Shown in pieces: positions 1 through 64,000 of a stretch of DNA of 64,000 nt. Both the position numbers and the translations under genes were made by a program. Below the pieces are notes generated by a model. That model was given only the letters and a program-made list of their open reading frames with translations, did no database searches and was not told where the DNA came from. The DNA lies in assembly GCA_033549025.1 (NCBI GenBank), contig JAWSUS010000008.1:32001-96000 (forward strand). The letters are read 5' to 3'. This DNA comes from Desulfuromonadales bacterium. Lineage in GTDB: Bacteria > Desulfobacterota > Desulfuromonadia > Desulfuromonadales > SZUA-540. Every line of letters begins with the position of its first letter. Position 1 is the first letter of the stretch.

Positions 1-738
1 GATGCTATCGTCGTCGGTGCCGCCGATGAAGGTGTCGAAACCTTTCACCAGGTAGCTTCCGGCCTGGTCGAAGGTTCGTTCGGCCAGGTTCTGGATCAGC
101 GAATTGAGGCCCTCGGCGGCGGCGAAGGAGAGCTGGTCTTCCGTAATCGAAGAAACCGTGATCCGGCTGCCGGGGAGCGTGCCCAACAGATCCCGCAGGT
201 AGAGATTGGACTTTTCTTGCACCGTTGGGGTGACATCGCCAGTCTCGCGGTCGAATTTATAGATGGGGATGACTCGGCGCTCGGTGACGTTATTAGGCAG
301 CGTCTGAGCACTGGTATCCACAGCCTTGAGCGACAGAACCCATTTTTCCCGTTCAGCGGTCGGTTCGCCGGTAGCCGGGTTGATCAGGCTGGGGTCCTGG
401 GTGTAACCGTAACTGTATTTCAGCAGTTCGACATAGACGTATTCCGCCCCACCGGTGGTGGCCGGGTCATAGGTCAGCGTTGCGCCATTCACCTGTTCGA
501 TATGGCCGTCGATGTAGACCACGCCGGGAGCCAGGTTCAGGACGTTGGCGGCCGCGCTCACTTCCAGCCCGGCCAGAATCGAGCCTTCGTTGAACAGGAT
601 GTCGGCGATCTTACGCCGCTCCTGGTTGATGAGATCCTGCTGCTCGTTGAGTTCGGAATCCAGCAGGTCGCGATCCTGGTGGTAGCGGATGCGCTTGTAG
701 TTCTTGGTCGGGTCGAATGTCTCGCGTGAGATGCTCAT
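1..738 (-). CDS. Distal tail/baseplate protein (DUF4815-like), 5' part only; runs off the window
   Basis: Not in the ORF track; read by hand from ATG at 738 with GAGG upstream: MSISRETFDPTKNYKRIRYHQDRDLLDSELNEQQDLI..., open to position 1. Confidence 0.75.
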   Translation of the reverse strand, partial: MSISRETFDPTKNYKRIRYHQDRDLLDSELNEQQDLINQERRKIADILFNEGSILAGLEVSAAANVLNLAPGVVYIDGHIEQVNGATLTYDPATTGGAEYVYVELLKYSYGYTQDPSLINPATGEPTAEREKWVLSLKAVDTSAQTLPNNVTERRVIPIYKFDRETGDVTPTVQEKSNLYLRDLLGTLPGSRITVSSITEDQLSFAAAEGLNSLIQNLAERTFDQAGSYLVKGFDTFIGGTDDDSI

Positions 739-753
739 GATTGAATCCTCCAG

Positions 754-1287
754 TTAGATCTTGATGATCCCGACCAGCTCCACGCGGGTGTCGGAAATCT
801 TGTTGAAGTCGGGAATGTTCTTCACCTCGTAGAGGTAACCGGGATGCTGCACTTCCCCGGTCGGATTGGTGTCCTGATGGAAGACGCCGCTCATGGCGAG
901 ATCCCCGGTGGTGCTGGCCACGTACTGCACGTCGCCACCGAAGAAGCCGTATTCGCGGATGGTGATGCCGTTGGCCTCGGCCTCGTCGAAGCGAAAGAAG
1001 ATGCCGATGGTGTTGGTCTCCTCACCGGTTTCGAGGTAACGCACGCCGTTGACCAGCAGCGCCCCCTCGCCATCCTCCTTGAGAAAGGTTCGCTTGTAGT
1101 AGCGCTTGCGGGCGCGTTCGTTTCTGAGCCCGGTCTGGCCGATGTCCGGCGCGGGCGGATTTTGCGGGTCGGTGAAGCTGGCATCCCCGTCTCCGATGGC
1201 GCAGTGAGTGATGCCGTCCACGGCCTGGCCGAGGAGGAGTTTGGCCGTCAATATCCGGCCGGTTTTAACGATGAGTCCCAGTGCCAT
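754..1287 (-). CDS. Tail-fibre attachment / baseplate-associated protein
   Basis: 177 aa; AIGDG and IREYGFFG motifs resembling tail-fibre N-terminal domains; AGGAG RBS; position. Confidence 0.6.
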   Translation of the reverse strand: MALGLIVKTGRILTAKLLLGQAVDGITHCAIGDGDASFTDPQNPPAPDIGQTGLRNERARKRYYKRTFLKEDGEGALLVNGVRYLETGEETNTIGIFFRFDEAEANGITIREYGFFGGDVQYVASTTGDLAMSGVFHQDTNPTGEVQHPGYLYEVKNIPDFNKISDTRVELVGIIKI

Positions 1288-1298
1288 TGCTGTTCTCC

Positions 1299-1760
1299 TT
1301 AAGTTTGAATTTCGTGGTCTTGATCGATGAGCACCGCGAACAGAATCTGCCGCGTGTCTGCCAGCAGCCCGGCCGGAATCGCGATGCGCTGAACGGTGTC
1401 GGATTGGCTGATATGAACGCCGGACGTCCAGACGCTGGTATCGATGCTTCGCAGCCAGGGGCGCGTCACCCGCACCGCCGCGTCAACATCGACGCCCAGG
1501 CGGCCATGGATGACGAGCCACAGGTCGGTGTTCCGGTTCAGGCGGTTGTGGATGACTTGGCTGGTCCTGATGATCCTTGCGATTTCAGCGAGGACAACCG
1601 CTTGAGCCTGCGCGGCAATTTCAATGGAGCGCTGAACGCGACAGGCGAGATCCATCTCCGCGAAGATCCCGCGCAGGAGCACCTGACGGGTGTCCATTTC
1701 GCTCACCCGTGATCGGGTCACCCTCGCATAAATATCGATGTCTATCGTAATAGCTGCCAT
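1299..1760 (-). CDS. Hypothetical tail-region protein with short D-x-x-x-R/Q repeats
   Basis: 153 aa, AGGAG RBS, in operon. Confidence 0.6.
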   Translation of the reverse strand: MAAITIDIDIYARVTRSRVSEMDTRQVLLRGIFAEMDLACRVQRSIEIAAQAQAVVLAEIARIIRTSQVIHNRLNRNTDLWLVIHGRLGVDVDAAVRVTRPWLRSIDTSVWTSGVHISQSDTVQRIAIPAGLLADTRQILFAVLIDQDHEIQT

Positions 1761-1769
1761 CGGAGCTCC

Positions 1770-2363
1770 TTAGAGGATCGGGTTTTCCGTGCCCGTCAGA
1801 CGCAGCTTGATATCGAGCTTGTTCTGCACCGGCGTGCCCGGGAGCACCGTGCAGCGTCGCCAGAAGGACAACGTCAGCTGGAAGGTCTTGTCGCCGAGAT
1901 TGAGCGGTGCGCCCTGGATGGCGGTGTCGAGATCCACCTGGGTCAGAGCCAGGCGGTACCACACCGATTCGTCGGTGCCGGTCTCGTCGATGGGATCGAG
2001 CACCAGCCCGGTGTAGTCATAGCCGGAATAGACGGTCGCCCCGGCGTTGTGCGCGGCCGGAGCGGTGTTGGCAAGGCCTCTCTGCACGGTGAGATTGGCG
2101 GTGCCCCCGCCGCTTTCGACGAGCATCTGCTCGCCGTCGATGATGATGAGTTCGCCGTCGGCAAAGCGCGGTTCGGCCAGGGGGATGGAGGTCTGCACCG
2201 CGTCGATGGCCGAGGCAAGGCTCGTCTGCTCGTTGGCGACGTAGAGTTGCCGATCCTTGCTGTCGCCGTCGGTGCCGTTGTAGCTCTCGGCCTCGGGGCG
2301 GCTAAAATCCCCCTCGGAAATCTGCTGGGTCAATGCTTCGTCAAGATAGAGATGTATCGCCAT
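1770..2363 (-). CDS. Hypothetical tail structural protein
   Basis: 197 aa with IIIDGEQM...LTVQRG...TAPAAH motif common in virion proteins; AGGAG RBS. Confidence 0.65.
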   Translation of the reverse strand: MAIHLYLDEALTQQISEGDFSRPEAESYNGTDGDSKDRQLYVANEQTSLASAIDAVQTSIPLAEPRFADGELIIIDGEQMLVESGGGTANLTVQRGLANTAPAAHNAGATVYSGYDYTGLVLDPIDETGTDESVWYRLALTQVDLDTAIQGAPLNLGDKTFQLTLSFWRRCTVLPGTPVQNKLDIKLRLTGTENPIL

Positions 2364-2373
2364 GGGTTCTCCT

Positions 2374-3951
2374 TCAGGTGGGCCACTGGGTGGCGCGATA
2401 GTTGTTGGTGGCGGCCTCGAACCCGGCCTGCGTCGGCGCGTGCAGATCCTGCTGACGGAACAGCCAGCGGTAGGAAGGCCGCGACCAGCGGAATCCGGCC
2501 TGGTTGAGGCGCATGCGGCTGACGCGCATGGGGCGGGTCCGATCCACGGAGAGACGCAGGCCGGTGGTGTTGAGCGGGCTTGCGCCCAGCTTCATGGTCT
2601 CGACTCGATGGCGCTGGAGAGAGCCCGTGTCCACATAGACTTCAAGCGAAGCCCGTTCGCCGGTCAGATTCGCATTGCTCAGATACCGGGTGTTCAGGGT
2701 ATTCGCGTTGAGTTGGAACACAGGCCCTCTCCGCCGCCATCTGTCGATCCGGTCGACGGCCAGGGTGACGTCCGCGTCGCAGCCAGCGGTGGAGGCGAGC
2801 AGTAGATTGCTGATGCCGCCCTGGTTGGCGGTGAGGTCGAGACCTTCGTTGAGCCTGGCGCGGCCAAGCTGGAAGCAGAGGCGGTGCCGGGATTCCAAGG
2901 GCAGGCGCTGGTCGTACTTGGCTTCCACCCGTTCGACCGGTTCCGCCTGCGTATCGAAGAAGAAATCCTTCTGCCGGAAGCAGTAGCGCAGCTCGGTCTC
3001 GCCATGGGTCAGCGGCTTGCGGTTGAGATGGCTCTCGCCCAGCCCGAAGCCGCTTTCCAGCACATCCCCTTCGAAATCGCGGCCGGTGTAGATGGGCGTG
3101 CAGAAGGAAACCCGGTCCTCGCCGACGCGGGTGTACGGCAACCGCCAGTCGTTGAGGGCCTTGTGGTTCAGGCGCATCCGGTTCTGGCGGCCGTGAAAAC
3201 GGGAAACCTTCACGGCGGCCCGGTCGATTTCCGGGAGCATCTCCGTGGTGCTGGTGAGCTGTAGCAGCTCCCAGACTCTCTGCTTGTTGGTCAGGTGGCG
3301 GCAGGAACCGAGCGAGGAACGGCCGAGGACGAAGGTTTCGTCGAGAAACGCCAATACGATCCGGCGCACGGCGTTGGCATGCCCGAAGTCGAGCATTGCG
3401 CCGCCTTCGATCCATTCCAGGAGAAACTGGAGCCAGAAACAGCGCGTGCCCGCCGGGTGGTGAAACACCAGGGCGTCGCGCAGTCCCTCGGTCTGGTTGA
3501 GACACAGCACGCGAAACACGCCGAGGCTGAACACCAGCCCGGGCAGCTTGGCGCTGCTGAGTCGGGAGCGGGCATTGAGACGCAGAGCCGAGCGGAAGGT
3601 CTCCTGCAGTTCCCCCTGCCAACCGAGCGCGTCAAAGTCGCGTTCGATGGCCGGAATGGTGCCCTTGCGGCGATAGATCTCGACCGCCTCCCGCACACGG
3701 CGGCGCTGGCAGTCCGGCGAACAGGTGCCGTCCACTTCGAGGCCAACGAGTCTCGCCAGCAGCGGCAGGAAGCGTTCGTCGCAGTGATCGACGTCGAAAA
3801 TGGTCGGGAAGTCGTCGATGGCCTGCTTGAGTTCGTCGAGCGTTCCGGCGGGAAGGCTCAGAAAGGTGCGCAGGTCACCGGCCTCGTCGTTGTGCTCGTA
3901 AAGCGGCGGCAGCAGGCCGAGCAGATTGTCCTTGAACCAATCCGACATCAA
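2374..3951 (-). CDS. Baseplate wedge / phage tail protein I (P2 gpI-like) with C-terminal extension
   Basis: LLPPLY...FLPLLARLVG...YRRKGT...HPAGT motifs; directly follows baseplate J. Confidence 0.8.
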   Translation of the reverse strand: MMSDWFKDNLLGLLPPLYEHNDEAGDLRTFLSLPAGTLDELKQAIDDFPTIFDVDHCDERFLPLLARLVGLEVDGTCSPDCQRRRVREAVEIYRRKGTIPAIERDFDALGWQGELQETFRSALRLNARSRLSSAKLPGLVFSLGVFRVLCLNQTEGLRDALVFHHPAGTRCFWLQFLLEWIEGGAMLDFGHANAVRRIVLAFLDETFVLGRSSLGSCRHLTNKQRVWELLQLTSTTEMLPEIDRAAVKVSRFHGRQNRMRLNHKALNDWRLPYTRVGEDRVSFCTPIYTGRDFEGDVLESGFGLGESHLNRKPLTHGETELRYCFRQKDFFFDTQAEPVERVEAKYDQRLPLESRHRLCFQLGRARLNEGLDLTANQGGISNLLLASTAGCDADVTLAVDRIDRWRRRGPVFQLNANTLNTRYLSNANLTGERASLEVYVDTGSLQRHRVETMKLGASPLNTTGLRLSVDRTRPMRVSRMRLNQAGFRWSRPSYRWLFRQQDLHAPTQAGFEAATNNYRATQWPT

Positions 3952-5357
3952 CCGGCCCTCCGCAGATCGAGATTGACGGTGCCGAGAACCGGGATTTCGC
4001 CGTGGCGCAGCTCGATATCCTGCTGCGGCGCGTAGAGATGCATGTGGCTGACCCCGCGCACTCCGTCGATCAGGGCCACCAGGTCGGAGAAGTGAATGGT
4101 CTGGCCGAAAGAGACTTGGTCGAAGGAAAAGAAATCGGTGAGCGCGGCTTCGATGCGGCTGCGCACGTTTTCCAGCGGTTCACCGGGCCAGATGTAGACC
4201 TCGGCGTCGATGGAAACGGGCCGGTAGATCGGATCGAACAAGTTGATCTCGACTGTGATGACCTTGCGGCGTTCGAGAAACTCCGCGAGGTCCCGCTTGA
4301 GCAGCGCCGAGGGCATGCCGCCGCCGTTGGGGGCGATGGCCAGTTGGACGTTGTAATAGCGGATGTTCTGGCAGGCATTGGTGTCGAGCACCTTGGCCTT
4401 GGCGACGCCGGGGTAACCTTCGGCGAGGGCCTGGTAATCCTCCAGGGTGACGGCCTTCCAGAGACTGCGCAGCTCCGCCGGTGCCTGTCGGCGGGCGTGT
4501 TCGAGGGCTTCCCGCGACGCTCCTCCGGTGGCGGGCACCGGGTTGGTGACGGCCAGGGAGACTTGGCCACCATCCAGATAGATCGAACTCAGCAGTTGGG
4601 TGATCCGGTTAGGGCCGAGATTGCCCTGGTCTCCGATGGTCTGCAGATAGCTGACGGTGATGGCGCTTCCCTGAGCGGGTACAGCGCCGCTTTGCCCGTC
4701 GCCGAAAATCAGGGTGGAGATGTCGAGGGCGTCCAGGTCGGCCATGAAATGACGGCTGTCGGCAATACTGTCCTGAAAATGATCGACCTCGCTCCAGGCG
4801 TCGTCCCCCACCGTAACGGTGATGGTGCCCTGGGCGATGACGTCGCCGGTCAGGCGGATGCGCTGGAATGGCAGCCCCGTCGACGTGAAGGTCTCGGTGC
4901 GGCGCACGCCTTGACGGGCCGGGATGTCCACAGAGAGCACGTCTCGCGGGATTAGGCCGTCCTCGACCGTCTCGAAATCCGCCTCGCCGTCACTCAGCAA
5001 GGCGCGGCAGGCCGTCCCCGCCGGAATGGTCAGATCCTTGCCGAGCGGGGCGGAGAGCCGGAAACGCAGCGTGGTGGTGGAGGCCACCGGCGAGTCCAGC
5101 CGGTAGCCGATGAGCTTGCAGAGGTTGATGACGTTCTGCCGCTGGCGGGCCGTGGGCAGGAAAGCCTCCGCCGCCTGGGCATCCAGGTAGTAGGCCAGCA
5201 TGTCGCCCACACCGCAGAACAGATCGAGCAGGACGACGCCGAGATCGGAGTGGTTGAAATCGGTCCAGCGGTCAGTGAGCTGTGGGATCTTCGCCAGCAG
5301 CTCCTGACGGATCGATTCGTAATCCTTGTTGATGTATCCGATGCTTGCGCGGCCCAT
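3948..5357 (-). CDS. Baseplate J / gp47-family wedge protein
   Basis: WTDFNHSDLG, FGDGQSGAVP, ATGGASRE, AVTLEDY motifs. Confidence 0.9.
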   Translation of the reverse strand: MGRASIGYINKDYESIRQELLAKIPQLTDRWTDFNHSDLGVVLLDLFCGVGDMLAYYLDAQAAEAFLPTARQRQNVINLCKLIGYRLDSPVASTTTLRFRLSAPLGKDLTIPAGTACRALLSDGEADFETVEDGLIPRDVLSVDIPARQGVRRTETFTSTGLPFQRIRLTGDVIAQGTITVTVGDDAWSEVDHFQDSIADSRHFMADLDALDISTLIFGDGQSGAVPAQGSAITVSYLQTIGDQGNLGPNRITQLLSSIYLDGGQVSLAVTNPVPATGGASREALEHARRQAPAELRSLWKAVTLEDYQALAEGYPGVAKAKVLDTNACQNIRYYNVQLAIAPNGGGMPSALLKRDLAEFLERRKVITVEINLFDPIYRPVSIDAEVYIWPGEPLENVRSRIEAALTDFFSFDQVSFGQTIHFSDLVALIDGVRGVSHMHLYAPQQDIELRHGEIPVLGTVNLDLRRAG

Positions 5358-5413
5358 GGTCTCTCCGGTTTTCGGCGGTTATGCGAGAGCGCCTGATGCT
5401 CTCGCCACGCCGG

Positions 5414-5444
5414 TTACTTACCGGAAGGGGCCTGGATGTGTCGG
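5414..5444 (-). promoter_or_regulatory. Phage promoter motif upstream of baseplate J
   Basis: CCGAC-N15-CCGGTAAGTAA. Confidence 0.8.
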
Positions 5445-5456
5445 AGGCGGGATGCC

Positions 5457-6374
5457 TCAGAGCGGGCCGCGCAATTGCCAGACGGGATTGGGCTGCCCGG
5501 AGGTGTTGTTGAGGTAGTGGGATTCCTTTTTGCCCTCGAAATAGAACAGACCGATGCGGCCCGGCTCCAGGGTGGTGATCCGGTGAACGGTGCCAGCGGC
5601 GTTGTCTTCTGCCTGACTCTGGGTGTCGAAGCCCAGACCGCTCGCGGCCAGATAGAGGGCGTGCTCGGCCTGGGGCGCTTCCGTTTCTGGCGCTCCCTCG
5701 AATGTCAGGTAATGGCCGTGGTTGTCACCCGGATCGCTGACGATCCACTTGCCGTTGCGGTCCTGAAAGGCTCCCTCGATGTAGGCGACTTCGTATTCCC
5801 CGGCTGGCCAGATGAAGGAATCAGCCGGATCGGGGCTCATCTCGGCCGCGTCGAACCAGAGCAGATTGAACAGCGAGCGCACGTCTGGCGATAGGCGCAC
5901 GCTGCGCACTTGCGGCGGTTCCGGCTCGGGTTCCGGCTGGGGATAGCTGGGCGCGGGATTGTTCGGGTCTTCTCTGTAGAAGGGATAGACCAGGTTGCCT
6001 TCCACCTGGCTTTGGATCACCCGGTAGGCGATATGTACCAGCAGCAGGTTGCCGTCGATGTTCAACGGCCGGTCGTCGAAGCGCACCTCCGTGATGATCA
6101 CCCGCTTTTCCCAGCGTTTGATAGCGTCGATCACGTAATGGCGCAGCAGGCCCTTGAGGACCTCGTCGTTCTGTTCGAACACCAGATCCTTCAGCCGGGA
6201 GCCAAACTCCGGATTCATGAACCGTTCGCCGATCCTGGTGCCGAGGATCTGCAGGATGCTTTCGCGGATATGCTCGTGCTCCCGCGAGGTGGCGGTCGAG
6301 ATCTGGGTGCCGCCGGATACCGACTGAAACCGGAACGGGTAGCGCAATCCCTTGCCGAGGAAATCGTAGCTCAT
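5457..6374 (-). CDS. GPW/gp25-family baseplate protein with C-terminal extra domain
   Basis: IRESILQILGTRIGERFMNPEFGSRL motif; start moved to ATG 6374 (MSYDFLGKG); PEPEPEPP linker. Confidence 0.85.
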   Translation of the reverse strand: MSYDFLGKGLRYPFRFQSVSGGTQISTATSREHEHIRESILQILGTRIGERFMNPEFGSRLKDLVFEQNDEVLKGLLRHYVIDAIKRWEKRVIITEVRFDDRPLNIDGNLLLVHIAYRVIQSQVEGNLVYPFYREDPNNPAPSYPQPEPEPEPPQVRSVRLSPDVRSLFNLLWFDAAEMSPDPADSFIWPAGEYEVAYIEGAFQDRNGKWIVSDPGDNHGHYLTFEGAPETEAPQAEHALYLAASGLGFDTQSQAEDNAAGTVHRITTLEPGRIGLFYFEGKKESHYLNNTSGQPNPVWQLRGPL

Positions 6375-7270
6375 CAGATACGCTCCTCGCAGTCGATGCC
6401 GCACTGTCCCGAGCAGCCATTTTCCGAAGTGTCGTCGTCGATAGCTTCTCCCGGGAACCGAATCACCAGATCCAGACCGCTCTTGAGTCCCAGATGAATG
6501 GTGCCGTCCGCCTCGATCAGCCCGCCGTGGCCGGACAGGCCGCACTGGAATCCCTTGGCCCCGCCGGAGAGCAGACGAATGGCGATGGTTTCGCCGATGC
6601 CCTCGATGCGGCCGATGCCGATGATGTCGATTGGTCCGGCCGGATTGATCAGGGTGATGAACCGCTCCCGGTGATCGACGTCGAGGCGGATGCCCTCGGG
6701 CAGAACCACCGCGAAGCGTTCCGCGCCCATGGCGGTCGGCTCGATCCCGGCAGGTAGTCCGCTGATACCGGCTGCCTCCTGGGTCGAACGCAGATAGGAC
6801 TCGACCAGGGTGTAAAGGCGTCCCGGGGCGACCTCGATGGCCGTGCCGGGTCCGGAGGTGACGACCTGCTGTTCTCCTCCGTCGATAACGCAGATTCGCT
6901 GGTCGTCCGTGGTCCGCAGGATCATGCCGTCGGGCAAGGTGAAGAGCCGGTTGCCGTCCGGCAGATCCCGGGGTTCGGTGCCCGCTGGTAGTTCGACGAA
7001 GGGATAGAAATCGGGCTCCGGCTCGATCTGTACCTGCTCCAGGTACTCCTGGGTCCTGGTCTGCTGGGCTTCAAGATAGGCCTGGGCCTGGCCACGCATC
7101 GCCTCCGAGGCGGCGTGACCGGCCTCCAGCAGCGTGCGGATGCCGGAAAGTTCTTCACGGATGCCGGACAGGTGATCGCAGAGCACCCGCAGCACATACT
7201 GTTGTTCGCCGGAATCGGTCTGTTCGATGGTGGCCTGCAAGTCGGCGGGTTCTTCGGAAATCATGGACAA
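6374..7270 (-). CDS. Hypothetical protein (N-terminal coiled coil, beta-rich C-terminus)
   Basis: 298 aa ORF, GGAGG RBS, in operon. Confidence 0.65.
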   Translation of the reverse strand: MSMISEEPADLQATIEQTDSGEQQYVLRVLCDHLSGIREELSGIRTLLEAGHAASEAMRGQAQAYLEAQQTRTQEYLEQVQIEPEPDFYPFVELPAGTEPRDLPDGNRLFTLPDGMILRTTDDQRICVIDGGEQQVVTSGPGTAIEVAPGRLYTLVESYLRSTQEAAGISGLPAGIEPTAMGAERFAVVLPEGIRLDVDHRERFITLINPAGPIDIIGIGRIEGIGETIAIRLLSGGAKGFQCGLSGHGGLIEADGTIHLGLKSGLDLVIRFPGEAIDDDTSENGCSGQCGIDCEERI

Positions 7271-7276
7271 CCTCCA

Positions 7277-8287
7277 TTACATGCCGACATTGGCGGGTTG
7301 GGATTGATAGCTCATGGCGTTGACCGGCGTCACTGTTCCGGTCACGCCGTCTATTTCGAATACAGTCCAGACCGTGCCCGGGGCGTTGGGAACGGTGAAG
7401 GTCTGCTCACGGCCATCGCTCAGGAACACTTTCACCGATGCTCCGGACTGCGCCAGGCCGGTGCTCGGATTGGCGTTGCGGTTGGTGTAGTCGTGGACTG
7501 CGTAGCGGTAGACGCCGGGAATGAGCCGATGGATGGTGATGGTCTCCGGCCCGTAGGAACTGGTGTCGTCCACGTCCAATTCCGCAGCCTCGTTTTCGAT
7601 GGTGTGGGAATAGAACACATGGAAGCGACCGCCCGATGGCGTCGGTCCGGTGAGATGGGAATCGAGATCCCGGGGGTTGAGCCCCCACTGCAACACGATG
7701 CGGGCGACCTGGCCGTCGAGCTCGGGCGAAAGAACGATCTGGATATCGCCGGAGGTGTTGGGGTCGGCGTTCACCCAGCCATGCCAGGCGATGTATCCCG
7801 GCGCGGTGACTTCCACGTAATAGAACCCCTCGGGCACGTTCACCTCGAACCCGCCATAGGCGTTGGCAAAGGTCTGGAACGCCGCCGGGCCGGTTTCCGA
7901 GCGGCGGAATTCGATCAGCGCGTTGCCGACGCCGCTGGTGTTGAGGGCGTTGACCACCATGCCGCTGAGGAAGACCGATGCTCCGCTGGCAAAGTCCGGG
8001 TGGTCGGCGAACCAGGACGGATCGCGGACCTCCACCAGAATATGGCGGAGGCTGTCCCGGACCGATGATCGCCAGACCATGAGCACGGCGTTGCCGATGG
8101 TCCAGCCGCAGCGAATGACACCGTCCGGCCCGATCTCCGCAACCTCCGGATTGCTGGAGGCAAAGACCGGGGCATCCACGTCGCCGCGCAGGGAGAGCGG
8201 AACCCGTTGCTCGAACTCGCCAGCGGAGAGGCGGATGGAGCGAGGCTGAACCTCCCAGTGGCTATAGGCTGGCGTGGTCTCGGTCAT
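7277..8287 (-). CDS. Ig-like + carboxypeptidase-regulatory-like + YfaP/DUF2135-like protein
   Basis: LQWGLNPRDLDSHL...LDVDDTSSYGPETITI motif; FASSNPEVA Ig motif; start moved to ATG 8287. Confidence 0.75.
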   Translation of the reverse strand: MTETTPAYSHWEVQPRSIRLSAGEFEQRVPLSLRGDVDAPVFASSNPEVAEIGPDGVIRCGWTIGNAVLMVWRSSVRDSLRHILVEVRDPSWFADHPDFASGASVFLSGMVVNALNTSGVGNALIEFRRSETGPAAFQTFANAYGGFEVNVPEGFYYVEVTAPGYIAWHGWVNADPNTSGDIQIVLSPELDGQVARIVLQWGLNPRDLDSHLTGPTPSGGRFHVFYSHTIENEAAELDVDDTSSYGPETITIHRLIPGVYRYAVHDYTNRNANPSTGLAQSGASVKVFLSDGREQTFTVPNAPGTVWTVFEIDGVTGTVTPVNAMSYQSQPANVGM

Positions 8288-8592
8288 GAAGGAACCTCCA
8301 CCGGTGCGGAGACGCCGCCGCCATAGACCTCGACCTGGACGTGACGCAGGCTGCGCCGCTCCGGCGAATCCCAGACCAGGATCATGGCCGCCCCGGGAAC
8401 GAAGCCGCACTCGACATTGCCGCCCTCATCGACACTGGCCACGTCGGGATTGGACGATTCGAACACCGGCGCTTCGGGTAGACCACGGATCGAGAGCGGA
8501 ATGCGCTGGACGAATGGGGATCGCGAGACCCGGACCAGCTTCGGGAAAACATCCCAGTAGTGCGGTTCCTGCGGCTGTTCGAGATTGTTCAT
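8284..8592 (-). CDS. Single Ig-like (Big_2-type) domain protein
   Basis: FESSNPDVASVDEGGNV motif; paralogous to the N-terminus of the next gene. Confidence 0.7.
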   Translation of the reverse strand: MNNLEQPQEPHYWDVFPKLVRVSRSPFVQRIPLSIRGLPEAPVFESSNPDVASVDEGGNVECGFVPGAAMILVWDSPERRSLRHVQVEVYGGGVSAPVEVPS

Positions 8593-8602
8593 CGCGTCCC
8601 CC

Positions 8603-8866
8603 TCAGTTGTCGATGGTGTCGGGACTGCCGGTGACGATGATGGCTCCGCAGGCGGTGATGTCGCCGATGCGGGCGTTGGGCAATCCTTCGGTGATGGTGT
8701 CGAAGCTGCCGGTCACAATGGGCGTCACGCCATGCCCCGGGATGGGACAGACGTGCAGATCCCCCATACGGGCCGCCGGCATGCCGTTGTCCAGCGTCCG
8801 GCTTGCCCCGGTGATGATGACGCCGCCGTGACTGCTGATGTCGCCGAGTCGCGCCTGGGAGCTCAT
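8603..8866 (-). CDS. PAAR-domain spike tip protein
   Basis: ARLGD, PAARMGD, CPIPGHG, PNARIGD motifs; start ATG 8866. Confidence 0.92.
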   Translation of the reverse strand: MSSQARLGDISSHGGVIITGASRTLDNGMPAARMGDLHVCPIPGHGVTPIVTGSFDTITEGLPNARIGDITACGAIIVTGSPDTIDN

Positions 8867-9237
8867 GGGTTCACCTTCAGCAACAGATGGATCAGAAAGC
8901 CGATGAGTCCGCCGATGGTACTGCCGATGGTCAACACCAGGCCGACGATCTTCCACATGGTCTCGGTCCCCATCTTGGAGCCGACCCGGGCATGCAGCCG
9001 GTCGATCTCCTCGGCGTGCCGGTGCAGATCGGAATAGATCGAGCGGACCAGTACCTCGACGTTTTCCTTGTCCGATTTCTTCTCGATTTCACGCTCGATC
9101 TTCTCGAGGCGGTCCTGGATTTCCCGGCGGTGACTTTCGAGGATGCTGCGGAATTCCTCCCGCCAATGATCGAAGGTCCGGGCCAGCAATTCCTCGCTGG
9201 CCGAAAGTCCGGAGGGCGTTGTTGTTCTTTCTCCCAT
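8863..9237 (-). CDS. Coiled-coil protein with C-terminal transmembrane helix (possible holin-like)
   Basis: C-terminal IVGLVLTIGSTIGGLIGFLIHLLL; near the endolysin. Confidence 0.55.
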   Translation of the reverse strand: MGERTTTPSGLSASEELLARTFDHWREEFRSILESHRREIQDRLEKIEREIEKKSDKENVEVLVRSIYSDLHRHAEEIDRLHARVGSKMGTETMWKIVGLVLTIGSTIGGLIGFLIHLLLKVNP

Positions 9238-9249
9238 GCAATGCTTCCT

Positions 9250-10299
9250 TCATGTGTTGATCAAGACGGTGTTCGTCGAGCGAATGATGATGTTTCCGGC
9301 CACCCCATCCATGAACACGAGGCTGCCGGACTTGTCGGTGGCGCTGATGCTCTCCTGGCCGGGCGCGGCGTTCATGCGCACCACCTGACCGGCCTTGTCG
9401 GTGAGGCGGATCTGTTCGGCGGCGGCGGTGGAATCGACGAGGATTTCCTGGGTGCCGTTGAGTCCCCAGATGTGAACCTTTTCCCGGCCCTTGGTGGTGT
9501 CGATGAGGATCTTCTGCCAGCGGGAACGGCCCTTGTCGCACGAAAGGATGTGGACCTTCTCCTTGTCTTGCCAGGCTTCGAGGATCACCTGCTGGCGGCA
9601 GAGGTCGGTGAGCTGGATGCGGGCGCGGGAGCCGACGATCTGCGAGGCGATGTCGAGCTGGTCGCCCTTCTCGGCGTCCTTCGTGCCTCGGCGCAGGGCG
9701 TTGCCGCTCTGCATCTCCGGCTTCACCTTCCCTTCCATGGTGAGGATCTGTCCGGCGCGGTCGATGATCCGCAGCAGCTCGTCGCCGTCGCGGTCATCGG
9801 CCAGGATGGTGTGGCCGGTTTCGGTCTTGAGCAGTACCTTCAGGCGCGGGCAGTAGTACGGCGGATGGCCGTGGTACTTCTTGTGTTCGAGATCGTCGTG
9901 CCGGTTGGCCTGATGCTCGACCTTGTCCTCGCAGTCATGACAGAAGGCATTGGCGCAGGTGCGCTTGGATTCCTCGGGCTGCTCGCCGGGATTGCTCTTG
10001 GCCAGCCAGACGCCGGTCCAGATCGGATACTGGACAACGCCGCCCTCGAACTCGGCCCAGACCGAGGCCCCTTCCTCGGGGACCAGGAACATGCCGGTGT
10101 CGTCGTTGCCGCCGTAGGGGAAACAGGGAGCGGCCCATTCGGACCAGTTCTCCCGCCCGCTGCCGAGCACGGCGGGGATCTCCAGCCGGACCCGGCCAAG
10201 GCGTTCGGGGTCGTTGTTGTCGCGCACGAAGGCCCGGTACTTGCCGTACCAGCGGTTGCGGTAGCGCTCCTCGGATTGACGGTCGCGGGTTTCAAGCAT
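9250..10299 (-). CDS. Baseplate spike protein (gpV/VgrG C-terminal-like)
   Basis: YGKYRAFVRDNNDPERLGRVRL...WAAPC...PEEGASVWAEFEGG OB-fold motif followed by beta-repeat. Confidence 0.9.
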   Translation of the reverse strand: MLETRDRQSEERYRNRWYGKYRAFVRDNNDPERLGRVRLEIPAVLGSGRENWSEWAAPCFPYGGNDDTGMFLVPEEGASVWAEFEGGVVQYPIWTGVWLAKSNPGEQPEESKRTCANAFCHDCEDKVEHQANRHDDLEHKKYHGHPPYYCPRLKVLLKTETGHTILADDRDGDELLRIIDRAGQILTMEGKVKPEMQSGNALRRGTKDAEKGDQLDIASQIVGSRARIQLTDLCRQQVILEAWQDKEKVHILSCDKGRSRWQKILIDTTKGREKVHIWGLNGTQEILVDSTAAAEQIRLTDKAGQVVRMNAAPGQESISATDKSGSLVFMDGVAGNIIIRSTNTVLINT

Positions 10300-10711
10300 G
10301 CTCCGTCTCCCGTTTTCGACTGGTGTCCCAGGCCAGCCAGCCGCCCAGGCGAACCGCCCAATACATGACCTGCCTTTTCCACAGAGGCACCCCCAGGGCA
10401 GCCATCAGTTCGAGAAAGACGCGGTCGGCAGCAAACCGCGAGACCTTGCCGGTGTGGTAGAGGTAGTCGTGAACGACGGCCGCCGGGGAATATCTCCCCC
10501 AGGGCGGCACCACGCGCCAGAACAGGCGCGGCACCGAGGCGAAGTCGGTCTCGAACCCAGCGGGCACTTCGATGATGCGGCCAGCGCCGGTGCGGATACG
10601 GAACGGCTGGGTCAGCCTCGCGGTCATTCCATTGGGCAGGATCTCCACCCGAAGAGGCCCGGACAGTCCCAGCGCGGTGCCCGAAAACAGGGTCTTGGTT
10701 TCGGCGCTCAT
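10292..10711 (-). CDS. DUF1353-family protein
   Basis: VPAGFETDFASVPR...AAVVHDYLY...ADRVF...AVRLGG. Confidence 0.88.
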   Translation of the reverse strand: MSAETKTLFSGTALGLSGPLRVEILPNGMTARLTQPFRIRTGAGRIIEVPAGFETDFASVPRLFWRVVPPWGRYSPAAVVHDYLYHTGKVSRFAADRVFLELMAALGVPLWKRQVMYWAVRLGGWLAWDTSRKRETEHA

Positions 10712-11082
10712 GACCGCCACCTCGCCTTGCCCGACTGGCGCACATCGAGATGGACCCAGGAGGCATAGACACCGATGCCGCCCTCGCGGAAGAGCGGAAT
10801 TTCCTCGGCGATGACCGCCAGTTCCTCGGGCGAAACGCCTGCGGGACAGCTCACGTCGGCCGCCATGCCCAGCGTGTGGAAACTCTGCTCCGCGCCGCCC
10901 ACGGTTTTGTTGTGCCGGTTGCAGCGGAAGCCGCTGGTGATGGACAGCGGTTTGCCGATGCGGTCACGCAACGCCTGCAGGGCCTCGACCAGGTCGGGAT
11001 GGACCGTAGCCGAATGGCCGCAGCAGTTCTTGCCCTTGCATGCGAATTCCGAACGGTTGAAATTCTTACTGAGATCACCCAT
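10708..11082 (-). CDS. Peptidase M15A-family endolysin
   Basis: NFNRSEFACK, ITSGFRC..HN..VGGA..SFH..GMAAD, WVHLDVR. Confidence 0.9.
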   Translation of the reverse strand: MGDLSKNFNRSEFACKGKNCCGHSATVHPDLVEALQALRDRIGKPLSITSGFRCNRHNKTVGGAEQSFHTLGMAADVSCPAGVSPEELAVIAEEIPLFREGGIGVYASWVHLDVRQSGKARWRS

Positions 11083-12358
11083 TGCCGCCTCCTTGTGTGA
11101 CCGCGCCGGAATCCGCGTCGATGGTCACCATGGCTGGCGGCTCGTTTTGCGGCGTGGGCGGGGCCTCCTTGTCATTGGGTTTGCCCTGGGACTCGGCGGA
11201 CTTGTCGCCCGCGCCCTTGCCGAGGGCGTTCTTCTTGAGTTTGAGTTCGCAGAGATAGCCAGCGCCGCTGATGCTGTGGCGCACCGAGTGACAGTAATAG
11301 ATGCCGGAAAACTTCCGTCCCACGCCCTTGATCTCGACGTTTTTCTTGGCGCGTAGCTGGGGAATGCCGATGGTGGCCGCATCCGCCTCGACCTGGCGCA
11401 GCTCGGCCTCGCGGAATTTGCCTTCGGCGCTGTCCTGGGCGGGCTCCTGGCGCGGCTCTTCGTGAAAGCCTTCGGAACGGTCGAAGCTGGGCACGATCTG
11501 CCCCGTCTCCTGTTCCTTGAAGCTGCCTTCGCCGGTGTTGCCGTCGACCAGATAGGTCTGCTTGCCCAGGGCCGTCCGCTCGGGCGTGGTGGCGTTGTTG
11601 GCCTTGTGCTCGGCCACGTCCTTCTTGCGCGGGTCGATACCGACCGTCTTGGTCTCGACACCCGCGCCCTTGGCTCCCTGGGATTGGGTGCTGGGGCGGA
11701 ACGAGCGCAGCAGGCCCTTGGTGTCGGTGAAATATTCGAGGGTCAGAAGCGGCGTCTGGTCGAGCTCGCGGGGATGGAAATGGAGTTCGTCGTCCTGGAT
11801 GTAGAAGACATAGCCGCTCACGCCGTCGCCATCGCGGTCACGGGCCTTTTCCGCCAGCTCCTTGAGGAACTGGGCGTCCGAGATGTTGCTCTGGGTGACG
11901 CGGAGATGTGTTCCCTTGGTGGCCGTGACCACCGGGGTGAGGCCGTTGGCGGCGGCGATCTGTTCGGCGATTTCCGAATAGAGGATGCCGGGAGCGGGTT
12001 TCTGCCAGACCTTCTGGTTCTCCTTGCCCGCGAGTTTGAAGCCCTTGTCGTAGGCCTTGATGCGGATGGTCGGGTCGCCGTTTTCCGGAAAGTCGTAATC
12101 GATGTCCTTGATGACCGCCTTCTTGCGCGGAGAGAGGTTCCCCACGTAGCCGAAGCGGGCCACGATCTCGTTGCCTTCCTGGAACAGCGGATCGTCGACG
12201 AACTGCAGGTTGCGGTCGGTCACCGACAGTTCGAGGACATCCAGCTCCTCCTCGTTGTCGGTGAATATGAACGAGGTGATCTCCTGGGTGATGTCCTTCG
12301 AGAGGTCTTGCCCCTCGATCTGAATCAGAAATGTCGGTTTGAAGGTATCCAGATCCAT
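11075..12358 (-). CDS. Phage late control D / baseplate hub protein
   Basis: QSNISDAQFLKELA, GIPQLRA...GVGRKFSGIYY..SVRHSI motifs. Confidence 0.85.
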   Translation of the reverse strand: MDLDTFKPTFLIQIEGQDLSKDITQEITSFIFTDNEEELDVLELSVTDRNLQFVDDPLFQEGNEIVARFGYVGNLSPRKKAVIKDIDYDFPENGDPTIRIKAYDKGFKLAGKENQKVWQKPAPGILYSEIAEQIAAANGLTPVVTATKGTHLRVTQSNISDAQFLKELAEKARDRDGDGVSGYVFYIQDDELHFHPRELDQTPLLTLEYFTDTKGLLRSFRPSTQSQGAKGAGVETKTVGIDPRKKDVAEHKANNATTPERTALGKQTYLVDGNTGEGSFKEQETGQIVPSFDRSEGFHEEPRQEPAQDSAEGKFREAELRQVEADAATIGIPQLRAKKNVEIKGVGRKFSGIYYCHSVRHSISGAGYLCELKLKKNALGKGAGDKSAESQGKPNDKEAPPTPQNEPPAMVTIDADSGAVTQGGGNG

Positions 12359-12388
12359 GCGTATCTCCGGCGGTTCGCAGTTCCCTGC

Positions 12389-12419
12389 TTACTTACCGGA
12401 AGGCATGGCGAGGTGTCGG
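12389..12419 (-). promoter_or_regulatory. Phage promoter motif upstream of late control D
   Basis: CCGAC-N15-CCGGTAAGTAA. Confidence 0.8.
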
Positions 12420-12424
12420 AGGTC

Positions 12425-12715
12425 TCAGTCGAGCAGGCGCATCTGAACGTGTTCGCGGGAGGGAATTCGCAGTGCCAGGCCGGGCTCGAGCGCCAACGGG
12501 AAAAAGATGTCGTTGTAGTCGCAGATGATCCACCAGAGCCGGGCGTCACCCAGATAGCGGTGCGCGAGCAGATCCAGACGGTCGCCCTCAACCATGGTGT
12601 GCAGGCGGTCGTCATATCTCGGAGTAGTGTCGATCCGCTGGCGCATGCCGAGGGAGGTGCCGTCGCTGTCCCGGTAGAGAACGCAGCGGGCGTAGCGGGA
12701 ATCACGGCCGATCAT
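12425..12715 (-). CDS. LysM / tail X-type baseplate protein
   Basis: EGDRLDLLAHRYLGDARLWWIICDYN motif; start moved to ATG 12715. Confidence 0.85.
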   Translation of the reverse strand: MIGRDSRYARCVLYRDSDGTSLGMRQRIDTTPRYDDRLHTMVEGDRLDLLAHRYLGDARLWWIICDYNDIFFPLALEPGLALRIPSREHVQMRLLD

Positions 12716-13182
12716 GAACGTACCTCCGACCAGTTGATGGAACGGTCCACGTATTCCTCGAGGACGATGTCCACCTCGGCACGTTGCGGCAGCAGGTTGT
12801 CCCGGTCGAACAGGCCGAAGAACCGCGCCTTCACCTGACGGACGATGCAGGTCACGCCCGGGTAGAGATCGCCGAAAATCAGCAGTACGCGGTGCGGCGC
12901 GTTCTTGAGCATGGTTCCGGCGTGTTCCGAATATTGCAGCGAGCGGAGCCAGTCGACCTTCTGTTTCACCGGCCCCTTGAACAGCTCGACCTTGAAGGCG
13001 ATCCGGCGCGGTTCCCCGGCGACGTACTGGTAGCGCGGGTGGCTCATACCGGGGATCTTGATCGTCGCGTAGTCGGTCGACTTCTCGTCGCTGATGGAGT
13101 TGGGGTTGTACTGGAATTCGAGCCGCTCCCCCGTGTCGGCGTCCACCAGATATCCCTTGATGGGTTGTTGATCCCAGGCCAT
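12712..13182 (-). CDS. Tail tube initiator (contractile injection system tube-type protein)
   Basis: FQYNPNSISDEK...QYVAGEPR motif; position after tape measure. Confidence 0.75.
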   Translation of the reverse strand: MAWDQQPIKGYLVDADTGERLEFQYNPNSISDEKSTDYATIKIPGMSHPRYQYVAGEPRRIAFKVELFKGPVKQKVDWLRSLQYSEHAGTMLKNAPHRVLLIFGDLYPGVTCIVRQVKARFFGLFDRDNLLPQRAEVDIVLEEYVDRSINWSEVRS

Positions 13183-13185
13183 TGC

Positions 13186-13509
13186 TTACACCTCGACGAT
13201 CTCGAGGATCGGTTTGCCCAGTTGTCCGGCCCGGTCGAGTTCCCGCCGCATGCCGTTGGAAATGCCGTTGCCGGTGAACGCCCACACCTCGTCGCAACAT
13301 TCCATGTAGGCCGGGCCGCAGGCGATGCCCGTCTCCCGCTGCTCGGGAACGCTGTCGTCGGTGAAGGTCGGATACAGCAGATGCGGCGCGAACGGCGCGT
13401 GACCGCTTCTCATGACCTGGCGGCAAAGTGCCTCGGCGACCTTGACGTTTCGGGCTATGTCGCCCGCGAACGGGCTGCAGACAAAGATGCGTTTCATCGG
13501 TTCTCTCAA
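13186..13509 (-). CDS. DUF4406 / nucleoside deoxyribosyltransferase-like small protein
   Basis: IFVCSPFAGD...PFAPHLLY...CDEVW...ISNGMRRE. Confidence 0.75.
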   Translation of the reverse strand: MREPMKRIFVCSPFAGDIARNVKVAEALCRQVMRSGHAPFAPHLLYPTFTDDSVPEQRETGIACGPAYMECCDEVWAFTGNGISNGMRRELDRAGQLGKPILEIVEV

Positions 13510-16500
13510 AGGGTTTCGTAGTTTCTGATCTTCCGCTCCCGAAGATCCTTGTAGACGGCCTCGGCCACCTTCCGGCCATCGATGTTGGTGGTCACGCTCA
13601 GTTCCACCGGTCGGTCGGCCAAGCCATTGAGGCGCGAGAGCAGCGATTCCAGCAGTTCGCGCAGCCCCGGACCGGCTTCCTCTCCGCGCATGGGTGTCGC
13701 GGGAGCGGTGCGAGCCGGAGCGATCAACCGCTCGGAAGGCACCGTCTCGGCGAGTCCCGATTGCAGGGGCTTCGCTATCGGAGTCGGCGCGGTTGTCTTG
13801 GGCCGCTCGATCCCGGCCGGAGCCAGAGAGGCTTCTACGTTTTCCAGTGCCGGTTCCACCGCGAACGGCTGGATATAGCTCTTACTTACCGGCTCGACGG
13901 CCGCCGCGACGGTCTGCACGATGCCGTTCATCGGTTGCGTAGTCGGCGCGGCAGTGGCCATGACCGGCTGGAGCATCAGCATGGCGCTCAGGGCCTTGGG
14001 CACCAGGCGCTCGTCCAGACGCGGCACGAGACTCAGCACGCTTTCGATGATGCGTTGCCCAATCGATTCAGCGGGCTGCGCGGTCTTGAGCGGTTGCTTC
14101 TGCTCGGCCACCTGCGGAATCGGGGTCCGGACTCCCAGCATGGCGCGAGCGGAGGAGAGTAAACCGTTGGCGATCCCGGCACTGCGATCCTTGATCGCCT
14201 GAATGCCCGCGCTCGCGCCGATGGAAAGCCGCTGCCAGAGGGTTTGCCCCCCGGCCCCGGCGCTGGCAAAGATTCGACCGACAGCGCCGGGCACGGCCGA
14301 CAGCGTGGCAACGATCCGGTCGCGGACATTGACGGCTCCCGTGGCCAGAGCGTCCCAGGCATTGACCTGGGACGGCTTGAGCGCCAAGTCAGGCGTACCG
14401 CCAAGCAGGGACTGTTTAAGACCGCCGAAGATGGCACCGGCCTTGGTCGCGACGGTTTGAGCCCCGGAGGTAAACCCATCCCAGAGTTTTCCAGCCATCC
14501 GGAAGGGAACCGAGGCGGCGTCCATAAGGTTGCCGCCCGCCGATTTAATCTGCTGCCAGGCTCCCGCAGCGGCCGAGAGAATCCCGCGAGCGGCGAAGCC
14601 GAACACTTTTGCGGGCAGCGACTGGGTAAGGCTCATGCCGTCGGCGAGGGTCTTGAGCAGCGCGGAACCGGAGGCGGTCAGGCTGGCGAGTGGTCCCTCG
14701 CGGGCATCGGAGAACGGCAGCAGATTGCGCAGCTTGCCCAGGGCGTTCTTGAGCATGGTGAAGGGATAGGTCACCGCCGACCAGATCCCTTCGCCCAGGG
14801 TGATCAGCAGCTTTTTGCCCGCCTCGAAGAAAGTGGTGTCCCCGGCGAAGAAGGAGCGCACGGTGGCAAACAGCTCACGCAGGGTGCTGATAATCGGCAG
14901 ATTCAGAATCGCCTGGCCGATCTGTCCAGCGGCGTCGGCAACCAGGCGTCCGATGGAGGTGAATATCCCGGAAAAGAAATTCCAGACGCCAACCACCACA
15001 TCCCGCGCCCAGCGGAACGGGGTGGCAAGAAAATCGTAGACCGCGCCGCCAATGGCCTTCAGGCCGTCGAGCAGAGAGATATCTCCGCTCAGCACCTGCC
15101 AGACCGCATAGACGATCTTCCCAGCGGCCACGAAGGCCTCGCCGATCATCCGCACGGGCAACAGAAACTTGTAGATGAACTTGGCGGCACCGACCAAAGT
15201 GCCGACGATGATCTTGCCGACCCAGACCACGCTGCGCACCACCACCGCCAGGGCTCGCACGATGAGCGACAGGTTCCAGGCCACGATTTTCAGGGCGAAC
15301 GCCAACCCCTGCAGAAGCACACCGGCGACGGTGCCGATAACCGTGCCGAAGGTGCGCCAGGACGACCCATCGGTGGCGCTGGCGGCCACGCCGAAGATCT
15401 CCACCACCGAAAAGACCGCGCTGGCCAGCGCCGCATAGGCACTCATCAGTGTGCGGACGGTCGGTTCGAGGATGGCGCGGATGCGGCCAAAGGCATGGGA
15501 GAACGCGCCCCACAATCCGGCCATGGACTCACGAACCCGGTAATAGGCCTTGAAAACGGTGACCACGAAGCCCAACAGCCCGGCGGATTCGAGCTTCTGT
15601 GCCAGTTCGGCCGACATCTGCCCGACGCCGCCGCTGAGAGAGCCCACCAGCTCTCTGATCCCCTGGAAGACCAGCGAGACCTTGTTCCAGGCCCCGGTGA
15701 TGATCTCCTGAATGCCGCCGAAGTTGGTTTCCCAGGCGCGTTTGAGCAGATACACCGACAGGATCACGCCCGCGATGATCGCGGTAACAGGCAGAAAATA
15801 GGTCGCGACCGCCGAACCCACCCCGGCGAGCGCGGCGCTTATGGCCACGACCCCGGCCTTGATGGCGGGCAGCATGAGTCCCACCATGCCCACGGCGGCG
15901 GTGACGGCTCCGGCCACGACCAAAATGGTGCCGAGGGCCATGGATAGTCCAAGGACCACCCGGGTCACGCCCGGCATCGATTTGGCCATGCGCTGCAGGA
16001 ACAGAATGACGCGGGAGACGCCGTTGATCACCGGCGTGACCACCGGCAACAAGGTGCGACCCAGGATTTCGCTGAGGTTGGCCATCTGCTGGCGCAGGAG
16101 CAGGAACCGGGCTCCGATGTCCTGGTTCATGGCGTCGGCCATCTGTTCGGTGACCGCCGTGCCGGTCTTCATGGCTCGGCCAACCGACTGGATATTGCCT
16201 TCGAGGCTCTCCGTGCCCGCCGACATCTGCAGCAGGAACTTGACCGCCTCGTCGGAACCGAAGGCCTTCTTCAGCTTCACCTGGGCGGCGGCGTTGGAGA
16301 GATCGGGAAACTGGCGCTTGATCTCCTGCAGGATGGGAACCACGCCCTTGAGACGGCCACTGGTGTCGGTGAAGGACAGGCCAAGCTCGTCACCGGCCTC
16401 GGCCGCCTTCATGATGAACGCCTTGTACAGCGTGCCCGCCTCGGAGCCGGGCATGGTGGTCTGGAGCTGGCCGAGCACGGCGAGCTGCTCGTTCAGGGGA

Positions 16501-17141
16501 ATGTTGCTCGCGGCCGCCACCGCGCCGATGTTCTTGATGGCGTCGGCCATCTGGGTGCCGTTGGTCTTGAACGAGGCCACGGTCTGCGCCATGGCTCCGG
16601 AAAAGGCGGTCGCCCATTCCATGTCGTTCATGTCGGCCATGATGGGCTTGAAGATCCCGTAGGCCGTGGTGAAGGTGCCAACCATCTCCTGGGTGGTGGC
16701 CTTGGTCGCCTTGGCCGTCATGGCGGCCATGGAGGTGAAGACGCCCACCGCCTCGTCGCTGAGGTTGGACAGGGCCGATTTCACATCGTAGGTGGCAGTG
16801 ATGAACGCCGCCTTGTCGGCACCGGACCACTGGTTGGTGAAGGATTCTGCGGCGTCCTCGATGGCCCGGAGGTCCTGCACGCCGAGGGACGCCAGCTCGC
16901 CCAGAGCCTTCTGGGTCGCGGCGGTGGAGGCGACCAGGGCGGCGGGCACTGCCATCAGGGCCAGTCCCGCCCCCAGCATCATGGTCCCTTGCTGGATGCG
17001 GTCCAGGTTGCGGGTCATCCGCTCGCTAGCATCCGCCACGGTGGAATCGAGGTCCATCATGGAACCACGGATGCGCTGCGCGTTCTGCGAGAACGCATCC
17101 TTCATCGATACCACTATGCCCAGTCCGAGATCGCCGTTCAT
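13506..17141 (-). CDS. Tail tape measure protein
   Basis: 1211 aa, Ala/Gly-rich, TP901-like core (GSEAGT), hydrophobic central repeats. Confidence 0.92.
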   Translation of the reverse strand: MNGDLGLGIVVSMKDAFSQNAQRIRGSMMDLDSTVADASERMTRNLDRIQQGTMMLGAGLALMAVPAALVASTAATQKALGELASLGVQDLRAIEDAAESFTNQWSGADKAAFITATYDVKSALSNLSDEAVGVFTSMAAMTAKATKATTQEMVGTFTTAYGIFKPIMADMNDMEWATAFSGAMAQTVASFKTNGTQMADAIKNIGAVAAASNIPLNEQLAVLGQLQTTMPGSEAGTLYKAFIMKAAEAGDELGLSFTDTSGRLKGVVPILQEIKRQFPDLSNAAAQVKLKKAFGSDEAVKFLLQMSAGTESLEGNIQSVGRAMKTGTAVTEQMADAMNQDIGARFLLLRQQMANLSEILGRTLLPVVTPVINGVSRVILFLQRMAKSMPGVTRVVLGLSMALGTILVVAGAVTAAVGMVGLMLPAIKAGVVAISAALAGVGSAVATYFLPVTAIIAGVILSVYLLKRAWETNFGGIQEIITGAWNKVSLVFQGIRELVGSLSGGVGQMSAELAQKLESAGLLGFVVTVFKAYYRVRESMAGLWGAFSHAFGRIRAILEPTVRTLMSAYAALASAVFSVVEIFGVAASATDGSSWRTFGTVIGTVAGVLLQGLAFALKIVAWNLSLIVRALAVVVRSVVWVGKIIVGTLVGAAKFIYKFLLPVRMIGEAFVAAGKIVYAVWQVLSGDISLLDGLKAIGGAVYDFLATPFRWARDVVVGVWNFFSGIFTSIGRLVADAAGQIGQAILNLPIISTLRELFATVRSFFAGDTTFFEAGKKLLITLGEGIWSAVTYPFTMLKNALGKLRNLLPFSDAREGPLASLTASGSALLKTLADGMSLTQSLPAKVFGFAARGILSAAAGAWQQIKSAGGNLMDAASVPFRMAGKLWDGFTSGAQTVATKAGAIFGGLKQSLLGGTPDLALKPSQVNAWDALATGAVNVRDRIVATLSAVPGAVGRIFASAGAGGQTLWQRLSIGASAGIQAIKDRSAGIANGLLSSARAMLGVRTPIPQVAEQKQPLKTAQPAESIGQRIIESVLSLVPRLDERLVPKALSAMLMLQPVMATAAPTTQPMNGIVQTVAAAVEPVSKSYIQPFAVEPALENVEASLAPAGIERPKTTAPTPIAKPLQSGLAETVPSERLIAPARTAPATPMRGEEAGPGLRELLESLLSRLNGLADRPVELSVTTNIDGRKVAEAVYKDLRERKIRNYETL
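13882..13912 (-). promoter_or_regulatory. Phage promoter motif inside the 3' end of the tape measure gene
   Basis: CCGTC-N15-CCGGTAAGTAA. Confidence 0.6.
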
Positions 17142-17312
17142 CTATCGCCGTTCCGTTTGCTCACGTTCAAAATCAAGTTGCCGCTCGAGGGCCTCGACGA
17201 ACTGACGCCGGACCCCGAGCGGCAGCGAGCGGGTTTCCGACCAGCCCCAGTGCAGTCCGCCGTAAGCGAGAAAGAATGCGTCGCTTACAAGCGAACTCCG
17301 GGGAACAAAAAA
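17142..17312 (-). CDS. Tail assembly chaperone extension (gpGT-like), probably reached by -1 frameshift
   Basis: -1 frame ORF (LAYGGLHWGWSETRSLP..RRQFV) entered at slippery T-TTT-TTG 17312-17306. Confidence 0.7.
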   Translation of the reverse strand, partial: FFVPRSSLVSDAFFLAYGGLHWGWSETRSLPLGVRRQFVEALERQLDFEREQTERR

Positions 17313-17962
17313 GCCGGTTCGGCCTCCAGGCGGGTACGGATCTTGGTGCCGCAGCCATCGCAATCGGTCTCGACCGAGGTGTCGATTCCCGCGTCGACCC
17401 GCGACATCTCCTGCCGCAGCGCGTTGCGGTCGCGCATCGACATTTCCGCCAGGCTCTTCTTGGAGGGAGCCTTGCCGTCGATGTCGAGGACGCGGATGAG
17501 CATGGCCGAGGTGATGTTGGGCTCGCGCAGGCTGGCCAGACGCTTTTCCTTGTGGCCATCGAGATATCCGAAGCGCACGGTTTTCTTCGAGCCGGGCAGC
17601 TTGAAGGCGAACTCCCGCTCCTCGCCGTAGGGGGTGACCTTGAGATCCTCGAGATTGATGGTCACAAAGTTGGTCATGCGGCAGGAGCTGTTCGGGCAGC
17701 TCAGCTCCAGCTCCACCTCGTCGCCGAGGGAAATCTGGCGCAGGCGGACCAGGGCGAACAGCCGGTCACCCGAGAGCAGGTTCATCACCTCGGCGAGATC
17801 GGGATCGGTCTTCTCGCCCAGCCGGACGAAACAGTTGCGGAGCACCTGGTTGATCGCCTCTCCGGAACGGATCAGGCGCTGGTTGGTGAGCAGTTCTTCC
17901 TCGGCCCCGGTCATTTCCCGAAGCTCGAGTTCAGTGCCGCTTGGCAGTTCAAAGCTGTACAT
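17285..17962 (-). CDS. Tail assembly chaperone
   Basis: Between tube and tape measure; LREMTGAEEELL, CPxxxC and CDGC motifs. Confidence 0.75.
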   Translation of the reverse strand: MYSFELPSGTELELREMTGAEEELLTNQRLIRSGEAINQVLRNCFVRLGEKTDPDLAEVMNLLSGDRLFALVRLRQISLGDEVELELSCPNSSCRMTNFVTINLEDLKVTPYGEEREFAFKLPGSKKTVRFGYLDGHKEKRLASLREPNITSAMLIRVLDIDGKAPSKKSLAEMSMRDRNALRQEMSRVDAGIDTSVETDCDGCGTKIRTRLEAEPAFLFPGVRL

Positions 17963-17977
17963 GGTCGATCCTCCGTT

Positions 17978-18439
17978 TTAGGTCCAGTATTGGAAGCAGA
18001 TGGTGAGCTTCTCGATGGTGTTCTCGGTGTTGCCGCCTTCGAGCTCGTCGTATTCGAGCGCCTTCACCCAGGCACCGTGCAGGGTCCAGCGGCGGGTCTC
18101 GTTGCCGGTGCGGTCGTAGCGGACAACGTCGATGTCGCGCATGTAGTCGGCCGGAAGGCCGCCGGTGACGGCGTTCACGTCCACCTGTTTCTTGATCCAT
18201 TCGCGGGCCGCCTCGTCGGAGCCGTCCTGCAGGGTGCCTTTCTCGAGGGTGATGTCCTCGAACTTGACCCGCCCTGCCACCTTTTGGTCGAACATCGAAC
18301 CGGCCGGGGCAAAGGCCACTTCCTCGAATTCGGTTTTTGGCTCCTGTCCCTTGTGGAACAGGGCCACGTCGAAGCCATTTACCTCGATGGCGAATTGCCA
18401 GTTCTGGTAAAGGCTCTTGGGCATGTTTCCGCTTCTCAT
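17978..18439 (-). CDS. Tail tube protein (T4 gp19-like)
   Basis: GRVKFEDITLEKG...WTLHGAWVK...IEKLTI. Confidence 0.9.
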   Translation of the reverse strand: MRSGNMPKSLYQNWQFAIEVNGFDVALFHKGQEPKTEFEEVAFAPAGSMFDQKVAGRVKFEDITLEKGTLQDGSDEAAREWIKKQVDVNAVTGGLPADYMRDIDVVRYDRTGNETRRWTLHGAWVKALEYDELEGGNTENTIEKLTICFQYWT

Positions 18440-18454
18440 AGCCGTGTTCTCCCG

Positions 18455-19984
18455 TTAGATGATTTCTTTGAAGTCCGCGCCGGTGCTGGTCAGGATGAAG
18501 TTCAGCTCGATGAACTCCGCCGTCTTGGTCGGCTTGACGAACACGCGGGCCACCATTTCGTTGCGGTCGATGACCGCCGGGGTATTGGTCTCCTCGTCGC
18601 ACTGGAATGCGAAGTCGTAGAGGCCACCCTTGTCCTTGATGTCCTGCAGGAAGGGGTTGATCAGGCGGCCGAGGGCACGCCAGGTCTGGGGATGGTTCGG
18701 CTCGAACACCACGAAGCGGGAGGATTCCGAGATGGCTTCCTCCATGAACATCATCAGACGGCGGACGTTGATGCGATCCACGGCCGAGGGCTGGCTCTGC
18801 AGTGTCTTCTGCCCCCAGATGTTGATGCCGGTGTCGGGGAACACGGCGATGACGTTGACCCCTTCCGGATAGAGCACATCGCGCTCGCCACGGCTGGTCT
18901 TGTAGGCCAGGGAGAGCGTGTTGAAGATGCGGCCCCGGTCGATACCGGCGGGCGCGTTCCAGACGTTGGTCTTCTGGTCGCTGCGGGCGATGCAGCCCGC
19001 CACCGCGCCGCAGGGCGGCACCAGCTTCTTGCGCGAGTTGACCGGATCGCTGATCTCCAGCCAGGGGTAGTAGAGCGCCGCGTAGGAGGAGTTGAAAGCC
19101 GCGTGGCTGTACATCCCTTGTCCCTTGCGGAAGTCGACCGCTTCGAGCGGCTCCAGGTGCATGGGCGTGTCGGCGATAAACAGCAGGTCCTTGCGCCCTT
19201 CGGCATAGGCGATTCCGGCGTTGATCACCGGCACTGTCGTGACGCCGGGGACCATCAGCAGGTTCAGGGCGTCGATCTCGTCAAAGCCATAGAGACCGGT
19301 ATGCTGCGAGGGATCGCCGATGAAATCCGCATCGGCCAGATCGGTCAGCCCGTTGTCGCCGCCGCTGAGCGTGAACACGCCCAATCCTGGACGGTCGCCG
19401 GGCGTTCCCGTTGCTGTGGCCAGATCCTGGACCAGGATGAAATCCGAGCGGTCGTTGATCGCCAGCTCCACATGGTTCGGCAGCGTCTCGTCCATGCTCA
19501 GATCCTTGAACACCTCGACCACATCGCCTTTGTGCCGGACCACCAGGTTGAAATGGTTGGCCGGATCGAGAGAACCGTCCTCGATGGAGATGGAGAGTCG
19601 GTCGCCCCAGACGCCTTCGTTCACTGCTTCTATCCGCAGGGTGTCGGCGGGCGTGGCCTCCCGGTTCTGCAGCACGATGGAAGACTTCAGCGCCGTCAGG
19701 GTGTCCCGGTCGGTGGGATCGGTGAGATGGGCAATACGGGTGACATAGAGGACCGAGCCGCCGTTGTCGAAAAACGCCCGGGCGGCGTAGGCCAGATAGC
19801 TCTCGTTGATATAGGAGCCGAAACGGTTGATGAACTGCTCCCAGCTCGTCACCAGCACGGGCTTGTTGATCGGGCCTTTCTCGGCCACCCCGACCATGGC
19901 GGCCGACGAGGTCGAGATCTGCTTCACATAGAAACTGAAATCCGTTTCCCGGGTGTAAATCCCGGGGGATAGATAGGTCGGCAT
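18455..19984 (-). CDS. Contractile tail sheath protein
   Basis: YLSPGIY, AALYYPW, VWNAPAG, INVRRL, VVFEPN, PTKTAEFI. Confidence 0.95.
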   Translation of the reverse strand: MPTYLSPGIYTRETDFSFYVKQISTSSAAMVGVAEKGPINKPVLVTSWEQFINRFGSYINESYLAYAARAFFDNGGSVLYVTRIAHLTDPTDRDTLTALKSSIVLQNREATPADTLRIEAVNEGVWGDRLSISIEDGSLDPANHFNLVVRHKGDVVEVFKDLSMDETLPNHVELAINDRSDFILVQDLATATGTPGDRPGLGVFTLSGGDNGLTDLADADFIGDPSQHTGLYGFDEIDALNLLMVPGVTTVPVINAGIAYAEGRKDLLFIADTPMHLEPLEAVDFRKGQGMYSHAAFNSSYAALYYPWLEISDPVNSRKKLVPPCGAVAGCIARSDQKTNVWNAPAGIDRGRIFNTLSLAYKTSRGERDVLYPEGVNVIAVFPDTGINIWGQKTLQSQPSAVDRINVRRLMMFMEEAISESSRFVVFEPNHPQTWRALGRLINPFLQDIKDKGGLYDFAFQCDEETNTPAVIDRNEMVARVFVKPTKTAEFIELNFILTSTGADFKEII

Positions 19985-19986
19985 GG

Positions 19987-20244
19987 TTATTTCCTCCGCT
20001 TGCTGGTGGTCTTAGCCTCATCGGTTCCGACGTCCTCGGTCGCCGTGGGCTTTTCCGGCTCCGGTTCCGCGCCGCCGGTCAGGTCGGTGATGCGCACCAG
20101 GCCGCGTTTCCCGGCGGTCTTGATCTCGGCGGAGAGGTCCTTGCGGGCGATGCTCTTGCGCTCTCGCGGTCCGAGGTGGAGGGTTCCCTGGCCGGAGAGG
20201 TTGAACGTCAGGGGTTGGAACTGCAGGTTTCTGATCTCGATCAC
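19987..20244 (-). CDS. Hypothetical protein
   Basis: 85 aa, AAGGAG RBS, in operon. Confidence 0.65.
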   Translation of the reverse strand: MIEIRNLQFQPLTFNLSGQGTLHLGPRERKSIARKDLSAEIKTAGKRGLVRITDLTGGAEPEPEKPTATEDVGTDEAKTTSKRRK

Positions 20245-20256
20245 GGTTGTTCTCCT

Positions 20257-20805
20257 TTACGGTTGAATGGTTCGTTGCTCTGTCACGTCGCCGTGAAACT
20301 GGAAGGTCCGGTCCCGGATCAGCCGACCGTCGCGCAGGTCGCCGTCGTACACCGGGCAGGATTCGATACGGATGCGTCCGGAGCTTTGCCGGAGGTTGGA
20401 GAGGTTCACCCAGGCCAGACCGCCCAGAGGAACCAGTTCGGTGAGGTTCAAGCTGCCCTGGTCTGCGATGGCGATCTCCGGGTAAAGCTGAAGGAACCGC
20501 GATACCGACTCGTGAAAACCGAGCAGTTCGGCCTCCCGATCCACGGTTACCACCAGGTCGAAATCGAGGTGATAGAGCCGGGGAAACCGGCACTCCTCGA
20601 AAGTCAGCTCCGCGATATTCTTCTCGAACAGGCGGCTCTGGCTGCGGCGGAAACGGTCTTCCGTCAACTTCGGCCCCTGGAGGATGACGCTGGGAGTGCG
20701 CTGGACCTCGAACAGGTCATCCGGGAACACCAGCACGGTGTCCGAGTGGATGGCCTGCTTGGCCAGGCGGATCAGGGTTTCTGTGACGGTCTGTATCGTG
20801 CTCAA
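20257..20805 (-). CDS. Putative tail terminator / sheath-stop protein
   Basis: Position before sheath; GGAGG RBS with TTG start. Confidence 0.55.
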   Translation of the reverse strand: MSTIQTVTETLIRLAKQAIHSDTVLVFPDDLFEVQRTPSVILQGPKLTEDRFRRSQSRLFEKNIAELTFEECRFPRLYHLDFDLVVTVDREAELLGFHESVSRFLQLYPEIAIADQGSLNLTELVPLGGLAWVNLSNLRQSSGRIRIESCPVYDGDLRDGRLIRDRTFQFHGDVTEQRTIQP

Positions 20806-20829
20806 GGGACGCCTCCGTTTTCTGCCTGG

Positions 20830-20860
20830 TTACTTACCGGAAGCGCTGGCGATGTGTCGG
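20830..20860 (-). promoter_or_regulatory. Phage promoter motif upstream of the tail operon
   Basis: CCGAC-N15-CCGGTAAGTAA. Confidence 0.8.
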
Positions 20861-20864
20861 AGGC

Positions 20865-21347
20865 TCAAAGCGCGGAGCGGATCGCCTCGCGATAGTTCTG
20901 GAGGATCTGCTCGCGGTACTTCTCCATCACCGGATGCAGAAAGGGTCTGGCGGGGATGATGATGGTCGCGCCGGGATGGTTGATGGTGGCCCCGTACTCC
21001 ATGACGGCACCGATGTTCACCATGTCTTCCCCGTCCTTGTTGACGGTGCCGCGCAGCAGGCCGACGAACGCCTTGTCGGCCATGATCTTCTGGGTGATGG
21101 CGTTGACGAGAAAGCCGGTGTCGATGAGCGCCTTGCTGGAACCTTTGCGCTCGATGGTGCTTGCGGCGAGTTTCACGAAGGCTTGGCCGCCCGGGGCCTG
21201 GGAGCGTATCCCCCGCTGAATCTCGCGCACCAGAAAAAGGGCGTTGCGGATTGTGGCCTGGCGCAAGGCCGTGGCCAGGCGCGGCCCCATGCCGGTGGTC
21301 AGCTTGGCGCGGGCCTTGTCCCAGTCTCCGGTCCGCCTAACGCCCAT
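20865..21347 (-). CDS. Virion morphogenesis / tail completion protein
   Basis: LAASTIERKGSSKALIDTG, EYGA, IPARPFL motifs. Confidence 0.8.
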   Translation of the reverse strand: MGVRRTGDWDKARAKLTTGMGPRLATALRQATIRNALFLVREIQRGIRSQAPGGQAFVKLAASTIERKGSSKALIDTGFLVNAITQKIMADKAFVGLLRGTVNKDGEDMVNIGAVMEYGATINHPGATIIIPARPFLHPVMEKYREQILQNYREAIRSAL

Positions 21348-21696
21348 TGAGCTTCACCAGTTGCAGGTTCTTGTGGGTGACTGTGCCGAAGAAGTGTTCT
21401 TCTTCCACACTCTGTATGCGATAGGTTTCTCTGTCTGCGGCCAGGCGGTCTTCACCCCGGACGTCGGCATCCGGAAGGACACAGGCGAGCGCGTCGATCT
21501 TGCCGCTCAACTCCTCCGGCGGGGTTTCGTTCAGTTCGAGGGGGATGACAGAAACTTCTGAGTATTCGGCATCGTCGGTGCCGTAGAGCCGCTCGCCGGG
21601 AACCACGCGCAGAACCCGTGCGGTCTGGCCGGAGGAGAGGATCAGCCGGGCGACATCGGCCACGGCTTCGGCGCGTTCCCGGTCATTCAACAACAT
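21337..21696 (-). CDS. Putative head closure (stopper) protein
   Basis: Position in neck module; beta-rich; start moved to ATG 21696. Confidence 0.55.
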   Translation of the reverse strand: MLLNDRERAEAVADVARLILSSGQTARVLRVVPGERLYGTDDAEYSEVSVIPLELNETPPEELSGKIDALACVLPDADVRGEDRLAADRETYRIQSVEEEHFFGTVTHKNLQLVKLNGR

Positions 21697-22147
21697 CGAG
21701 ATCGATCCCTTGTTCGTAGATGACCGGCGCAAGTCCGCTCGGAGTCAGGATATAGGCTTCCTGGTCGAGCTGGGTGGCCGGACGCAACTCGGTGAGCCGC
21801 TGCCGGTAGTCAGCGAGCAGATCGGCCTCGAGCTTGGCCCAGTGGCCGGGCTGGCCGGTTTTGTCCACCCTCTTGTCGCCGCTGGAAAAGGAGAAGGCGT
21901 TGGCGGTGGCCGAACGCATGACCTGGCAGGCGTGGATCTGCGCCATGATCACCAGGAGCTCGCGGACCTCGCCGGTGGGATCGGGGGTGATCTCTCCGGC
22001 CGTGATCGTCAGCGATTGGTCGAGGTCGCGGCCGACCCGGAAAACGGCCTTCCGGACGCATCTCTCCAGAGTCTGGTCCTCGAAGAGAGATGCGCCCGGA
22101 TCGGACAGGTCGAGCCGCAGGTCGGCGATCAGGTCACTCAGCAGCAC
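21683..22147 (-). CDS. Putative head-tail adaptor
   Basis: Helical 154 aa protein after capsid; FSFSSGDKRVDK. Confidence 0.6.
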   Translation of the reverse strand: MLLSDLIADLRLDLSDPGASLFEDQTLERCVRKAVFRVGRDLDQSLTITAGEITPDPTGEVRELLVIMAQIHACQVMRSATANAFSFSSGDKRVDKTGQPGHWAKLEADLLADYRQRLTELRPATQLDQEAYILTPSGLAPVIYEQGIDLDVVE

Positions 22148-22493
22148 CTTGCAGGCCCTCCAGACGGCTCTTGAGCGCGTCGATCACCGTGCGGCGTTTC
22201 TCGGTATCCATGTAGCCTTTGAGGGTCTCCGGATTGGCCTCCTCGTTGACCCTGGAGATGGCGTCGGTGGCGGAGAGCTTGCTCAGGTCCACCGGTTCCG
22301 CGTCCTGGTCGGGCTCTGGAGGGGCGAGCGGTTCCTGTTTCGGTTTGTCGGCCATGGCCAGGCGGCCATTCTTGAGCGCCGCTTGGATCTGCTTGGTGAG
22401 GCGTTCCACCTCGACCACCTGGCCGGGCTTGAGTTTCAGCCCGGCGTCGGGGATCACCAGAACGCCGGGACGGATGTTCTTGATTCGATTCAT
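22134..22493 (-). CDS. Hypothetical head-associated protein
   Basis: 119 aa; EKRRTVIDALKSRL C-terminal motif frequent after capsid genes. Confidence 0.6.
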   Translation of the reverse strand: MNRIKNIRPGVLVIPDAGLKLKPGQVVEVERLTKQIQAALKNGRLAMADKPKQEPLAPPEPDQDAEPVDLSKLSATDAISRVNEEANPETLKGYMDTEKRRTVIDALKSRLEGLQGAAE

Positions 22494-22511
22494 CTCACGT
22501 CACCTCCCGGA

Positions 22512-23375
22512 TTACGGAACCAGTTTGACCTTGGCCATGATGTCGGGGCGGGTAATGCCCTGACCGATCTCGGACCACACCAGCCAGCCGGTCTTGAAGC
22601 GGGTCTTCTGGTCGATGGATTCCGTCTTCAGGTTTTCACGCACCGGCATCTTCCCGACCTCTTCATCCGGGACGATGATGATCTCGTCCAGCGGCATGGA
22701 GGCGGTCAGCAGAATGCCGCCGGTGCCGTAGTTCTTGATGACACCCTTCTGGCGCAGCTCGAGCTTGGTCTGGGGATCGAGGTTCCAGCCGCGCATGTCG
22801 TTGAACCGACGGCCACGCATGACGATGTACTTCACCGACAGCTCCAGGTCCTCGATGATCGAGATGGCCTCGTTCAGTGCCTCTTCGGTGAGCAAATCGC
22901 CGGTGACCTCGATGGTGTTGGCCGCCGGGATGGCCGAGGAGAGCACCGAGATGGTGCGGCGGTCCATCTCCTTGCGGATGGCGTCGGCGGCGCTGGTCTG
23001 GATATCCATCAGCGTGCCGATGTTGCCATTTTTGAGGACGGAAACATCCACCATCGGATTGGAGTGGATGCGGTTGGTTGGGAACTCGACTTCGTCCTTG
23101 CCCACCTCCTGCTCCTGGGCGTCGCCGTCCTTGCTGATCCAGTGGGCCTTGACGGTCGGTTTCTTCTGGTAAACCGGACGTTCGCCCTTGGGCAGCGTGT
23201 GCTTGGTAAGCAGCAGCGAGGAGATCTCCTTGCGCTTGATCTCCTGTTCGATGGGCGCGGCAATGGCGGCGGCAAGCGCCCGCATGCCTTCGGGCGACTC
23301 GAGAGCCTCGCTCATGAGCCGCGCCATGGTTTCCATGTACTCCTGGGAGTGGATCTTCAACTGATTGGTTTTCAT
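22512..23375 (-). CDS. Major capsid protein (HK97 fold)
   Basis: 287 aa after scaffold and decoration genes; strong RBS; plausible HK97 pattern. Confidence 0.8.
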   Translation of the reverse strand: MKTNQLKIHSQEYMETMARLMSEALESPEGMRALAAAIAAPIEQEIKRKEISSLLLTKHTLPKGERPVYQKKPTVKAHWISKDGDAQEQEVGKDEVEFPTNRIHSNPMVDVSVLKNGNIGTLMDIQTSAADAIRKEMDRRTISVLSSAIPAANTIEVTGDLLTEEALNEAISIIEDLELSVKYIVMRGRRFNDMRGWNLDPQTKLELRQKGVIKNYGTGGILLTASMPLDEIIIVPDEEVGKMPVRENLKTESIDQKTRFKTGWLVWSEIGQGITRPDIMAKVKLVP

Positions 23376-23393
23376 GTGCGTTGGCTCCTTGGG

Positions 23394-23756
23394 TTAGACG
23401 AGCAGGCGAAATTTGAGGACGCCGCTCTGTACGGAAATAGCGTGAGCGACCACGTGCTCTCCGGCCGCGACGCCGTTGGTCAGGCGACCGTTCGCCGAAA
23501 CTTTCAGGTCGTCTCCGGCGACGACGGTCCCTTCGAAGGCGTCGGTCTCGTAGACGCCGCCATCGCAGTAGATACCGGGCATTTCGCCACCGGCGTAGTC
23601 CTTGATCAGGATGCCGAAGGAGCGCTTGGTGGGATCGGTGTTGACGGCGAACAGGTCGTCGCCGACCACGCGGACCACCTGGCCGAGCTGGCCGTCGCCC
23701 TGGATGTGGCCGTCGCCATAGGCGAGGCTGCGGTGACACGGATTGATAAATGACAT
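23394..23756 (-). CDS. Capsid decoration/cement protein
   Basis: 120 aa Gly-rich beta protein between scaffold and capsid. Confidence 0.65.
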   Translation of the reverse strand: MSFINPCHRSLAYGDGHIQGDGQLGQVVRVVGDDLFAVNTDPTKRSFGILIKDYAGGEMPGIYCDGGVYETDAFEGTVVAGDDLKVSANGRLTNGVAAGEHVVAHAISVQSGVLKFRLLV

Positions 23757-23768
23757 GGTGTTTCCTCC

Positions 23769-26168
23769 TTATGCGTTGATTTCCGAGTGTTCGGGAGAGT
23801 CCTCGCCGACACGGTTGCGGTAAGCGGCCATGAACCCGTCGCGCAAGCGGTCCTCGAGCGACACCTTGCGGTCGTCCACATCGTGGGGCCGGACACCGGC
23901 GTCGCTGCGCAGCGGGGTTTCCGTCGATGCCTTGGCGGCGGGCTTGCCGCCCTGGTCGCTGTCGGCGGGTTTCTCTTCCTTGTCCTTGTCCGCTTTGGCC
24001 GACTTGGGCAGGCGCTCGTAAGCGGCCTCGGTGGCGGCGAAGGCTTCGTCGGACAGTTCGGCCAGGCGTTTCAGCTCGGCTTCCCGGTCCTCCTCGGAAG
24101 CGAAGGAGAGTCCCTGCTTCTCCAGACGGGTGAGCAGCTTCTTAGCCCGGGAGCGGCAGGCGGCCGCCTTTTGTTCGGCTTCCAGTTCCTGGACGCGTTT
24201 CTGCAGCTCGGCGACCTGGGCCTTGAGCTGCCGGTTTTCCTTTTCCAGGTCGGTAACACGGGCAGGATCGCCTTCCTGCTGGGCCGGTTTCTTCTTGGCC
24301 GCTTCGACGGCCTGGTCATCGGTGGGTTTGGTTTTGTCTTCCATCGTGGAATCTCCTTCGGGTTGGGATTGGTCGGGCTGGCTCTGAAGGGACGCCACCT
24401 GCAGAATCCTGGCGTTCTCGTCCGCGCCTTTGCGGTCGAGCAGTCCCAGTCCGGTGAAAGTGACGCCGTGCAGAATCTCGAAAACGGGTTGGCCATTGAA
24501 ATCACGGCCCTTGAATTTGCGCAGGTGGGTGCAGTAGTCGGCCTTGTTCTGGAAGCGCTTGTGGCAGACCGAGCATTCGCCTTCCTGGTAGTCGCACTCC
24601 ATGGAGACCTGGGAGATGATCCCGCGCTTCATCAGCTTGTAGGCCAGCCGGGCGGCCGGGGTGTCGTGGACGTACAGCTCGCCGACGCATTCCACGCGGC
24701 CGCCGTTGTCGTCCTCCAGGTAGTCGGCGGCGACGATGCCACCGACGATGTCGTTGAACTCCTGCGAATGCTGCAGATCGACCTTCTTGTTCACGGCCGT
24801 CATGTGCCGACCGGACAACTCCTCGGCGGTGAAGTGGTCGCCGTTCTTGTTGGTCCCTGTGCGGCAGAGCACGAAGCTGAACTGGGGGTCGCCCGCCGAT
24901 CCGACATCCATGGCCTCGGTCGCGAGGCGTTCACCATCGCCCAGCCGGATGTCCACGGGGATGCTGGTGTGGAAGTTCGCGGCGGCGGCCATCGGAACGG
25001 GTTTCTCCTCCCGCTCGGCGCTGGCCTTGGTCCCGGGAGCACAGACAAACAGACGCTCCTTGGCGTTGGAAGCCTCGCCGTGCTTGGAGGTGATGGCGTA
25101 GTGGTGATCCTTGGACTTCATCCGGCTCTGTTTGCCGAAGGAGCCGATGATCCGCTTCATCTCCTGCTCGTTGGGATAGGCGTGATCGCGGTAGGAAATC
25201 AGCCAGTGCGGAATGTGTTTGGCATTGCCGAGAAAGGTCTGGAAGAATTCGCTGGCGTTGGCCTTGGTGACGGTCTTGTGGTCGGTCTCGTAATACTTGA
25301 CCTTGGTGTCGGCCTTGATTTCGAGCCCTTCCCAATAGGTCATGAGCCCCTCCACGAAGTGGTAGGCCCGCTCGTAGTTGGTGGTCGAAAACTCGGTGGC
25401 GTAGGGCGGATCGAAGTAGGCCAGATCCGCCTTGGCTTTCGGCAGCAGGTCGTTGATGTCCTGCCGGTGGGCCTTGTTCTCCTTGTCGTTGTCGAAGACC
25501 AGGGCGTTGATGCGCTGCAGGTTCTTGCGCAGACGATCCTTGAACTCGTCGGGGGTGTCCTGGCGGCGGCCATAGTCGGTGGACGACGAGAAGTGGCCGA
25601 AGCCGCCTTTGCCACTCATGCAGGTCTTGCCGAGACCGAACAGGGCGATGTCTTTCTTAAAGCCGGAGAGCTTGTCGCAGTTGGCGCGGATGGTGTCGAT
25701 CAGCGCATGGACGCCCTTGGCGAAGAAAATGCCCTTGAAGTTGTCCTGAACGAAGCTGCCCGCCTTGGCGTTGTCGGCCAGGAGTGCCTCGATCTCGTCC
25801 TCGCTCAGGCGAACCGAGTTATTCTCGATGATCGCCTTGGCGGCGTGGTGGCAGTAGCGGAGCCGGTCGTTGGCGATGACCTGGAGGCCCTTGGTCTTGT
25901 ACATGTAGGCCACGACCGCAGACCCCGAAAAGGCGTCGAGCACGGTGCAAACGCCTTCCGGGGTATGCTTCCAGATCCAGTCGACGAGCTTCTGCTTACT
26001 GCCGATGTAGTTGGTGATGTACTTGGGGCGTTTCTCGGGAGGGAGCTCTTCAGGAGCGGACTGTTCGGCGGCCTCGGTCCCAAGCGCATCGGGATCGAGA
26101 GTCAGCGCCGCATCGGCCTCCAGTAGAAACGCCAGCCTTTCCAGGTCTGTGGCGAACAGTTCCATCAA
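23769..26168 (-). CDS. Fusion: DNA adenine methyltransferase (D12 class) + prohead protease-like domain + coiled-coil scaffold
   Basis: NYIGSKQKL, DAFSGS, DPPY; then NKNGDHF..H..VSMEC..CSVC; then long charged coiled coil; single frame of 799 aa. Confidence 0.8.
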   Translation of the reverse strand: MMELFATDLERLAFLLEADAALTLDPDALGTEAAEQSAPEELPPEKRPKYITNYIGSKQKLVDWIWKHTPEGVCTVLDAFSGSAVVAYMYKTKGLQVIANDRLRYCHHAAKAIIENNSVRLSEDEIEALLADNAKAGSFVQDNFKGIFFAKGVHALIDTIRANCDKLSGFKKDIALFGLGKTCMSGKGGFGHFSSSTDYGRRQDTPDEFKDRLRKNLQRINALVFDNDKENKAHRQDINDLLPKAKADLAYFDPPYATEFSTTNYERAYHFVEGLMTYWEGLEIKADTKVKYYETDHKTVTKANASEFFQTFLGNAKHIPHWLISYRDHAYPNEQEMKRIIGSFGKQSRMKSKDHHYAITSKHGEASNAKERLFVCAPGTKASAEREEKPVPMAAAANFHTSIPVDIRLGDGERLATEAMDVGSAGDPQFSFVLCRTGTNKNGDHFTAEELSGRHMTAVNKKVDLQHSQEFNDIVGGIVAADYLEDDNGGRVECVGELYVHDTPAARLAYKLMKRGIISQVSMECDYQEGECSVCHKRFQNKADYCTHLRKFKGRDFNGQPVFEILHGVTFTGLGLLDRKGADENARILQVASLQSQPDQSQPEGDSTMEDKTKPTDDQAVEAAKKKPAQQEGDPARVTDLEKENRQLKAQVAELQKRVQELEAEQKAAACRSRAKKLLTRLEKQGLSFASEEDREAELKRLAELSDEAFAATEAAYERLPKSAKADKDKEEKPADSDQGGKPAAKASTETPLRSDAGVRPHDVDDRKVSLEDRLRDGFMAAYRNRVGEDSPEHSEINA

Positions 26169-26221
26169 CGTCTCCGGTCAGTTTGCTGTGCTCTCCGCGA
26201 CCTGCGGGGAGCGTTCAGCGG

Positions 26222-26252
26222 TTACTTACCGGAAGCGTCGGCGATGTGTCGG
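26222..26252 (-). promoter_or_regulatory. Phage promoter motif upstream of the MTase-protease/capsid operon
   Basis: CCGAC-N15-CCGGTAAGTAA. Confidence 0.8.
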
Positions 26253-26268
26253 AGGGTGACGGTGAATT

Positions 26269-26622
26269 TCAGCGGGCGGGGTTCAGCCGGGCCAGAACGG
26301 CCTTACCGCAGGCGTCGATGGAGGGGTATTCGTCGGTCTCGGCGATCTCGGAAAAGACCCCGTCGTAGGGAGAGCGGGACAGTCGGTGGTATTCGAGAAA
26401 ATCCGCCGGAAGCGAGGTGGCCCCGGCCTCGACCAGACGGTTGACCACCCAGGCAGCCTCATCCTTGCGGTCGGCAAGCCCGTTCGGTCCCCGGTCAAGG
26501 TAGTACATCTCCACATCCAGACCGGGACCCGGTCCCTGAACCCAGACGCCCACGGGCACGTATTCCGACACGGTGGCTTGCCGGTCGGCGAGTATCGAGT
26601 CGATCATATAGCGCAGTTTCAT
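26269..26622 (-). CDS. Hypothetical protein, candidate MuF immunity/accessory
   Basis: ATG 26622 overlaps the previous stop (ATGA); 117 aa. Confidence 0.6.
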   Translation of the reverse strand: MKLRYMIDSILADRQATVSEYVPVGVWVQGPGPGLDVEMYYLDRGPNGLADRKDEAAWVVNRLVEAGATSLPADFLEYHRLSRSPYDGVFSEIAETDEYPSIDACGKAVLARLNPAR

Positions 26623-27131
26623 GACCAGTCCTCTGCGATCCGGAGATGTTCGGCCAGAAGCTGGTCGTCGATCCGGCGGAATCTCTCGGCGTTCTTCTTC
26701 CTGTAGGAGATCCAGCGTTGCCAATCCGCCGCGAGTTCGGGCTCCGAGACCGGCTCGATCATTTCGACATGGTGAATGCGGCCCAGGTCGTCGGTCAGAT
26801 CGACAATCAGCCACCCTTCGGCCGTCTTACCGTCATGTTCGGCTGTCAGTGTGTCTTCGACCCGGACATCCACCACCTTGACGGTGTGGGCGTGCTGGAA
26901 GCCCTCGTCGTAGCCGAGCGCCTTCCACAACAGCCAGAAATCGGTGCGCAGATGGTTGCCAGCGGCGTCGAAATGGGGGGCGATCCGGGTGACGGTGAAG
27001 CTGTCCACCAGGGTATCCAGAAAGAGATCCCCGGATTCTCTGACCGTCATGCGGCTGCCCCGGCTGTTGAACCAGTGCAGCGATTCTTGCAGCCGCCGTT
27101 TTTCCTGCTCGATAAAGTCCTTCATGGTCAT
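26619..27131 (-). CDS. Hypothetical protein, candidate MuF immunity/accessory
   Basis: ATG 27131 overlaps the MuF stop (ATGA); 170 aa. Confidence 0.6.
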   Translation of the reverse strand: MTMKDFIEQEKRRLQESLHWFNSRGSRMTVRESGDLFLDTLVDSFTVTRIAPHFDAAGNHLRTDFWLLWKALGYDEGFQHAHTVKVVDVRVEDTLTAEHDGKTAEGWLIVDLTDDLGRIHHVEMIEPVSEPELAADWQRWISYRKKNAERFRRIDDQLLAEHLRIAEDWS

Positions 27132-30100
27132 TGTTTGCGTTTGCTCCAGCTTTGCGGGGTATGGACGATGTCCTCCACCTTGCGCCCGTCGGGCAGTTTC
27201 TTGATGCCGCGCCGGGTGAAACTCTGGATGATCTCCCGGCGTTCGTTGTCGCTTCTGGCCACGATGAACTCGATGTTGTCCAGTAGCGTCACCGAGTATT
27301 TGAAGATGGTCTCGTTGCCATGGCGCTGCGAGAACCGCTTCCAATCATCGATGCTGGCTCCCCGGTTGCGCTGCACGTAGTCGTCAATCACCTTGCCGTA
27401 GGCGTCATGGTCATAGCTGATGGCGTCCATGCGCCGCAGCATCTGTTTCTTGAAGTAGAGGGCCGGTGAGGCGTCGCTGGCCGGTTGCTTCTTGATTCGG
27501 GTGAAGAAATAGCTCGCGCCGCCGGTCTGCATGTCGGCCACCGGGGACATTCCGCCCGGAGCCACGCCCATGCGCATCTTCTCGACCGTGCTGACCATGG
27601 CTCCGTTGTTCTCCATGATCAAGTCGATGAAGCCGGACATGCTCTCGCCGTTGGTCAGATCGTGGACCAGCGAATAGCCCTTCATCTGTTTTTCCAGCTC
27701 CTCATCGGTGATGTCGAACCGGAACTGGTGCCGGTATCCGCCCTTGGCGTCGCGGTCCAGAAAACCCGCCTGGTATTCGCCCAGCGGGTTGTATCCGGAA
27801 AGCTGGGTGATGTCCTGAACTCCCAGTTCCTTTTGCCAATAGCCGCGCAGAGCCTGGACCCGCTCGGTGGTGGTGGCATTGCGGTCGTCGAGGGATTTCT
27901 GCAGTCGTTTGTAGTCGGCGCTCTTGTCGGTCTTGCGGATGTAGGCGAGCTTTTCGAGATACATCTGCTCGGCGTTTTCCGCCGTGGCCACCCGGGTATC
28001 GATCCCAAGCTGTTCGAGCTTTTCCAGCATCGCCTCGACCCGTCCAGGGGTGGCGTCGCCGTCCAGGATCATTTCCAGCTCGCCGCGCTGGGCATAGAGG
28101 TTGGTGTCGGACCAGGGGCGATAGCGGACCCGGGTGCCGTCCTCGAAGGTGACGGTGTACTGGTGCCCGTCCTGCATGCGGGAGTTGTGATTGAACAGCG
28201 TCCGGTTGTCGATGTCGTCGGCCTCGACGGTAATGGTGCCGGACCCGATCCTGCGCTTGGTATGGGTCACCTTGCCACGTTCCACCTTGAACGGCGGTTT
28301 CTCCTTGGGTTTCTGCGCGTCGAGCTTGGGCAAGTACTGATCGAATACGCCGTTGGTGGCCCGGTCCCAGTCGACGGACTCTTCGATCTCCTTGACCCAT
28401 TTCAGATAGTGGTCCGCCATCTCCTTGACCTTGGGGTCGGCGCTCTTTTGCAGGGTCTCCAGTTTCTTGCGCAGGCGCAGGGCCTTGTCGATCTTGGTCC
28501 GGTTGTACTTGCCGTCGCCCACGTGGAAGTTGACGTTTTTGACGGCGTCCAGAATCGTCGGAAAGAAGCTGTCTTCGACCAGCGGTTGTCCCTTTTCCCC
28601 GGCCGCCGTCTGCACATACCTGCGCAGCACCTCGTCGATGCGGCGATCAGTGTCCGGCCGGATCTTCATCTTGACCACGGTGCGCTTCTTCCCCTTGAAG
28701 CTCTCGGTGAAGATCAGCGCGTTCTGGTCCTCCACGTCGCCGCTGTCGAAGGGCAGCGTCTTGCCCTGCCAGCCGAGTTTGCGGGCCTCCTCGACCAGGG
28801 TCTCTTCGGCGGAGGAGAGCAACTTTTTCTTCCCGGTGGCGGCGCTCAGCTTGTCGAAACGGAAGCCCCGATCCCCCAGCACATCGGCGTAATAGCCTTC
28901 GAAGTCCCGCCTGAGATTGTGTTTCCGCTCCAAGACCAGATCATAGAAATGCCGCAGCCCGGCCGGGTCCTTGGAAAACCGTCCCTCGGCGTAGGGCCGC
29001 AGCAGATCGAGGTAATCCTCGTCGGCGATCTTTTCGACTTCCTGGATGTAGCGAAAGGTCGGGTTCGGATCGACCCGTACCTTCCCTTCCTTGGCCGCCC
29101 GGAAGACCTTGTTGTAAAACGGCTCTTCCTCGCCGCAGACACCGTTGGGGTGATAGTCGAGCGAGAGCTTGTCCTGCCCCAGAAACTTGAATGCCTGGCC
29201 TTTGTCGATGCCGTAGACGCGACCGTCCCGGGCGCGGATGAACTGCTTGGAATGTCCGTCGTGGTTGGCGATCAGCCAGTCGACCACATGCTCGCGCTGG
29301 ATCTGCTCCAGTTCGATGGTGGTCAGATCCTGGGGCAGGATGTTGCGAAAATCGAAGTCGTCCCGCAGATCGGTGCGCCATTTCTGGATGGAGCCGGTGC
29401 GGCCGTTCAATTGGATGGTGCGCACCTCGATGGAATGGGGGTCGATCAGGCGGCCAATCTTGTAGGCTGCTTCCTCTCCGAAGGCGATGAACTCATCGTC
29501 CTTGCGGCCAACGGGCTTGAACAGCCATTTGTCGCCGTTTTCGTCGGTCCAGAACTCCTTTTCATGTGCGCCGCCGACAGCGGCCTTGCCGGTTTTCTTG
29601 AATTTTGACGGCAGACCTTTCTGCTGCCACGCTGAATCGACTGTGGCGAACTCCGCGCCTTTCTTGCCGATCTTGGCCTCGGGCGGCTTGACCGGGCTCG
29701 GCTGTGGAGCCGGTTTCGGCGGATCTTTCTTCGGCGTGGCGGGCTTGGCAGGAGCGGTTTTCTTCTTGCCGCCATGCTTTTCGGCCCAGGCGGCGTGCTT
29801 GGTGTCGATGCTGGCCTGAACCGCCTTGATTTTCGCGGGATCGGTCTCGGTGAAGAGCGTGGTCAGCTCGTCTTTGTTGGCCCACTGCCAATACTGGACC
29901 TTGGTCTCCTTGGCGAGCGTCTTGAGTTCCGTCGATTTCAGCTTGCCGACCTGGTCCTGGAAGAGCTGTTTCTTGAGGGCGATTTCCTTGCTGTGGGCTG
30001 CAAGCAGATCCTGGGGCAGATCGGTGCCGCCGGAAACCGCCTGTTCCGCCTTGGCAATCGCGTCGAGGAAATCCTTGTAGCCGGTTGGCGTGTCGGGAAC

Positions 30101-31717
30101 GACCACGGCCTTGGCGGCGTCTTCGAGGGCCGTTTTCTGTTTCAGGATCAACTTCTGCTTGGCCTCGTCGACCGCCTTTTTCTTGACCGACTCGGCCATG
30201 TCGGCACCGGCCTTCTTCTGCAGCGCCTCGACGAGCTGCTGTTTGTTCTTGAGGATGCCGATGCCGTGCTTCTGTTTGGCCGCCGCGAGTTCCTTGCCCA
30301 TCAGGCCGCTGTGGTCCACACCGGGCTCCAGCTTATCCAGCAGCTCGATGGTCTCCTGTTTGGTCATGTTGAGGGAGATGCCGTTCTCCTTCGCCATCTC
30401 CTTGAGCTGCTGGGCAGTCATGCCCCCCAGCCCCTCGGCGGGAGGGATCTTCGCCATCTGGGCGGCGAGCAGCTTGGCCTGTTTGAGTTCCGCCTGCTTC
30501 AGTCCGAGCAGCTCGACCAGTTCTTCCTTGGTCCGCAGCAGACCGATCTTATGTTCCTTGAGCTTGGCGCTGAGCGCCGCTCCGGCCAGGTCGCCGTGAT
30601 CGATCCCGGGTTCGGCCAGATCGAGCAACTTGATGAAATCGGCCTTGGTCCGGGCGATGGCCACGCCGTTCTGTTTCGCCAGGGTCTGGAGCTGTTTGAC
30701 CGTCAGCGAGCCGAGGTCGGCGATGTCGCCGTTTTCAAAGGCGCTCTTGAGCTTGGCATTCTCCTTGGCTTGGGCGTCGGCCATGCCTTCCAGTACGTGG
30801 GGCGGGAGAATGCAGGCGTCCCCCTGAGATGCCTGTGCGGCTGCCTTGGCGGCCATCTCGCTGCCGCAGACGGTCATCGGCCAAGCCACGATATTTGTGC
30901 AGCGGCAGTGCGGATGCGCGGGTTGCTGGGGGAACTTGTCGATTAGAAAGATCTTGCCGTCCAGGCCGCCGCAGACCGGGCACATGCGCTCGTCCTCCAT
31001 GGCCAGCCATTCCAGCTTCTGGATGCCGACCCGCTCGTGGAACTTGAGCCTGCCCATGTTGTGGGCGCGGAGGACCTCGGTGCGGGCGATCATCTCCATG
31101 CGGTACTGCGCCTTGCTGAACACCCGGCTTCCGGCCTGACGAAAGGAATCCTTGTCGATGATCACCTTGCCCATGTCCCGGACGATGTCGTCGGCTCCCT
31201 TGCCCGTGGCGACGCCGTTCAGGATGGTGCGCTTGATGCCGTCTGCGAGTTCGCGGTGGACGTCACCGGCGAGCGTGAGGTTGTACTGAGCCATGAAGTC
31301 GAGGGCGTTGGTGTCGACAATGGTGAACACATTGGTGGCCAACTTGTCGATGCCCTCGGGCTTCAGGTCGGCGTAGAACGGCAGCGCCGCGTCGGCGAGC
31401 TCTCCGATTCCCTGCTGGATGCCGAGCTTGAAGGAGTCCTTGGTCGTCTTGCGAAAGACCAGGGTCTGCTCCCGCTTGAGCCGCTTCATGGTGTCGTCGA
31501 GTTCGAGCTGGAGCTTTTCCAGCCCCTTGAGCGCGGCGAGCTTGTTGTCCGGCAGGGAGCCGAGGGAGCGGTACTGGAGAATGGCGCGGGCGACCTCGTC
31601 TTCGGCCTGTTTCAGCGCCTGGGTGAGCTGGGCCGTGACCTGGTCGTTGTAGCGGTTGCGGGCCGTCAGGCTTTTCAGGGTGGCGACCTGGATGCGCTGC
31701 TTGAGGTCCGATGGCAT
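27128..31717 (-). CDS. MuF/SPP1 gp7 minor head protein fused to helical repeats, a kinase-like domain and a C-terminal enzymatic domain
   Basis: IARTE...CPVCGGLDG...PAHPHCRC; WLFKP, DWLIANHDGH, IDKGQAF; 1529 aa; follows portal. Confidence 0.85.
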   Translation of the reverse strand: MPSDLKQRIQVATLKSLTARNRYNDQVTAQLTQALKQAEDEVARAILQYRSLGSLPDNKLAALKGLEKLQLELDDTMKRLKREQTLVFRKTTKDSFKLGIQQGIGELADAALPFYADLKPEGIDKLATNVFTIVDTNALDFMAQYNLTLAGDVHRELADGIKRTILNGVATGKGADDIVRDMGKVIIDKDSFRQAGSRVFSKAQYRMEMIARTEVLRAHNMGRLKFHERVGIQKLEWLAMEDERMCPVCGGLDGKIFLIDKFPQQPAHPHCRCTNIVAWPMTVCGSEMAAKAAAQASQGDACILPPHVLEGMADAQAKENAKLKSAFENGDIADLGSLTVKQLQTLAKQNGVAIARTKADFIKLLDLAEPGIDHGDLAGAALSAKLKEHKIGLLRTKEELVELLGLKQAELKQAKLLAAQMAKIPPAEGLGGMTAQQLKEMAKENGISLNMTKQETIELLDKLEPGVDHSGLMGKELAAAKQKHGIGILKNKQQLVEALQKKAGADMAESVKKKAVDEAKQKLILKQKTALEDAAKAVVVPDTPTGYKDFLDAIAKAEQAVSGGTDLPQDLLAAHSKEIALKKQLFQDQVGKLKSTELKTLAKETKVQYWQWANKDELTTLFTETDPAKIKAVQASIDTKHAAWAEKHGGKKKTAPAKPATPKKDPPKPAPQPSPVKPPEAKIGKKGAEFATVDSAWQQKGLPSKFKKTGKAAVGGAHEKEFWTDENGDKWLFKPVGRKDDEFIAFGEEAAYKIGRLIDPHSIEVRTIQLNGRTGSIQKWRTDLRDDFDFRNILPQDLTTIELEQIQREHVVDWLIANHDGHSKQFIRARDGRVYGIDKGQAFKFLGQDKLSLDYHPNGVCGEEEPFYNKVFRAAKEGKVRVDPNPTFRYIQEVEKIADEDYLDLLRPYAEGRFSKDPAGLRHFYDLVLERKHNLRRDFEGYYADVLGDRGFRFDKLSAATGKKKLLSSAEETLVEEARKLGWQGKTLPFDSGDVEDQNALIFTESFKGKKRTVVKMKIRPDTDRRIDEVLRRYVQTAAGEKGQPLVEDSFFPTILDAVKNVNFHVGDGKYNRTKIDKALRLRKKLETLQKSADPKVKEMADHYLKWVKEIEESVDWDRATNGVFDQYLPKLDAQKPKEKPPFKVERGKVTHTKRRIGSGTITVEADDIDNRTLFNHNSRMQDGHQYTVTFEDGTRVRYRPWSDTNLYAQRGELEMILDGDATPGRVEAMLEKLEQLGIDTRVATAENAEQMYLEKLAYIRKTDKSADYKRLQKSLDDRNATTTERVQALRGYWQKELGVQDITQLSGYNPLGEYQAGFLDRDAKGGYRHQFRFDITDEELEKQMKGYSLVHDLTNGESMSGFIDLIMENNGAMVSTVEKMRMGVAPGGMSPVADMQTGGASYFFTRIKKQPASDASPALYFKKQMLRRMDAISYDHDAYGKVIDDYVQRNRGASIDDWKRFSQRHGNETIFKYSVTLLDNIEFIVARSDNERREIIQSFTRRGIKKLPDGRKVEDIVHTPQSWSKRKQ

Positions 31718-33225
31718 CAGCGGAGCTCCCGGCGGTCGATGAAGCGACAGGCCGGGGCGTCGAAGGTGCGCTCGCTGTTGTGGACCCGGCAGTGGTTGGT
31801 GTCAGCAATGAAGTGGCTGCACTCGTCGCACACGGCCGCATCGCCGGTGGACTCCAGGTCGCCCGACCAGACCAATGCCGCCTCCGCCGTGGGTTCATCG
31901 TCCTCGGCCGGAATCCCGAGCATCTTCCGGGCGCGAGGCACGCTGAGGATGCCGGAGACGACCATATCCACCACCGGCTTCACCTGCTTCTCGTCCATCA
32001 GGTCGATCTGCTTACGTTCGGTCTCGCGGTTGGCTGCCTCGATGTCCGGGTCCAGGTCCATCTTGAGCTGAAGGCTGGAGCGGCTGATGAGCTTGCGGTC
32101 GTAGAGTTCGATGAGGAGCTTCTTGAAATCGACCGCGTCGCTTGGGTCGAGGTCGTTGAAGATGAACTGGATGCTTTTGTCGCCGTGGCCGTTCAGCTCC
32201 ATCCAGTCGTCGAACACCCAGTCGAGGAGCTTGCGGGCGGCCTGTTTGATCTCGCGGATCATGACCATCATCTTCTGCATGCTCACCGAGGCGGTGGCGA
32301 AATTCGGGCCGTCTCCGGTCACCAGCGAGCGTGACAGCCCCAGGGCCACCACGATGTCTTCCTTTACCTCTTTGACCTTGTCCTCGACGTTGAGGACCTG
32401 ACCGTCGGTGCCGTGGGTTTCGACGTTGACGTAGAACGGGACCACCAGGCCGCTTTTCATATCCATCTTGTTGACCATGTCGCGAACCTGTTCGAGCATC
32501 CGCTGGTCCGGCATCACCATCTTCTGGCCGAACGCGCCGCCCACCTTGAGCAGGCGAAAGGGCGTGGCCCAGCGCTTGGCGATGGCCTGTTCGGCCCGGC
32601 GGTAGTCGCGCAGCAGTTCGATGGCTTGAAATGCGGGAAGCACGAGGGAGTTACCCCGGGGCGAGAAGGCCGGAGCATCCCATTTGAGGTGGACCACCTG
32701 TTCGACGGGCAGCGGGATGGATTCCCCGCCGCCGGGGGTGTCCTCGGGAAATTGCCGGGCCTCGATCAGCTCGCCCTGGGCGTATTTGACTTTGACCGAA
32801 ACCGGGTTGACGCAGACCAGTTCCTCGATGTCCTGGCCGGACTTGGTGAAGCGCTTGAAGCCGATGGCGTCACCTTTCACCAGGAGCTGAAGAACCATGT
32901 CCTTGATGAATTGCGTGATGTTCAACCGCCAGGCGGCCTCCAGTGCCTGCTCCTTGAGGGTCTCGTCATCGCTGGTGATCTTGATCTCGTCGCCCACGGC
33001 GAAGGTGCGCCAGGAGTTGACGCAATTCTTCACCAGCGGCTCCTCGACGTAGTATTCCCAGGCCTTACGGGCGCGTTCTTCCCAGGTGGCCGGAATAGCC
33101 TCGGCGGCGTTGACCTTGCTGAAGGCCGCCGAGTCGAGCGCGGCCGCTGCGGCCAGCGGCGCGATGACAAAGCCGGTGGTGTCCAGGCTTTCGGGTTGTT
33201 CGTCCTGATGGGCGGTGCTTTCCAC
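31717..33225 (-). CDS. Portal protein
   Basis: Between terminase and MuF; LLVKGDA, VVHLK...PRGNS, GPNFATA; probable GTG start at 33225 with GAGG. Confidence 0.85.
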   Translation of the reverse strand: MESTAHQDEQPESLDTTGFVIAPLAAAAALDSAAFSKVNAAEAIPATWEERARKAWEYYVEEPLVKNCVNSWRTFAVGDEIKITSDDETLKEQALEAAWRLNITQFIKDMVLQLLVKGDAIGFKRFTKSGQDIEELVCVNPVSVKVKYAQGELIEARQFPEDTPGGGESIPLPVEQVVHLKWDAPAFSPRGNSLVLPAFQAIELLRDYRRAEQAIAKRWATPFRLLKVGGAFGQKMVMPDQRMLEQVRDMVNKMDMKSGLVVPFYVNVETHGTDGQVLNVEDKVKEVKEDIVVALGLSRSLVTGDGPNFATASVSMQKMMVMIREIKQAARKLLDWVFDDWMELNGHGDKSIQFIFNDLDPSDAVDFKKLLIELYDRKLISRSSLQLKMDLDPDIEAANRETERKQIDLMDEKQVKPVVDMVVSGILSVPRARKMLGIPAEDDEPTAEAALVWSGDLESTGDAAVCDECSHFIADTNHCRVHNSERTFDAPACRFIDRRELR

Positions 33226-33299
33226 GTGATCCTCTCGGTAGTTTCGGCCATGACAGCCACACATCCGGCCCGTGTGGGCCGAACCCGGCTCGATGCCGG

Positions 33300-33330
33300 T
33301 TACTTACCGGAGCGGGGTGGAAAGCGTCGG
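33300..33330 (-). promoter_or_regulatory. Phage promoter motif upstream of portal
   Basis: CCGAC-N15-CCGGTAAGTAA. Confidence 0.8.
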
Positions 33331-33339
33331 AGGATGCGA

Positions 33340-34863
33340 TCAGATGAAGACCGGATTGGTGAGCACGGGTTTGAGCGAAACCACCTCTTCGCCGACCGGG
33401 TCGAGGTTACCTTCTTCCCGGATCAGCATGGCGCATCGCACCGCGTCGATGATGTGGTCGTTGCCCTTGGAATAGATGATCTTGCCGTCCCGCAGGGTGT
33501 AGGTGTGGGTGGTGAATTGGTCTTCCACCTCCAGGTCGTCCGAGGGGAAAATGACCTGCTTACGCTGTAGGGCTCCGTTGATGAGGCTGGTCATCAGCTC
33601 CTTGGTTCGCTTCTTGATTTCCTTTCCGTCCCGCACCGCCAGCCGGGTCATGCCGCCGAAGTCGTATCCCTTGAGCCTGCCTTCCAGCTCCAGCCCTTTG
33701 TACTTGTCCAGGGTGAGCAGCTCCTGAACCACCGCCAGACCGTTTCCGCCGTTGTCCACGCCGATGCCCGCCGGGGTGTAGTAACGCTCCAGCAGCGCGA
33801 TGATCTGGGCGATGTGCGGATAGGAAACGTGTTCAAGATGCACGCGCAGGATCATCTTCAGCAGCGTCCGCTCGCCGATCTCCGTCTCCTGGAATACGAC
33901 GATCTCGGTGGGGTCGTTGGTGTAGCCCAGGTCGCCGCCAACCCAGAACTGCCCGCTGCGGGGCGTGAGGTTGAGCAGCATCTCCAGCCGGTCGTGGGCC
34001 GCTTCCTCAGTGTCGCAATCGCGCAGCTCGGAATCGGTGATGACGATCTTCTGATACTCCAGCAGATCTTGCCGACAGAGGTTGAACTGTTCGACATTGA
34101 AGGCCCCATAGGAGGGCTTGCCGTGTTCACCGGCCACTTCGTGCTGCCAGCCGGAACTGTCGCGGCCGCCGTAGAACTCCAGCAGTTCGGCCTCGCGATC
34201 CTCAGTCCAAAGAGGGTTGAGCCAGGACGGCCAGCGGAACACATGGAACTGCACCGACGAGGTGAGCCGGTAATAGGTGGTGTCGCGCAGGCCGTTGGGC
34301 GTGGAGTAGATGCGTAGCGTCCCCCCGGCCTTGAGGCACTGGCGCAGCGCCTTCCAGGCCCGTTCGGTCAGCCAGGCTCCTTCATCGACCCAGACGCGGC
34401 CCACGTGCAGGGACCGGAAGGCGTCGCCATAGGCCCCGGCCGGGCGGAAATAGAGCACCGAACCGTTGGTGAACTCCAGCCGGAAGTAGGGTTTGCGGTG
34501 GATCTTGGGCTTGCCGTACTTGGTCAGGGCAATGCTGTTCATCAGATCCGGGTTGGTGTCGAGCTGGAACTCGATCTCCTCGATGATGGTATCGAGGTGG
34601 CCCTGGTGCGGAGCCGCGATGAGGCCCTGGCCGCCTCGGGTGGTGAAGGCGTAATGGAGCGCGTCGGTCGAGAGCACGATGGACTTGCCCACGTCCCGGC
34701 CGTCGAGGTGAATGATGTTCTTGGCCGGGCAACGCAGGTCCTCCACCTGGTGCGGCCAGTAGTCGCGGCCTGAGCCATCCCGGTTGTAGAGATAGGCTTG
34801 CCCCCACAACACGGGGTCGCTCAGGGTTGCCGCGAGTTTGCGCTCCTTGTCGGTTACCGCCAT
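33340..34863 (-). CDS. Terminase large subunit
   Basis: GRDVGKS Walker A, VWVDE Walker B, YSTPNG, GGDLG, DHIIDAVR; start ATG 34863. Confidence 0.93.
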   Translation of the reverse strand: MAVTDKERKLAATLSDPVLWGQAYLYNRDGSGRDYWPHQVEDLRCPAKNIIHLDGRDVGKSIVLSTDALHYAFTTRGGQGLIAAPHQGHLDTIIEEIEFQLDTNPDLMNSIALTKYGKPKIHRKPYFRLEFTNGSVLYFRPAGAYGDAFRSLHVGRVWVDEGAWLTERAWKALRQCLKAGGTLRIYSTPNGLRDTTYYRLTSSVQFHVFRWPSWLNPLWTEDREAELLEFYGGRDSSGWQHEVAGEHGKPSYGAFNVEQFNLCRQDLLEYQKIVITDSELRDCDTEEAAHDRLEMLLNLTPRSGQFWVGGDLGYTNDPTEIVVFQETEIGERTLLKMILRVHLEHVSYPHIAQIIALLERYYTPAGIGVDNGGNGLAVVQELLTLDKYKGLELEGRLKGYDFGGMTRLAVRDGKEIKKRTKELMTSLINGALQRKQVIFPSDDLEVEDQFTTHTYTLRDGKIIYSKGNDHIIDAVRCAMLIREEGNLDPVGEEVVSLKPVLTNPVFI

Positions 34864-35141
34864 CAGTGCATTCCTGTCCTCAAGGCGTTGCCGAGGATGG
34901 TGCCCACCAGTTCCGTCAGGATCTGCTGCACGGCCAGGGTGTTCTTCCGGTCGTGGACAGCTTCCTGAATGTCGATGATGGCCTGGTCCAACTCCGCCCA
35001 AGCCAGGTACTGCTGCTGGGCCGCTTCCAGACGGCCGAGGGCGTTCTCTATCCGTCCCGCCGCCAGCTCGGTGCCGATTTCGACCAGGGCCTCACCGGCC
35101 TGGCGGACGGCATCGCTGTTTTCCTGAAGGATCTCTTTCAT
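34863..35141 (-). CDS. Hypothetical helical protein
   Basis: Translationally coupled ORF, 92 aa. Confidence 0.6.
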   Translation of the reverse strand: MKEILQENSDAVRQAGEALVEIGTELAAGRIENALGRLEAAQQQYLAWAELDQAIIDIQEAVHDRKNTLAVQQILTELVGTILGNALRTGMH

Positions 35142-35410
35142 TGGCCTGCCTCCTGGTTCGAGCCGTTGGCCCACTGGTCAAGGGCGTCCACGGCGGTCTG
35201 CAGGCGCAGGCCGACACCGGTCAGGCGCTCGGCGTCCGGGTGGCCGACCTCGCGTAGCGCCTTGTTGGCCTCGGTCACATACTCGGGTGTGTGGCGGTTG
35301 ACGGTGGCCACTGCCGACTGGATCTGGGCCGGAGGCCGGTAGGTGGCGCAGCCGGTCATGATCCCGGCAAGGACCAGCGGGATGGTCCATTCGAGTGTCT
35401 TCTTCAACAT
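35138..35410 (-). CDS. Putative lipoprotein
   Basis: MLKKTLEWTIPLVLAGIMTG-C lipobox-like signal; AAGGAG RBS. Confidence 0.7.
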   Translation of the reverse strand: MLKKTLEWTIPLVLAGIMTGCATYRPPAQIQSAVATVNRHTPEYVTEANKALREVGHPDAERLTGVGLRLQTAVDALDQWANGSNQEAGQ

Positions 35411-35550
35411 GTTGATCTCCTTTGGTTTATGGGTTTGGGGCACATGCAGAAAGATCTCTGCAAACACTTGATTTCCAACGAAATAGAAGCGTCATTGGAT
35501 GTGACGCGGGATGGTCCCGCATCCACGAAAACCGGAACCGGAGGCAGGCC

Positions 35551-35745
35551 ATGACCTACGACAGAAACCGCCAGCAGGCACTCAAGGCGTACCGAGAAAA
35601 GCAGGAGAACATCGCCCGGCTGATCGAGGGCATTCGCGGCAAGCTCGAAGCGGACGCGAAGCAGCCGGACATCACCTGGGCGAGCGTCGGCTCCCTCGGC
35701 CACGTCGAGGAACTGCTGCGGGAGCTGGACGAGTTCCTGTCCTGA
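35551..35745 (+). CDS. Small hypothetical protein
   Basis: GGAGG RBS, 64 aa, first gene of the antisense cassette. Confidence 0.65.
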   Translation: MTYDRNRQQALKAYREKQENIARLIEGIRGKLEADAKQPDITWASVGSLGHVEELLRELDEFLS

Positions 35746-35778
35746 ACACACCGGGCCACCGACAAAGGAGACATCGAC

Positions 35779-36153
35779 ATGACCGAATGCACCGTGCATC
35801 AAGCCGCCGAGGCTTTCATCGGCTACCTGCGGGAATCCGGAAAGAAAGAGCGGACCCTTTACACCTACCGGAAGGACCTCGACGCGGTGGAGGCCTTCTT
35901 CGGCGCGGATCGCCAGCTCGCCGAGATCCGGCTTCCCCAGGTCGGCAAGTTCTACAAGTCCGACCTGCTGCTCAAACTCCCTGACGGCAAGGAGCGGGCC
36001 GAGCGCACCATTGCCAAGACCGTCCGGGTGTTCCGCATGATGATGGTCTGGGCCAGGGAGTCGGGGCGCATCGAGGAGCTGCCGCTGCCCAAGAGCACGC
36101 CCATGGGCCACAGCCGGGTAAAGGAGTCCAGCGATGAGCAACCGAACGGCTGA
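35779..36153 (+). CDS. Stand-alone integrase N-terminal (SAM-like, core-binding) domain protein
   Basis: FIGYLRESGKKERTLYTYRKDL...AERTIAKTVRVFRMMMVWA; no catalytic domain. Confidence 0.75.
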   Translation: MTECTVHQAAEAFIGYLRESGKKERTLYTYRKDLDAVEAFFGADRQLAEIRLPQVGKFYKSDLLLKLPDGKERAERTIAKTVRVFRMMMVWARESGRIEELPLPKSTPMGHSRVKESSDEQPNG

Positions 36154-37048
36154 CCTCGATCTGACGGGCGCGACAGAGGCGTTCTGTGCCCGCCTGTCGG
36201 CCGAAGGACGCTCCCCGGCGACCATAGCCGCATACCGCCGGGACCTCGCCCTGGTAGTCCGCGTGGCCGGGGAGCTGGCCCCTGGGATCGTCTGCCGGGA
36301 GGTCACGGTCGGGTTCCTCGACCAGGTGTTCTCCGCCGGGGCGGTCACTGAGAGTGAGCGAGGCCCACGTTCGGCGGCCTCGCTCCATCGGATGAAGGCG
36401 GCGGTGCGGGCCTTTTTTGCCTGGGCCGCCGAGACGGGCGTGGTCGGTGACAACCCGGCCCGGTCCATCCGCATGCATCGGTTGCCAAGAAAGCTGCCAG
36501 TCTTCCTGACTACCGCCGAAAAGAAACGTCTGCTCAAGGAGCTCAAGGGGCGGACCGATTTCTCCACGCTGCGCGACCGCGCCATGATCGAGGTGTTGCT
36601 GGGCACGGGGATCAGGCTTGGCGAGCTGGCCGCGCTCGACATGGATGACATCGACCTCGACGCCAAGCATCTGCGGGTGCGGGCCAAGGGGAATGTGCCG
36701 CAGGTCAAGTTCATCAAGACCGACCTCCGCACATTGCTGCGCCGTTACCTGGCCGAGCGTCGTCGACACGGCCGCCCAGAAATGGAAGCCCTGTTCCTGT
36801 CGAACCGGGACGGCAGACTCTGCCAGCGGCAGATAGCCAACCGGCTCGCCCACTGGCTGCGGAAGGCCGGGATCGAAAAGGAACTGACGCCGCACGGGCT
36901 GCGGCATACCTTCGCCACCCACCTCTACGGCGCGACCAATGACCTGCTCGTGGTGCAGCGGGCCTTGGGGCACCGGGACGTGTCCACCACCCAGATCTAC
37001 ACCCACCTCGTGGACGGTCAGCTCGAGGAAGCCCTCGAACGCCTTTGA
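36134..37048 (+). CDS. XerC/D-like tyrosine recombinase
   Basis: RDRA..TGIRLGEL, KG, HGLRHTFAT, LGH, TTQIY: complete catalytic set. Confidence 0.93.
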   Translation: MSNRTADLDLTGATEAFCARLSAEGRSPATIAAYRRDLALVVRVAGELAPGIVCREVTVGFLDQVFSAGAVTESERGPRSAASLHRMKAAVRAFFAWAAETGVVGDNPARSIRMHRLPRKLPVFLTTAEKKRLLKELKGRTDFSTLRDRAMIEVLLGTGIRLGELAALDMDDIDLDAKHLRVRAKGNVPQVKFIKTDLRTLLRRYLAERRRHGRPEMEALFLSNRDGRLCQRQIANRLAHWLRKAGIEKELTPHGLRHTFATHLYGATNDLLVVQRALGHRDVSTTQIYTHLVDGQLEEALERL

Positions 37049-37249
37049 TCCTTCCGGACCCGACGATGGGAGCGGCCTCGGCTGCTCCTGTTTTCGTTGG
37101 GCGAGACAGTGTCGAAGACAGTGAATGACAGTGCCCGCAGAAGAACACATCCGCCGATGATGAATGATCATGACGGAGGGTCTCTACATCCCGGGTGGGG
37201 CGGGAAATATCGATTGACCGGAATTTCTCCTTCGCTGTCTGTCGGCCGC

Positions 37250-37490
37250 ACATCGCTATAACTGCTTGGCTTGTGCGCTCCAGTCGCGGAACACACATGG
37301 CAATATCTGCTTGGCATATGCGAGGGCCGTTGCCGAAGGAATGGCTGTTTGCGGGGCTTGTCCGGTTCGGCCTGGGTCTCGACATGCCAATATCTACTTG
37401 GGTTATGTGAGAGAGCCCCGGCGTGAACATGCCTATATCTGCTTGGCTTATGCGGTTCGGCTTATGCGCACACATGCCAAGCGGATATCG
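37250..37490. repeat. Array of ~28-bp imperfect repeats at ~45-bp period
   Basis: Copies at 37250, 37295, 37382, 37427, a degenerate copy near 37340 and a partial/inverted copy at 37472; core ATGCCAA-TATCTGC-TTGGC. Confidence 0.85.
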
Positions 37491-37648
37491 GGAGCTGCTG
37501 GAGGAAGTCGAGGAGTGGAAATGATGATCGACGGCCGGTGAATGCCGATTCCGAAAGTGCAAGGAACACGTCTTATCCGCAATTCCTGGTGTAGCTGTCT
37601 GCCGCAAGTCGCCGTGTGCCGGGGTCATCGGAAAAGCCCTCCATGGTG

Positions 37649-38149
37649 TTATCCGCAATTCTTTCCGCGTTTCTTGCGGCCGGAGGTTTTCGTTGCCGGG
37701 GCGTTGGCGGCCTCGGCCACCTTCTCGAGCAGCGCCGCCGCCCATTCCGCCGGAGAGGTCTGCGGGCCTTTCGGCTCCTCACCCTCGCGGGCAATCTTGG
37801 TGGTCTTGAGATCCTTCATGTGGCAGCGGATCATCCGGTCGAGCTTTTCGGCGGCGTCGGTGTTCCCCTCGATCTGGGCGCGGACCAGCTTCACCGAATA
37901 GACGCCCACCAACTCCACCTGCAGGAAGTCGCTGGACTTGTTGAACTCGAAGTCCTGGTTGAGTCGGTCGATGATCGCGTCGAACATGACCTTCTCTTCC
38001 GGAGTCAGGCAGCGGTCGGCGAAGATGCCGTGACGCAGCCGGTTCTGGTTGCCCTCGGGCGCACCAGGCCCGCGCCGGGGCGGTTCGGTCTTACCCTCGT
38101 TGCGGTGCCAGCGGTCCAGCGTCTCTTTGTCCGGTTTGTTCAGTGCCAC
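37649..38149 (-). CDS. Putative terminase small subunit
   Basis: GAPEGNQNRLRHGIFA motif typical of small terminases. Confidence 0.7.
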   Translation of the reverse strand: MALNKPDKETLDRWHRNEGKTEPPRRGPGAPEGNQNRLRHGIFADRCLTPEEKVMFDAIIDRLNQDFEFNKSSDFLQVELVGVYSVKLVRAQIEGNTDAAEKLDRMIRCHMKDLKTTKIAREGEEPKGPQTSPAEWAAALLEKVAEAANAPATKTSGRKKRGKNCG

Positions 38150-38240
38150 GTGGAAATCCTGCCGAATATTGTTTTCCCAAGCCGGGATGCGGGGCGGGAG
38201 GCCGATTTAGCCTCCAAACGCGCTCCCGCCGGTTCAGGGG

Positions 38241-38271
38241 TTACTTACCGGAAGCGGCGGCCAACTGTCGG
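38241..38271 (-). promoter_or_regulatory. Phage promoter motif upstream of small terminase
   Basis: CCGAC-N15-CCGGTAAGTAA; its final TAA is the stop codon of the HTH gene. Confidence 0.78.
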
Positions 38272-38519
38272 TCCCGGTCCTGTTTTCGTTCGGCGGCGAT
38301 GATCTGATTGACCCGGCGAGTGGTCACTCCAGCGAGGTTGGAGATCTCCTGGCTGCTGATCCCCTGCAGATGAAGGGCAAGCACCAGGTCGCGGCGCTCC
38401 TGGTAAAACCTGCTCGGTGCAGGAACCCAGAGAATCCCGGTGTAGTGCTTCTGGATCTGCTCGAAGAGTTCCTCGGGCAGGACTTCCTTGGCGTTGGCGT
38501 AGCGTTTCTTTTTCTTCAC
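38241..38519 (-). CDS. Small HTH DNA-binding protein
   Basis: YANAKEVLPEELFEQIQKHY...GISSQEISNLAGVTTRRVNQII. Confidence 0.75.
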   Translation of the reverse strand: MKKKKRYANAKEVLPEELFEQIQKHYTGILWVPAPSRFYQERRDLVLALHLQGISSQEISNLAGVTTRRVNQIIAAERKQDRDRQLAAASGK

Positions 38520-38522
38520 GGC

Positions 38523-39293
38523 TCAATCCTCCACTTTCTTCATCCACGGCTGCGGCACGTCCGGGTTGTAGAACCGCAGCGTGCTGGGACGCCCGGACTT
38601 CGGCCCGTGGATAATTTCGATAGAACGCTCGGTGACCTCGCCAATCTCCTGATCGCCATCGACGAAGCAGACCAGGCCGTAGTCCTCGCCGCAGGGAAAC
38701 CGGAAGCGGCCCTGGTTCTGATAGAGGCGTGCCTCGGACCAGCCCTTGGCCATGGCCTCCTCACGGATGGCGTCGACCTTGGCGACAGCCTGGGAAGTCA
38801 CCGGCTGCTTACATTTCCAAGCTTGGTTCCCGGGATAAATCCAGTCCTTTCTGGGAGTTTCGACGGGTTTCTCCTGGGACTCGGGACGAAGCGCGGGTGG
38901 CCGGTAGTTCTTCGGGGAAAAGGACTGCAGGACCTCCTGGAGGCTTTCCTTGCCGAATTCCCGGATGGCCAGCTCCTGCAGGGCGTTGAATCGCTGCCGC
39001 AGCGTATTCCAGGCATCCTCGGGGAGCTTTCCGGCCTTGTGCGCGGCTTGGGCGGTGACCATGCGGGAACGTAGCCAGGCAAAGTATTCAGGCGACAGAC
39101 GGCGACACAGCGTGCCGTCGATCTCCATGTCTTCAGGCCAGTCGCGTGCGTCTTCGATCTCGTGGACGTCGAGCCCAGTGGAGACATAGATGGCGGGCTG
39201 CGGTGGTTGCGGTGGTAATAATGGGACTTCACATCCGGCCGAGGCGTCCTGACCTCCGGCGGTGTGCTTGATCATGGTTTTCAGAAGGCTCAT
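38523..39293 (-). CDS. Hypothetical protein
   Basis: 256 aa ORF downstream of a motif copy, GGAG RBS. Confidence 0.65.
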   Translation of the reverse strand: MSLLKTMIKHTAGGQDASAGCEVPLLPPQPPQPAIYVSTGLDVHEIEDARDWPEDMEIDGTLCRRLSPEYFAWLRSRMVTAQAAHKAGKLPEDAWNTLRQRFNALQELAIREFGKESLQEVLQSFSPKNYRPPALRPESQEKPVETPRKDWIYPGNQAWKCKQPVTSQAVAKVDAIREEAMAKGWSEARLYQNQGRFRFPCGEDYGLVCFVDGDQEIGEVTERSIEIIHGPKSGRPSTLRFYNPDVPQPWMKKVED

Positions 39294-39333
39294 GGTTTCA
39301 GGCTCCAGAAATACGGGTTAATCGCTTTTCCCG

Positions 39334-39364
39334 TTACTTACCGGATCTGCCCTGAAACCGTCGG
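39334..39364 (-). promoter_or_regulatory. Phage promoter motif next to the origin
   Basis: CCGAC-N15-CCGGTAAGTAA. Confidence 0.8.
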
Positions 39365-39375
39365 TGACCATCTGC

Positions 39376-39727
39376 TGCGGTGGATACGTGCGGTGGCTGC
39401 GGTGGTCGTGCGGTGGAAGGTTTCCTCGTCCCACCGCAGGGCATGGCTCTTTGTTTGTTATTTGTTTTTAGATAGTTATGAAGAAAGAGAAGATAGAGTG
39501 CGGTGGTTGCGGTGGTATTTGGGGAATGTCTCTCTCGCTGGGCCGGAATTTCTCTAGCGGGAAACGCCAGGTTGGTAGGAAGGAAAAATATTTCAGCCCA
39601 TAGGGGGTGAGACCTCTGGGTTTACCACCGCAACCACCGCAAAGGCCATGAAAGCTCTGTCTGGCAAGGGTTTGGCGTGCGGTGGTTATCCACCGCAAGG
39701 GACAGCGGTGTTCACCGCACCACCGCA
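39376..39727. repeat. Putative phage replication origin: TGCGGTGG iterons around an AT-rich tract
   Basis: 12 exact octamers in both orientations, AT-rich 39449-39497, directly downstream of the primase-helicase. Confidence 0.75.
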
Positions 39728-39780
39728 AAAGAAAAGGACGCCCGAGAGCGTCCTGGATGATTTGGTCAGATGGCGTGGAG

Positions 39781-42700
39781 TTAGAGATTGGCAGTCTTGA
39801 CGATCCGGTATTCGAAGTTCTTGGTGTGGGCGTTGCGCTGCCGGTCGATGTCAAACCCGGCGTCCCGGATGACGTCCAGGTCGTTGCTGATGCGCCGACC
39901 GAGCTGGGCGGGCTTCTTGTATTCGAACTCGAGGTTGAATTCCCGGCCGACCCTGCGCAGCGCCGCGAGCAGCCGTCCCGCCGACACCGGTTCCATGGTG
40001 TTCTCGTTCTCGAACCTCACCTGATAGCGTTCGATGAACCCCACCACGTGGTTTGCCCGGTCGTCCTCGCCGTAGCGGGCCTTCTCGTCCAGTTCCACCG
40101 CGTTCCGGTAGGCATGGAAGAGCGACGCCAGCGCCGTGGCAATGGGGTTCGACTCCCGGGCCATTTCCTGGCTGGTGTCGTTAATGGAATGGATCTGCTC
40201 GATGAACAGCGGGCTCAGCTCCTCGAGTCCGGTGGTCACCTCGTGCTCCTCGGACCCGGCCAGCATCATCAGATACATCAGGCTCAGATAGTCGTTGCAC
40301 CGGCGCTTGCCATGAGTCGGCATGGTTCGGTGCAGCAGACGCATGACCTGTTTCTGGGCTCCGTCCCGAATCATCGCCAACACATGGCTCGTCCGCTTCA
40401 TGATGGCCGAAATGATCAGATCCCGGTTCTGCTGGATGGCGGAGATGACCTCCGATTCCAGAAAGCAGTCGCTGGCCTGGTTGGCGAGGTCGAAGTTGAT
40501 GACGAAGGACCTCGACAGTATCTCCGAAAGCTCCCCGCACAGCGGCTCGATGCCGGTGGTGTTCAGCAGGCATTTGGTCCGCTCGGTGATGGTCTCGCTG
40601 TCTGTGCCGCTCTTGCGTTTCTCCTTGGCGATGCCGGTGATGCTGGTCAGCATGAAGGTGGTCAGATCCTCGGTCATCTGCTTGACCTCGATGTTGTCGA
40701 GGACGATGAGCGGGTTCTGCGAGCCATCGGTGTAGTTCGCCGCGTCGGTGGCTTTCTTGTGCTGGGGCTCGCCGTAAAGCAGCGTCGACGTGATCTTGCT
40801 GGCGGTGGTCTTGCCCGATCCGGCCGAACCCTCGAAGCGGGTCATGGGCCGCGTCCCGGCGAAGTCGATCAGCAGGAAACAGGAGAGCCAGGAAAGGATG
40901 AGAAATCGATCCCCCTGCGGACAGGTCATATTGCCCACCAGCAGATCGACCAGGAGCCGGTCCGCCTCTTCGAGGTCGGCGTCGGGCAGGAATTTCAGCG
41001 GCTTCATCTTGCGCGAGCCGTCCAGGATGATGCCGTCCTCGTTGCCGCCGTTCTTCATGATCTGAATCTCGTCCGGGGTGATCTTGGCGATCTCGTGCTC
41101 CGGATTGTTCAGGTTGAAATAGACGGTGTAGGAGGCCACATCGGTGTGCAGCCAGGAAAAATGGTCGCGCACCTGGCCACGGATCATCGCCAGGCTTGGC
41201 AACACCTCGAAAAATGTCCGTCCGCCGTTGGAGGTCGGCACCATGCCCGCGTGCTTATAGAGCATGGCCGCGTAATGGCGCTTGCGGCCCCGGTCCGGCG
41301 AATCCATCCAGTAGATGGCGTTGTCGAAATACATGAACGGCTCGCCCTGCAGGGTGTGAAAGAACTGGGCACCGTTGGCGGTGAACCAGTCGTAGGCGGC
41401 CTCGGCGGCCAGGGTGTAGTCGGGAGCGCCGTTCTCCAGTTCCGTGTCGATCAGCACCTCGTCGACCCGGGCGCGGCATGATCCGGGCATCGCGCCGGAC
41501 ATCCGCTTGGCCTTCTTCTTTTCATTACGGAACTCGACCTTGCGGTCCTTCTGGATGGCGCGGATCTGCTCTTTCAGGGTGGCCATCGAAACGCCACCGC
41601 CGATGCGCTCCTGCACCAGCTTCAGCAGGCGGGCCTGTTCCAGCGGCGACTGCTCGGAAATCTCCCTCAGGATCGGTTCGAGCAGGCGGTTGCGTTCCTC
41701 CTCATCAGCGCCCTCGGGTAGCGAGCGCACGCCGAACTCGATGGGCGTGCTGGCTTCTGCGAGCAGGCGTTCGAAATCCTCCCGGGTATGCCCGGCGGCA
41801 ATGTAATCGTTGACGTCTATCTTGGCGGTGGCGAGAAGCGCCTCGGCCGCCTGAATCTCTTCGGCGGGACGTCCCGCCAGCAGCTTGGCCAGCTCCTTCG
41901 GCCCCACGCTCGCCGTCAGGCCGAAGCGTTTGGTCAGCTCCTGCCGGGCCGAGATCTGTGTCTCCGACAAGGGCAGCGTCACCAGGCGGGTGTCGATCTT
42001 GTGTTCGGCCAGGGTGCGAGCGGTTTGCAGCGCCCCCTTGAGACCGGCCTGGGAGAGTTCGTTGTCCTGGCAGATGTAGACGGTTTCGACGCCGCGCAGC
42101 TTGGGGATCAGGCGCTCCCAATCGGCGGCCCGGATGCGAACGGTGACCGGCGACACGGTGGGCAGGCCCAGTTGCATCAGCGCCAGGCAATCGGTCACCC
42201 CCTCGGTGATGATCACCTTGCCGGGCCTGGCCAGCAGGCAGTCCTCGTTGAACAGCAGCGCGTTGTTGATGAAGTCGGCGACGTAGGGCCGCTGGTGCTC
42301 GTCGTGAACCGGCAGTTTCTTGTATTTCCCTTGCTCCCAGCCCACGTCCGGGGTCCACGGCGTCTTGCGGCCGATCATGAACACCACCCGGCCACGGCTC
42401 CAGTAGGGAAAGACGATGCGGCGCTCGAAAAATGGCGTCAGGCCATCCTGGCTCGTGGGCCGGAAAGCGCCGGTGGCGGCAAGCTCCCGCTTGGAGAAGC
42501 CGTCTTCGCCCCGGGTCAGTTGGGCGACCGCGCCGGACGCGTTGTCCGCGTAGCCGATCAGGAGATCGTCGATGGTCTCCTCGCTCAGGGCGTATTTGGA
42601 TTTCAGCCAGTCGAGGACCTCCGGCGACTCCTTGAGCCTGGCGTGGTAAAGCCTGGCCAGCGCGGTCAGCGCGTCCTTGACCCGCAGTTCGAAGGCGCGG

Positions 42701-43095
42701 TCGGCCTCTGTCTGGGCCAGACGCTCCTGGCTGAGGCCATAGCGCGACAGCGGCGGCAAGCCCGCCTTCTTGGCGAGATAGTCCCGGGCCTGACGGTGGC
42801 TGTCCGGCATCGGACCGGATTGCCCGGCGGTGACCGAGCCCGTCTGAATGAACTCAACGAGCTGCAGCACATCACCGCCGACTCCGCAGCCGAAGCAGTA
42901 CCAGCCCTGCTTGTCGAGCATCACGTGCAGCGACAGACGCGACTGGCTCTGATGGTTGGGGCAGTCGCACATCAAGCGCTGGCCGGTCTCTTGGGTGATC
43001 CGTCCCGGCAGGAGTGCCCGGGCCACGTCACCGATGTCCATCTCGGTGACGAGCCGGTAATACTCCCTGACGTTATCCGTTCCGCCCATACTCAT
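39781..43095 (-). CDS. DNA primase-helicase (zinc finger, TOPRIM, P-loop)
   Basis: CPNH..CFGC, ITEGVTD, CQDNE, KIDVND, GSAGSGKT. Confidence 0.9.
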   Translation of the reverse strand: MSMGGTDNVREYYRLVTEMDIGDVARALLPGRITQETGQRLMCDCPNHQSQSRLSLHVMLDKQGWYCFGCGVGGDVLQLVEFIQTGSVTAGQSGPMPDSHRQARDYLAKKAGLPPLSRYGLSQERLAQTEADRAFELRVKDALTALARLYHARLKESPEVLDWLKSKYALSEETIDDLLIGYADNASGAVAQLTRGEDGFSKRELAATGAFRPTSQDGLTPFFERRIVFPYWSRGRVVFMIGRKTPWTPDVGWEQGKYKKLPVHDEHQRPYVADFINNALLFNEDCLLARPGKVIITEGVTDCLALMQLGLPTVSPVTVRIRAADWERLIPKLRGVETVYICQDNELSQAGLKGALQTARTLAEHKIDTRLVTLPLSETQISARQELTKRFGLTASVGPKELAKLLAGRPAEEIQAAEALLATAKIDVNDYIAAGHTREDFERLLAEASTPIEFGVRSLPEGADEEERNRLLEPILREISEQSPLEQARLLKLVQERIGGGVSMATLKEQIRAIQKDRKVEFRNEKKKAKRMSGAMPGSCRARVDEVLIDTELENGAPDYTLAAEAAYDWFTANGAQFFHTLQGEPFMYFDNAIYWMDSPDRGRKRHYAAMLYKHAGMVPTSNGGRTFFEVLPSLAMIRGQVRDHFSWLHTDVASYTVYFNLNNPEHEIAKITPDEIQIMKNGGNEDGIILDGSRKMKPLKFLPDADLEEADRLLVDLLVGNMTCPQGDRFLILSWLSCFLLIDFAGTRPMTRFEGSAGSGKTTASKITSTLLYGEPQHKKATDAANYTDGSQNPLIVLDNIEVKQMTEDLTTFMLTSITGIAKEKRKSGTDSETITERTKCLLNTTGIEPLCGELSEILSRSFVINFDLANQASDCFLESEVISAIQQNRDLIISAIMKRTSHVLAMIRDGAQKQVMRLLHRTMPTHGKRRCNDYLSLMYLMMLAGSEEHEVTTGLEELSPLFIEQIHSINDTSQEMARESNPIATALASLFHAYRNAVELDEKARYGEDDRANHVVGFIERYQVRFENENTMEPVSAGRLLAALRRVGREFNLEFEYKKPAQLGRRISNDLDVIRDAGFDIDRQRNAHTKNFEYRIVKTANL

Positions 43096-45320
43096 TCGGC
43101 CTCCGCGACACGGGCGAAATCCGCCTCCGCGTGCTGGGCGGCGTCCAGAAACAGGGGCAGAAAGGTCCGGCGGTCATCCACCTGGCACCGTTTGGCGCAG
43201 TTCTGGATGCCCCAGTGATCACCCAGAACAATGGCGGTGCGTCGGGCGCGGGTCACCCCGGTGTAGAGCAGATTGCGGTGGTGCATGAAGGAATGCGCCT
43301 TGTGGACCACCACCACGGCGCAGGGGAATTCGGAACCCTGGGTTTTGTGGATGGTGAGCGCATAGGCGAGCTGCAGGTCCTGCAGGTCGGGCGAACCCTT
43401 TTCCATCTCCACCGGCATGCCGTCGAAGTCGATGACCAGGGTGCCGTTCGCGAGGACATCGACCACATAGCCGATGGCACCGTTCATCACATTCAGGTCG
43501 TAATTGTTCCGGGTCTGGATGACCTTGTCGTGCTTGAGAAACGGAGCGCGGCGGCCCATAGCGACCGGCGGTACCTCGGCGTTCCAGAGCTTGCGCTGGA
43601 TGAGCCGCTGCAGTTCCTCGTTCAGTTCCTTGGTGCCGAGCGGCCCCTTGTGGGTCGGCGTCAGCACCTGCACGTCCTTGATGATGTCGAACCCCAGGGC
43701 GTCGAGCCGCTCCTGAAACAGCTCCAGCAGGAACGAGCGTGCCGCCATCGGGTCGGTGAACTGATCCACCAGATACCAATCCCGGCATCCGGCCACCGAT
43801 GCCTCGCTAGTCTTGCGCACCTCGCCCTTGAGAACGGCGGTGCAGTTCTCCTTGAGGACGCCAGCCTGACGCACGACCTTATCGAGGATGACCGTGGGGA
43901 TGGCGCGTGTCTGGATCAGATCGCGCAGGATGTTTCCGGGTCCCACCGGCGGAAGCTGGTTGTGGTCACCGACCAGCAGCACCGTGGTCCGCGACAGGTC
44001 GACTGCCTCGAACAAGTGCCAGGCCAGCGGCACGTCGACCATCGAAAACTCATCGACCACCAAGACGTCGGCATCGATGGGGTTCTCCTTGCTACGCGAG
44101 AAACCCTTGCCGTCATAGCCGAGCAGACGGTGGATGGTGGTGCCGCTACGGCCGCTGACTTCCTCCAGGCGCTTGGCGGCCTTGCCGGTCGGCGCGGCGA
44201 GCACGACCTCCAGGTCGCTCTCCTCGCAGATGGTGTTGATGACCGAAATGGTGTAGCTCTTGCCCGAACCGGCTCCACCCGAAATCAGGCTGATGCTGTG
44301 CTGGAGGGCCGAGCGCACCGCTTCGAGCTGCTTCTCGTTCAGCGTTGATGCGCAGCGCCGAATCAGGGCATCGAGTTTCTTGACGGACTGGAAATGCGGG
44401 TTGGGTGTTTCGGCCTGGCCGAACAGCGAGGCCAGCTCCCGCTCCATGCGGACGATCTCCGGCAGAGCGACCACGAAACGTCCACCGTGGGAATCGCAGG
44501 AAAGCGCCTGTTCTTCGATAAGAGCGTCGAGGGCGCTCTCGATGCGGACCCGGCTGTCCAGGGCATCCATGACCAGTAGCAGATTGGTCTGGTCCACCAG
44601 ATCCTCGTATTCGATCCAGCAGTGGCCATTGTCCAGGGCATCACGGACGCAAAACAGCAGACCGGCCCGGATACGGGGAACGTGGTCCTTGGGGGTGCCC
44701 AGCTTGCGGGCGATCTTGTCGACCTTCTTGAAGCCGAATCCCCGGATCTCCCGAATGAGGATGTACGGGTCTTCCTTTAGAATATCGAGGCAGTTGCCGC
44801 CGAGTCTTTCGACCAGGGTGGTGACCTGATGATGGGTCAGGCCGAATGCCGACAGCCAGGCCATGACGGTGTTGACGCTGCGGTTCTTCAACCACTCGTC
44901 ACGCAGCCGCCGGGCCGCGTCCAGCGGCAGCCGAGCCTTGAGCGCGATGCGTTCGGGATCATTCAGAAGGGTTTCTTCAAAGGCGTCACCGAAGCTCTCG
45001 ACGATCAATCTGGCCTTGGCCGGACCAATGCCCTTGATCTCCGGATGGTTGGCCAGATAGTGGATCAGCCCCTCCGGATCGAGTTCGAGGTCGTGCTCCA
45101 TCCCGTCGACCTTGAACTGACGGCCGTATTTGGGATGGGTGGACCACGACCCGAGCAGGACCACAGGCTGATTTTCCCGGGCGAACAAATTGCCCGCGAA
45201 CTGGACCTCCTCACCGGTCGGGGTGAGCAGTCGGCCTGCGGAAAACTTGGGTCCGGCATAGTAAACGCGCTCTATTCTTCCCCGGAGTCGCGCCGGGTTA
45301 CTCTCATTTCTTTTTGGCAT
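43092..45320 (-). CDS. RecD2-like SF1B helicase
   Basis: HhH (IKGIGP), GGAGSGKS, VVDEFSM, VGDHNQL, YALTIHKTQGSE, YTGVTRA. Confidence 0.92.
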   Translation of the reverse strand: MPKRNESNPARLRGRIERVYYAGPKFSAGRLLTPTGEEVQFAGNLFARENQPVVLLGSWSTHPKYGRQFKVDGMEHDLELDPEGLIHYLANHPEIKGIGPAKARLIVESFGDAFEETLLNDPERIALKARLPLDAARRLRDEWLKNRSVNTVMAWLSAFGLTHHQVTTLVERLGGNCLDILKEDPYILIREIRGFGFKKVDKIARKLGTPKDHVPRIRAGLLFCVRDALDNGHCWIEYEDLVDQTNLLLVMDALDSRVRIESALDALIEEQALSCDSHGGRFVVALPEIVRMERELASLFGQAETPNPHFQSVKKLDALIRRCASTLNEKQLEAVRSALQHSISLISGGAGSGKSYTISVINTICEESDLEVVLAAPTGKAAKRLEEVSGRSGTTIHRLLGYDGKGFSRSKENPIDADVLVVDEFSMVDVPLAWHLFEAVDLSRTTVLLVGDHNQLPPVGPGNILRDLIQTRAIPTVILDKVVRQAGVLKENCTAVLKGEVRKTSEASVAGCRDWYLVDQFTDPMAARSFLLELFQERLDALGFDIIKDVQVLTPTHKGPLGTKELNEELQRLIQRKLWNAEVPPVAMGRRAPFLKHDKVIQTRNNYDLNVMNGAIGYVVDVLANGTLVIDFDGMPVEMEKGSPDLQDLQLAYALTIHKTQGSEFPCAVVVVHKAHSFMHHRNLLYTGVTRARRTAIVLGDHWGIQNCAKRCQVDDRRTFLPLFLDAAQHAEADFARVAEAE

Positions 45321-45754
45321 CTCGCGATCCTCCGGTGAAAACGTGTCAGGTACTCCTCGACAAAACGGCAGGCGGCCTGCCGGTCCGAGCAGAAGTAGAC
45401 GGGGACACCGAAGTCGACGACGATTGAGGCGACCGTTCCGATCAGCGCGTGCGGGTGGGCATCGCTGCGGTAGCGGCCATCGACCAGATCGCGAAAGTTG
45501 CACTCGACAACCACACAGGCGGATTCGTAGGCGGAGAGCTTTTCCAGCACGCGGTGAAACCGCTTGCGCCCCCGGATGACGGTGGAGACGAAATCCGTCA
45601 GGGATTTGCGCTCCACCGCCACCCGTTCTTCGAGGCCGACCAGTGAGTAATCACCGGCGGGCAGCGCCTTGCGAACCGCCGAAACCTTGTCGCTATCGAA
45701 GCTGTAGGGCTCCTGTTCGCGGGTGTCGACGACAACGGTGATCCGGTCCATCAT
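45272..45754 (-). CDS. ERCC4-domain nuclease
   Basis: VDTREQ, GDYS, VERKS. Confidence 0.9.
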   Translation of the reverse strand: MMDRITVVVDTREQEPYSFDSDKVSAVRKALPAGDYSLVGLEERVAVERKSLTDFVSTVIRGRKRFHRVLEKLSAYESACVVVECNFRDLVDGRYRSDAHPHALIGTVASIVVDFGVPVYFCSDRQAACRFVEEYLTRFHRRIARCQKEMRVTRRDSGEE

Positions 45755-46227
45755 CAGAACGGGATCATGTCGTCCATCGCCGCGCCGGGAGCCCCGGCAT
45801 CGTCGGCCATGACAATGTGACGGTTGAAGTAGATGTTCTCGTTTTCACCGCGAGTGCGTTTGGTCACCTCCAGCTTGATGTTGAGAAGCTGCTCGAGGTG
45901 GCCCGGCAGGTCGGAGAGCTTCTGAAGCTGCAGCCCGCAGGTATAGAGGTCCTGCTTGAGCCACTTGATGTTCTCGTTGCTGGCCATGACGTTGTTGCGC
46001 CAGAGCAGACGACCCTTGTGGGTCGGCGCGAGAATGCGCAGAGTCCACTTGAGCATGGGATTGCCCGAGGTCTGGGCGCGGGTCAGTTCGACCCGGTCGA
46101 CGTTGACCTGGTACTTGCCGTCGGGGACGGCCTCGAACTCACGTTCCTCGACTTCGGCGGTTTCAAAGGCGTCGTCGAACTGCGCCAGGTCGAGGTTGCT
46201 GCTGGATTGGTTTTCGTAGTGTTCCAT
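45754..46227 (-). CDS. DUF669-family putative ssDNA-binding protein
   Basis: VPDGKY...SGNPMLKW; acidic DDMIPF tail. Confidence 0.8.
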   Translation of the reverse strand: MEHYENQSSSNLDLAQFDDAFETAEVEEREFEAVPDGKYQVNVDRVELTRAQTSGNPMLKWTLRILAPTHKGRLLWRNNVMASNENIKWLKQDLYTCGLQLQKLSDLPGHLEQLLNIKLEVTKRTRGENENIYFNRHIVMADDAGAPGAAMDDMIPF

Positions 46228-46239
46228 GGTCGGATCTCC

Positions 46240-47010
46240 TTACTGTTGAGGTTTCGCCGCCGCACTCGCGGTCGGCTCCGGCTTCGGCCGGGCGGCACTC
46301 GCCGCAGCTCCGGCTGCCGTGTTGTTGAAGGCTTTAACGAAGCTCGAAAAATCGAGGGGGATGACTTCGGGGAGTCGGCCGGTGCGGTCACCAGCGTCGT
46401 AGTTGGGACTGGGCTTGGTGCGCATCACGCGCTGCCAGACCGGCTTGCCGTCATCGCCGGTTTTCATGTCCAGATCGCAGAACAGGATCAGATCCACCAG
46501 GCCGGTGACCAGCTTCCGCGCCTTTTCCGGCAGCGTCGGCACGATGCGGGTGTGTTTGCCGGTCCGGGTCTCAATGTCCCGCTCCTGGGAGTGGGAGATC
46601 AGGATCAGCCCGTAGGGCAGGAAGGCCAGCTTGTTGATGACGCGCTGGAACTCGTTGTTGATCAGCGCGTAGCCCTTGCCGTAGCCCAGGTCGGATTCGT
46701 GCTCGATCTTGAATTTCTTGCAGACGTAGTCCGAGCACATCTTGTAGGCGTTATCCACCGTGTCGACGACGATGGTCTTGAACTCGTGCTTGCCCTCGGC
46801 GATTTCGGCGCAGGCCTGCAAGAGGTCGTCCCAGCAGGTGATCGGGGTCTGGAACACCTCCAGGGCGTTCAGGCCCGGCTCGGTCGCCAGGAACAGTGCG
46901 TCATCGGCCTTGGAGCACCAGGTGCTCTTGCCGATCTTGCTCGGGCCGTACACCAGGGCGGTGAGGTCCGAGAGCGTGTGTTTGGGTTTGCTTTTGGTCT
47001 TGGGAAGCAT
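46240..47010 (-). CDS. AAA_24 / Sak4-like ATPase
   Basis: YGPSKIGKST, TIVVDT, GYGKGY, ISHS. Confidence 0.85.
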   Translation of the reverse strand: MLPKTKSKPKHTLSDLTALVYGPSKIGKSTWCSKADDALFLATEPGLNALEVFQTPITCWDDLLQACAEIAEGKHEFKTIVVDTVDNAYKMCSDYVCKKFKIEHESDLGYGKGYALINNEFQRVINKLAFLPYGLILISHSQERDIETRTGKHTRIVPTLPEKARKLVTGLVDLILFCDLDMKTGDDGKPVWQRVMRTKPSPNYDAGDRTGRLPEVIPLDFSSFVKAFNNTAAGAAASAARPKPEPTASAAAKPQQ

Positions 47011-47036
47011 GGCTTCGTCTCCTTATGGTTGGGATT

Positions 47037-48053
47037 TCAAAACACCGGAGCGGCGTCTTCACCGGCTCCGTCCCGCAGCTCTTCGTGCGGGGCGATCCGT
47101 TGGAAATGGTTTTCGATGACGTTGGGGTTGCCGCCCGAGCGGCAGAGCTGGAAGTAGGCGCAGGGCCTTCCGTACTGGAAGCAGTAGCTGGTGTTGCGGT
47201 AGAAGGTGTCGCGCCGACGGGCGTCGAGCATGGCCTTGGAGAGTTCCCACAGCTCCGCCCGCAGTTCCTCGAACTGGTCGCGGGAGATGTAGAGCACTTC
47301 GCGATGGAACATGCCCGGCTCGAGGTACTTCTCCTGGAGCCGCTGCTGGAAGGTGTCGTCGTCCTCCGGCAGCTTGCGCTTGGCGCTGCTCTTGCCGGTT
47401 TTCGACTTGGCGAGCAGCTCCGCCCGGCGGGCCTCGAATTCGGCCTCGGTCTCACCCTTGCCCTGGCGCAGCTTGGCCTTGACCAGGACGTTGTAGATGA
47501 TGCCGCTGACCGTGATGCCGAGGGTCTGCTCCAGGTACCAGGCGTAGAGGATGATCTGGAAATCGGTCCACAGCCGCTCCAGGTAGCTGGCATCGATCTG
47601 TGAGGCGGTTTTGTGTTCCAGCAGAAAATACTGGCCATCCTGACGGACGATGCCGTCCACCTTCCCGGCGAGAATAAAACTGCGCGAGGTAGCCCCGGTC
47701 GCCGGGTTGACGATGGGATCTTCGAAGGTCTTCTCGAGCGCGACGACATCGAACTCTTCAGCCGGGTAGTGTTCCGCATAGGCGCTCATCATGGCCCTGG
47801 CGAGATGCCAGTCGGCCTGTTGATGATCGTCCTGCGCCCGGTTCGGATAGGTCCGGTCGATGTGGTCGAGGACCTTGGCCAGATCCCGCTCGCCGTGCCA
47901 GCACTCCAGGCAGTCGTGAATGACCGAGCCGAAGGCCAGATTGGGGTCGCGCTCGAGTGGCACCAGCTCGTCGATATAGCGCCACTTGCAGGCCATGCGG
48001 CAGTTGCGGAACAGCCGCCACATGGAATAGGTGGTGGTCATCAGCTCGCTCAT
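47037..48053 (-). CDS. PD-(D/E)XK exonuclease (RecB/Cas4-like)
   Basis: FGSVIH, GKVDG, LEHKT; C-terminal Cys cluster. Confidence 0.85.
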   Translation of the reverse strand: MSELMTTTYSMWRLFRNCRMACKWRYIDELVPLERDPNLAFGSVIHDCLECWHGERDLAKVLDHIDRTYPNRAQDDHQQADWHLARAMMSAYAEHYPAEEFDVVALEKTFEDPIVNPATGATSRSFILAGKVDGIVRQDGQYFLLEHKTASQIDASYLERLWTDFQIILYAWYLEQTLGITVSGIIYNVLVKAKLRQGKGETEAEFEARRAELLAKSKTGKSSAKRKLPEDDDTFQQRLQEKYLEPGMFHREVLYISRDQFEELRAELWELSKAMLDARRRDTFYRNTSYCFQYGRPCAYFQLCRSGGNPNVIENHFQRIAPHEELRDGAGEDAAPVF

Positions 48054-48388
48054 ACCGCCACCCCCGCTGCCGCAGCGGCGGGCGCTGCGCGATGCTTGGA
48101 GGCACAGGCGCAGCCCGACGGCTGGGATCGTTCGATCAGGACCGAGCGTTCGCCGTATTCCTTGGTGGCGAAGCCGGTGAAGATGCGGGCGAGGTCGCTG
48201 CCGACATCGGTGGAGGCGTCGATCACGCAGGTGCGTCGGGCCTTGTCCAGATTGAACCGGCTCTCCATCCGCACACGGGAACGGCCATGCAGGCTTTCGA
48301 CGGCCAGCATCGCCAGCATGAAAGTGTCTTCCAGTTCCTGGGCCGGGACCGACTCGTCAAAACGGTACTTGTAGGTGTCGTGAGTCAT
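48050..48388 (-). CDS. Hypothetical protein
   Basis: ATG 48388 with GAGGAG RBS; first gene after a motif copy. Confidence 0.7.
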   Translation of the reverse strand: MTHDTYKYRFDESVPAQELEDTFMLAMLAVESLHGRSRVRMESRFNLDKARRTCVIDASTDVGSDLARIFTGFATKEYGERSVLIERSQPSGCACASKHRAAPAAAAAGVAV

Positions 48389-48458
48389 GGTTGAACTCCT
48401 CTTTCGTTCAGGTTCTGATTTCCGAGGCCCCGGATAGCCGCACCATGCGGCACGGTGC

Positions 48459-48489
48459 TTACTTACCGGAGCCGGAGCCGATGCGTCGG
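48459..48489 (-). promoter_or_regulatory. Phage promoter motif upstream of the replication operon
   Basis: CCGAC-N15-CCGGTAAGTAA, 3 bp after the sigma stop codon. Confidence 0.8.
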
Positions 48490-48492
48490 AGA

Positions 48493-49077
48493 TCACAGGT
48501 AGTCCTCGAGCCCGGCCTCGCGGAATGCGTCCCGCAGCTTGCCCAGCCGGTCGTAGAGGGTGGTTCTGGGGATGCCCATCTCCCGGGCGATTTCGGCCAT
48601 GGTGCTGTCGTGCAGGCGCACGCACAGATCCCGGAGCTCTTCCGGAAGCGAGGCGATGGCCCGGTCGAGATCCATGCGGATCTCATGGGCGAGGCGCTCC
48701 CTTGTTTCGCGGGTGCCGCCTCCCAGAGAGCCCTCGCTATCTAGGAAGTCGATCCGCTCGGTGGTGTCGCCTTCGCCGTTGTCGAGGGGTTCGTTGAGCG
48801 AGGTTTGGCAGAGCCGCCAGTCCCGGCATTGGGCGAACCGTGCCTCCAGAATGGTGGAGATGTGACGTTCGACGATCCGGGCCATGAAGGTGGTCTTCTT
48901 GGCCTTGGCGGGATTGAAATGCCGCATCCGCTGCAGCAGATCGATCATCAGTTCCTGTTCGAGGTCGGGTCTGTCGTCCTCGGTGAATCCGGCCTTGCCT
49001 ACGAGTTGACGTGCTTTGTGCCGAATGAGGTCGGCGGCATACTTGTCGATGCCGTCGTAAGAATTCTGTGAAACCAT
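48493..49077 (-). CDS. Phage-encoded sigma-70/ECF-like sigma factor
   Basis: Region 2-like DLEQELMIDLL..FNPAK...TF; region 4-like DLDRAIASLPEELR...MAEIAREMGIPRTTLYDRL. Confidence 0.85.
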   Translation of the reverse strand: MVSQNSYDGIDKYAADLIRHKARQLVGKAGFTEDDRPDLEQELMIDLLQRMRHFNPAKAKKTTFMARIVERHISTILEARFAQCRDWRLCQTSLNEPLDNGEGDTTERIDFLDSEGSLGGGTRETRERLAHEIRMDLDRAIASLPEELRDLCVRLHDSTMAEIAREMGIPRTTLYDRLGKLRDAFREAGLEDYL

Positions 49078-49272
49078 CGGGGCCTCCTCGGAGCGAGGAG
49101 GAGGTCCGCGTGGGTGTCGGCACGGGCCAGATCACAGGACAAAGCTGTCGCGTGGGCGAAGGGGTCGCAGGTACGCCGCCAATTGCCGTATTCGGCTCGG
49201 CGACACCCACAACAGCCTCCGCCATGCGTCCAGCTTGTTGTCCAGTGTCTAAGGGTTCAGGTCGTTACGTGT

Positions 49273-49599
49273 TCAGGCTGCCCGTTCCTCGATGCGCATC
49301 AGGAACGGGAGACCGTGCTTGATCTCGAGCAGGCAGACTTTTCCGCTGCCCATCTGCGCGAGGTGCTCCAGCAGCGCCACGACCTCTTGCTTGAGGATGA
49401 AGTCATCCTGGTCGCGCTCGGGCCGGGGACCGCTCTGTCCGCCCAGCTTGATCTCGCGCTCGATGACCGTGTCAGGGGTGAGTTCCGGTTCGCCGTCGCG
49501 GATCGGAATGTTGGTGATGCGGCCGAAGTTGATGTCCTGCATCAACTCGATGAGTCGCCGCTTCGGTGGGGTGAGGTGTGCTTTGTTGACTTGTGCCAC
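49273..49599 (-). CDS. Hypothetical protein
   Basis: 108 aa, AAGGAG RBS with GTG start. Confidence 0.7.
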   Translation of the reverse strand: MAQVNKAHLTPPKRRLIELMQDINFGRITNIPIRDGEPELTPDTVIEREIKLGGQSGPRPERDQDDFILKQEVVALLEHLAQMGSGKVCLLEIKHGLPFLMRIEERAA

Positions 49600-49657
49600 T
49601 GCCAGTCTCCTTGTTCGGAAGTTCTGGCACGCCCGGTGGCCAACCCTGTGCTGACCA

Positions 49658-49708
49658 ATAAAAAACGCCGGATCGCGCCTTCATTGGGGAAGGCGCTACA
49701 TCCGGCGT
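49658..49708 (-). terminator. Intrinsic terminator/attenuator between the QueC-like gene and the sigma operon
   Basis: ACGCCGGAT..GCGCCTT / AAGGCGC..ATCCGGCGT stem followed by TTTTTTATT on the minus strand. Confidence 0.65.
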
Positions 49709-49772
49709 CGCAATGGCTACATTTGGCGTAGCGGAAATTTTTTTTAGTTTTTTCTTCCTGGGTGGTCCCGGG

Positions 49773-51875
49773 TCATTCGTTGACTATCGGACGGACCTCC
49801 CAAACGATCTCCTCTTCGGTCCGGTAGACCGGTTCGTTGCCGCACTTGATGGATTCCTTCAGGTGGGCAGCCAGCGGCTTGTCGTACTTCTCAAGATACT
49901 TGATGGCCCGGTTTACGGCGTTCCGGAAGGCGTCACGGACGTTCTTTCGCTTGTCGTTGGATTTCCGGAGTTTGCCACCCAAGCCAACAGCCTCGTTGAT
50001 CGCTGTGGTCACCTTTGCCATTTCTTCTTCAAGCCGCTGAATCTCGGCATCGTTGTTTTCTGCCCGTGCGTCTTCAATTTCTCGAAGAAGATCGTGAGCC
50101 GCCTCCCGGTACTGCTCGATAGCCTTGCGGTCGGCGACGAAGCCGGTATCGCCCAACGGAACCCCCTGGGTGACCTGAAAACCGTCTTCGGTTTCATCAG
50201 AGTTCAGAAACGTGTTGCAGGTATTGATGGCGAACCCGCAGACGATCTCGTAGACCGAGGTTTCCTTGTTCGGCCTTGCCAGGAGGAAATTGATGTACTC
50301 GGCCCCTTTATCAACACCCGTCACGAGCACTTCGGCGTTGCCGTTAAAGCGTGCAGCCCAGACACCCCCGCGCTTCCTGAAGTAGTTGTCCGGCTGATTC
50401 TGCTCAACCGGAATGGCGGGGACGGAGATTACCGATCCCGATTCATAGACCGTCCTGAGCAGGCAGTCTCCCGGCAAGGTTCGTTGGCGAATGGCGGTGA
50501 TGTTACGGCCAACCATGGTGTCCATTGCATCGCAGACCTCCTTGGCGTGGCGCTTGTAAAGATCATAAACCTTTTGTGCCACTCTTCCGGAGTTCCCATT
50601 AAGGTAGCGGAAGACCCGACTGACCTCGCTGAATCGGGCGATAAACTGGGTGATGTCGTCCTGCTCGCGTACCTGATTGGCACGCTCCAGGTACGCGGCT
50701 GTCATGATCTTGTCTTCATCCTTGCTTCTGCTTTGGGTGAAGATATCGGCCTTATAGGCTTCCACGGGGTCATGCTGATCCGCTTTTGCCGCAATCATGG
50801 CAAAACGCCTGTCGATGCACTGCGAACACGTTCCGCAATGCGTATGGTGATTGGTCATCTCCCAGGTATGGGTGCAGGTGGTCGATGCCGCGATCATGTC
50901 CTGGCATCCGGCCTTGGTGATCACCTCGATGACACCGGCCTTGGTTTTCCAGATGTAGGGATTCTCAATCGTGAACGGTTCGCCAGCCACCAGGCTGATG
51001 ATTTCCTGAAAGCCTCGGATCACCCTGGGGTGGGTGGTGCGTGTTGCCCGGCCTCCGACTACCTGAGCGCAGACCGGCAGATTCAAACTGATGACCCCGT
51101 TTTCGTAAAAACGGACGCTTTTCAGATTGAGCATTTTTGCGATGGTCGCCCCGATAGACACATAGAGGAAGGATCGGCTGCGCTGGGTGTACTCGTAGTT
51201 CAGTCCCTTGTTCTTGTTGACCCGGACGCCGATGTGTAGCGGGGCGTTTTCCCCAGCCTTGTCGGCAATCATCTTTTCCAGTCGCCGGTGGCGCGTGTTG
51301 AGCTTCGGTGTCGACTTGTGGGTAACAAGGACGACCTTGTGTTTTTCATTCAGAACTTCATCGATGGCTCCCGCCAGCGAGTCCAGCCCACCTGAAAACA
51401 TCACTACCTGTTCCGGATAGCCGAAGAGCCGTCCGTCATCATCAAATTTCAGATATCCCTGGAATGCCTGAGCCTCTTTCAGTTTGACGAACTCGAAGTG
51501 ATAGTTGTCATCAGACAAGAAACCAAGCGTGGAGCGCAGCGCCTGGTGGATATCGTCTCCGTTCCAAAAATCTGGCTTCCGCACCGGGATGATGAAGTGC
51601 AGATCCCTGCGCCAGCCATGGCCAAAAGAATCGACGTCGTCGGCCCCTCGTGGGATGGCCTGATCGGCACTGTAAACGTAGGTGGCGATTTCGAGCAGGT
51701 CCTGGAAAGAATCAGGCACGTCCTTGCTCATCTTTTTGTGGATGTCTTCAATGCGTAGGGTGATCTTGTCCGGCCCATCCTTGCCCCAAAGGCGCAGGCG
51801 CAGATCACGGTCAGGATTTTCTTCAATCCCATCGGTCGGTGCGTTCCCACAGATGATATATCGTTTATCTTGCAT
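49773..51875 (-). CDS. QueC/QatC-like PP-loop protein fused to C-terminal winged-helix domain
   Basis: MFSGGLDSL, QRSRSFLY, TRTTHP, NPY..TK, TC, HCGTCSQCIDRR. Confidence 0.85.
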   Translation of the reverse strand: MQDKRYIICGNAPTDGIEENPDRDLRLRLWGKDGPDKITLRIEDIHKKMSKDVPDSFQDLLEIATYVYSADQAIPRGADDVDSFGHGWRRDLHFIIPVRKPDFWNGDDIHQALRSTLGFLSDDNYHFEFVKLKEAQAFQGYLKFDDDGRLFGYPEQVVMFSGGLDSLAGAIDEVLNEKHKVVLVTHKSTPKLNTRHRRLEKMIADKAGENAPLHIGVRVNKNKGLNYEYTQRSRSFLYVSIGATIAKMLNLKSVRFYENGVISLNLPVCAQVVGGRATRTTHPRVIRGFQEIISLVAGEPFTIENPYIWKTKAGVIEVITKAGCQDMIAASTTCTHTWEMTNHHTHCGTCSQCIDRRFAMIAAKADQHDPVEAYKADIFTQSRSKDEDKIMTAAYLERANQVREQDDITQFIARFSEVSRVFRYLNGNSGRVAQKVYDLYKRHAKEVCDAMDTMVGRNITAIRQRTLPGDCLLRTVYESGSVISVPAIPVEQNQPDNYFRKRGGVWAARFNGNAEVLVTGVDKGAEYINFLLARPNKETSVYEIVCGFAINTCNTFLNSDETEDGFQVTQGVPLGDTGFVADRKAIEQYREAAHDLLREIEDARAENNDAEIQRLEEEMAKVTTAINEAVGLGGKLRKSNDKRKNVRDAFRNAVNRAIKYLEKYDKPLAAHLKESIKCGNEPVYRTEEEIVWEVRPIVNE

Positions 51876-52653
51876 CGGCTCGCGCTCCTTCTTTTAGCTC
51901 GTCCTTCATCTTTTTCAGCGCGTAAGAGGCGAAGCCATTGGAAGACTCCCTGGAGATGTCACCACCTTCTTCGTACCTGTGCTTCGAAAACCAATCTGCT
52001 GAAAACTGCTCGACGATCAGGGACGCCTCTTTACAGTGCGTGTTCAGAGCCTTCTCGAATTGTCCCATTTCATTCATGGTGGCAAAGCGCTGGCCCTCGC
52101 CCAGATGGGTAGCCAGCGTTTTTGAGAGGAAGTAGTTCATGCTCTCGTTGGTCAGCTTGGCGAAGAAAGTCCGCGACAGCTCTCCGAACTCCCGCTTTTT
52201 CCCGAGCGCTGCCAGTGCGGCCCGAACATCATCTGGCCCGGGGGCGAAGAGAGACGGCAGTTTGGGTGAGATGTGCTCTACCAGGGCTCCGACCAATGCA
52301 CGCTGAGACATTTCACCGAGGTCGGATCGGCCACCGTTGGACTCCAATTTGTTATCCAGGGCCTCGGAGACTGCGGCTGCAAGATCGGGAAGGGATGTAT
52401 CCTGCGGCAGGTTGACGCCGAGGGATTGGAGATGCTCGCCGAGGTTCTCCTTTTTTGCGGCAATGGCGAGTTGCGTCATCAACCAGACCGCCTCGGTGAA
52501 CCCCTCATCGTTGAGCACGAAGGTGAATGCTTTATCGGCTGCCCGGATTGTTGCGTTTGCGATTTGGGACACGTCGGCACCGGCCGTGATCAGGCCGACC
52601 ACCTCTTTCCATGCCCTCGACCTCGGAAGGCTTCCAAGTCTGACGTGCCCCAT
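51865..52653 (-). CDS. QatB-like helical partner protein
   Basis: Overlaps the QueC-like gene start; begins MGHVRLG; helical; assignment from context. Confidence 0.55.
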   Translation of the reverse strand: MGHVRLGSLPRSRAWKEVVGLITAGADVSQIANATIRAADKAFTFVLNDEGFTEAVWLMTQLAIAAKKENLGEHLQSLGVNLPQDTSLPDLAAAVSEALDNKLESNGGRSDLGEMSQRALVGALVEHISPKLPSLFAPGPDDVRAALAALGKKREFGELSRTFFAKLTNESMNYFLSKTLATHLGEGQRFATMNEMGQFEKALNTHCKEASLIVEQFSADWFSKHRYEEGGDISRESSNGFASYALKKMKDELKEGARADAR

Positions 52654-52686
52654 GTCGATCTCCTTATTTTTCGCGACCCAGCATCG

Positions 52687-52920
52687 TTATTCGGGCCTCC
52701 TGATGACGACGATGCTTCGGGCCTTACGAGCTTCTTTCTTCAGATAGCCTTTCCGTACCAGTTGAGCGATCTGCTCGTGGGCGCTCGCGTGGCTGATACC
52801 AAGGACTTCCGACAATTCCTTCACCGTTGGCGGCAACCCCTTTTCATCGATGATTTGGCAAATGACCCTCAGCGTGTTTGCTTGTGGGTCGGTTATTTCC
52901 GATACCTTTTTCTTTCCCAT
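52687..52920 (-). CDS. LexA-type winged-HTH repressor lacking the peptidase domain
   Basis: TDPQ...GLPPTVKELSEVLGIS.ASAHEQIAQLVRKGYL....KARSI; 77 aa. Confidence 0.85.
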   Translation of the reverse strand: MGKKKVSEITDPQANTLRVICQIIDEKGLPPTVKELSEVLGISHASAHEQIAQLVRKGYLKKEARKARSIVVIRRPE

Positions 52921-52983
52921 GGCGATTGCTCCGTGTCGTAGCCACTGAGCGGATTAAGCCCAATTTATGACCACAAAATATAC

Positions 52984-53003
52984 GACCTGATGAACATCAG
53001 GTC
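52984..53003. promoter_or_regulatory. Perfect palindrome, candidate operator
   Basis: GACCTGATG-AA-CATCAGGTC in the divergent intergenic region. Confidence 0.7.
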
Positions 53004-53033
53004 AATCAAAAAAACAGGACTTCTCGTCTGATT

Positions 53034-53064
53034 CCGTCATCTTGCACGTCCCTCCGGTAGGTAA
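53034..53064 (+). promoter_or_regulatory. Phage promoter motif variant facing the recombinase operon
   Basis: CCGTC-N15-CCGGTAGGTAA. Confidence 0.65.
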
Positions 53065-53493
53065 CGAACGCAAGTCCGGTTCAAGCCGGATGTAACCAGA
53101 TAACCGACCAGAGGCGGAGCTGAGGCGGTTGTGGGTGCCATAGAACGCGCATCCCGACCGCCACCGTTTTCTGGCATCCACACCATCCAGTCCCCCGGTC
53201 CCACCGGAGGTGTTCGATGTTGGATGTCCAGGAAATGAATGATGGGCCGGGGATGGATGACCTTGGCGAAAACGGCAAACCCGGCCGCTTGTCGGGTGAG
53301 GCGAGGCTCCAGTCAGCCGCTTCCATTCTGGCCACGGCGATCCTGCGCCGAAAGGCAAAAAACGCATGTGTGGGCAATGAGTTAGATGCTTTCGAAGATT
53401 CTTCCCCTGTGCTCGGAGAAGGACTTGATTCATTGCCGGAACAGAGCATTCATTCATGACAACTCGTCCGGAAAACAAAATAAGGAGTTGAAA

Positions 53494-54018
53494 ATGAATG
53501 AGTTACAGAACGCCGCCACCGGCGGCAAGAATCAGGACCGAACCCGAAACTCGGTCCTTCGGCAGATGGCCCTGCTGCAATCCATGTCCCTGGAGCAGCT
53601 CCGGGAAAAATGGCTCGACCTCTACGGAGAAGAGCCGCCCCAGTACAAAAAGCAATTCCTCATCAAGCGGCTGGCTTATCGCATCCAGGAGCTTTTCTAC
53701 GGCGGGCTGTCCGAGCAGGCCAAGGTCCATCTTCAGCAGGCCGCTAAGGAGGACCCGGTCGCCACTGTCAATCGACGCATCCCAGAGGAGCGGAAATCGA
53801 ACGAGGCGATCCTGCCCGGGACCAGACTAGTGCGGATCTGGAACGACCGGCGCTATGAGGTGATCGTCCTTGCCGATGGCTACGAGTTCGAAGGTCGCAC
53901 ATTCCGGTCGCTCAGCGCGGTGGCCAGGGAGATCACCGGGACGCGCTGGAACGGCAAAGTCTTTTTCGGGCTGAAGAAGGTTTACGGCAGAAAAGCCGAG
54001 GGAGGTTCGGATGCTTGA
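53494..54018 (+). CDS. DUF2924-family protein
   Basis: LAYRIQE..YGGL, PGTRLVRIW, SLSAVAREITGTRWNG..FFGL; AAGGAG RBS. Confidence 0.88.
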   Translation: MNELQNAATGGKNQDRTRNSVLRQMALLQSMSLEQLREKWLDLYGEEPPQYKKQFLIKRLAYRIQELFYGGLSEQAKVHLQQAAKEDPVATVNRRIPEERKSNEAILPGTRLVRIWNDRRYEVIVLADGYEFEGRTFRSLSAVAREITGTRWNGKVFFGLKKVYGRKAEGGSDA

Positions 54019-55597
54019 TAACAGCAATGTCGCGCCGGGCAAGAACAAGACCCTGCGCTGCGCCATTTACACACGCAAGAGTCATGAGGAAGGACTCGAA
54101 CAGGAGTTCAACTCGTTGGATGCGCAACGGGAATCGGCGGAACACTATATCGAAGCCCAGAGGATGCGGGGCTGGACGGCTCTGCCGGATCGCTATGACG
54201 ATGGTGGTTTCTCGGGCGGGAACATGGAGCGTCCGGGGCTACGCCGCCTGCTGGCGGATATAGACGCCGGGAAGATCGATGTGATCGTCGTCTACAAGGT
54301 CGACCGCCTGTCCCGCTCGCTGCTGGACTTCATGAAGATGATCGACCTCTTCAACGAAAAGGGCGTCAGCTTCGTCTCGGTCACCCAGCACTTCAGCACC
54401 ACCGATCCCACCGGCCGGATGTTTCTCGGCATCCTGATTACCTTCGCCCAGTACGAGCGGGAGGTCATCGCCGAACGTATCCGGGACAAGGTGGCGGCAG
54501 CCAAGCGCCGGGGAAAATACTGCGGCGGCGTGCCCATCCTCGGATACGACGTCGACCGGGATAACAAGAAGCTGCTGGTCAACCCGGATGAAGCCAGGAC
54601 GGTGCAGTACATCTTCCGCCGCTTCATCCAGATCGGCTCGGCCAAGAAGCTGGGCCAGGAATTGAACGAACAGGGGTACCGCACCAAGGCCTGGACCACC
54701 AAGAAAGGCAAGGTGCGCGAGGGCTCCGAATGGAACACCGCCCACATCTACCGGCTGCTCAACAACCGGATCTATATCGGCGAGATCGCCCACAAGGACC
54801 GCAGCTACCCCGGCGAGCACGAAGGGATCATCGACCGGGCGACCTGGGACAAGGTTCAGGCCATCCTGGAGGACAACAAACCGGTCAAGGTATCCATGGC
54901 CAGAACCAAAATGGTCGCCCCGCTGAAGGGTGTCATCCGCTGCGGCCACTGCGGCTGCTCGATGGGACCGACCTACGCCCGCAAGAACGGCCGCCACTAC
55001 ACCTATTACATCTGCCAGAAGGACAGCAAGCGGACCGTGAGCCGGTGCCCGCTCAAGCGGATTCCTGCCGGGGATATCGAGCAGGCCGTGGTCGAGCAGT
55101 TGAGCGCGGTGTTCCGCACACCGACGCTGGTGGCCAAAACTTACTTCGCGGCTCGGGACATTGAGCAGGTGGAGCGGGAGCGGCTGTTCAAGCAAAAAGC
55201 CCAACTCGAGATGGAGCTATCACAAGCGCGGGAGCAGGCACTTGAACTGATGAAACCCGGCAACGATCAGCCGGGCAAATCCGAGATGCTGACGACCGTC
55301 AACCGTCAGGCGGTCGAGCTCTCGAAACAACTGACCCATGTGAGCGAGCGCTGCAGAGCCTACCAGGGGAACAGCATCACGGAACAGGATGTGTCGGAGG
55401 CCTTCCAAAATGTCGAGGGCTTCTGGGAAGACCTTTTCCCGGTGGAGCGGAATCGCCTCATCCGCCTCCTGGTGGACAAGGTGGAGATCCGCGAGACTGG
55501 AATCGACATGGAGCTGCGCACCAACGGGCTGACAACGCTCATCGCCGAGCTGGCCGGTCTGGCATGCGAAGTCACTGAACGGAGAGCAAGCCGATGA
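54011..55597 (+). CDS. Large serine recombinase
   Basis: CAIYTRKS, YDDGGFSG, DRLSRS, recombinase domain, CGHC zinc ribbon. Confidence 0.95.
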   Translation: MLDNSNVAPGKNKTLRCAIYTRKSHEEGLEQEFNSLDAQRESAEHYIEAQRMRGWTALPDRYDDGGFSGGNMERPGLRRLLADIDAGKIDVIVVYKVDRLSRSLLDFMKMIDLFNEKGVSFVSVTQHFSTTDPTGRMFLGILITFAQYEREVIAERIRDKVAAAKRRGKYCGGVPILGYDVDRDNKKLLVNPDEARTVQYIFRRFIQIGSAKKLGQELNEQGYRTKAWTTKKGKVREGSEWNTAHIYRLLNNRIYIGEIAHKDRSYPGEHEGIIDRATWDKVQAILEDNKPVKVSMARTKMVAPLKGVIRCGHCGCSMGPTYARKNGRHYTYYICQKDSKRTVSRCPLKRIPAGDIEQAVVEQLSAVFRTPTLVAKTYFAARDIEQVERERLFKQKAQLEMELSQAREQALELMKPGNDQPGKSEMLTTVNRQAVELSKQLTHVSERCRAYQGNSITEQDVSEAFQNVEGFWEDLFPVERNRLIRLLVDKVEIRETGIDMELRTNGLTTLIAELAGLACEVTERRASR

Positions 55598-56016
55598 AAA
55601 TGAAGCCGACCATTACCGTAGCCGACAACGGCAACCTGCAGATCCACATCCCGATGCTGATCCGGCGCATGCGTGGCCGCAAGACGGTCATCGCGCCCCA
55701 GGCCCTGGACGGAGCGATCTCTGGTGCGCAGGAGCCGGTGCAGTCCGCCGTCCTCCAGGCACTGGCAAGGGCCTTTTCCTGGGCCGACATCCTCGAATCC
55801 GGCCAGATCAAGTCCATCAGCGAGCTTGCCCGTACCCTCGACGTCGATGGCTCGTATGTGGCCCGCATCCTCAAGCTGACGACTCTGGCCCCCGACATCG
55901 TAGAAGCCCTGATCAACGGCGAGGAACCCAACGGGCTCTCGCTGGCCAAGCTGACCCAGACCTTCCCTGAAGACTGGGTCGAGCAGCGCCGCCAGTTCGG
56001 CTTCGCCACCGACTGA
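55594..56016 (+). CDS. Recombinase-associated small HTH protein
   Basis: SISELAR...SYVARILKLTTLAPDIVEALING...W.EQR. Confidence 0.75.
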   Translation: MKMKPTITVADNGNLQIHIPMLIRRMRGRKTVIAPQALDGAISGAQEPVQSAVLQALARAFSWADILESGQIKSISELARTLDVDGSYVARILKLTTLAPDIVEALINGEEPNGLSLAKLTQTFPEDWVEQRRQFGFATD

Positions 56017-56042
56017 CGACCGGACCGGAGACCACCCCAGAG

Positions 56043-56073
56043 AGCCGACCATCAGCGTCGGCTTTTCTTCTTT
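56043..56073 (+). terminator. Intrinsic terminator
   Basis: AGCCGAC-N7-GTCGGCT followed by TTTCTTCTTT. Confidence 0.7.
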
Positions 56074-56437
56074 GGGGGGGGCAGGAAACCGGAGTTGACC
56101 ACACTTCTTTTCATGGGCGAAGCGGGTGATTTCGAAAAAAACGTCCGGTTGCGGCATCGAGCGATGACCTAAGACAACCGCCCAAAACGGCAACAAGCCG
56201 CAAACCCATATCAATCAAGGATGTAGCTTCCCGGACGAGCTTCGGACTTGGTCCGGAGAAAACAGAGAATCAGGGGCCAAACAGAGAAAGAAAGGCGGGA
56301 GGATGGGGAGAATCGATGGTGCGGAGAGGTGCTTTGGAAAGATGTGAAACGGGCGCAACCCCTTTAGAAACAAGGGGAAAAAGAAAACCCGTCACCCCGG
56401 AGAATGACCCCAGAGAGACGGGTTTGTCTTTTCTAAA

Positions 56438-56793
56438 TGGTGGAGGTGGCGGGAATCGAACCCGCGTCCGAAAACCTTTCACGTAAGGCTTCTACATGCT
56501 TAGTCGGTGTTTTGAGTTTAACCCGGAACCGCTCCCACAGACAGGATTTGAACCGGGCGAGTCTGCTTTATTTCGCCTCTGCACCGCAGTCACTTGCAGA
56601 GACTAGCCCACTAAATTGACGTCTCAGACCCTACGCGGGCGATAAGGAAAGAGACGAGGCAGCAATTAAGCTGCCAGTGCGTACGAAACGTCAGAGTCGG
56701 CGTTTGTATTGTTGCCAGTTTTTTAACGAGGCCCACTGGCGTCCCCGGCATGCCACCTTCGCTTCCGATCCCCGTCGAAACCTTGACACCCCC
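56438..56793 (-). ncRNA. ssrA: tmRNA
   Basis: 5' GGGGGTGTCAAGGTTTCGAC, 3' GGTTCGATTCCCGCCACCTCCACCA, tag ORF ADSDVSYALAA*, downstream of smpB. Confidence 0.97.
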
Positions 56794-56907
56794 TTTGAAA
56801 TATACGGAGTTAAGCGAACTGGGTGAGGCGCGAAATCAACGCCTCATAAACTTGTTTAACTTTTATACCACAAGTGCCCGAAAAATCCAAGGAAAGTTTT
56901 ACTTGCC

Positions 56908-57369
56908 CTATTCCTCACGCCTTACGTTTTTAAAGGCCTTGGCCATCTCGCGGTCGGCCTCTTTCTGCTTGAGAGATTCGCGTTTGTCGTGCAGTTTCTT
57001 GCCCCGCCCGATGCCGATCTCCAGTTTGACGCGGCTGTCCTTGAGATAAATCCTGGTCGGCACCAGCGAAAGGCCTTTTTCATCGACTTTGCGAATAATT
57101 TTATTGATCTCTTCGCGATGCAGCAGCAGTTTGCGCACCCGCGTGGGGTCGACATTTTCGCGGTTGCCCTGCTCGTAAGGACTGATGTTCATATTGTTGA
57201 TGAAGATCTCCCCGTCCTTGATGCGGCAGAAGGATTCCTTGATATTGACCTTGCCCAGGCGCAGCGACTTGACTTCGGTGCCGGTAAGGACCATGCCGGC
57301 CTCGTAGACTTCGTCGATGAAGTAGTCGTGGTAGGCCTTTTTATTATTGGCGATAATCTTGATTCCCAT
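56908..57369 (-). CDS. smpB: SsrA-binding protein
   Basis: [38 protein letters not shown]. Confidence 0.98.
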
Positions 57370-57374
57370 AAATC

Positions 57375-57836
57375 CTATCCGCCCGCAGGCAGGTCTTCGT
57401 CGTCAACAATCTCGGTAATATGAGGCATGAAGGATTCGCGGGCCAGAGTGCGGGTTCCCACCCGGATAATCAGGAACGACCCGACCAGAAAAGCGACCCC
57501 GATGATCGCGGAGAGCAGGTTGGGGTCGGGACCGTTTTCGAGCCATTCACCGACGGCCAGGCCGGCGACAGCGCCGATGACCAGGGCAATCAGGGGAACG
57601 ATATACAGCATGAAGGACGACTGCAGAAACGTCTTGGTGCTGGTAACGAGCCGCACCCGGTCCCCCACCTTGGCGCCGAGGCGATTATGCGCTTCGACCA
57701 GCATGGATTTGTTGTCATTGCCGACCTGGCACAACCCGTTGGAAGCGCAGTGTTTGCAAAAAGAGCCTTTCTGGCACAGGACAAGAGCCACAGCCTTGCC
57801 CTTGATCTCGACAACGGTTCCAACCTCTTCCATCAT
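57375..57836 (-). CDS. RseC/MucC-family membrane protein
   Basis: [30 protein letters not shown], two TM helices. Confidence 0.85.
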
Positions 57837-57929
57837 GGGGCACCTCGGGATATCGTCTGGTTCCAGCGGCGGCGTCAATTTCCGCCCTGGCTCTACCCGG
57901 TTTTGCGAAGGTCGAATTATACGGGGTGA

Positions 57930-59198
57930 TCAGGCTTTTTGCAAGACATCCCTGCCGCAGAGGTAGAGGCTGCTGACCTCTTCACTGCGGCCAGGCTGGC
58001 AGAGAAAATCAAGGAGGCCAGCGGCTGAAGGCAGCCTCTGCGGACGGAGAATCTGGAAGTGTGCCCCGTAACCCGCCTGCAGACAGCCCATCTCGCCTTC
58101 AAGGCCAAGGGCGCGGGCGCCATCGGCCGTGGCCATGACCAGCAACGCCGCGGGGGTGAGAGACCCCTCGAACCAGTCGAGGGCAAAAGCCATTTCGTCC
58201 CAGATGGACAGGGTGTCGCAACTGGCCAGACTGTCCGTACCCAGCACGAGGGGCACGCCGGCCTGGCAATAAAGGGACACGGGGGCTTTGCCCACGCCCA
58301 GGCGGGCATTGGAGCGGGGACACAGAGCCAGGGTCACCTTGTTTTGACGCAGCAGGCACACATCCTCCTCATCGACCTGAACCCCATGCGCCAGCATGGT
58401 TGAAGGCAGCAGGCCGCCGCGCTCATACAGATAGGCGGTTGGCGTGCGGTGGGCCGGGGGCGGAACCTCCTGCTGCCAGCCCACGTAGGGATAGAAGACC
58501 TGGGCCAGATCCCCGCCAGAGGAATCAAGAAAAGTTCGTTCTTCGACCGATTCCCCCAGGTGGATAGACAGAGGAGCCTGCTGACGCCGGGCAAAATCCA
58601 CCACCTCCTCCATGTAGCGGTCGGACAGGGTGTAGGGCGAGTGCGGCGAGAGCCCGAGCATCAGGTGCCCCGCCCTGCCCTCGCGCAGCATATCGCCGAC
58701 GGCCTTGAGCAACCGCCGCCCCTGCTCAGGATGACGACCGAGGGTTTCCAGATAGAGGGTGCCGAACAGCGGCGCCTGCCGGTAGGCAAGGCGGGCGGGA
58801 AACCAGGAGAGGATATCGCCAACGGCGCCCGTGCCGGCAGCCAGACTTCGCCGGATGCCGTCTTCCAGGGAAGGCAGATAGAGCTGCGGGTCGAGGCCGC
58901 GCTTGACCCGGACAACCTGCAGAATCCAGTCGACGAAGGTGGCGGGTGTTGCGATCTCGCCCTTGCGCCTGGCCCAGTCGGGAAAATGGGTGAGTTCGAG
59001 GTGGGTGTGGGCGTTGACCAGCGGCGGCAGCAGGATACCGTCGGGAAAATCAACTTTTTGAGCCTGGGGATAGGCTGCCAGCAGCTCCGGACGGGAACCG
59101 ACGGCAAGCAGGCGTCCATCCCGCACGGCGATGGCACCATCCTCCAGCGGTGGCGCGCTGATAGGCAGAACGAAGCGGGCGGTATAGAGAGTCACCAT
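57930..59198 (-). CDS. Metal-dependent amidohydrolase/deaminase
   Basis: NAHTHLE, SPHSPY, HLGES, AHGV, CPRSN, GTDS. Confidence 0.9.
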   Translation of the reverse strand: MVTLYTARFVLPISAPPLEDGAIAVRDGRLLAVGSRPELLAAYPQAQKVDFPDGILLPPLVNAHTHLELTHFPDWARRKGEIATPATFVDWILQVVRVKRGLDPQLYLPSLEDGIRRSLAAGTGAVGDILSWFPARLAYRQAPLFGTLYLETLGRHPEQGRRLLKAVGDMLREGRAGHLMLGLSPHSPYTLSDRYMEEVVDFARRQQAPLSIHLGESVEERTFLDSSGGDLAQVFYPYVGWQQEVPPPAHRTPTAYLYERGGLLPSTMLAHGVQVDEEDVCLLRQNKVTLALCPRSNARLGVGKAPVSLYCQAGVPLVLGTDSLASCDTLSIWDEMAFALDWFEGSLTPAALLVMATADGARALGLEGEMGCLQAGYGAHFQILRPQRLPSAAGLLDFLCQPGRSEEVSSLYLCGRDVLQKA

Positions 59199-59207
59199 GA
59201 CGAGCGA

Positions 59208-60869
59208 TCAACCGGCTTTCTGGGCCGAGTGCGGCAACCGCAGGATATCACGGATCTGCCGCAGCAGCTCCTGAGTCTCCTCATGCTGCACGAGGTCGCA
59301 CTGTTCCTGCAGGACCTCATCGAGGATGTCGTCGGTGGTCAGGGGATTGGCCAGCACCACCCGGAAGACCGTAAGGGTCGCATGGCCATAGCGCGCAAAG
59401 CGAAGACTGGTACGCGAAACAAAGGTGTTGCCGACTTCCCGCTGCTCTTTCTGAATCAGGCGGGTGATCTGGTCGAGCAGATCGTTGACCTGTCCCAGGC
59501 TCTCTGGCGGCGCCTGGGACAGCACGGCCTGCACATCAGCCGGATTGTAGCGGTAGGTCAGGATGTTCAGCTCCGGTTCGGACATGAGTTCGAAATCGGG
59601 ATGCCTGCGGATCTTGTCGGCAAAGGTGCGGGCCCGGGCGATGCCCAGGTCGATGAGAAGTTCGTAACCCTTGCGCCCAATGATGGACAGGCCGGCATGG
59701 ACCAGCATCGACTTGCCGGGCCGGGAACCTTCCAGGGTGTGACTGCCCAGATCCTTGGAGCCATGGCGCAGGATATAGGCGGCATGGTGTTCGATTGCGG
59801 TCAGGGCGGCGGGATCCTTGAAGAGCACCATGCCGGCGCCCATGGGGACGTAGAGCTGTTTGTGCGCGTCAATGGTGACCGAGTCGGCCCGTTCAATCCC
59901 GCGGAGAAGATGCCGGTGGTTTTGGGAAAAGAGGGTGGGCCCGCCCCAGGCCGCGTCGACATGGAAATGGCAGCCGATCTCCCCGGCGTAGTCGGCCATG
60001 GCTTCCAGAGGATCGACATTGCCGGTCTCGGTGGTGCCGGCGATGCCGATCAGCGCCATGGGACGAATGTTGCTGTCCCGCAACCGCTCGACCTGCAGGC
60101 GCAGATGGCCCATATCCATGCGGTTGTTGTCATCCGTTTCCACCAGGACCAGGTTGTCGCGCCCGATGCCCAGCACGTCGGCGGCCTTGCCCAGGCTGTA
60201 ATGCCCGCGCCGTGAAACCAGGATCGCCAGCCCCTGGTAGCCCAGATGCTCAATGGCCCGAAAAAGCCCTTCCTGGGCAATGCCGCGAAAATCGCCGGAC
60301 GGGCCGCACAGACGGTTGCGGGCGGTCCACAGGGCCGTCACGTTGGCGATCGTCCCCCCGGAACAGAAAGCTCCGAGCGCCTGGTCGCTTTCGTGGATCC
60401 AGCGGGTGTAAAAGTGGTCGTTTTCGGCGTAAATAAGACGGTGCAGCATGGCCAGCACCTGGCGTTCCATCGGCGTAAAAGCCTTGGAAGTTTCCACCTT
60501 GACGAGATTCTGGTTGAGTGCCGTCATGATCCGCGACAACGGAAGCATGAAATAGGGCAGCGCCGAGGTCATGTGACCGATGAAGCTGGGCGAGGCGGTA
60601 TGGACCGACTGGGCTACCAGCTTCTCCTTGACGAAGTCGGTGTAGTCGGAAACGTAGGTCGGATCTTCAGGGATGTGGGAATCGGAAAAATCTTCCTCGA
60701 TCTCTTCCAGACTGCGTTCCAGAGCGACGATGTGTTCCTGCAGAAAACCGGTGACGTTGTCGGAAATCGCCCTGTCCACCTCGCCGAGTGTGGAATCGGG
60801 GCTTTCAGGGACGGTGAAAATACGGTACAGGTTTTCCAGGTTGGCCTTGGCGAGTTCTCGCGGTGTCAT
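59208..60869 (-). CDS. panP: PLP-dependent aspartate 1-decarboxylase (group II)
   Basis: FIGHMTSALPYF, NQNLVKVETSKAFT, HVDAAWGG, DAHKQ; follows panB-panC; start ATG 60869. Confidence 0.88.
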   Translation of the reverse strand: MTPRELAKANLENLYRIFTVPESPDSTLGEVDRAISDNVTGFLQEHIVALERSLEEIEEDFSDSHIPEDPTYVSDYTDFVKEKLVAQSVHTASPSFIGHMTSALPYFMLPLSRIMTALNQNLVKVETSKAFTPMERQVLAMLHRLIYAENDHFYTRWIHESDQALGAFCSGGTIANVTALWTARNRLCGPSGDFRGIAQEGLFRAIEHLGYQGLAILVSRRGHYSLGKAADVLGIGRDNLVLVETDDNNRMDMGHLRLQVERLRDSNIRPMALIGIAGTTETGNVDPLEAMADYAGEIGCHFHVDAAWGGPTLFSQNHRHLLRGIERADSVTIDAHKQLYVPMGAGMVLFKDPAALTAIEHHAAYILRHGSKDLGSHTLEGSRPGKSMLVHAGLSIIGRKGYELLIDLGIARARTFADKIRRHPDFELMSEPELNILTYRYNPADVQAVLSQAPPESLGQVNDLLDQITRLIQKEQREVGNTFVSRTSLRFARYGHATLTVFRVVLANPLTTDDILDEVLQEQCDLVQHEETQELLRQIRDILRLPHSAQKAG

Positions 60870-60886
60870 CGCATCCTCTTCGGATC

Positions 60887-61786
60887 TCAGCCTCGGGATG
60901 GGGCCGAATCCAGCAAAAAGCCGTTGTCGATCAGGCGGGTCTGGCCGATAAAGACCGCCAGCAGCAGGACGGAATCCGGGTCGATCGTGGCCTGCTGCTG
61001 CAGGGTCTGCTGATGGCAGATCTGAAGGTAATCGATGCGGGCTTCGGGCATGGCGGTAATAAGCTGCGTCAGCTCGGCAATGACCGCATCGGCCGCGGTC
61101 TGGCCCCGGGCGGCCATCTGTCTGGCCGCCGCCAGAGCGCGGGAGAGCACCAGGGCCTGTCGACGCTGCTCGTCGCTCAGATAGACGTTGCGTGAGCTCA
61201 TGGCCAGCCCGTCCGCCTCGCGCACGATGGGCATGCCGACGACATCGACGGGCAGATTGAGATCCATAGCCATGCGGCGGATAACGGCCAGCTGCTGGAA
61301 ATCCTTCTGACCGAAGAGCGCCACATGGGGCTGCACGATGGTGAACAATTTGGTCACCACCGTCGTGACGCCACGGAAATGGCCGGGGCGGCTGGCGCCG
61401 CACAGCACCTCCGTCAACCCTTCGACATCGACATAGGTGGCATAGCCCCGCGGATACATGTCGCTGGCCACGGGCGCGAAGATCAGGTCGGCTCCCGCTG
61501 TCGCCGCCAGGGCGGCGTCCCGGTCGAGATCGCGGGGATAGTTGTCGAAGTCTTCGCCGGCACCGAACTGGGTCGGGTTGACGAATATCGACAGGACCAG
61601 CACATCCCCCCGCCGGCGGCCCTCCCGCAGCAGCGAAAGGTGCCCTTCGTGCAGCCAGCCCATGGTCGGCACAAAGGCGATGCGCTTGCCCGCTTCACGC
61701 AGAGCCAGGCAGCGCTGCTGCATCTCGTCGACAGAACGGACAATCTCTGGAGTCTTATTCACGGCGCTGGTCATGCCTGCCCTCAC
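60887..61786 (-). CDS. panC: Pantoate-beta-alanine ligase
   Basis: [33 protein letters not shown]. Confidence 0.97.
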
Positions 61787-62586
61787 TTGAAGCTGTGCTC
61801 GGGGCCGGGAAAAGTCCCGTCCTTGACTTCACGAATATAGTCGCCGATGCCCTGGCTGATGGTTTCGGAGACATCGGCAAAGCGTTTGACGAACTTGGGC
61901 GAGTATTTCTCGCAGAGCCCGAGAATATCGTGGATGACCAGCACCTGTCCGTCACAGTGGATCCCGGCGCCGATCCCGATGGTCGGGATGGGAACCGCCT
62001 CCGAGATCTGCCGGGCCAGCTCAGAAGGTATGCCCTCCAGCACCAGGGCAAAGGCGCCGGCCTTTGCCACCGCTTTGGCGTCGGCCAGCAGCTGGCGCGC
62101 CTGCTCATCCTGGCGTCCCTGCACCCGGTAGCCGCCCATGCGATGAATGGACTGGGGCGTCAGGCCAATATGACCGACCACGGGCACATCCATGGCGACG
62201 ATGGCGGCAATGGTCGCGGCGATGTTCTCGCCTCCCTCGAGCTTGACGGCCTGGGCTCCTCCCTCTTTCACCAGACGCCCGGCATTGAGGCGGGCATCCC
62301 GCATATCGACCTGGTAGGACAGAAAAGGCATGTCGGCAATTATGACGGCGCTGGAACTGCCGCGCACCACGGCGCGCGTATGATAGATCATCTCATCCAT
62401 GGTGACCGGCAGGGTGTTGTCGTAGCCGGCGACCACGGAACCGACGGAATCCCCGACCAGAATCATGTCGATGCCGGCCTGATCCATCAACCGGGCGAAG
62501 GGATAATCGTAGGCCGTCAAAACGGTGATTTTCTCACCGGATTCCTTCATTTTCTGGATATCGAGAATGGACTTCTGTTTATTCAC
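61783..62586 (-). CDS. panB: Ketopantoate hydroxymethyltransferase
   Basis: [31 protein letters not shown]; start approximate (GTG 62586). Confidence 0.97.
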
Positions 62587-62624
62587 GGCAACTGGTTCCT
62601 TTCGACCATTCAGGCGACCGCCAC

Positions 62625-62740
62625 AAAAAAAAGCCTTCCGGACGGGATCCGAAAGGCATGGGGTCAGCAAGGGCGGCAGACGCCCGTCTTCTTCGTTGCT
62701 TACCTTCCGTCCCGGTCCAAAGATCCAGGCGGTATCTATG
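62625..62740 (-). promoter_or_regulatory. Structured panB leader (pan RNA motif-like) with intrinsic terminator
   Basis: Bulged hairpin CCGCCTGGATC..GGACCGGGACGG, then terminator GCCTTTCGGA-N5-TCCGGAAGGC-T8 (62657-62625). Confidence 0.7.
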
Positions 62741-62922
62741 TATGCGGCTTTTCTGACGTCGGGTTCCCCCGGGCTCCGGTACGGGTTCCGGGCCTTAATG
62801 AAATCGTAAAAAAGCGTTTCTCCCTATAACATACTGAAAAGTGGAGTGTCCACCGCTATATTGTCCCGGCAGACTTCAAACGGGGTTCTTATCGAAAAAA
62901 AACATTAAAAATCGGCCCTGTT

Positions 62923-63501
62923 TCAGGGCTTGAAAAATTTCTTGCCATCACGGTAAGCCTGGGCCTTTTTCTCCCCCAGACTCCAGTATTCGCGAATCCC
63001 CCCCAGATAGACCAGAGGATCAAACGCCAGGGCATCCATCCCCCCGCCGTCTTGAAAAGCCTCCTCACAGGCGTGTATTTCGACAATTTCCCCCAGCAGC
63101 AGGCTGTATTCGCCCAGGGGGATTTCGGAGGTCAGACGGCACTCCACGTTGAGCGGGGATTCGGTCACCAAAGGCGCCTCGACCAGAGAGGCGGATTCCA
63201 GGGTCAGTCCGGCGACAGCCGCCTTGTCCTCTTCGCGCCCGGATTTAAGCCCGCAATAATCCGCCTCAACCGCAAGAGAAGCCGGTACCATATTGATCAC
63301 AAAGGATCGGGTCTCTTTGATGTTCGCGTAGGTTTTTCGTGAATGGTTCAGCGACAGCCCGATGGTGGGCGGGGTCTTGCTGACAATCCCCACCCAGGAG
63401 GCCGTCATCAGGTCGGATGAGCCTTGCCCGTCCACGGAGGAGACCAGGGTGGTCGGTTGCGGGAAGAAGGTCACACAGGGACCGAGCTTTCTTTTCAGCA
63501 T
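62923..63501 (-). CDS. Flavin reductase-family protein
   Basis: PQPTTLVS, CGLKSGREEDK, APLVTESPLNVEC. Confidence 0.88.
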   Translation of the reverse strand: MLKRKLGPCVTFFPQPTTLVSSVDGQGSSDLMTASWVGIVSKTPPTIGLSLNHSRKTYANIKETRSFVINMVPASLAVEADYCGLKSGREEDKAAVAGLTLESASLVEAPLVTESPLNVECRLTSEIPLGEYSLLLGEIVEIHACEEAFQDGGGMDALAFDPLVYLGGIREYWSLGEKKAQAYRDGKKFFKP

Positions 63502-63527
63502 GCAGCATCCTTTCTTTGTTTCAGAAT

Positions 63528-64000
63528 TCAGACACACAGCCCTTCAGCGGCGTTCAACAGAACCGTAAAGGGGTGGAAGTTAACGGCGACCTGGCCCCGC
63601 AAACTCTCTCGCAGGGCCTGAAAGCGGCGCAGTTTCTGTTTGCGAAGGGAGCAGAGGGCGTCGAGATTGCCCTGATGGTCTTTCAGAACCACCCGCACCA
63701 TATCATAGACGACCGTCTCAAAACCTTCCTGCAGGGACCTCCTCGCCATGCGGTCCCAGCGGTCGCGCAGAGGCACCCGTTCCACATCCTTGAGCAGGTC
63801 CCCGTAGCCGAGAAGCTGCCGGATCTCCCTGAAAGCCTGGGCGACGGCGTAAAAATCCCCCCCGGTCTCTTCCGCCAGGGTCATGAGCGGCAGGAAATCG
63901 GCGGCGTGATCGAGCAGGGACAGGTGGTGGGCGACCTCCGTATCAAGTCCGGCTTCGACCAAAGCGGCCGCCTCGTCCTTACAGCCGGCCCAGATCTCGG
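63528..64000 (-). CDS. Probable large NAD-glutamate dehydrogenase, C-terminal part only
   Basis: DRWDRMARRSL motif in a helical C-terminus; ORF runs off the window. Confidence 0.6.
   Translation of the reverse strand, partial: EIWAGCKDEAAALVEAGLDTEVAHHLSLLDHAADFLPLMTLAEETGGDFYAVAQAFREIRQLLGYGDLLKDVERVPLRDRWDRMARRSLQEGFETVVYDMVRVVLKDHQGNLDALCSLRKQKLRRFQALRESLRGQVAVNFHPFTVLLNAAEGLCV

Follow-up and report, generated by a model that had tools for sequence, protein, structure and literature searches.

What is a cassette resembling the core of an anti-phage system doing in what is probably the induction-control slot of a prophage? The window, a 64,000-nucleotide stretch of a Desulfuromonadales contig, carries a tailed prophage (terminase, portal, sheath, tape measure) adjoining tmRNA; no clean attachment-site repeat was found, a 26-nt tmRNA-like match on the same contig being inverted. 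Three co-oriented minus-strand genes fill 49773-52920, where the initial annotation had placed them, with o108 and an ECF-type sigma gene downstream. GC is 55% across the cassette against about 62% in its surroundings, and an Rfam search of 48900-53500 gave no match. We argue from comparative sequence analysis that the cassette is probably a QatBC-like switch that gates what is itself a probable activator of the prophage's early genes, in the induction-control slot of a large temperate-phage family.

52687..52920, minus strand: LexA-type HTH gene, 77 aa; a LexA DNA-binding domain without the S24 autopeptidase (PF01726, E 5e-13)
51865..52653, minus strand: B, 262 aa, starting MGHVRLG; all-helical QatB fold in the model, its tail short and flexible; probably the acceptor on which C acts
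49773..51875, minus strand: whole C gene, 700 aa, overlapping the stop of the partner gene B
50394..51875, minus strand: C residues 1-494, a PP-loop enzyme of QatC-like type that includes both terminal extensions of QatC
49773..50393, minus strand: C residues 495-700 (TAIL), predicted to be a probable sequence-specific nucleic-acid-binding output domain
49273..49599, minus strand: o108, a conserved 108-aa protein, gene 1 of the presumed target operon and our survey anchor
48493..49077, minus strand: ECF-type sigma gene, then exonuclease, Sak4-like AAA, SSB, ERCC4 nuclease, RecD and primase genes, together the early recombination/replication operon
53386..56016, plus strand: the slot's other flank, with divergent DUF2924, a large serine integrase and a 140-aa recombinase-associated gene

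C is QatC-like by motif content and modelled fold. It holds SGGLDS (S161-S166), RxRSFL, ENG, T278-R-T280-T-HP and a four-Cys zinc site (C334, C347, C350, C353), and with them the published QatC set of DxxxxR..WxR, DxYxxxF, RxRxxL/F, ExG, T-x-T-T-HP and PxxxxTK plus N- and C-terminal extensions (motif list from PMC13329287, PMC13279940). The catalytic motifs, zinc cysteines and T278/T280 are invariant across 49 homologues. Every tail peptide that the initial annotation quoted for the 700-aa protein, alongside SGGLDS and the zinc motif, is present. Foldseek with the C model matches 9y01_B best (E 2e-17, 487 columns), while a fold search of the wide VIA library did not list QatC. The canonical QueC profile TIGR00364 gives 27.5 bits against a cut-off of 150.3, the host genome holds a separate canonical queC, and INPHARED phages contain no full homologue of C.

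The closest known system is the QatB-QatC core of qatABCD (PDB 9y01/9y02, 9vlk, 9zee; PMC13279940, PMC13376578, PMC13639016, PMC13329287). C shares with its QatC both extensions, SGGxDS, Thr-x-Thr and the four-Cys zinc site. Unlike QatC, C scores below the NCBIfam equivalog cut-off (206.5 bits, E 6e-61, against 280) and carries a fused 200-aa output domain. Type IV CBASS Cap9-CdnD (PMC13279940, PMC13329287) likewise uses a QueC-family enzyme that switches via its partner's N-terminal glycine; unlike that system, the cassette has no CD-NTase, Cap10 or effector, and its partner has the modelled QatB fold. Cap9's Tyr/Asp pocket for 7-carboxy-7-deazaguanine is replaced by Thr278/Thr280 in C, and C's substrate is probably not that compound. 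The initial annotation had both QatC and Cap9 attaching a deazaguanine; this transfer is described for Cap9, but the claim overstated the case for QatC, whose reaction is left unsettled (PMC13279940, PMC13376578).

B, which begins Met-Gly as first annotated, resembles QatB in structure. Sequence searches with B (Pfam, PADLOC, NCBIfam, PHROGs, PDB) returned no family, and neither Foldseek nor the wide VIA library listed QatB, which emerged from a second-look structural alignment. The B model aligns to QatB 9y02_A over 193 of 211 residues at rmsd 3.8, with a Z of 12.8 that is near the caution level for helical proteins, though coverage is near-complete; 9y01_A follows at Z 10.7 and the next match at 6.8, sequence identity being 9-10%. 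A lead came from the Atlas: PF28083 at 0.87, on 15% of one cluster. Like QatB, B has a conserved Gly2 and, close to its N-terminus, a Pro/Trp motif. Among 130 distant full-length relatives, Gly2 is kept in 127 and His3 in 120 (MGH in 114, VGH or LGH in 6). B departs from QatB in starting MGH rather than MGTS and in its tail, 12-25 residues against 30-90 unstructured ones; the low-confidence region of its model is residues 1-26 only.

The two proteins are predicted to form a 1:1 complex like that of QatB and QatC. The B-C prediction scored 0.89 against 0.00 for the best control, passing a mark that 116 of 157 solved pairs and 2 of 215 mismatched pairs reach, though this pass may reflect likeness to solved QatBC. 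The runs share at least 80% of contacts, with partner pLDDT of at least 84. The predicted interface joins B residues 2-8 to C residues 262-280, 335 and 350-352, so that B would dock its N-terminus in the active site of C. Modelled fold and predicted complex thus relate B to QatB and C to QatC.

Such a pair could simply be an anti-phage device. QatBC without other Qat proteins protects against lambda-vir (PMC13279940), and the cassette might be a minimal QatBC-like defence moron whose TAIL autoregulates or is a passenger, or for which prophage induction is the defence output. B-C often adjoins restriction-modification, Hma or Septu-like cargo, the cassette shows a GC dip, and a DpnII-MboI nuclease domain that clears the Pfam cut-off ends three distant MGH-type pairs. 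In a literature search covering few subscription papers, we found no QatC fused to a DNA-binding or nuclease domain; supplements could include some. QatC itself bound neither DNA nor RNA (PMC13376578). Unlike qatABCD, the cassette lacks QatA and QatD, as originally claimed: the genome's KAP-NTPase and TatD matches lie on other contigs, none adjoining the cassette, and neither protein occurs among 67 selected neighbour proteins of related loci. A further difference is its fixed place in a control slot of prophages, where a cis-element matches it.

A synteny survey revealed that the slot exchanges its contents. Among 26 close sister prophages (integrase, where present, 94-99% identical; sigma 92-100%), the slot holds LexA-HTH/B/C+TAIL in 13, a Y-type protein with TAIL in 2, and X-Y with another end in 11. 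In near-identical sisters the X-Y allele is an unrelated pair behind a full LexA. Anchoring on o108 gave 160 loci, 103 of them classifiable, in 35 clusters at 70%: Y+TAIL (9), C+TAIL (6), unclassified+TAIL (4), C+Trans_reg_C (2), Y+Trans_reg_C (1), Y+Yc114 (8) and Y+other (5). Cultured carriers of the cassette include Desulfosarcina alkanivorans PL12 (L021) and Comamonas phosphati (L047). The slot's final gene always ends in an exchangeable domain, be it TAIL, an OmpR-type Trans_reg_C or another HTH. On QatC-like and Y proteins alike, Trans_reg_C ends score above the Pfam cut-off; other Y ends give Rrf2 and HTH_3 matches below cut-off.

These exchanges count against the defence reading, since TAIL and its candidate sites also accompany Y proteins that are not QueC enzymes. 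PADLOC matched none of the slot's other occupants, and the candidate sites sit at the early operon, not at the cassette promoter, staying there when the cassette moves. The initial annotation had left two options, a minimal anti-phage module or a QatBC-like sensor repurposed as a DNA-binding regulator of induction. The regulator gains strong comparative support from slot exchange, swappable HTH-type C-termini and a palindrome that tracks TAIL; the minimal module is now unlikely, and no worse than weakened because QatBC alone defends against lambda-vir.

The LexA-type HTH probably regulates its own operon. Two elements lie upstream of it.

52977..53005, minus strand: -35/-10 pair resembling a promoter (TTGACC-17-TATATT) for the LexA-B-C operon; the palindrome below overlaps it
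52983-53004, minus strand: palindrome TGACCTGAT-N4-ATCAGGTC, probable autoregulatory operator of the LexA-type HTH

In Desulfobacterota and betaproteobacterial elements, this palindrome is kept ahead of LexA genes whether they encode the HTH only or the full-length protein. The full LexA of sister prophages has 207 aa and is 62-63% identical to the 77-aa protein across the HTH. The S24 LexA-peptidase profile, run against the whole genome, matched two other contigs and nowhere on the window's contig, which bears out the early observation that the window has no complete CI/LexA repressor with a peptidase. A strict rule that B-C never has a cleavable LexA fails, as three Acidobacteria B-C loci (L036-L038) retain the full protein. 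Of the cluster assignments, 17 of 23 for B-C and 15 of 24 for X-Y lack a recognised repressor.

TAIL is probably a nucleic-acid-binding output domain. The model opens with three strands and a pair of helices, passes through a loop and helical hairpin of low confidence, and closes with two more helices and a beta-hairpin. Besides unrelated Y proteins of the same slot, TAIL ends chromosomal AAA_16, TPR, receiver-cyclase and hydrolase proteins. The initial annotation's likeness to the C-terminus of AAA-type regulators therefore stands in its placement on AAA_16 and TPR proteins, whereas its winged-helix identity is weakly supported. TAIL matched host OmpR profiles at P 6e-4 to 1.7e-3 (probability 15-29%) against controls at P of at least 0.08, over 36-37 columns that cover its first half only and leave out the recognition helix. 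Pfam searches of TAIL gave no Trans_reg_C match. PDB sequences, Pfam, Atlas and viral folds returned only helical-hairpin or unnamed matches, the fold searches having used the whole 700-aa model and so barely probed TAIL; two homologue searches found mostly C proteins and fragments. The OmpR/PhoB winged helix (Trans_reg_C, PF00486) occupies the same position on sister proteins, and TAIL's strand-helix-helix start is in register with it. Unlike that domain, TAIL has an insertion of about 85 residues and no detectable recognition-helix match, and it goes with palindromes where Trans_reg_C goes with 11-bp direct repeats.

Those palindromes lie between the cassette and o108.

49695..49732, minus strand: tandem boxes GCTAC-N7-GTAGC (49716-49732) and GCGAC-N7-GTAGC (49695-49711), 21 bp apart; probable TAIL sites
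49660..49707, minus strand: intrinsic-terminator-like hairpin with T6, its 5' arm being the centre of box 2 (from sequence, fold and a compensatory change in locus L074)

The twin boxes are the window's sole such pair at a score of at least 16; elsewhere in the host genome, a Mu-like prophage contains another copy, which probably falls within coding sequence. Of 57 regions, 45 space the boxes 21 bp apart, the full range being 20-22, and the arms, of types GCTAC, GCCAC, GTTAC and GCGAC, co-vary. The terminator, whose stem is too long to be listed by the motif scan, would block cassette read-through into the early operon. A CCT-N10-AGG directly after box 2 was considered as a second LexA site and rejected, because the spacer length is not constant (9-10) and loci lacking LexA have it too; we read it, by eye, as the terminator's inner hairpin.

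Box and TAIL occur together. A tandem box precedes o108 in 17 of the 19 clusters that have TAIL (all 6 C, all 9 Y and 2 of 4 unclassified) and in none of the other 16, by a score built from TAIL loci with spacing 20 added later (21-22 alone gives 13/19); the Fisher P of 4e-8 overstates the link because related loci are non-independent. Fresh genomes had the box in 3 of 3 intact C+TAIL loci and 0 of 5 C loci without TAIL, and Trans_reg_C loci have repeats of 11-12 bp period in its place. Where the cassette lies about 6 kb off, beyond the integrase, the box stays at the early-operon head in 19 of 25 loci; it is absent from the other 6 and from L473. In the reverse direction, family markers accompany 44 of the 80 viral loci anchored on a box, and TAIL is present in 33 of the 44 (14 non-adjacent), the 11 without TAIL each having less than 3.6 kb upstream. 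The remaining 36 match neither marker nor TAIL, several being in-frame coding repeats or iteron-like arrays, and the boxes are thus not specific to TAIL.

Within phage genes, and on small unrelated replicons, there are comparable palindrome arrays of 21-22 bp, which raise the idea that the boxes are iteron-like replication or recombination sites of another phage protein, linked to TAIL by shared descent only. This is highly improbable: sister phages with 94-99% identical flanks have or lack the box by tail alone, and the box holds across o108-sigma and excisionase-headed layouts.

If TAIL does act at the boxes, its sign matters. Tandem phased palindromes with co-varying arms resemble immunity-type operators and the window lacks a complete CI, so TAIL might be a lysogeny repressor on twin operators over the early promoter, inactivated by the QatBC-like reaction. 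We consider this quite improbable. No sigma-70 consensus promoter overlaps the boxes, and X-Y alleles place the TAIL gene in an operon led by a RecA-cleavable LexA or beside an XRE/IrrE-type pair. Damage would then raise TAIL levels, in keeping with a positive factor.

A positive factor could also act on RNA. ANTAR-like logic offers a model for two-hairpin antitermination. TAIL might be an RNA-binding antiterminator of the same leader, where the second of two hairpins competes with the terminator, or an AlpA/Q-like factor that passes from its DNA site to polymerase. The terminator's 5' arm is the centre of box 2, with the L074 change compensatory; the boxes lie just 3' of a co-oriented gene in both layouts; no conserved -10 element is evident downstream of them; and in their innermost pair G-U (38 of 68 distinct boxes) and Watson-Crick predominate. 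Set against this, G-U accounts for only 2 of the 31 positions in the 5-bp arms that are not Watson-Crick, the other 29 being A-C or other non-wobble pairs. Spacing is held at two helical turns, a terminator-like hairpin precedes the boxes in L184 (by eye), and the slot's alternative ends belong to DNA-binding families. We rate antitermination as rather unlikely, its DNA-loaded form overlapping our preferred reading.

Positive regulators of related logic are known. SXT SetR-SetCD and ANTAR regulators are encoded by damage-responsive or repressor-headed genes, with a DNA site near a terminator ahead of the target operon. P. aeruginosa AlpA shares this arrangement and combines DNA recognition with terminator bypass (PMC7969949), a precedent for antitermination too. 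The likeness drawn is one of arrangement; unlike all three, the input here is a QatBC-like or X-Y pair. SOS-independent TF-smORF modules (PMC10432266) are also prophage-borne sensory transcription factors giving a lysis route besides DNA damage, in which a small antirepressor inactivates CI. Unlike them, the cassette apparently targets an early operon that includes a sigma factor or an excisionase, and would use an enzyme-substrate pair as its sensor.

Our preferred reading, a QatBC-like switch on early genes, would work as follows. The LexA-type HTH would keep the LexA-B-C operon low. B and the enzyme would form a complex with B's N-terminal glycine in the ATP/zinc site. Upon some signal, C would adenylate a first substrate and ligate it to B Gly2, as the PP-loop family and the QatBC papers suggest. 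The modified complex would let the fused TAIL bind the two phased palindromes and turn on the o108-sigma-recombination-replication operon, either from a promoter at box 2 that it activates or by allowing polymerase to run through the terminator that overlaps this box. The QatBC-like pair would be an exchangeable input module that took the X-Y module's place, a swap accompanied in most lineages by disappearance of the RecA-cleavable peptidase, leaving an induction route possibly free of SOS.

A broader idea is tentative. Temperate phages may have co-opted a QatBC-type immune sensor, such that attack by another phage, or whatever stress QatBC responds to, leads to modification of B and TAIL starts excision and replication. 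On this view the MGH-type core would drive a nuclease where it occurs in defence loci, and QatBC would be a sensor-switch of general use whose outputs can be interchanged; the nuclease-fused relatives likewise suggest a switch rather than an effector.

The 2026 structure papers list as open questions the activity of QatC, its trigger and the path from QatB modification to defence, and a natural C-TAIL fusion with a candidate site would be a direct read-out for the QatBC trigger. The boxes offer a first binding-site hypothesis for the unannotated TAIL domain, which also ends chromosomal signalling proteins. If our reading is true, prophages of a family spanning Desulfobacterota, Planctomycetota, Verrucomicrobiota and Pseudomonadota would have an SOS-independent route to induction, and their control slot would be defined by an X-Y or B-C input, a swappable output and a matching site.

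The cassette occupies the control-gene position (slot) of a tailed prophage with terminase, portal, sheath, tape measure and primase genes, whose end adjoins a tmRNA. Divergent DUF2924–serine-integrase genes flank it on one side and the early operon on the other. The three co-oriented genes lie where the initial annotation placed them, and every motif it quoted is in the sequence. Its report of no peptidase-bearing LexA and no QatA or QatD also stands: LexA peptidase, KAP NTPase and TatD have no match on the window's contig.

Cassette, minus strand: 77-aa LexA DNA-binding domain; 262-aa QatB-fold partner (B); 700-aa QatC-like enzyme (C), residues 495–700 of which we call TAIL
Early operon: o108 (108 aa), ECF-type sigma, exonuclease, Sak4-like AAA, SSB, ERCC4, RecD
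49695–49732: tandem palindrome (box), GCTAC-N7-GTAGC twice, 21 bp apart, in the early-operon leader
52977–53005: palindrome overlapping −35/−10 of the LexA-B-C operon
56438–56793: tmRNA

Elsewhere in the prophage, a 36-bp sequence occurs twice in the late region (26220–26255 and 20828–20863, 94% identity), a possible late-promoter element, and 27128–31717 encodes a Mu-F-like head morphogenesis protein of 1529 aa, whose long extension includes a weak endonuclease VII match.

Both proteins resemble the QatBC pair. C residues 50–406 match QatC (PADLOC E 2.5e-53), with 206 bits against NCBIfam QatC, under the 280 cut-off; C also matches PDB 9vlk and 9zee, and its top Foldseek hit is 9y01_B (E 2e-17). 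None of 49 homologues departs from SGGLDS, the zinc cysteines or T278/T280, in keeping with the QueC PP-loop and zinc motif first read there. Sequence searches gave B no family, although it is a widespread protein, with 1,563 clusters at 50% identity. Comparing its structure model (pLDDT 77) with QatB, as the initial annotation had proposed, related the two by fold: Z 12.8 to 9y02_A, rmsd 3.8, 193/211 residues, the next fold at Z 6.8. Among 130 distant full-length relatives, 127 keep Gly2 and 120 His3. Near-identical B (98–100%) appears in records of Desulfosarcina, Geobacter, Desulfomicrobium, Oleidesulfovibrio and other genera (L017–L028, L041), pointing either to a very wide range of hosts or to errors of binning.

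The proposed complex prediction gave 0.89 for B with C(1–490) against 0.00 for the best control, a score that may stem from likeness to solved QatBC; the mark applied is attained by 116/157 solved and 2/215 mismatched pairs. At least 80% of contacts agree between runs, partner pLDDT is at least 84, and the predicted interface includes B residues 2–8 and C residues 262–280, 335 and 350–352. The pair is thus predicted to work like QatBC. It is not a member of the anti-phage system qatABCD, because the locus lacks QatA and QatD, B starts MGH where QatB starts MGTS, and its tail is short.

In Gao et al. (PMC13279940), QatBC protects against lambda-vir without other Qat proteins, QatB Gly2 and QatC S156/S161 and T278/T280 are essential, and in QatC Thr-x-Thr replaces the Tyr/Asp pocket, in a reaction its authors leave unresolved. 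Oh and Bae (PMC13376578) report that QatC did not use 7-carboxy-7-deazaguanine in their assay, and they saw no DNA or RNA binding by QatC. Deazaguanine attachment to the partner glycine, claimed at the outset for QatC and Cap9 alike, thus holds for the CBASS enzyme Cap9 and is at most conjectural for QatC. QatC motifs are catalogued in Libby et al. (PMC13329287); we also cite Gao Z. et al. (PMC13639016), Pena et al. (PMC7969949) and Silpe et al. (PMC10432266).

The slot is exchangeable. Of the 29 viral loci found by an o108-anchored search, 26 are close sisters of the window prophage. Thirteen sisters carry the window's allele. Eleven carry a 388-aa protein, X, and a second, Y, with another C-terminus, preceded by a full 207-aa LexA with S24 peptidase wherever upstream DNA is intact. 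In the last two, the C-terminus of a Y-type protein is the TAIL seen in C, at 30% identity (profile E ~1e-40). A wider survey took the best 80 of 157 viral and best 80 of at least 491 metagenome matches; the gene directly upstream of o108 was classifiable in 103/160 loci (57 left out for contig-end cuts, other layout or lack of a class), which form 35 clusters at 70% identity:

With TAIL: Y 9, C 6, unclassified 4
With Trans_reg_C (OmpR-type): C 2, Y 1
With other ends: Y+Yc114 8, Y+other 5

Closely similar OmpR-type ends, above the Pfam cut-off, sit on a QatC-like protein (L122) and on a Y (L123); other Y C-termini match Rrf2 and HTH_3 weakly. TAIL is present in 12/401 genomes of the host's phylum and ends chromosomal AAA_16, TPR, receiver-cyclase and alpha/beta-hydrolase proteins (L298–L311; up to three per genome), which suggests an unannotated signalling output domain. 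Such free recombination of input and output parts is the anatomy of a regulator. In run X8, loose contig ends at 49585, 49683 and 52816 match Y+Yc114 and Y+TAIL leaders, so several slot alleles coexist in one community sample.

The repressors differ between modules. Over all fetched loci, redundancy included, B–C modules have HTH-only LexA in 97, full LexA in 2 (three Acidobacteria loci by a later count), none recognised in 28 and a contig edge in 10. X–Y modules have full LexA in 56, XRE/IrrE-type repressors in 6, none in 26, an edge in 5 and HTH-only LexA in 0. The HTH-only form may have arisen just once, and the operon-promoter palindrome is conserved ahead of both truncated and full genes. 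Since damage-responsive repressors head the X–Y operon, the simplest reading is that its output is positive.

The synteny survey suggested at the outset also uncovered a site that tracks TAIL. The leader between the TAIL gene and o108 is conserved across C+TAIL and Y+TAIL alleles and different in Y+Yc114 alleles; its box is the only such palindrome pair in the window. Spacing 21–22 occurs in 13/19 TAIL clusters, and spacing 20–22 (20 added after inspection) in 17/19 against 0/16 others, counts that are partly circular because related loci are not independent and the motif was built from those with TAIL. Four further tests suffer less from this circularity. Where the cassette lies ~6 kb off and points away, as in beta/gammaproteobacterial elements, the box heads the early operon, which there opens with an excisionase-like HTH identified by eye, in 19/25 loci. 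Eleven loci fetched later with a B profile had the box in 3/3 intact C+TAIL and 0/5 C without TAIL; of the other three, two are interrupted or cut short, and the third, a deleted derivative that keeps TAIL, shows no box. Trans_reg_C loci have repeats of 11–12 bp period instead.

Scanning viral contigs for the pattern found at least 120 box matches, 80 of which come with flanks. Family markers accompany 44, with TAIL in 33 (14 non-adjacent) and under 3.6 kb of upstream DNA in the remaining 11. The other 36 have neither marker nor TAIL match, and coding repeats and iteron-like arrays are among them; motifs of this class therefore also occur apart from TAIL. In the host's phylum, 400 other genomes lack the strict pattern. 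Mu-like prophages carry the tandem palindrome as an apparently coding 7-codon repeat (G000:C1:13933–13970; L328, L379, L387, L388), possibly cross-talk or coincidence. Small, mostly 4–6 kb, GC-rich 'viral' contigs share a replication-iteron-like array of 22-bp-period palindromes (L319, L325, L334, L337, L340, L345, L347, L349, L357, L377, L383).

TAIL could act on DNA or RNA. Over 57 distinct regions, spacing is 21 in 45, 22 in 7 and 20 in 5. Changes in the arms often compensate each other, and G-U accounts for only 2/31 departures (regions selected for high palindrome score), which favours a putative DNA site. Against that, the innermost pair is G-U in 38/68 distinct boxes, and the centre of box 2 doubles as the 5' arm of a hairpin resembling a terminator (49660–49707), which co-varies in L074. 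TAIL's first half resembles host OmpR domains weakly, though more than seven controls do (P 6e-4 to 1.7e-3, probability 15–29%; controls, P at least 0.08), which makes the winged helix first read there a tentative assignment. Three modes would all fit: an activator with transcript start inside the terminator, a DNA-loaded antiterminator or an RNA-binding antiterminator. That TAIL regulates the early-operon leader in some way is likely.

Related pairs end differently. A DpnII-MboI nuclease domain, above cut-off, ends three distant MGH-type pairs that lack the o108-sigma and DUF2924 genes of the prophage family:

L470:4872–7711, L471:4641–7309, L475:5986–8645: QatB-like gene plus QatC-like-DpnII/MboI fusion, no QatA/QatD noted

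These two-gene pairs are a candidate compact defence system. The L467 pair ends in a DUF6262-like HTH, below cut-off, and L468, inside the prophage family, in an unassigned HTH-like stretch ahead of a sigma gene. The C-terminus of this QatC branch thus looks like an output socket, holding a nuclease in likely defence loci and, in prophage control slots, a domain that probably binds DNA.

The initial annotation had left open a minimal defence module or a prophage regulator. Both the exchange of modules in the slot and the site linked to TAIL point to the regulator and away from minimal defence cargo. We lean towards a QatBC-like switch that would gate a regulator, probably a positive one, of the prophage's early genes; phage attack as its trigger is the boldest reading, and a doubtful one.

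The slot extends beyond B–C. X–Y is its commoner occupant, with X of ~390 aa, Y a zinc-ribbon-like N-terminus plus swappable HTH-type end, and no Pfam or PADLOC family for the pair. In one sister prophage, X–Y is preceded by a MarR regulator and an ArsP-type permease in place of the LexA gene (L110:2846–4224).

X–Y pair: L102:3772–6196, L114:3772–5995, L123:810–3032
Further input modules, one with a sigma-54 activator domain at its end, the others with HTH-like ends: L188:1121–5788, L199:2916–5858, L200:3328–5731, L206:1185–3495

X–Y is itself a candidate regulatory module of prophages.
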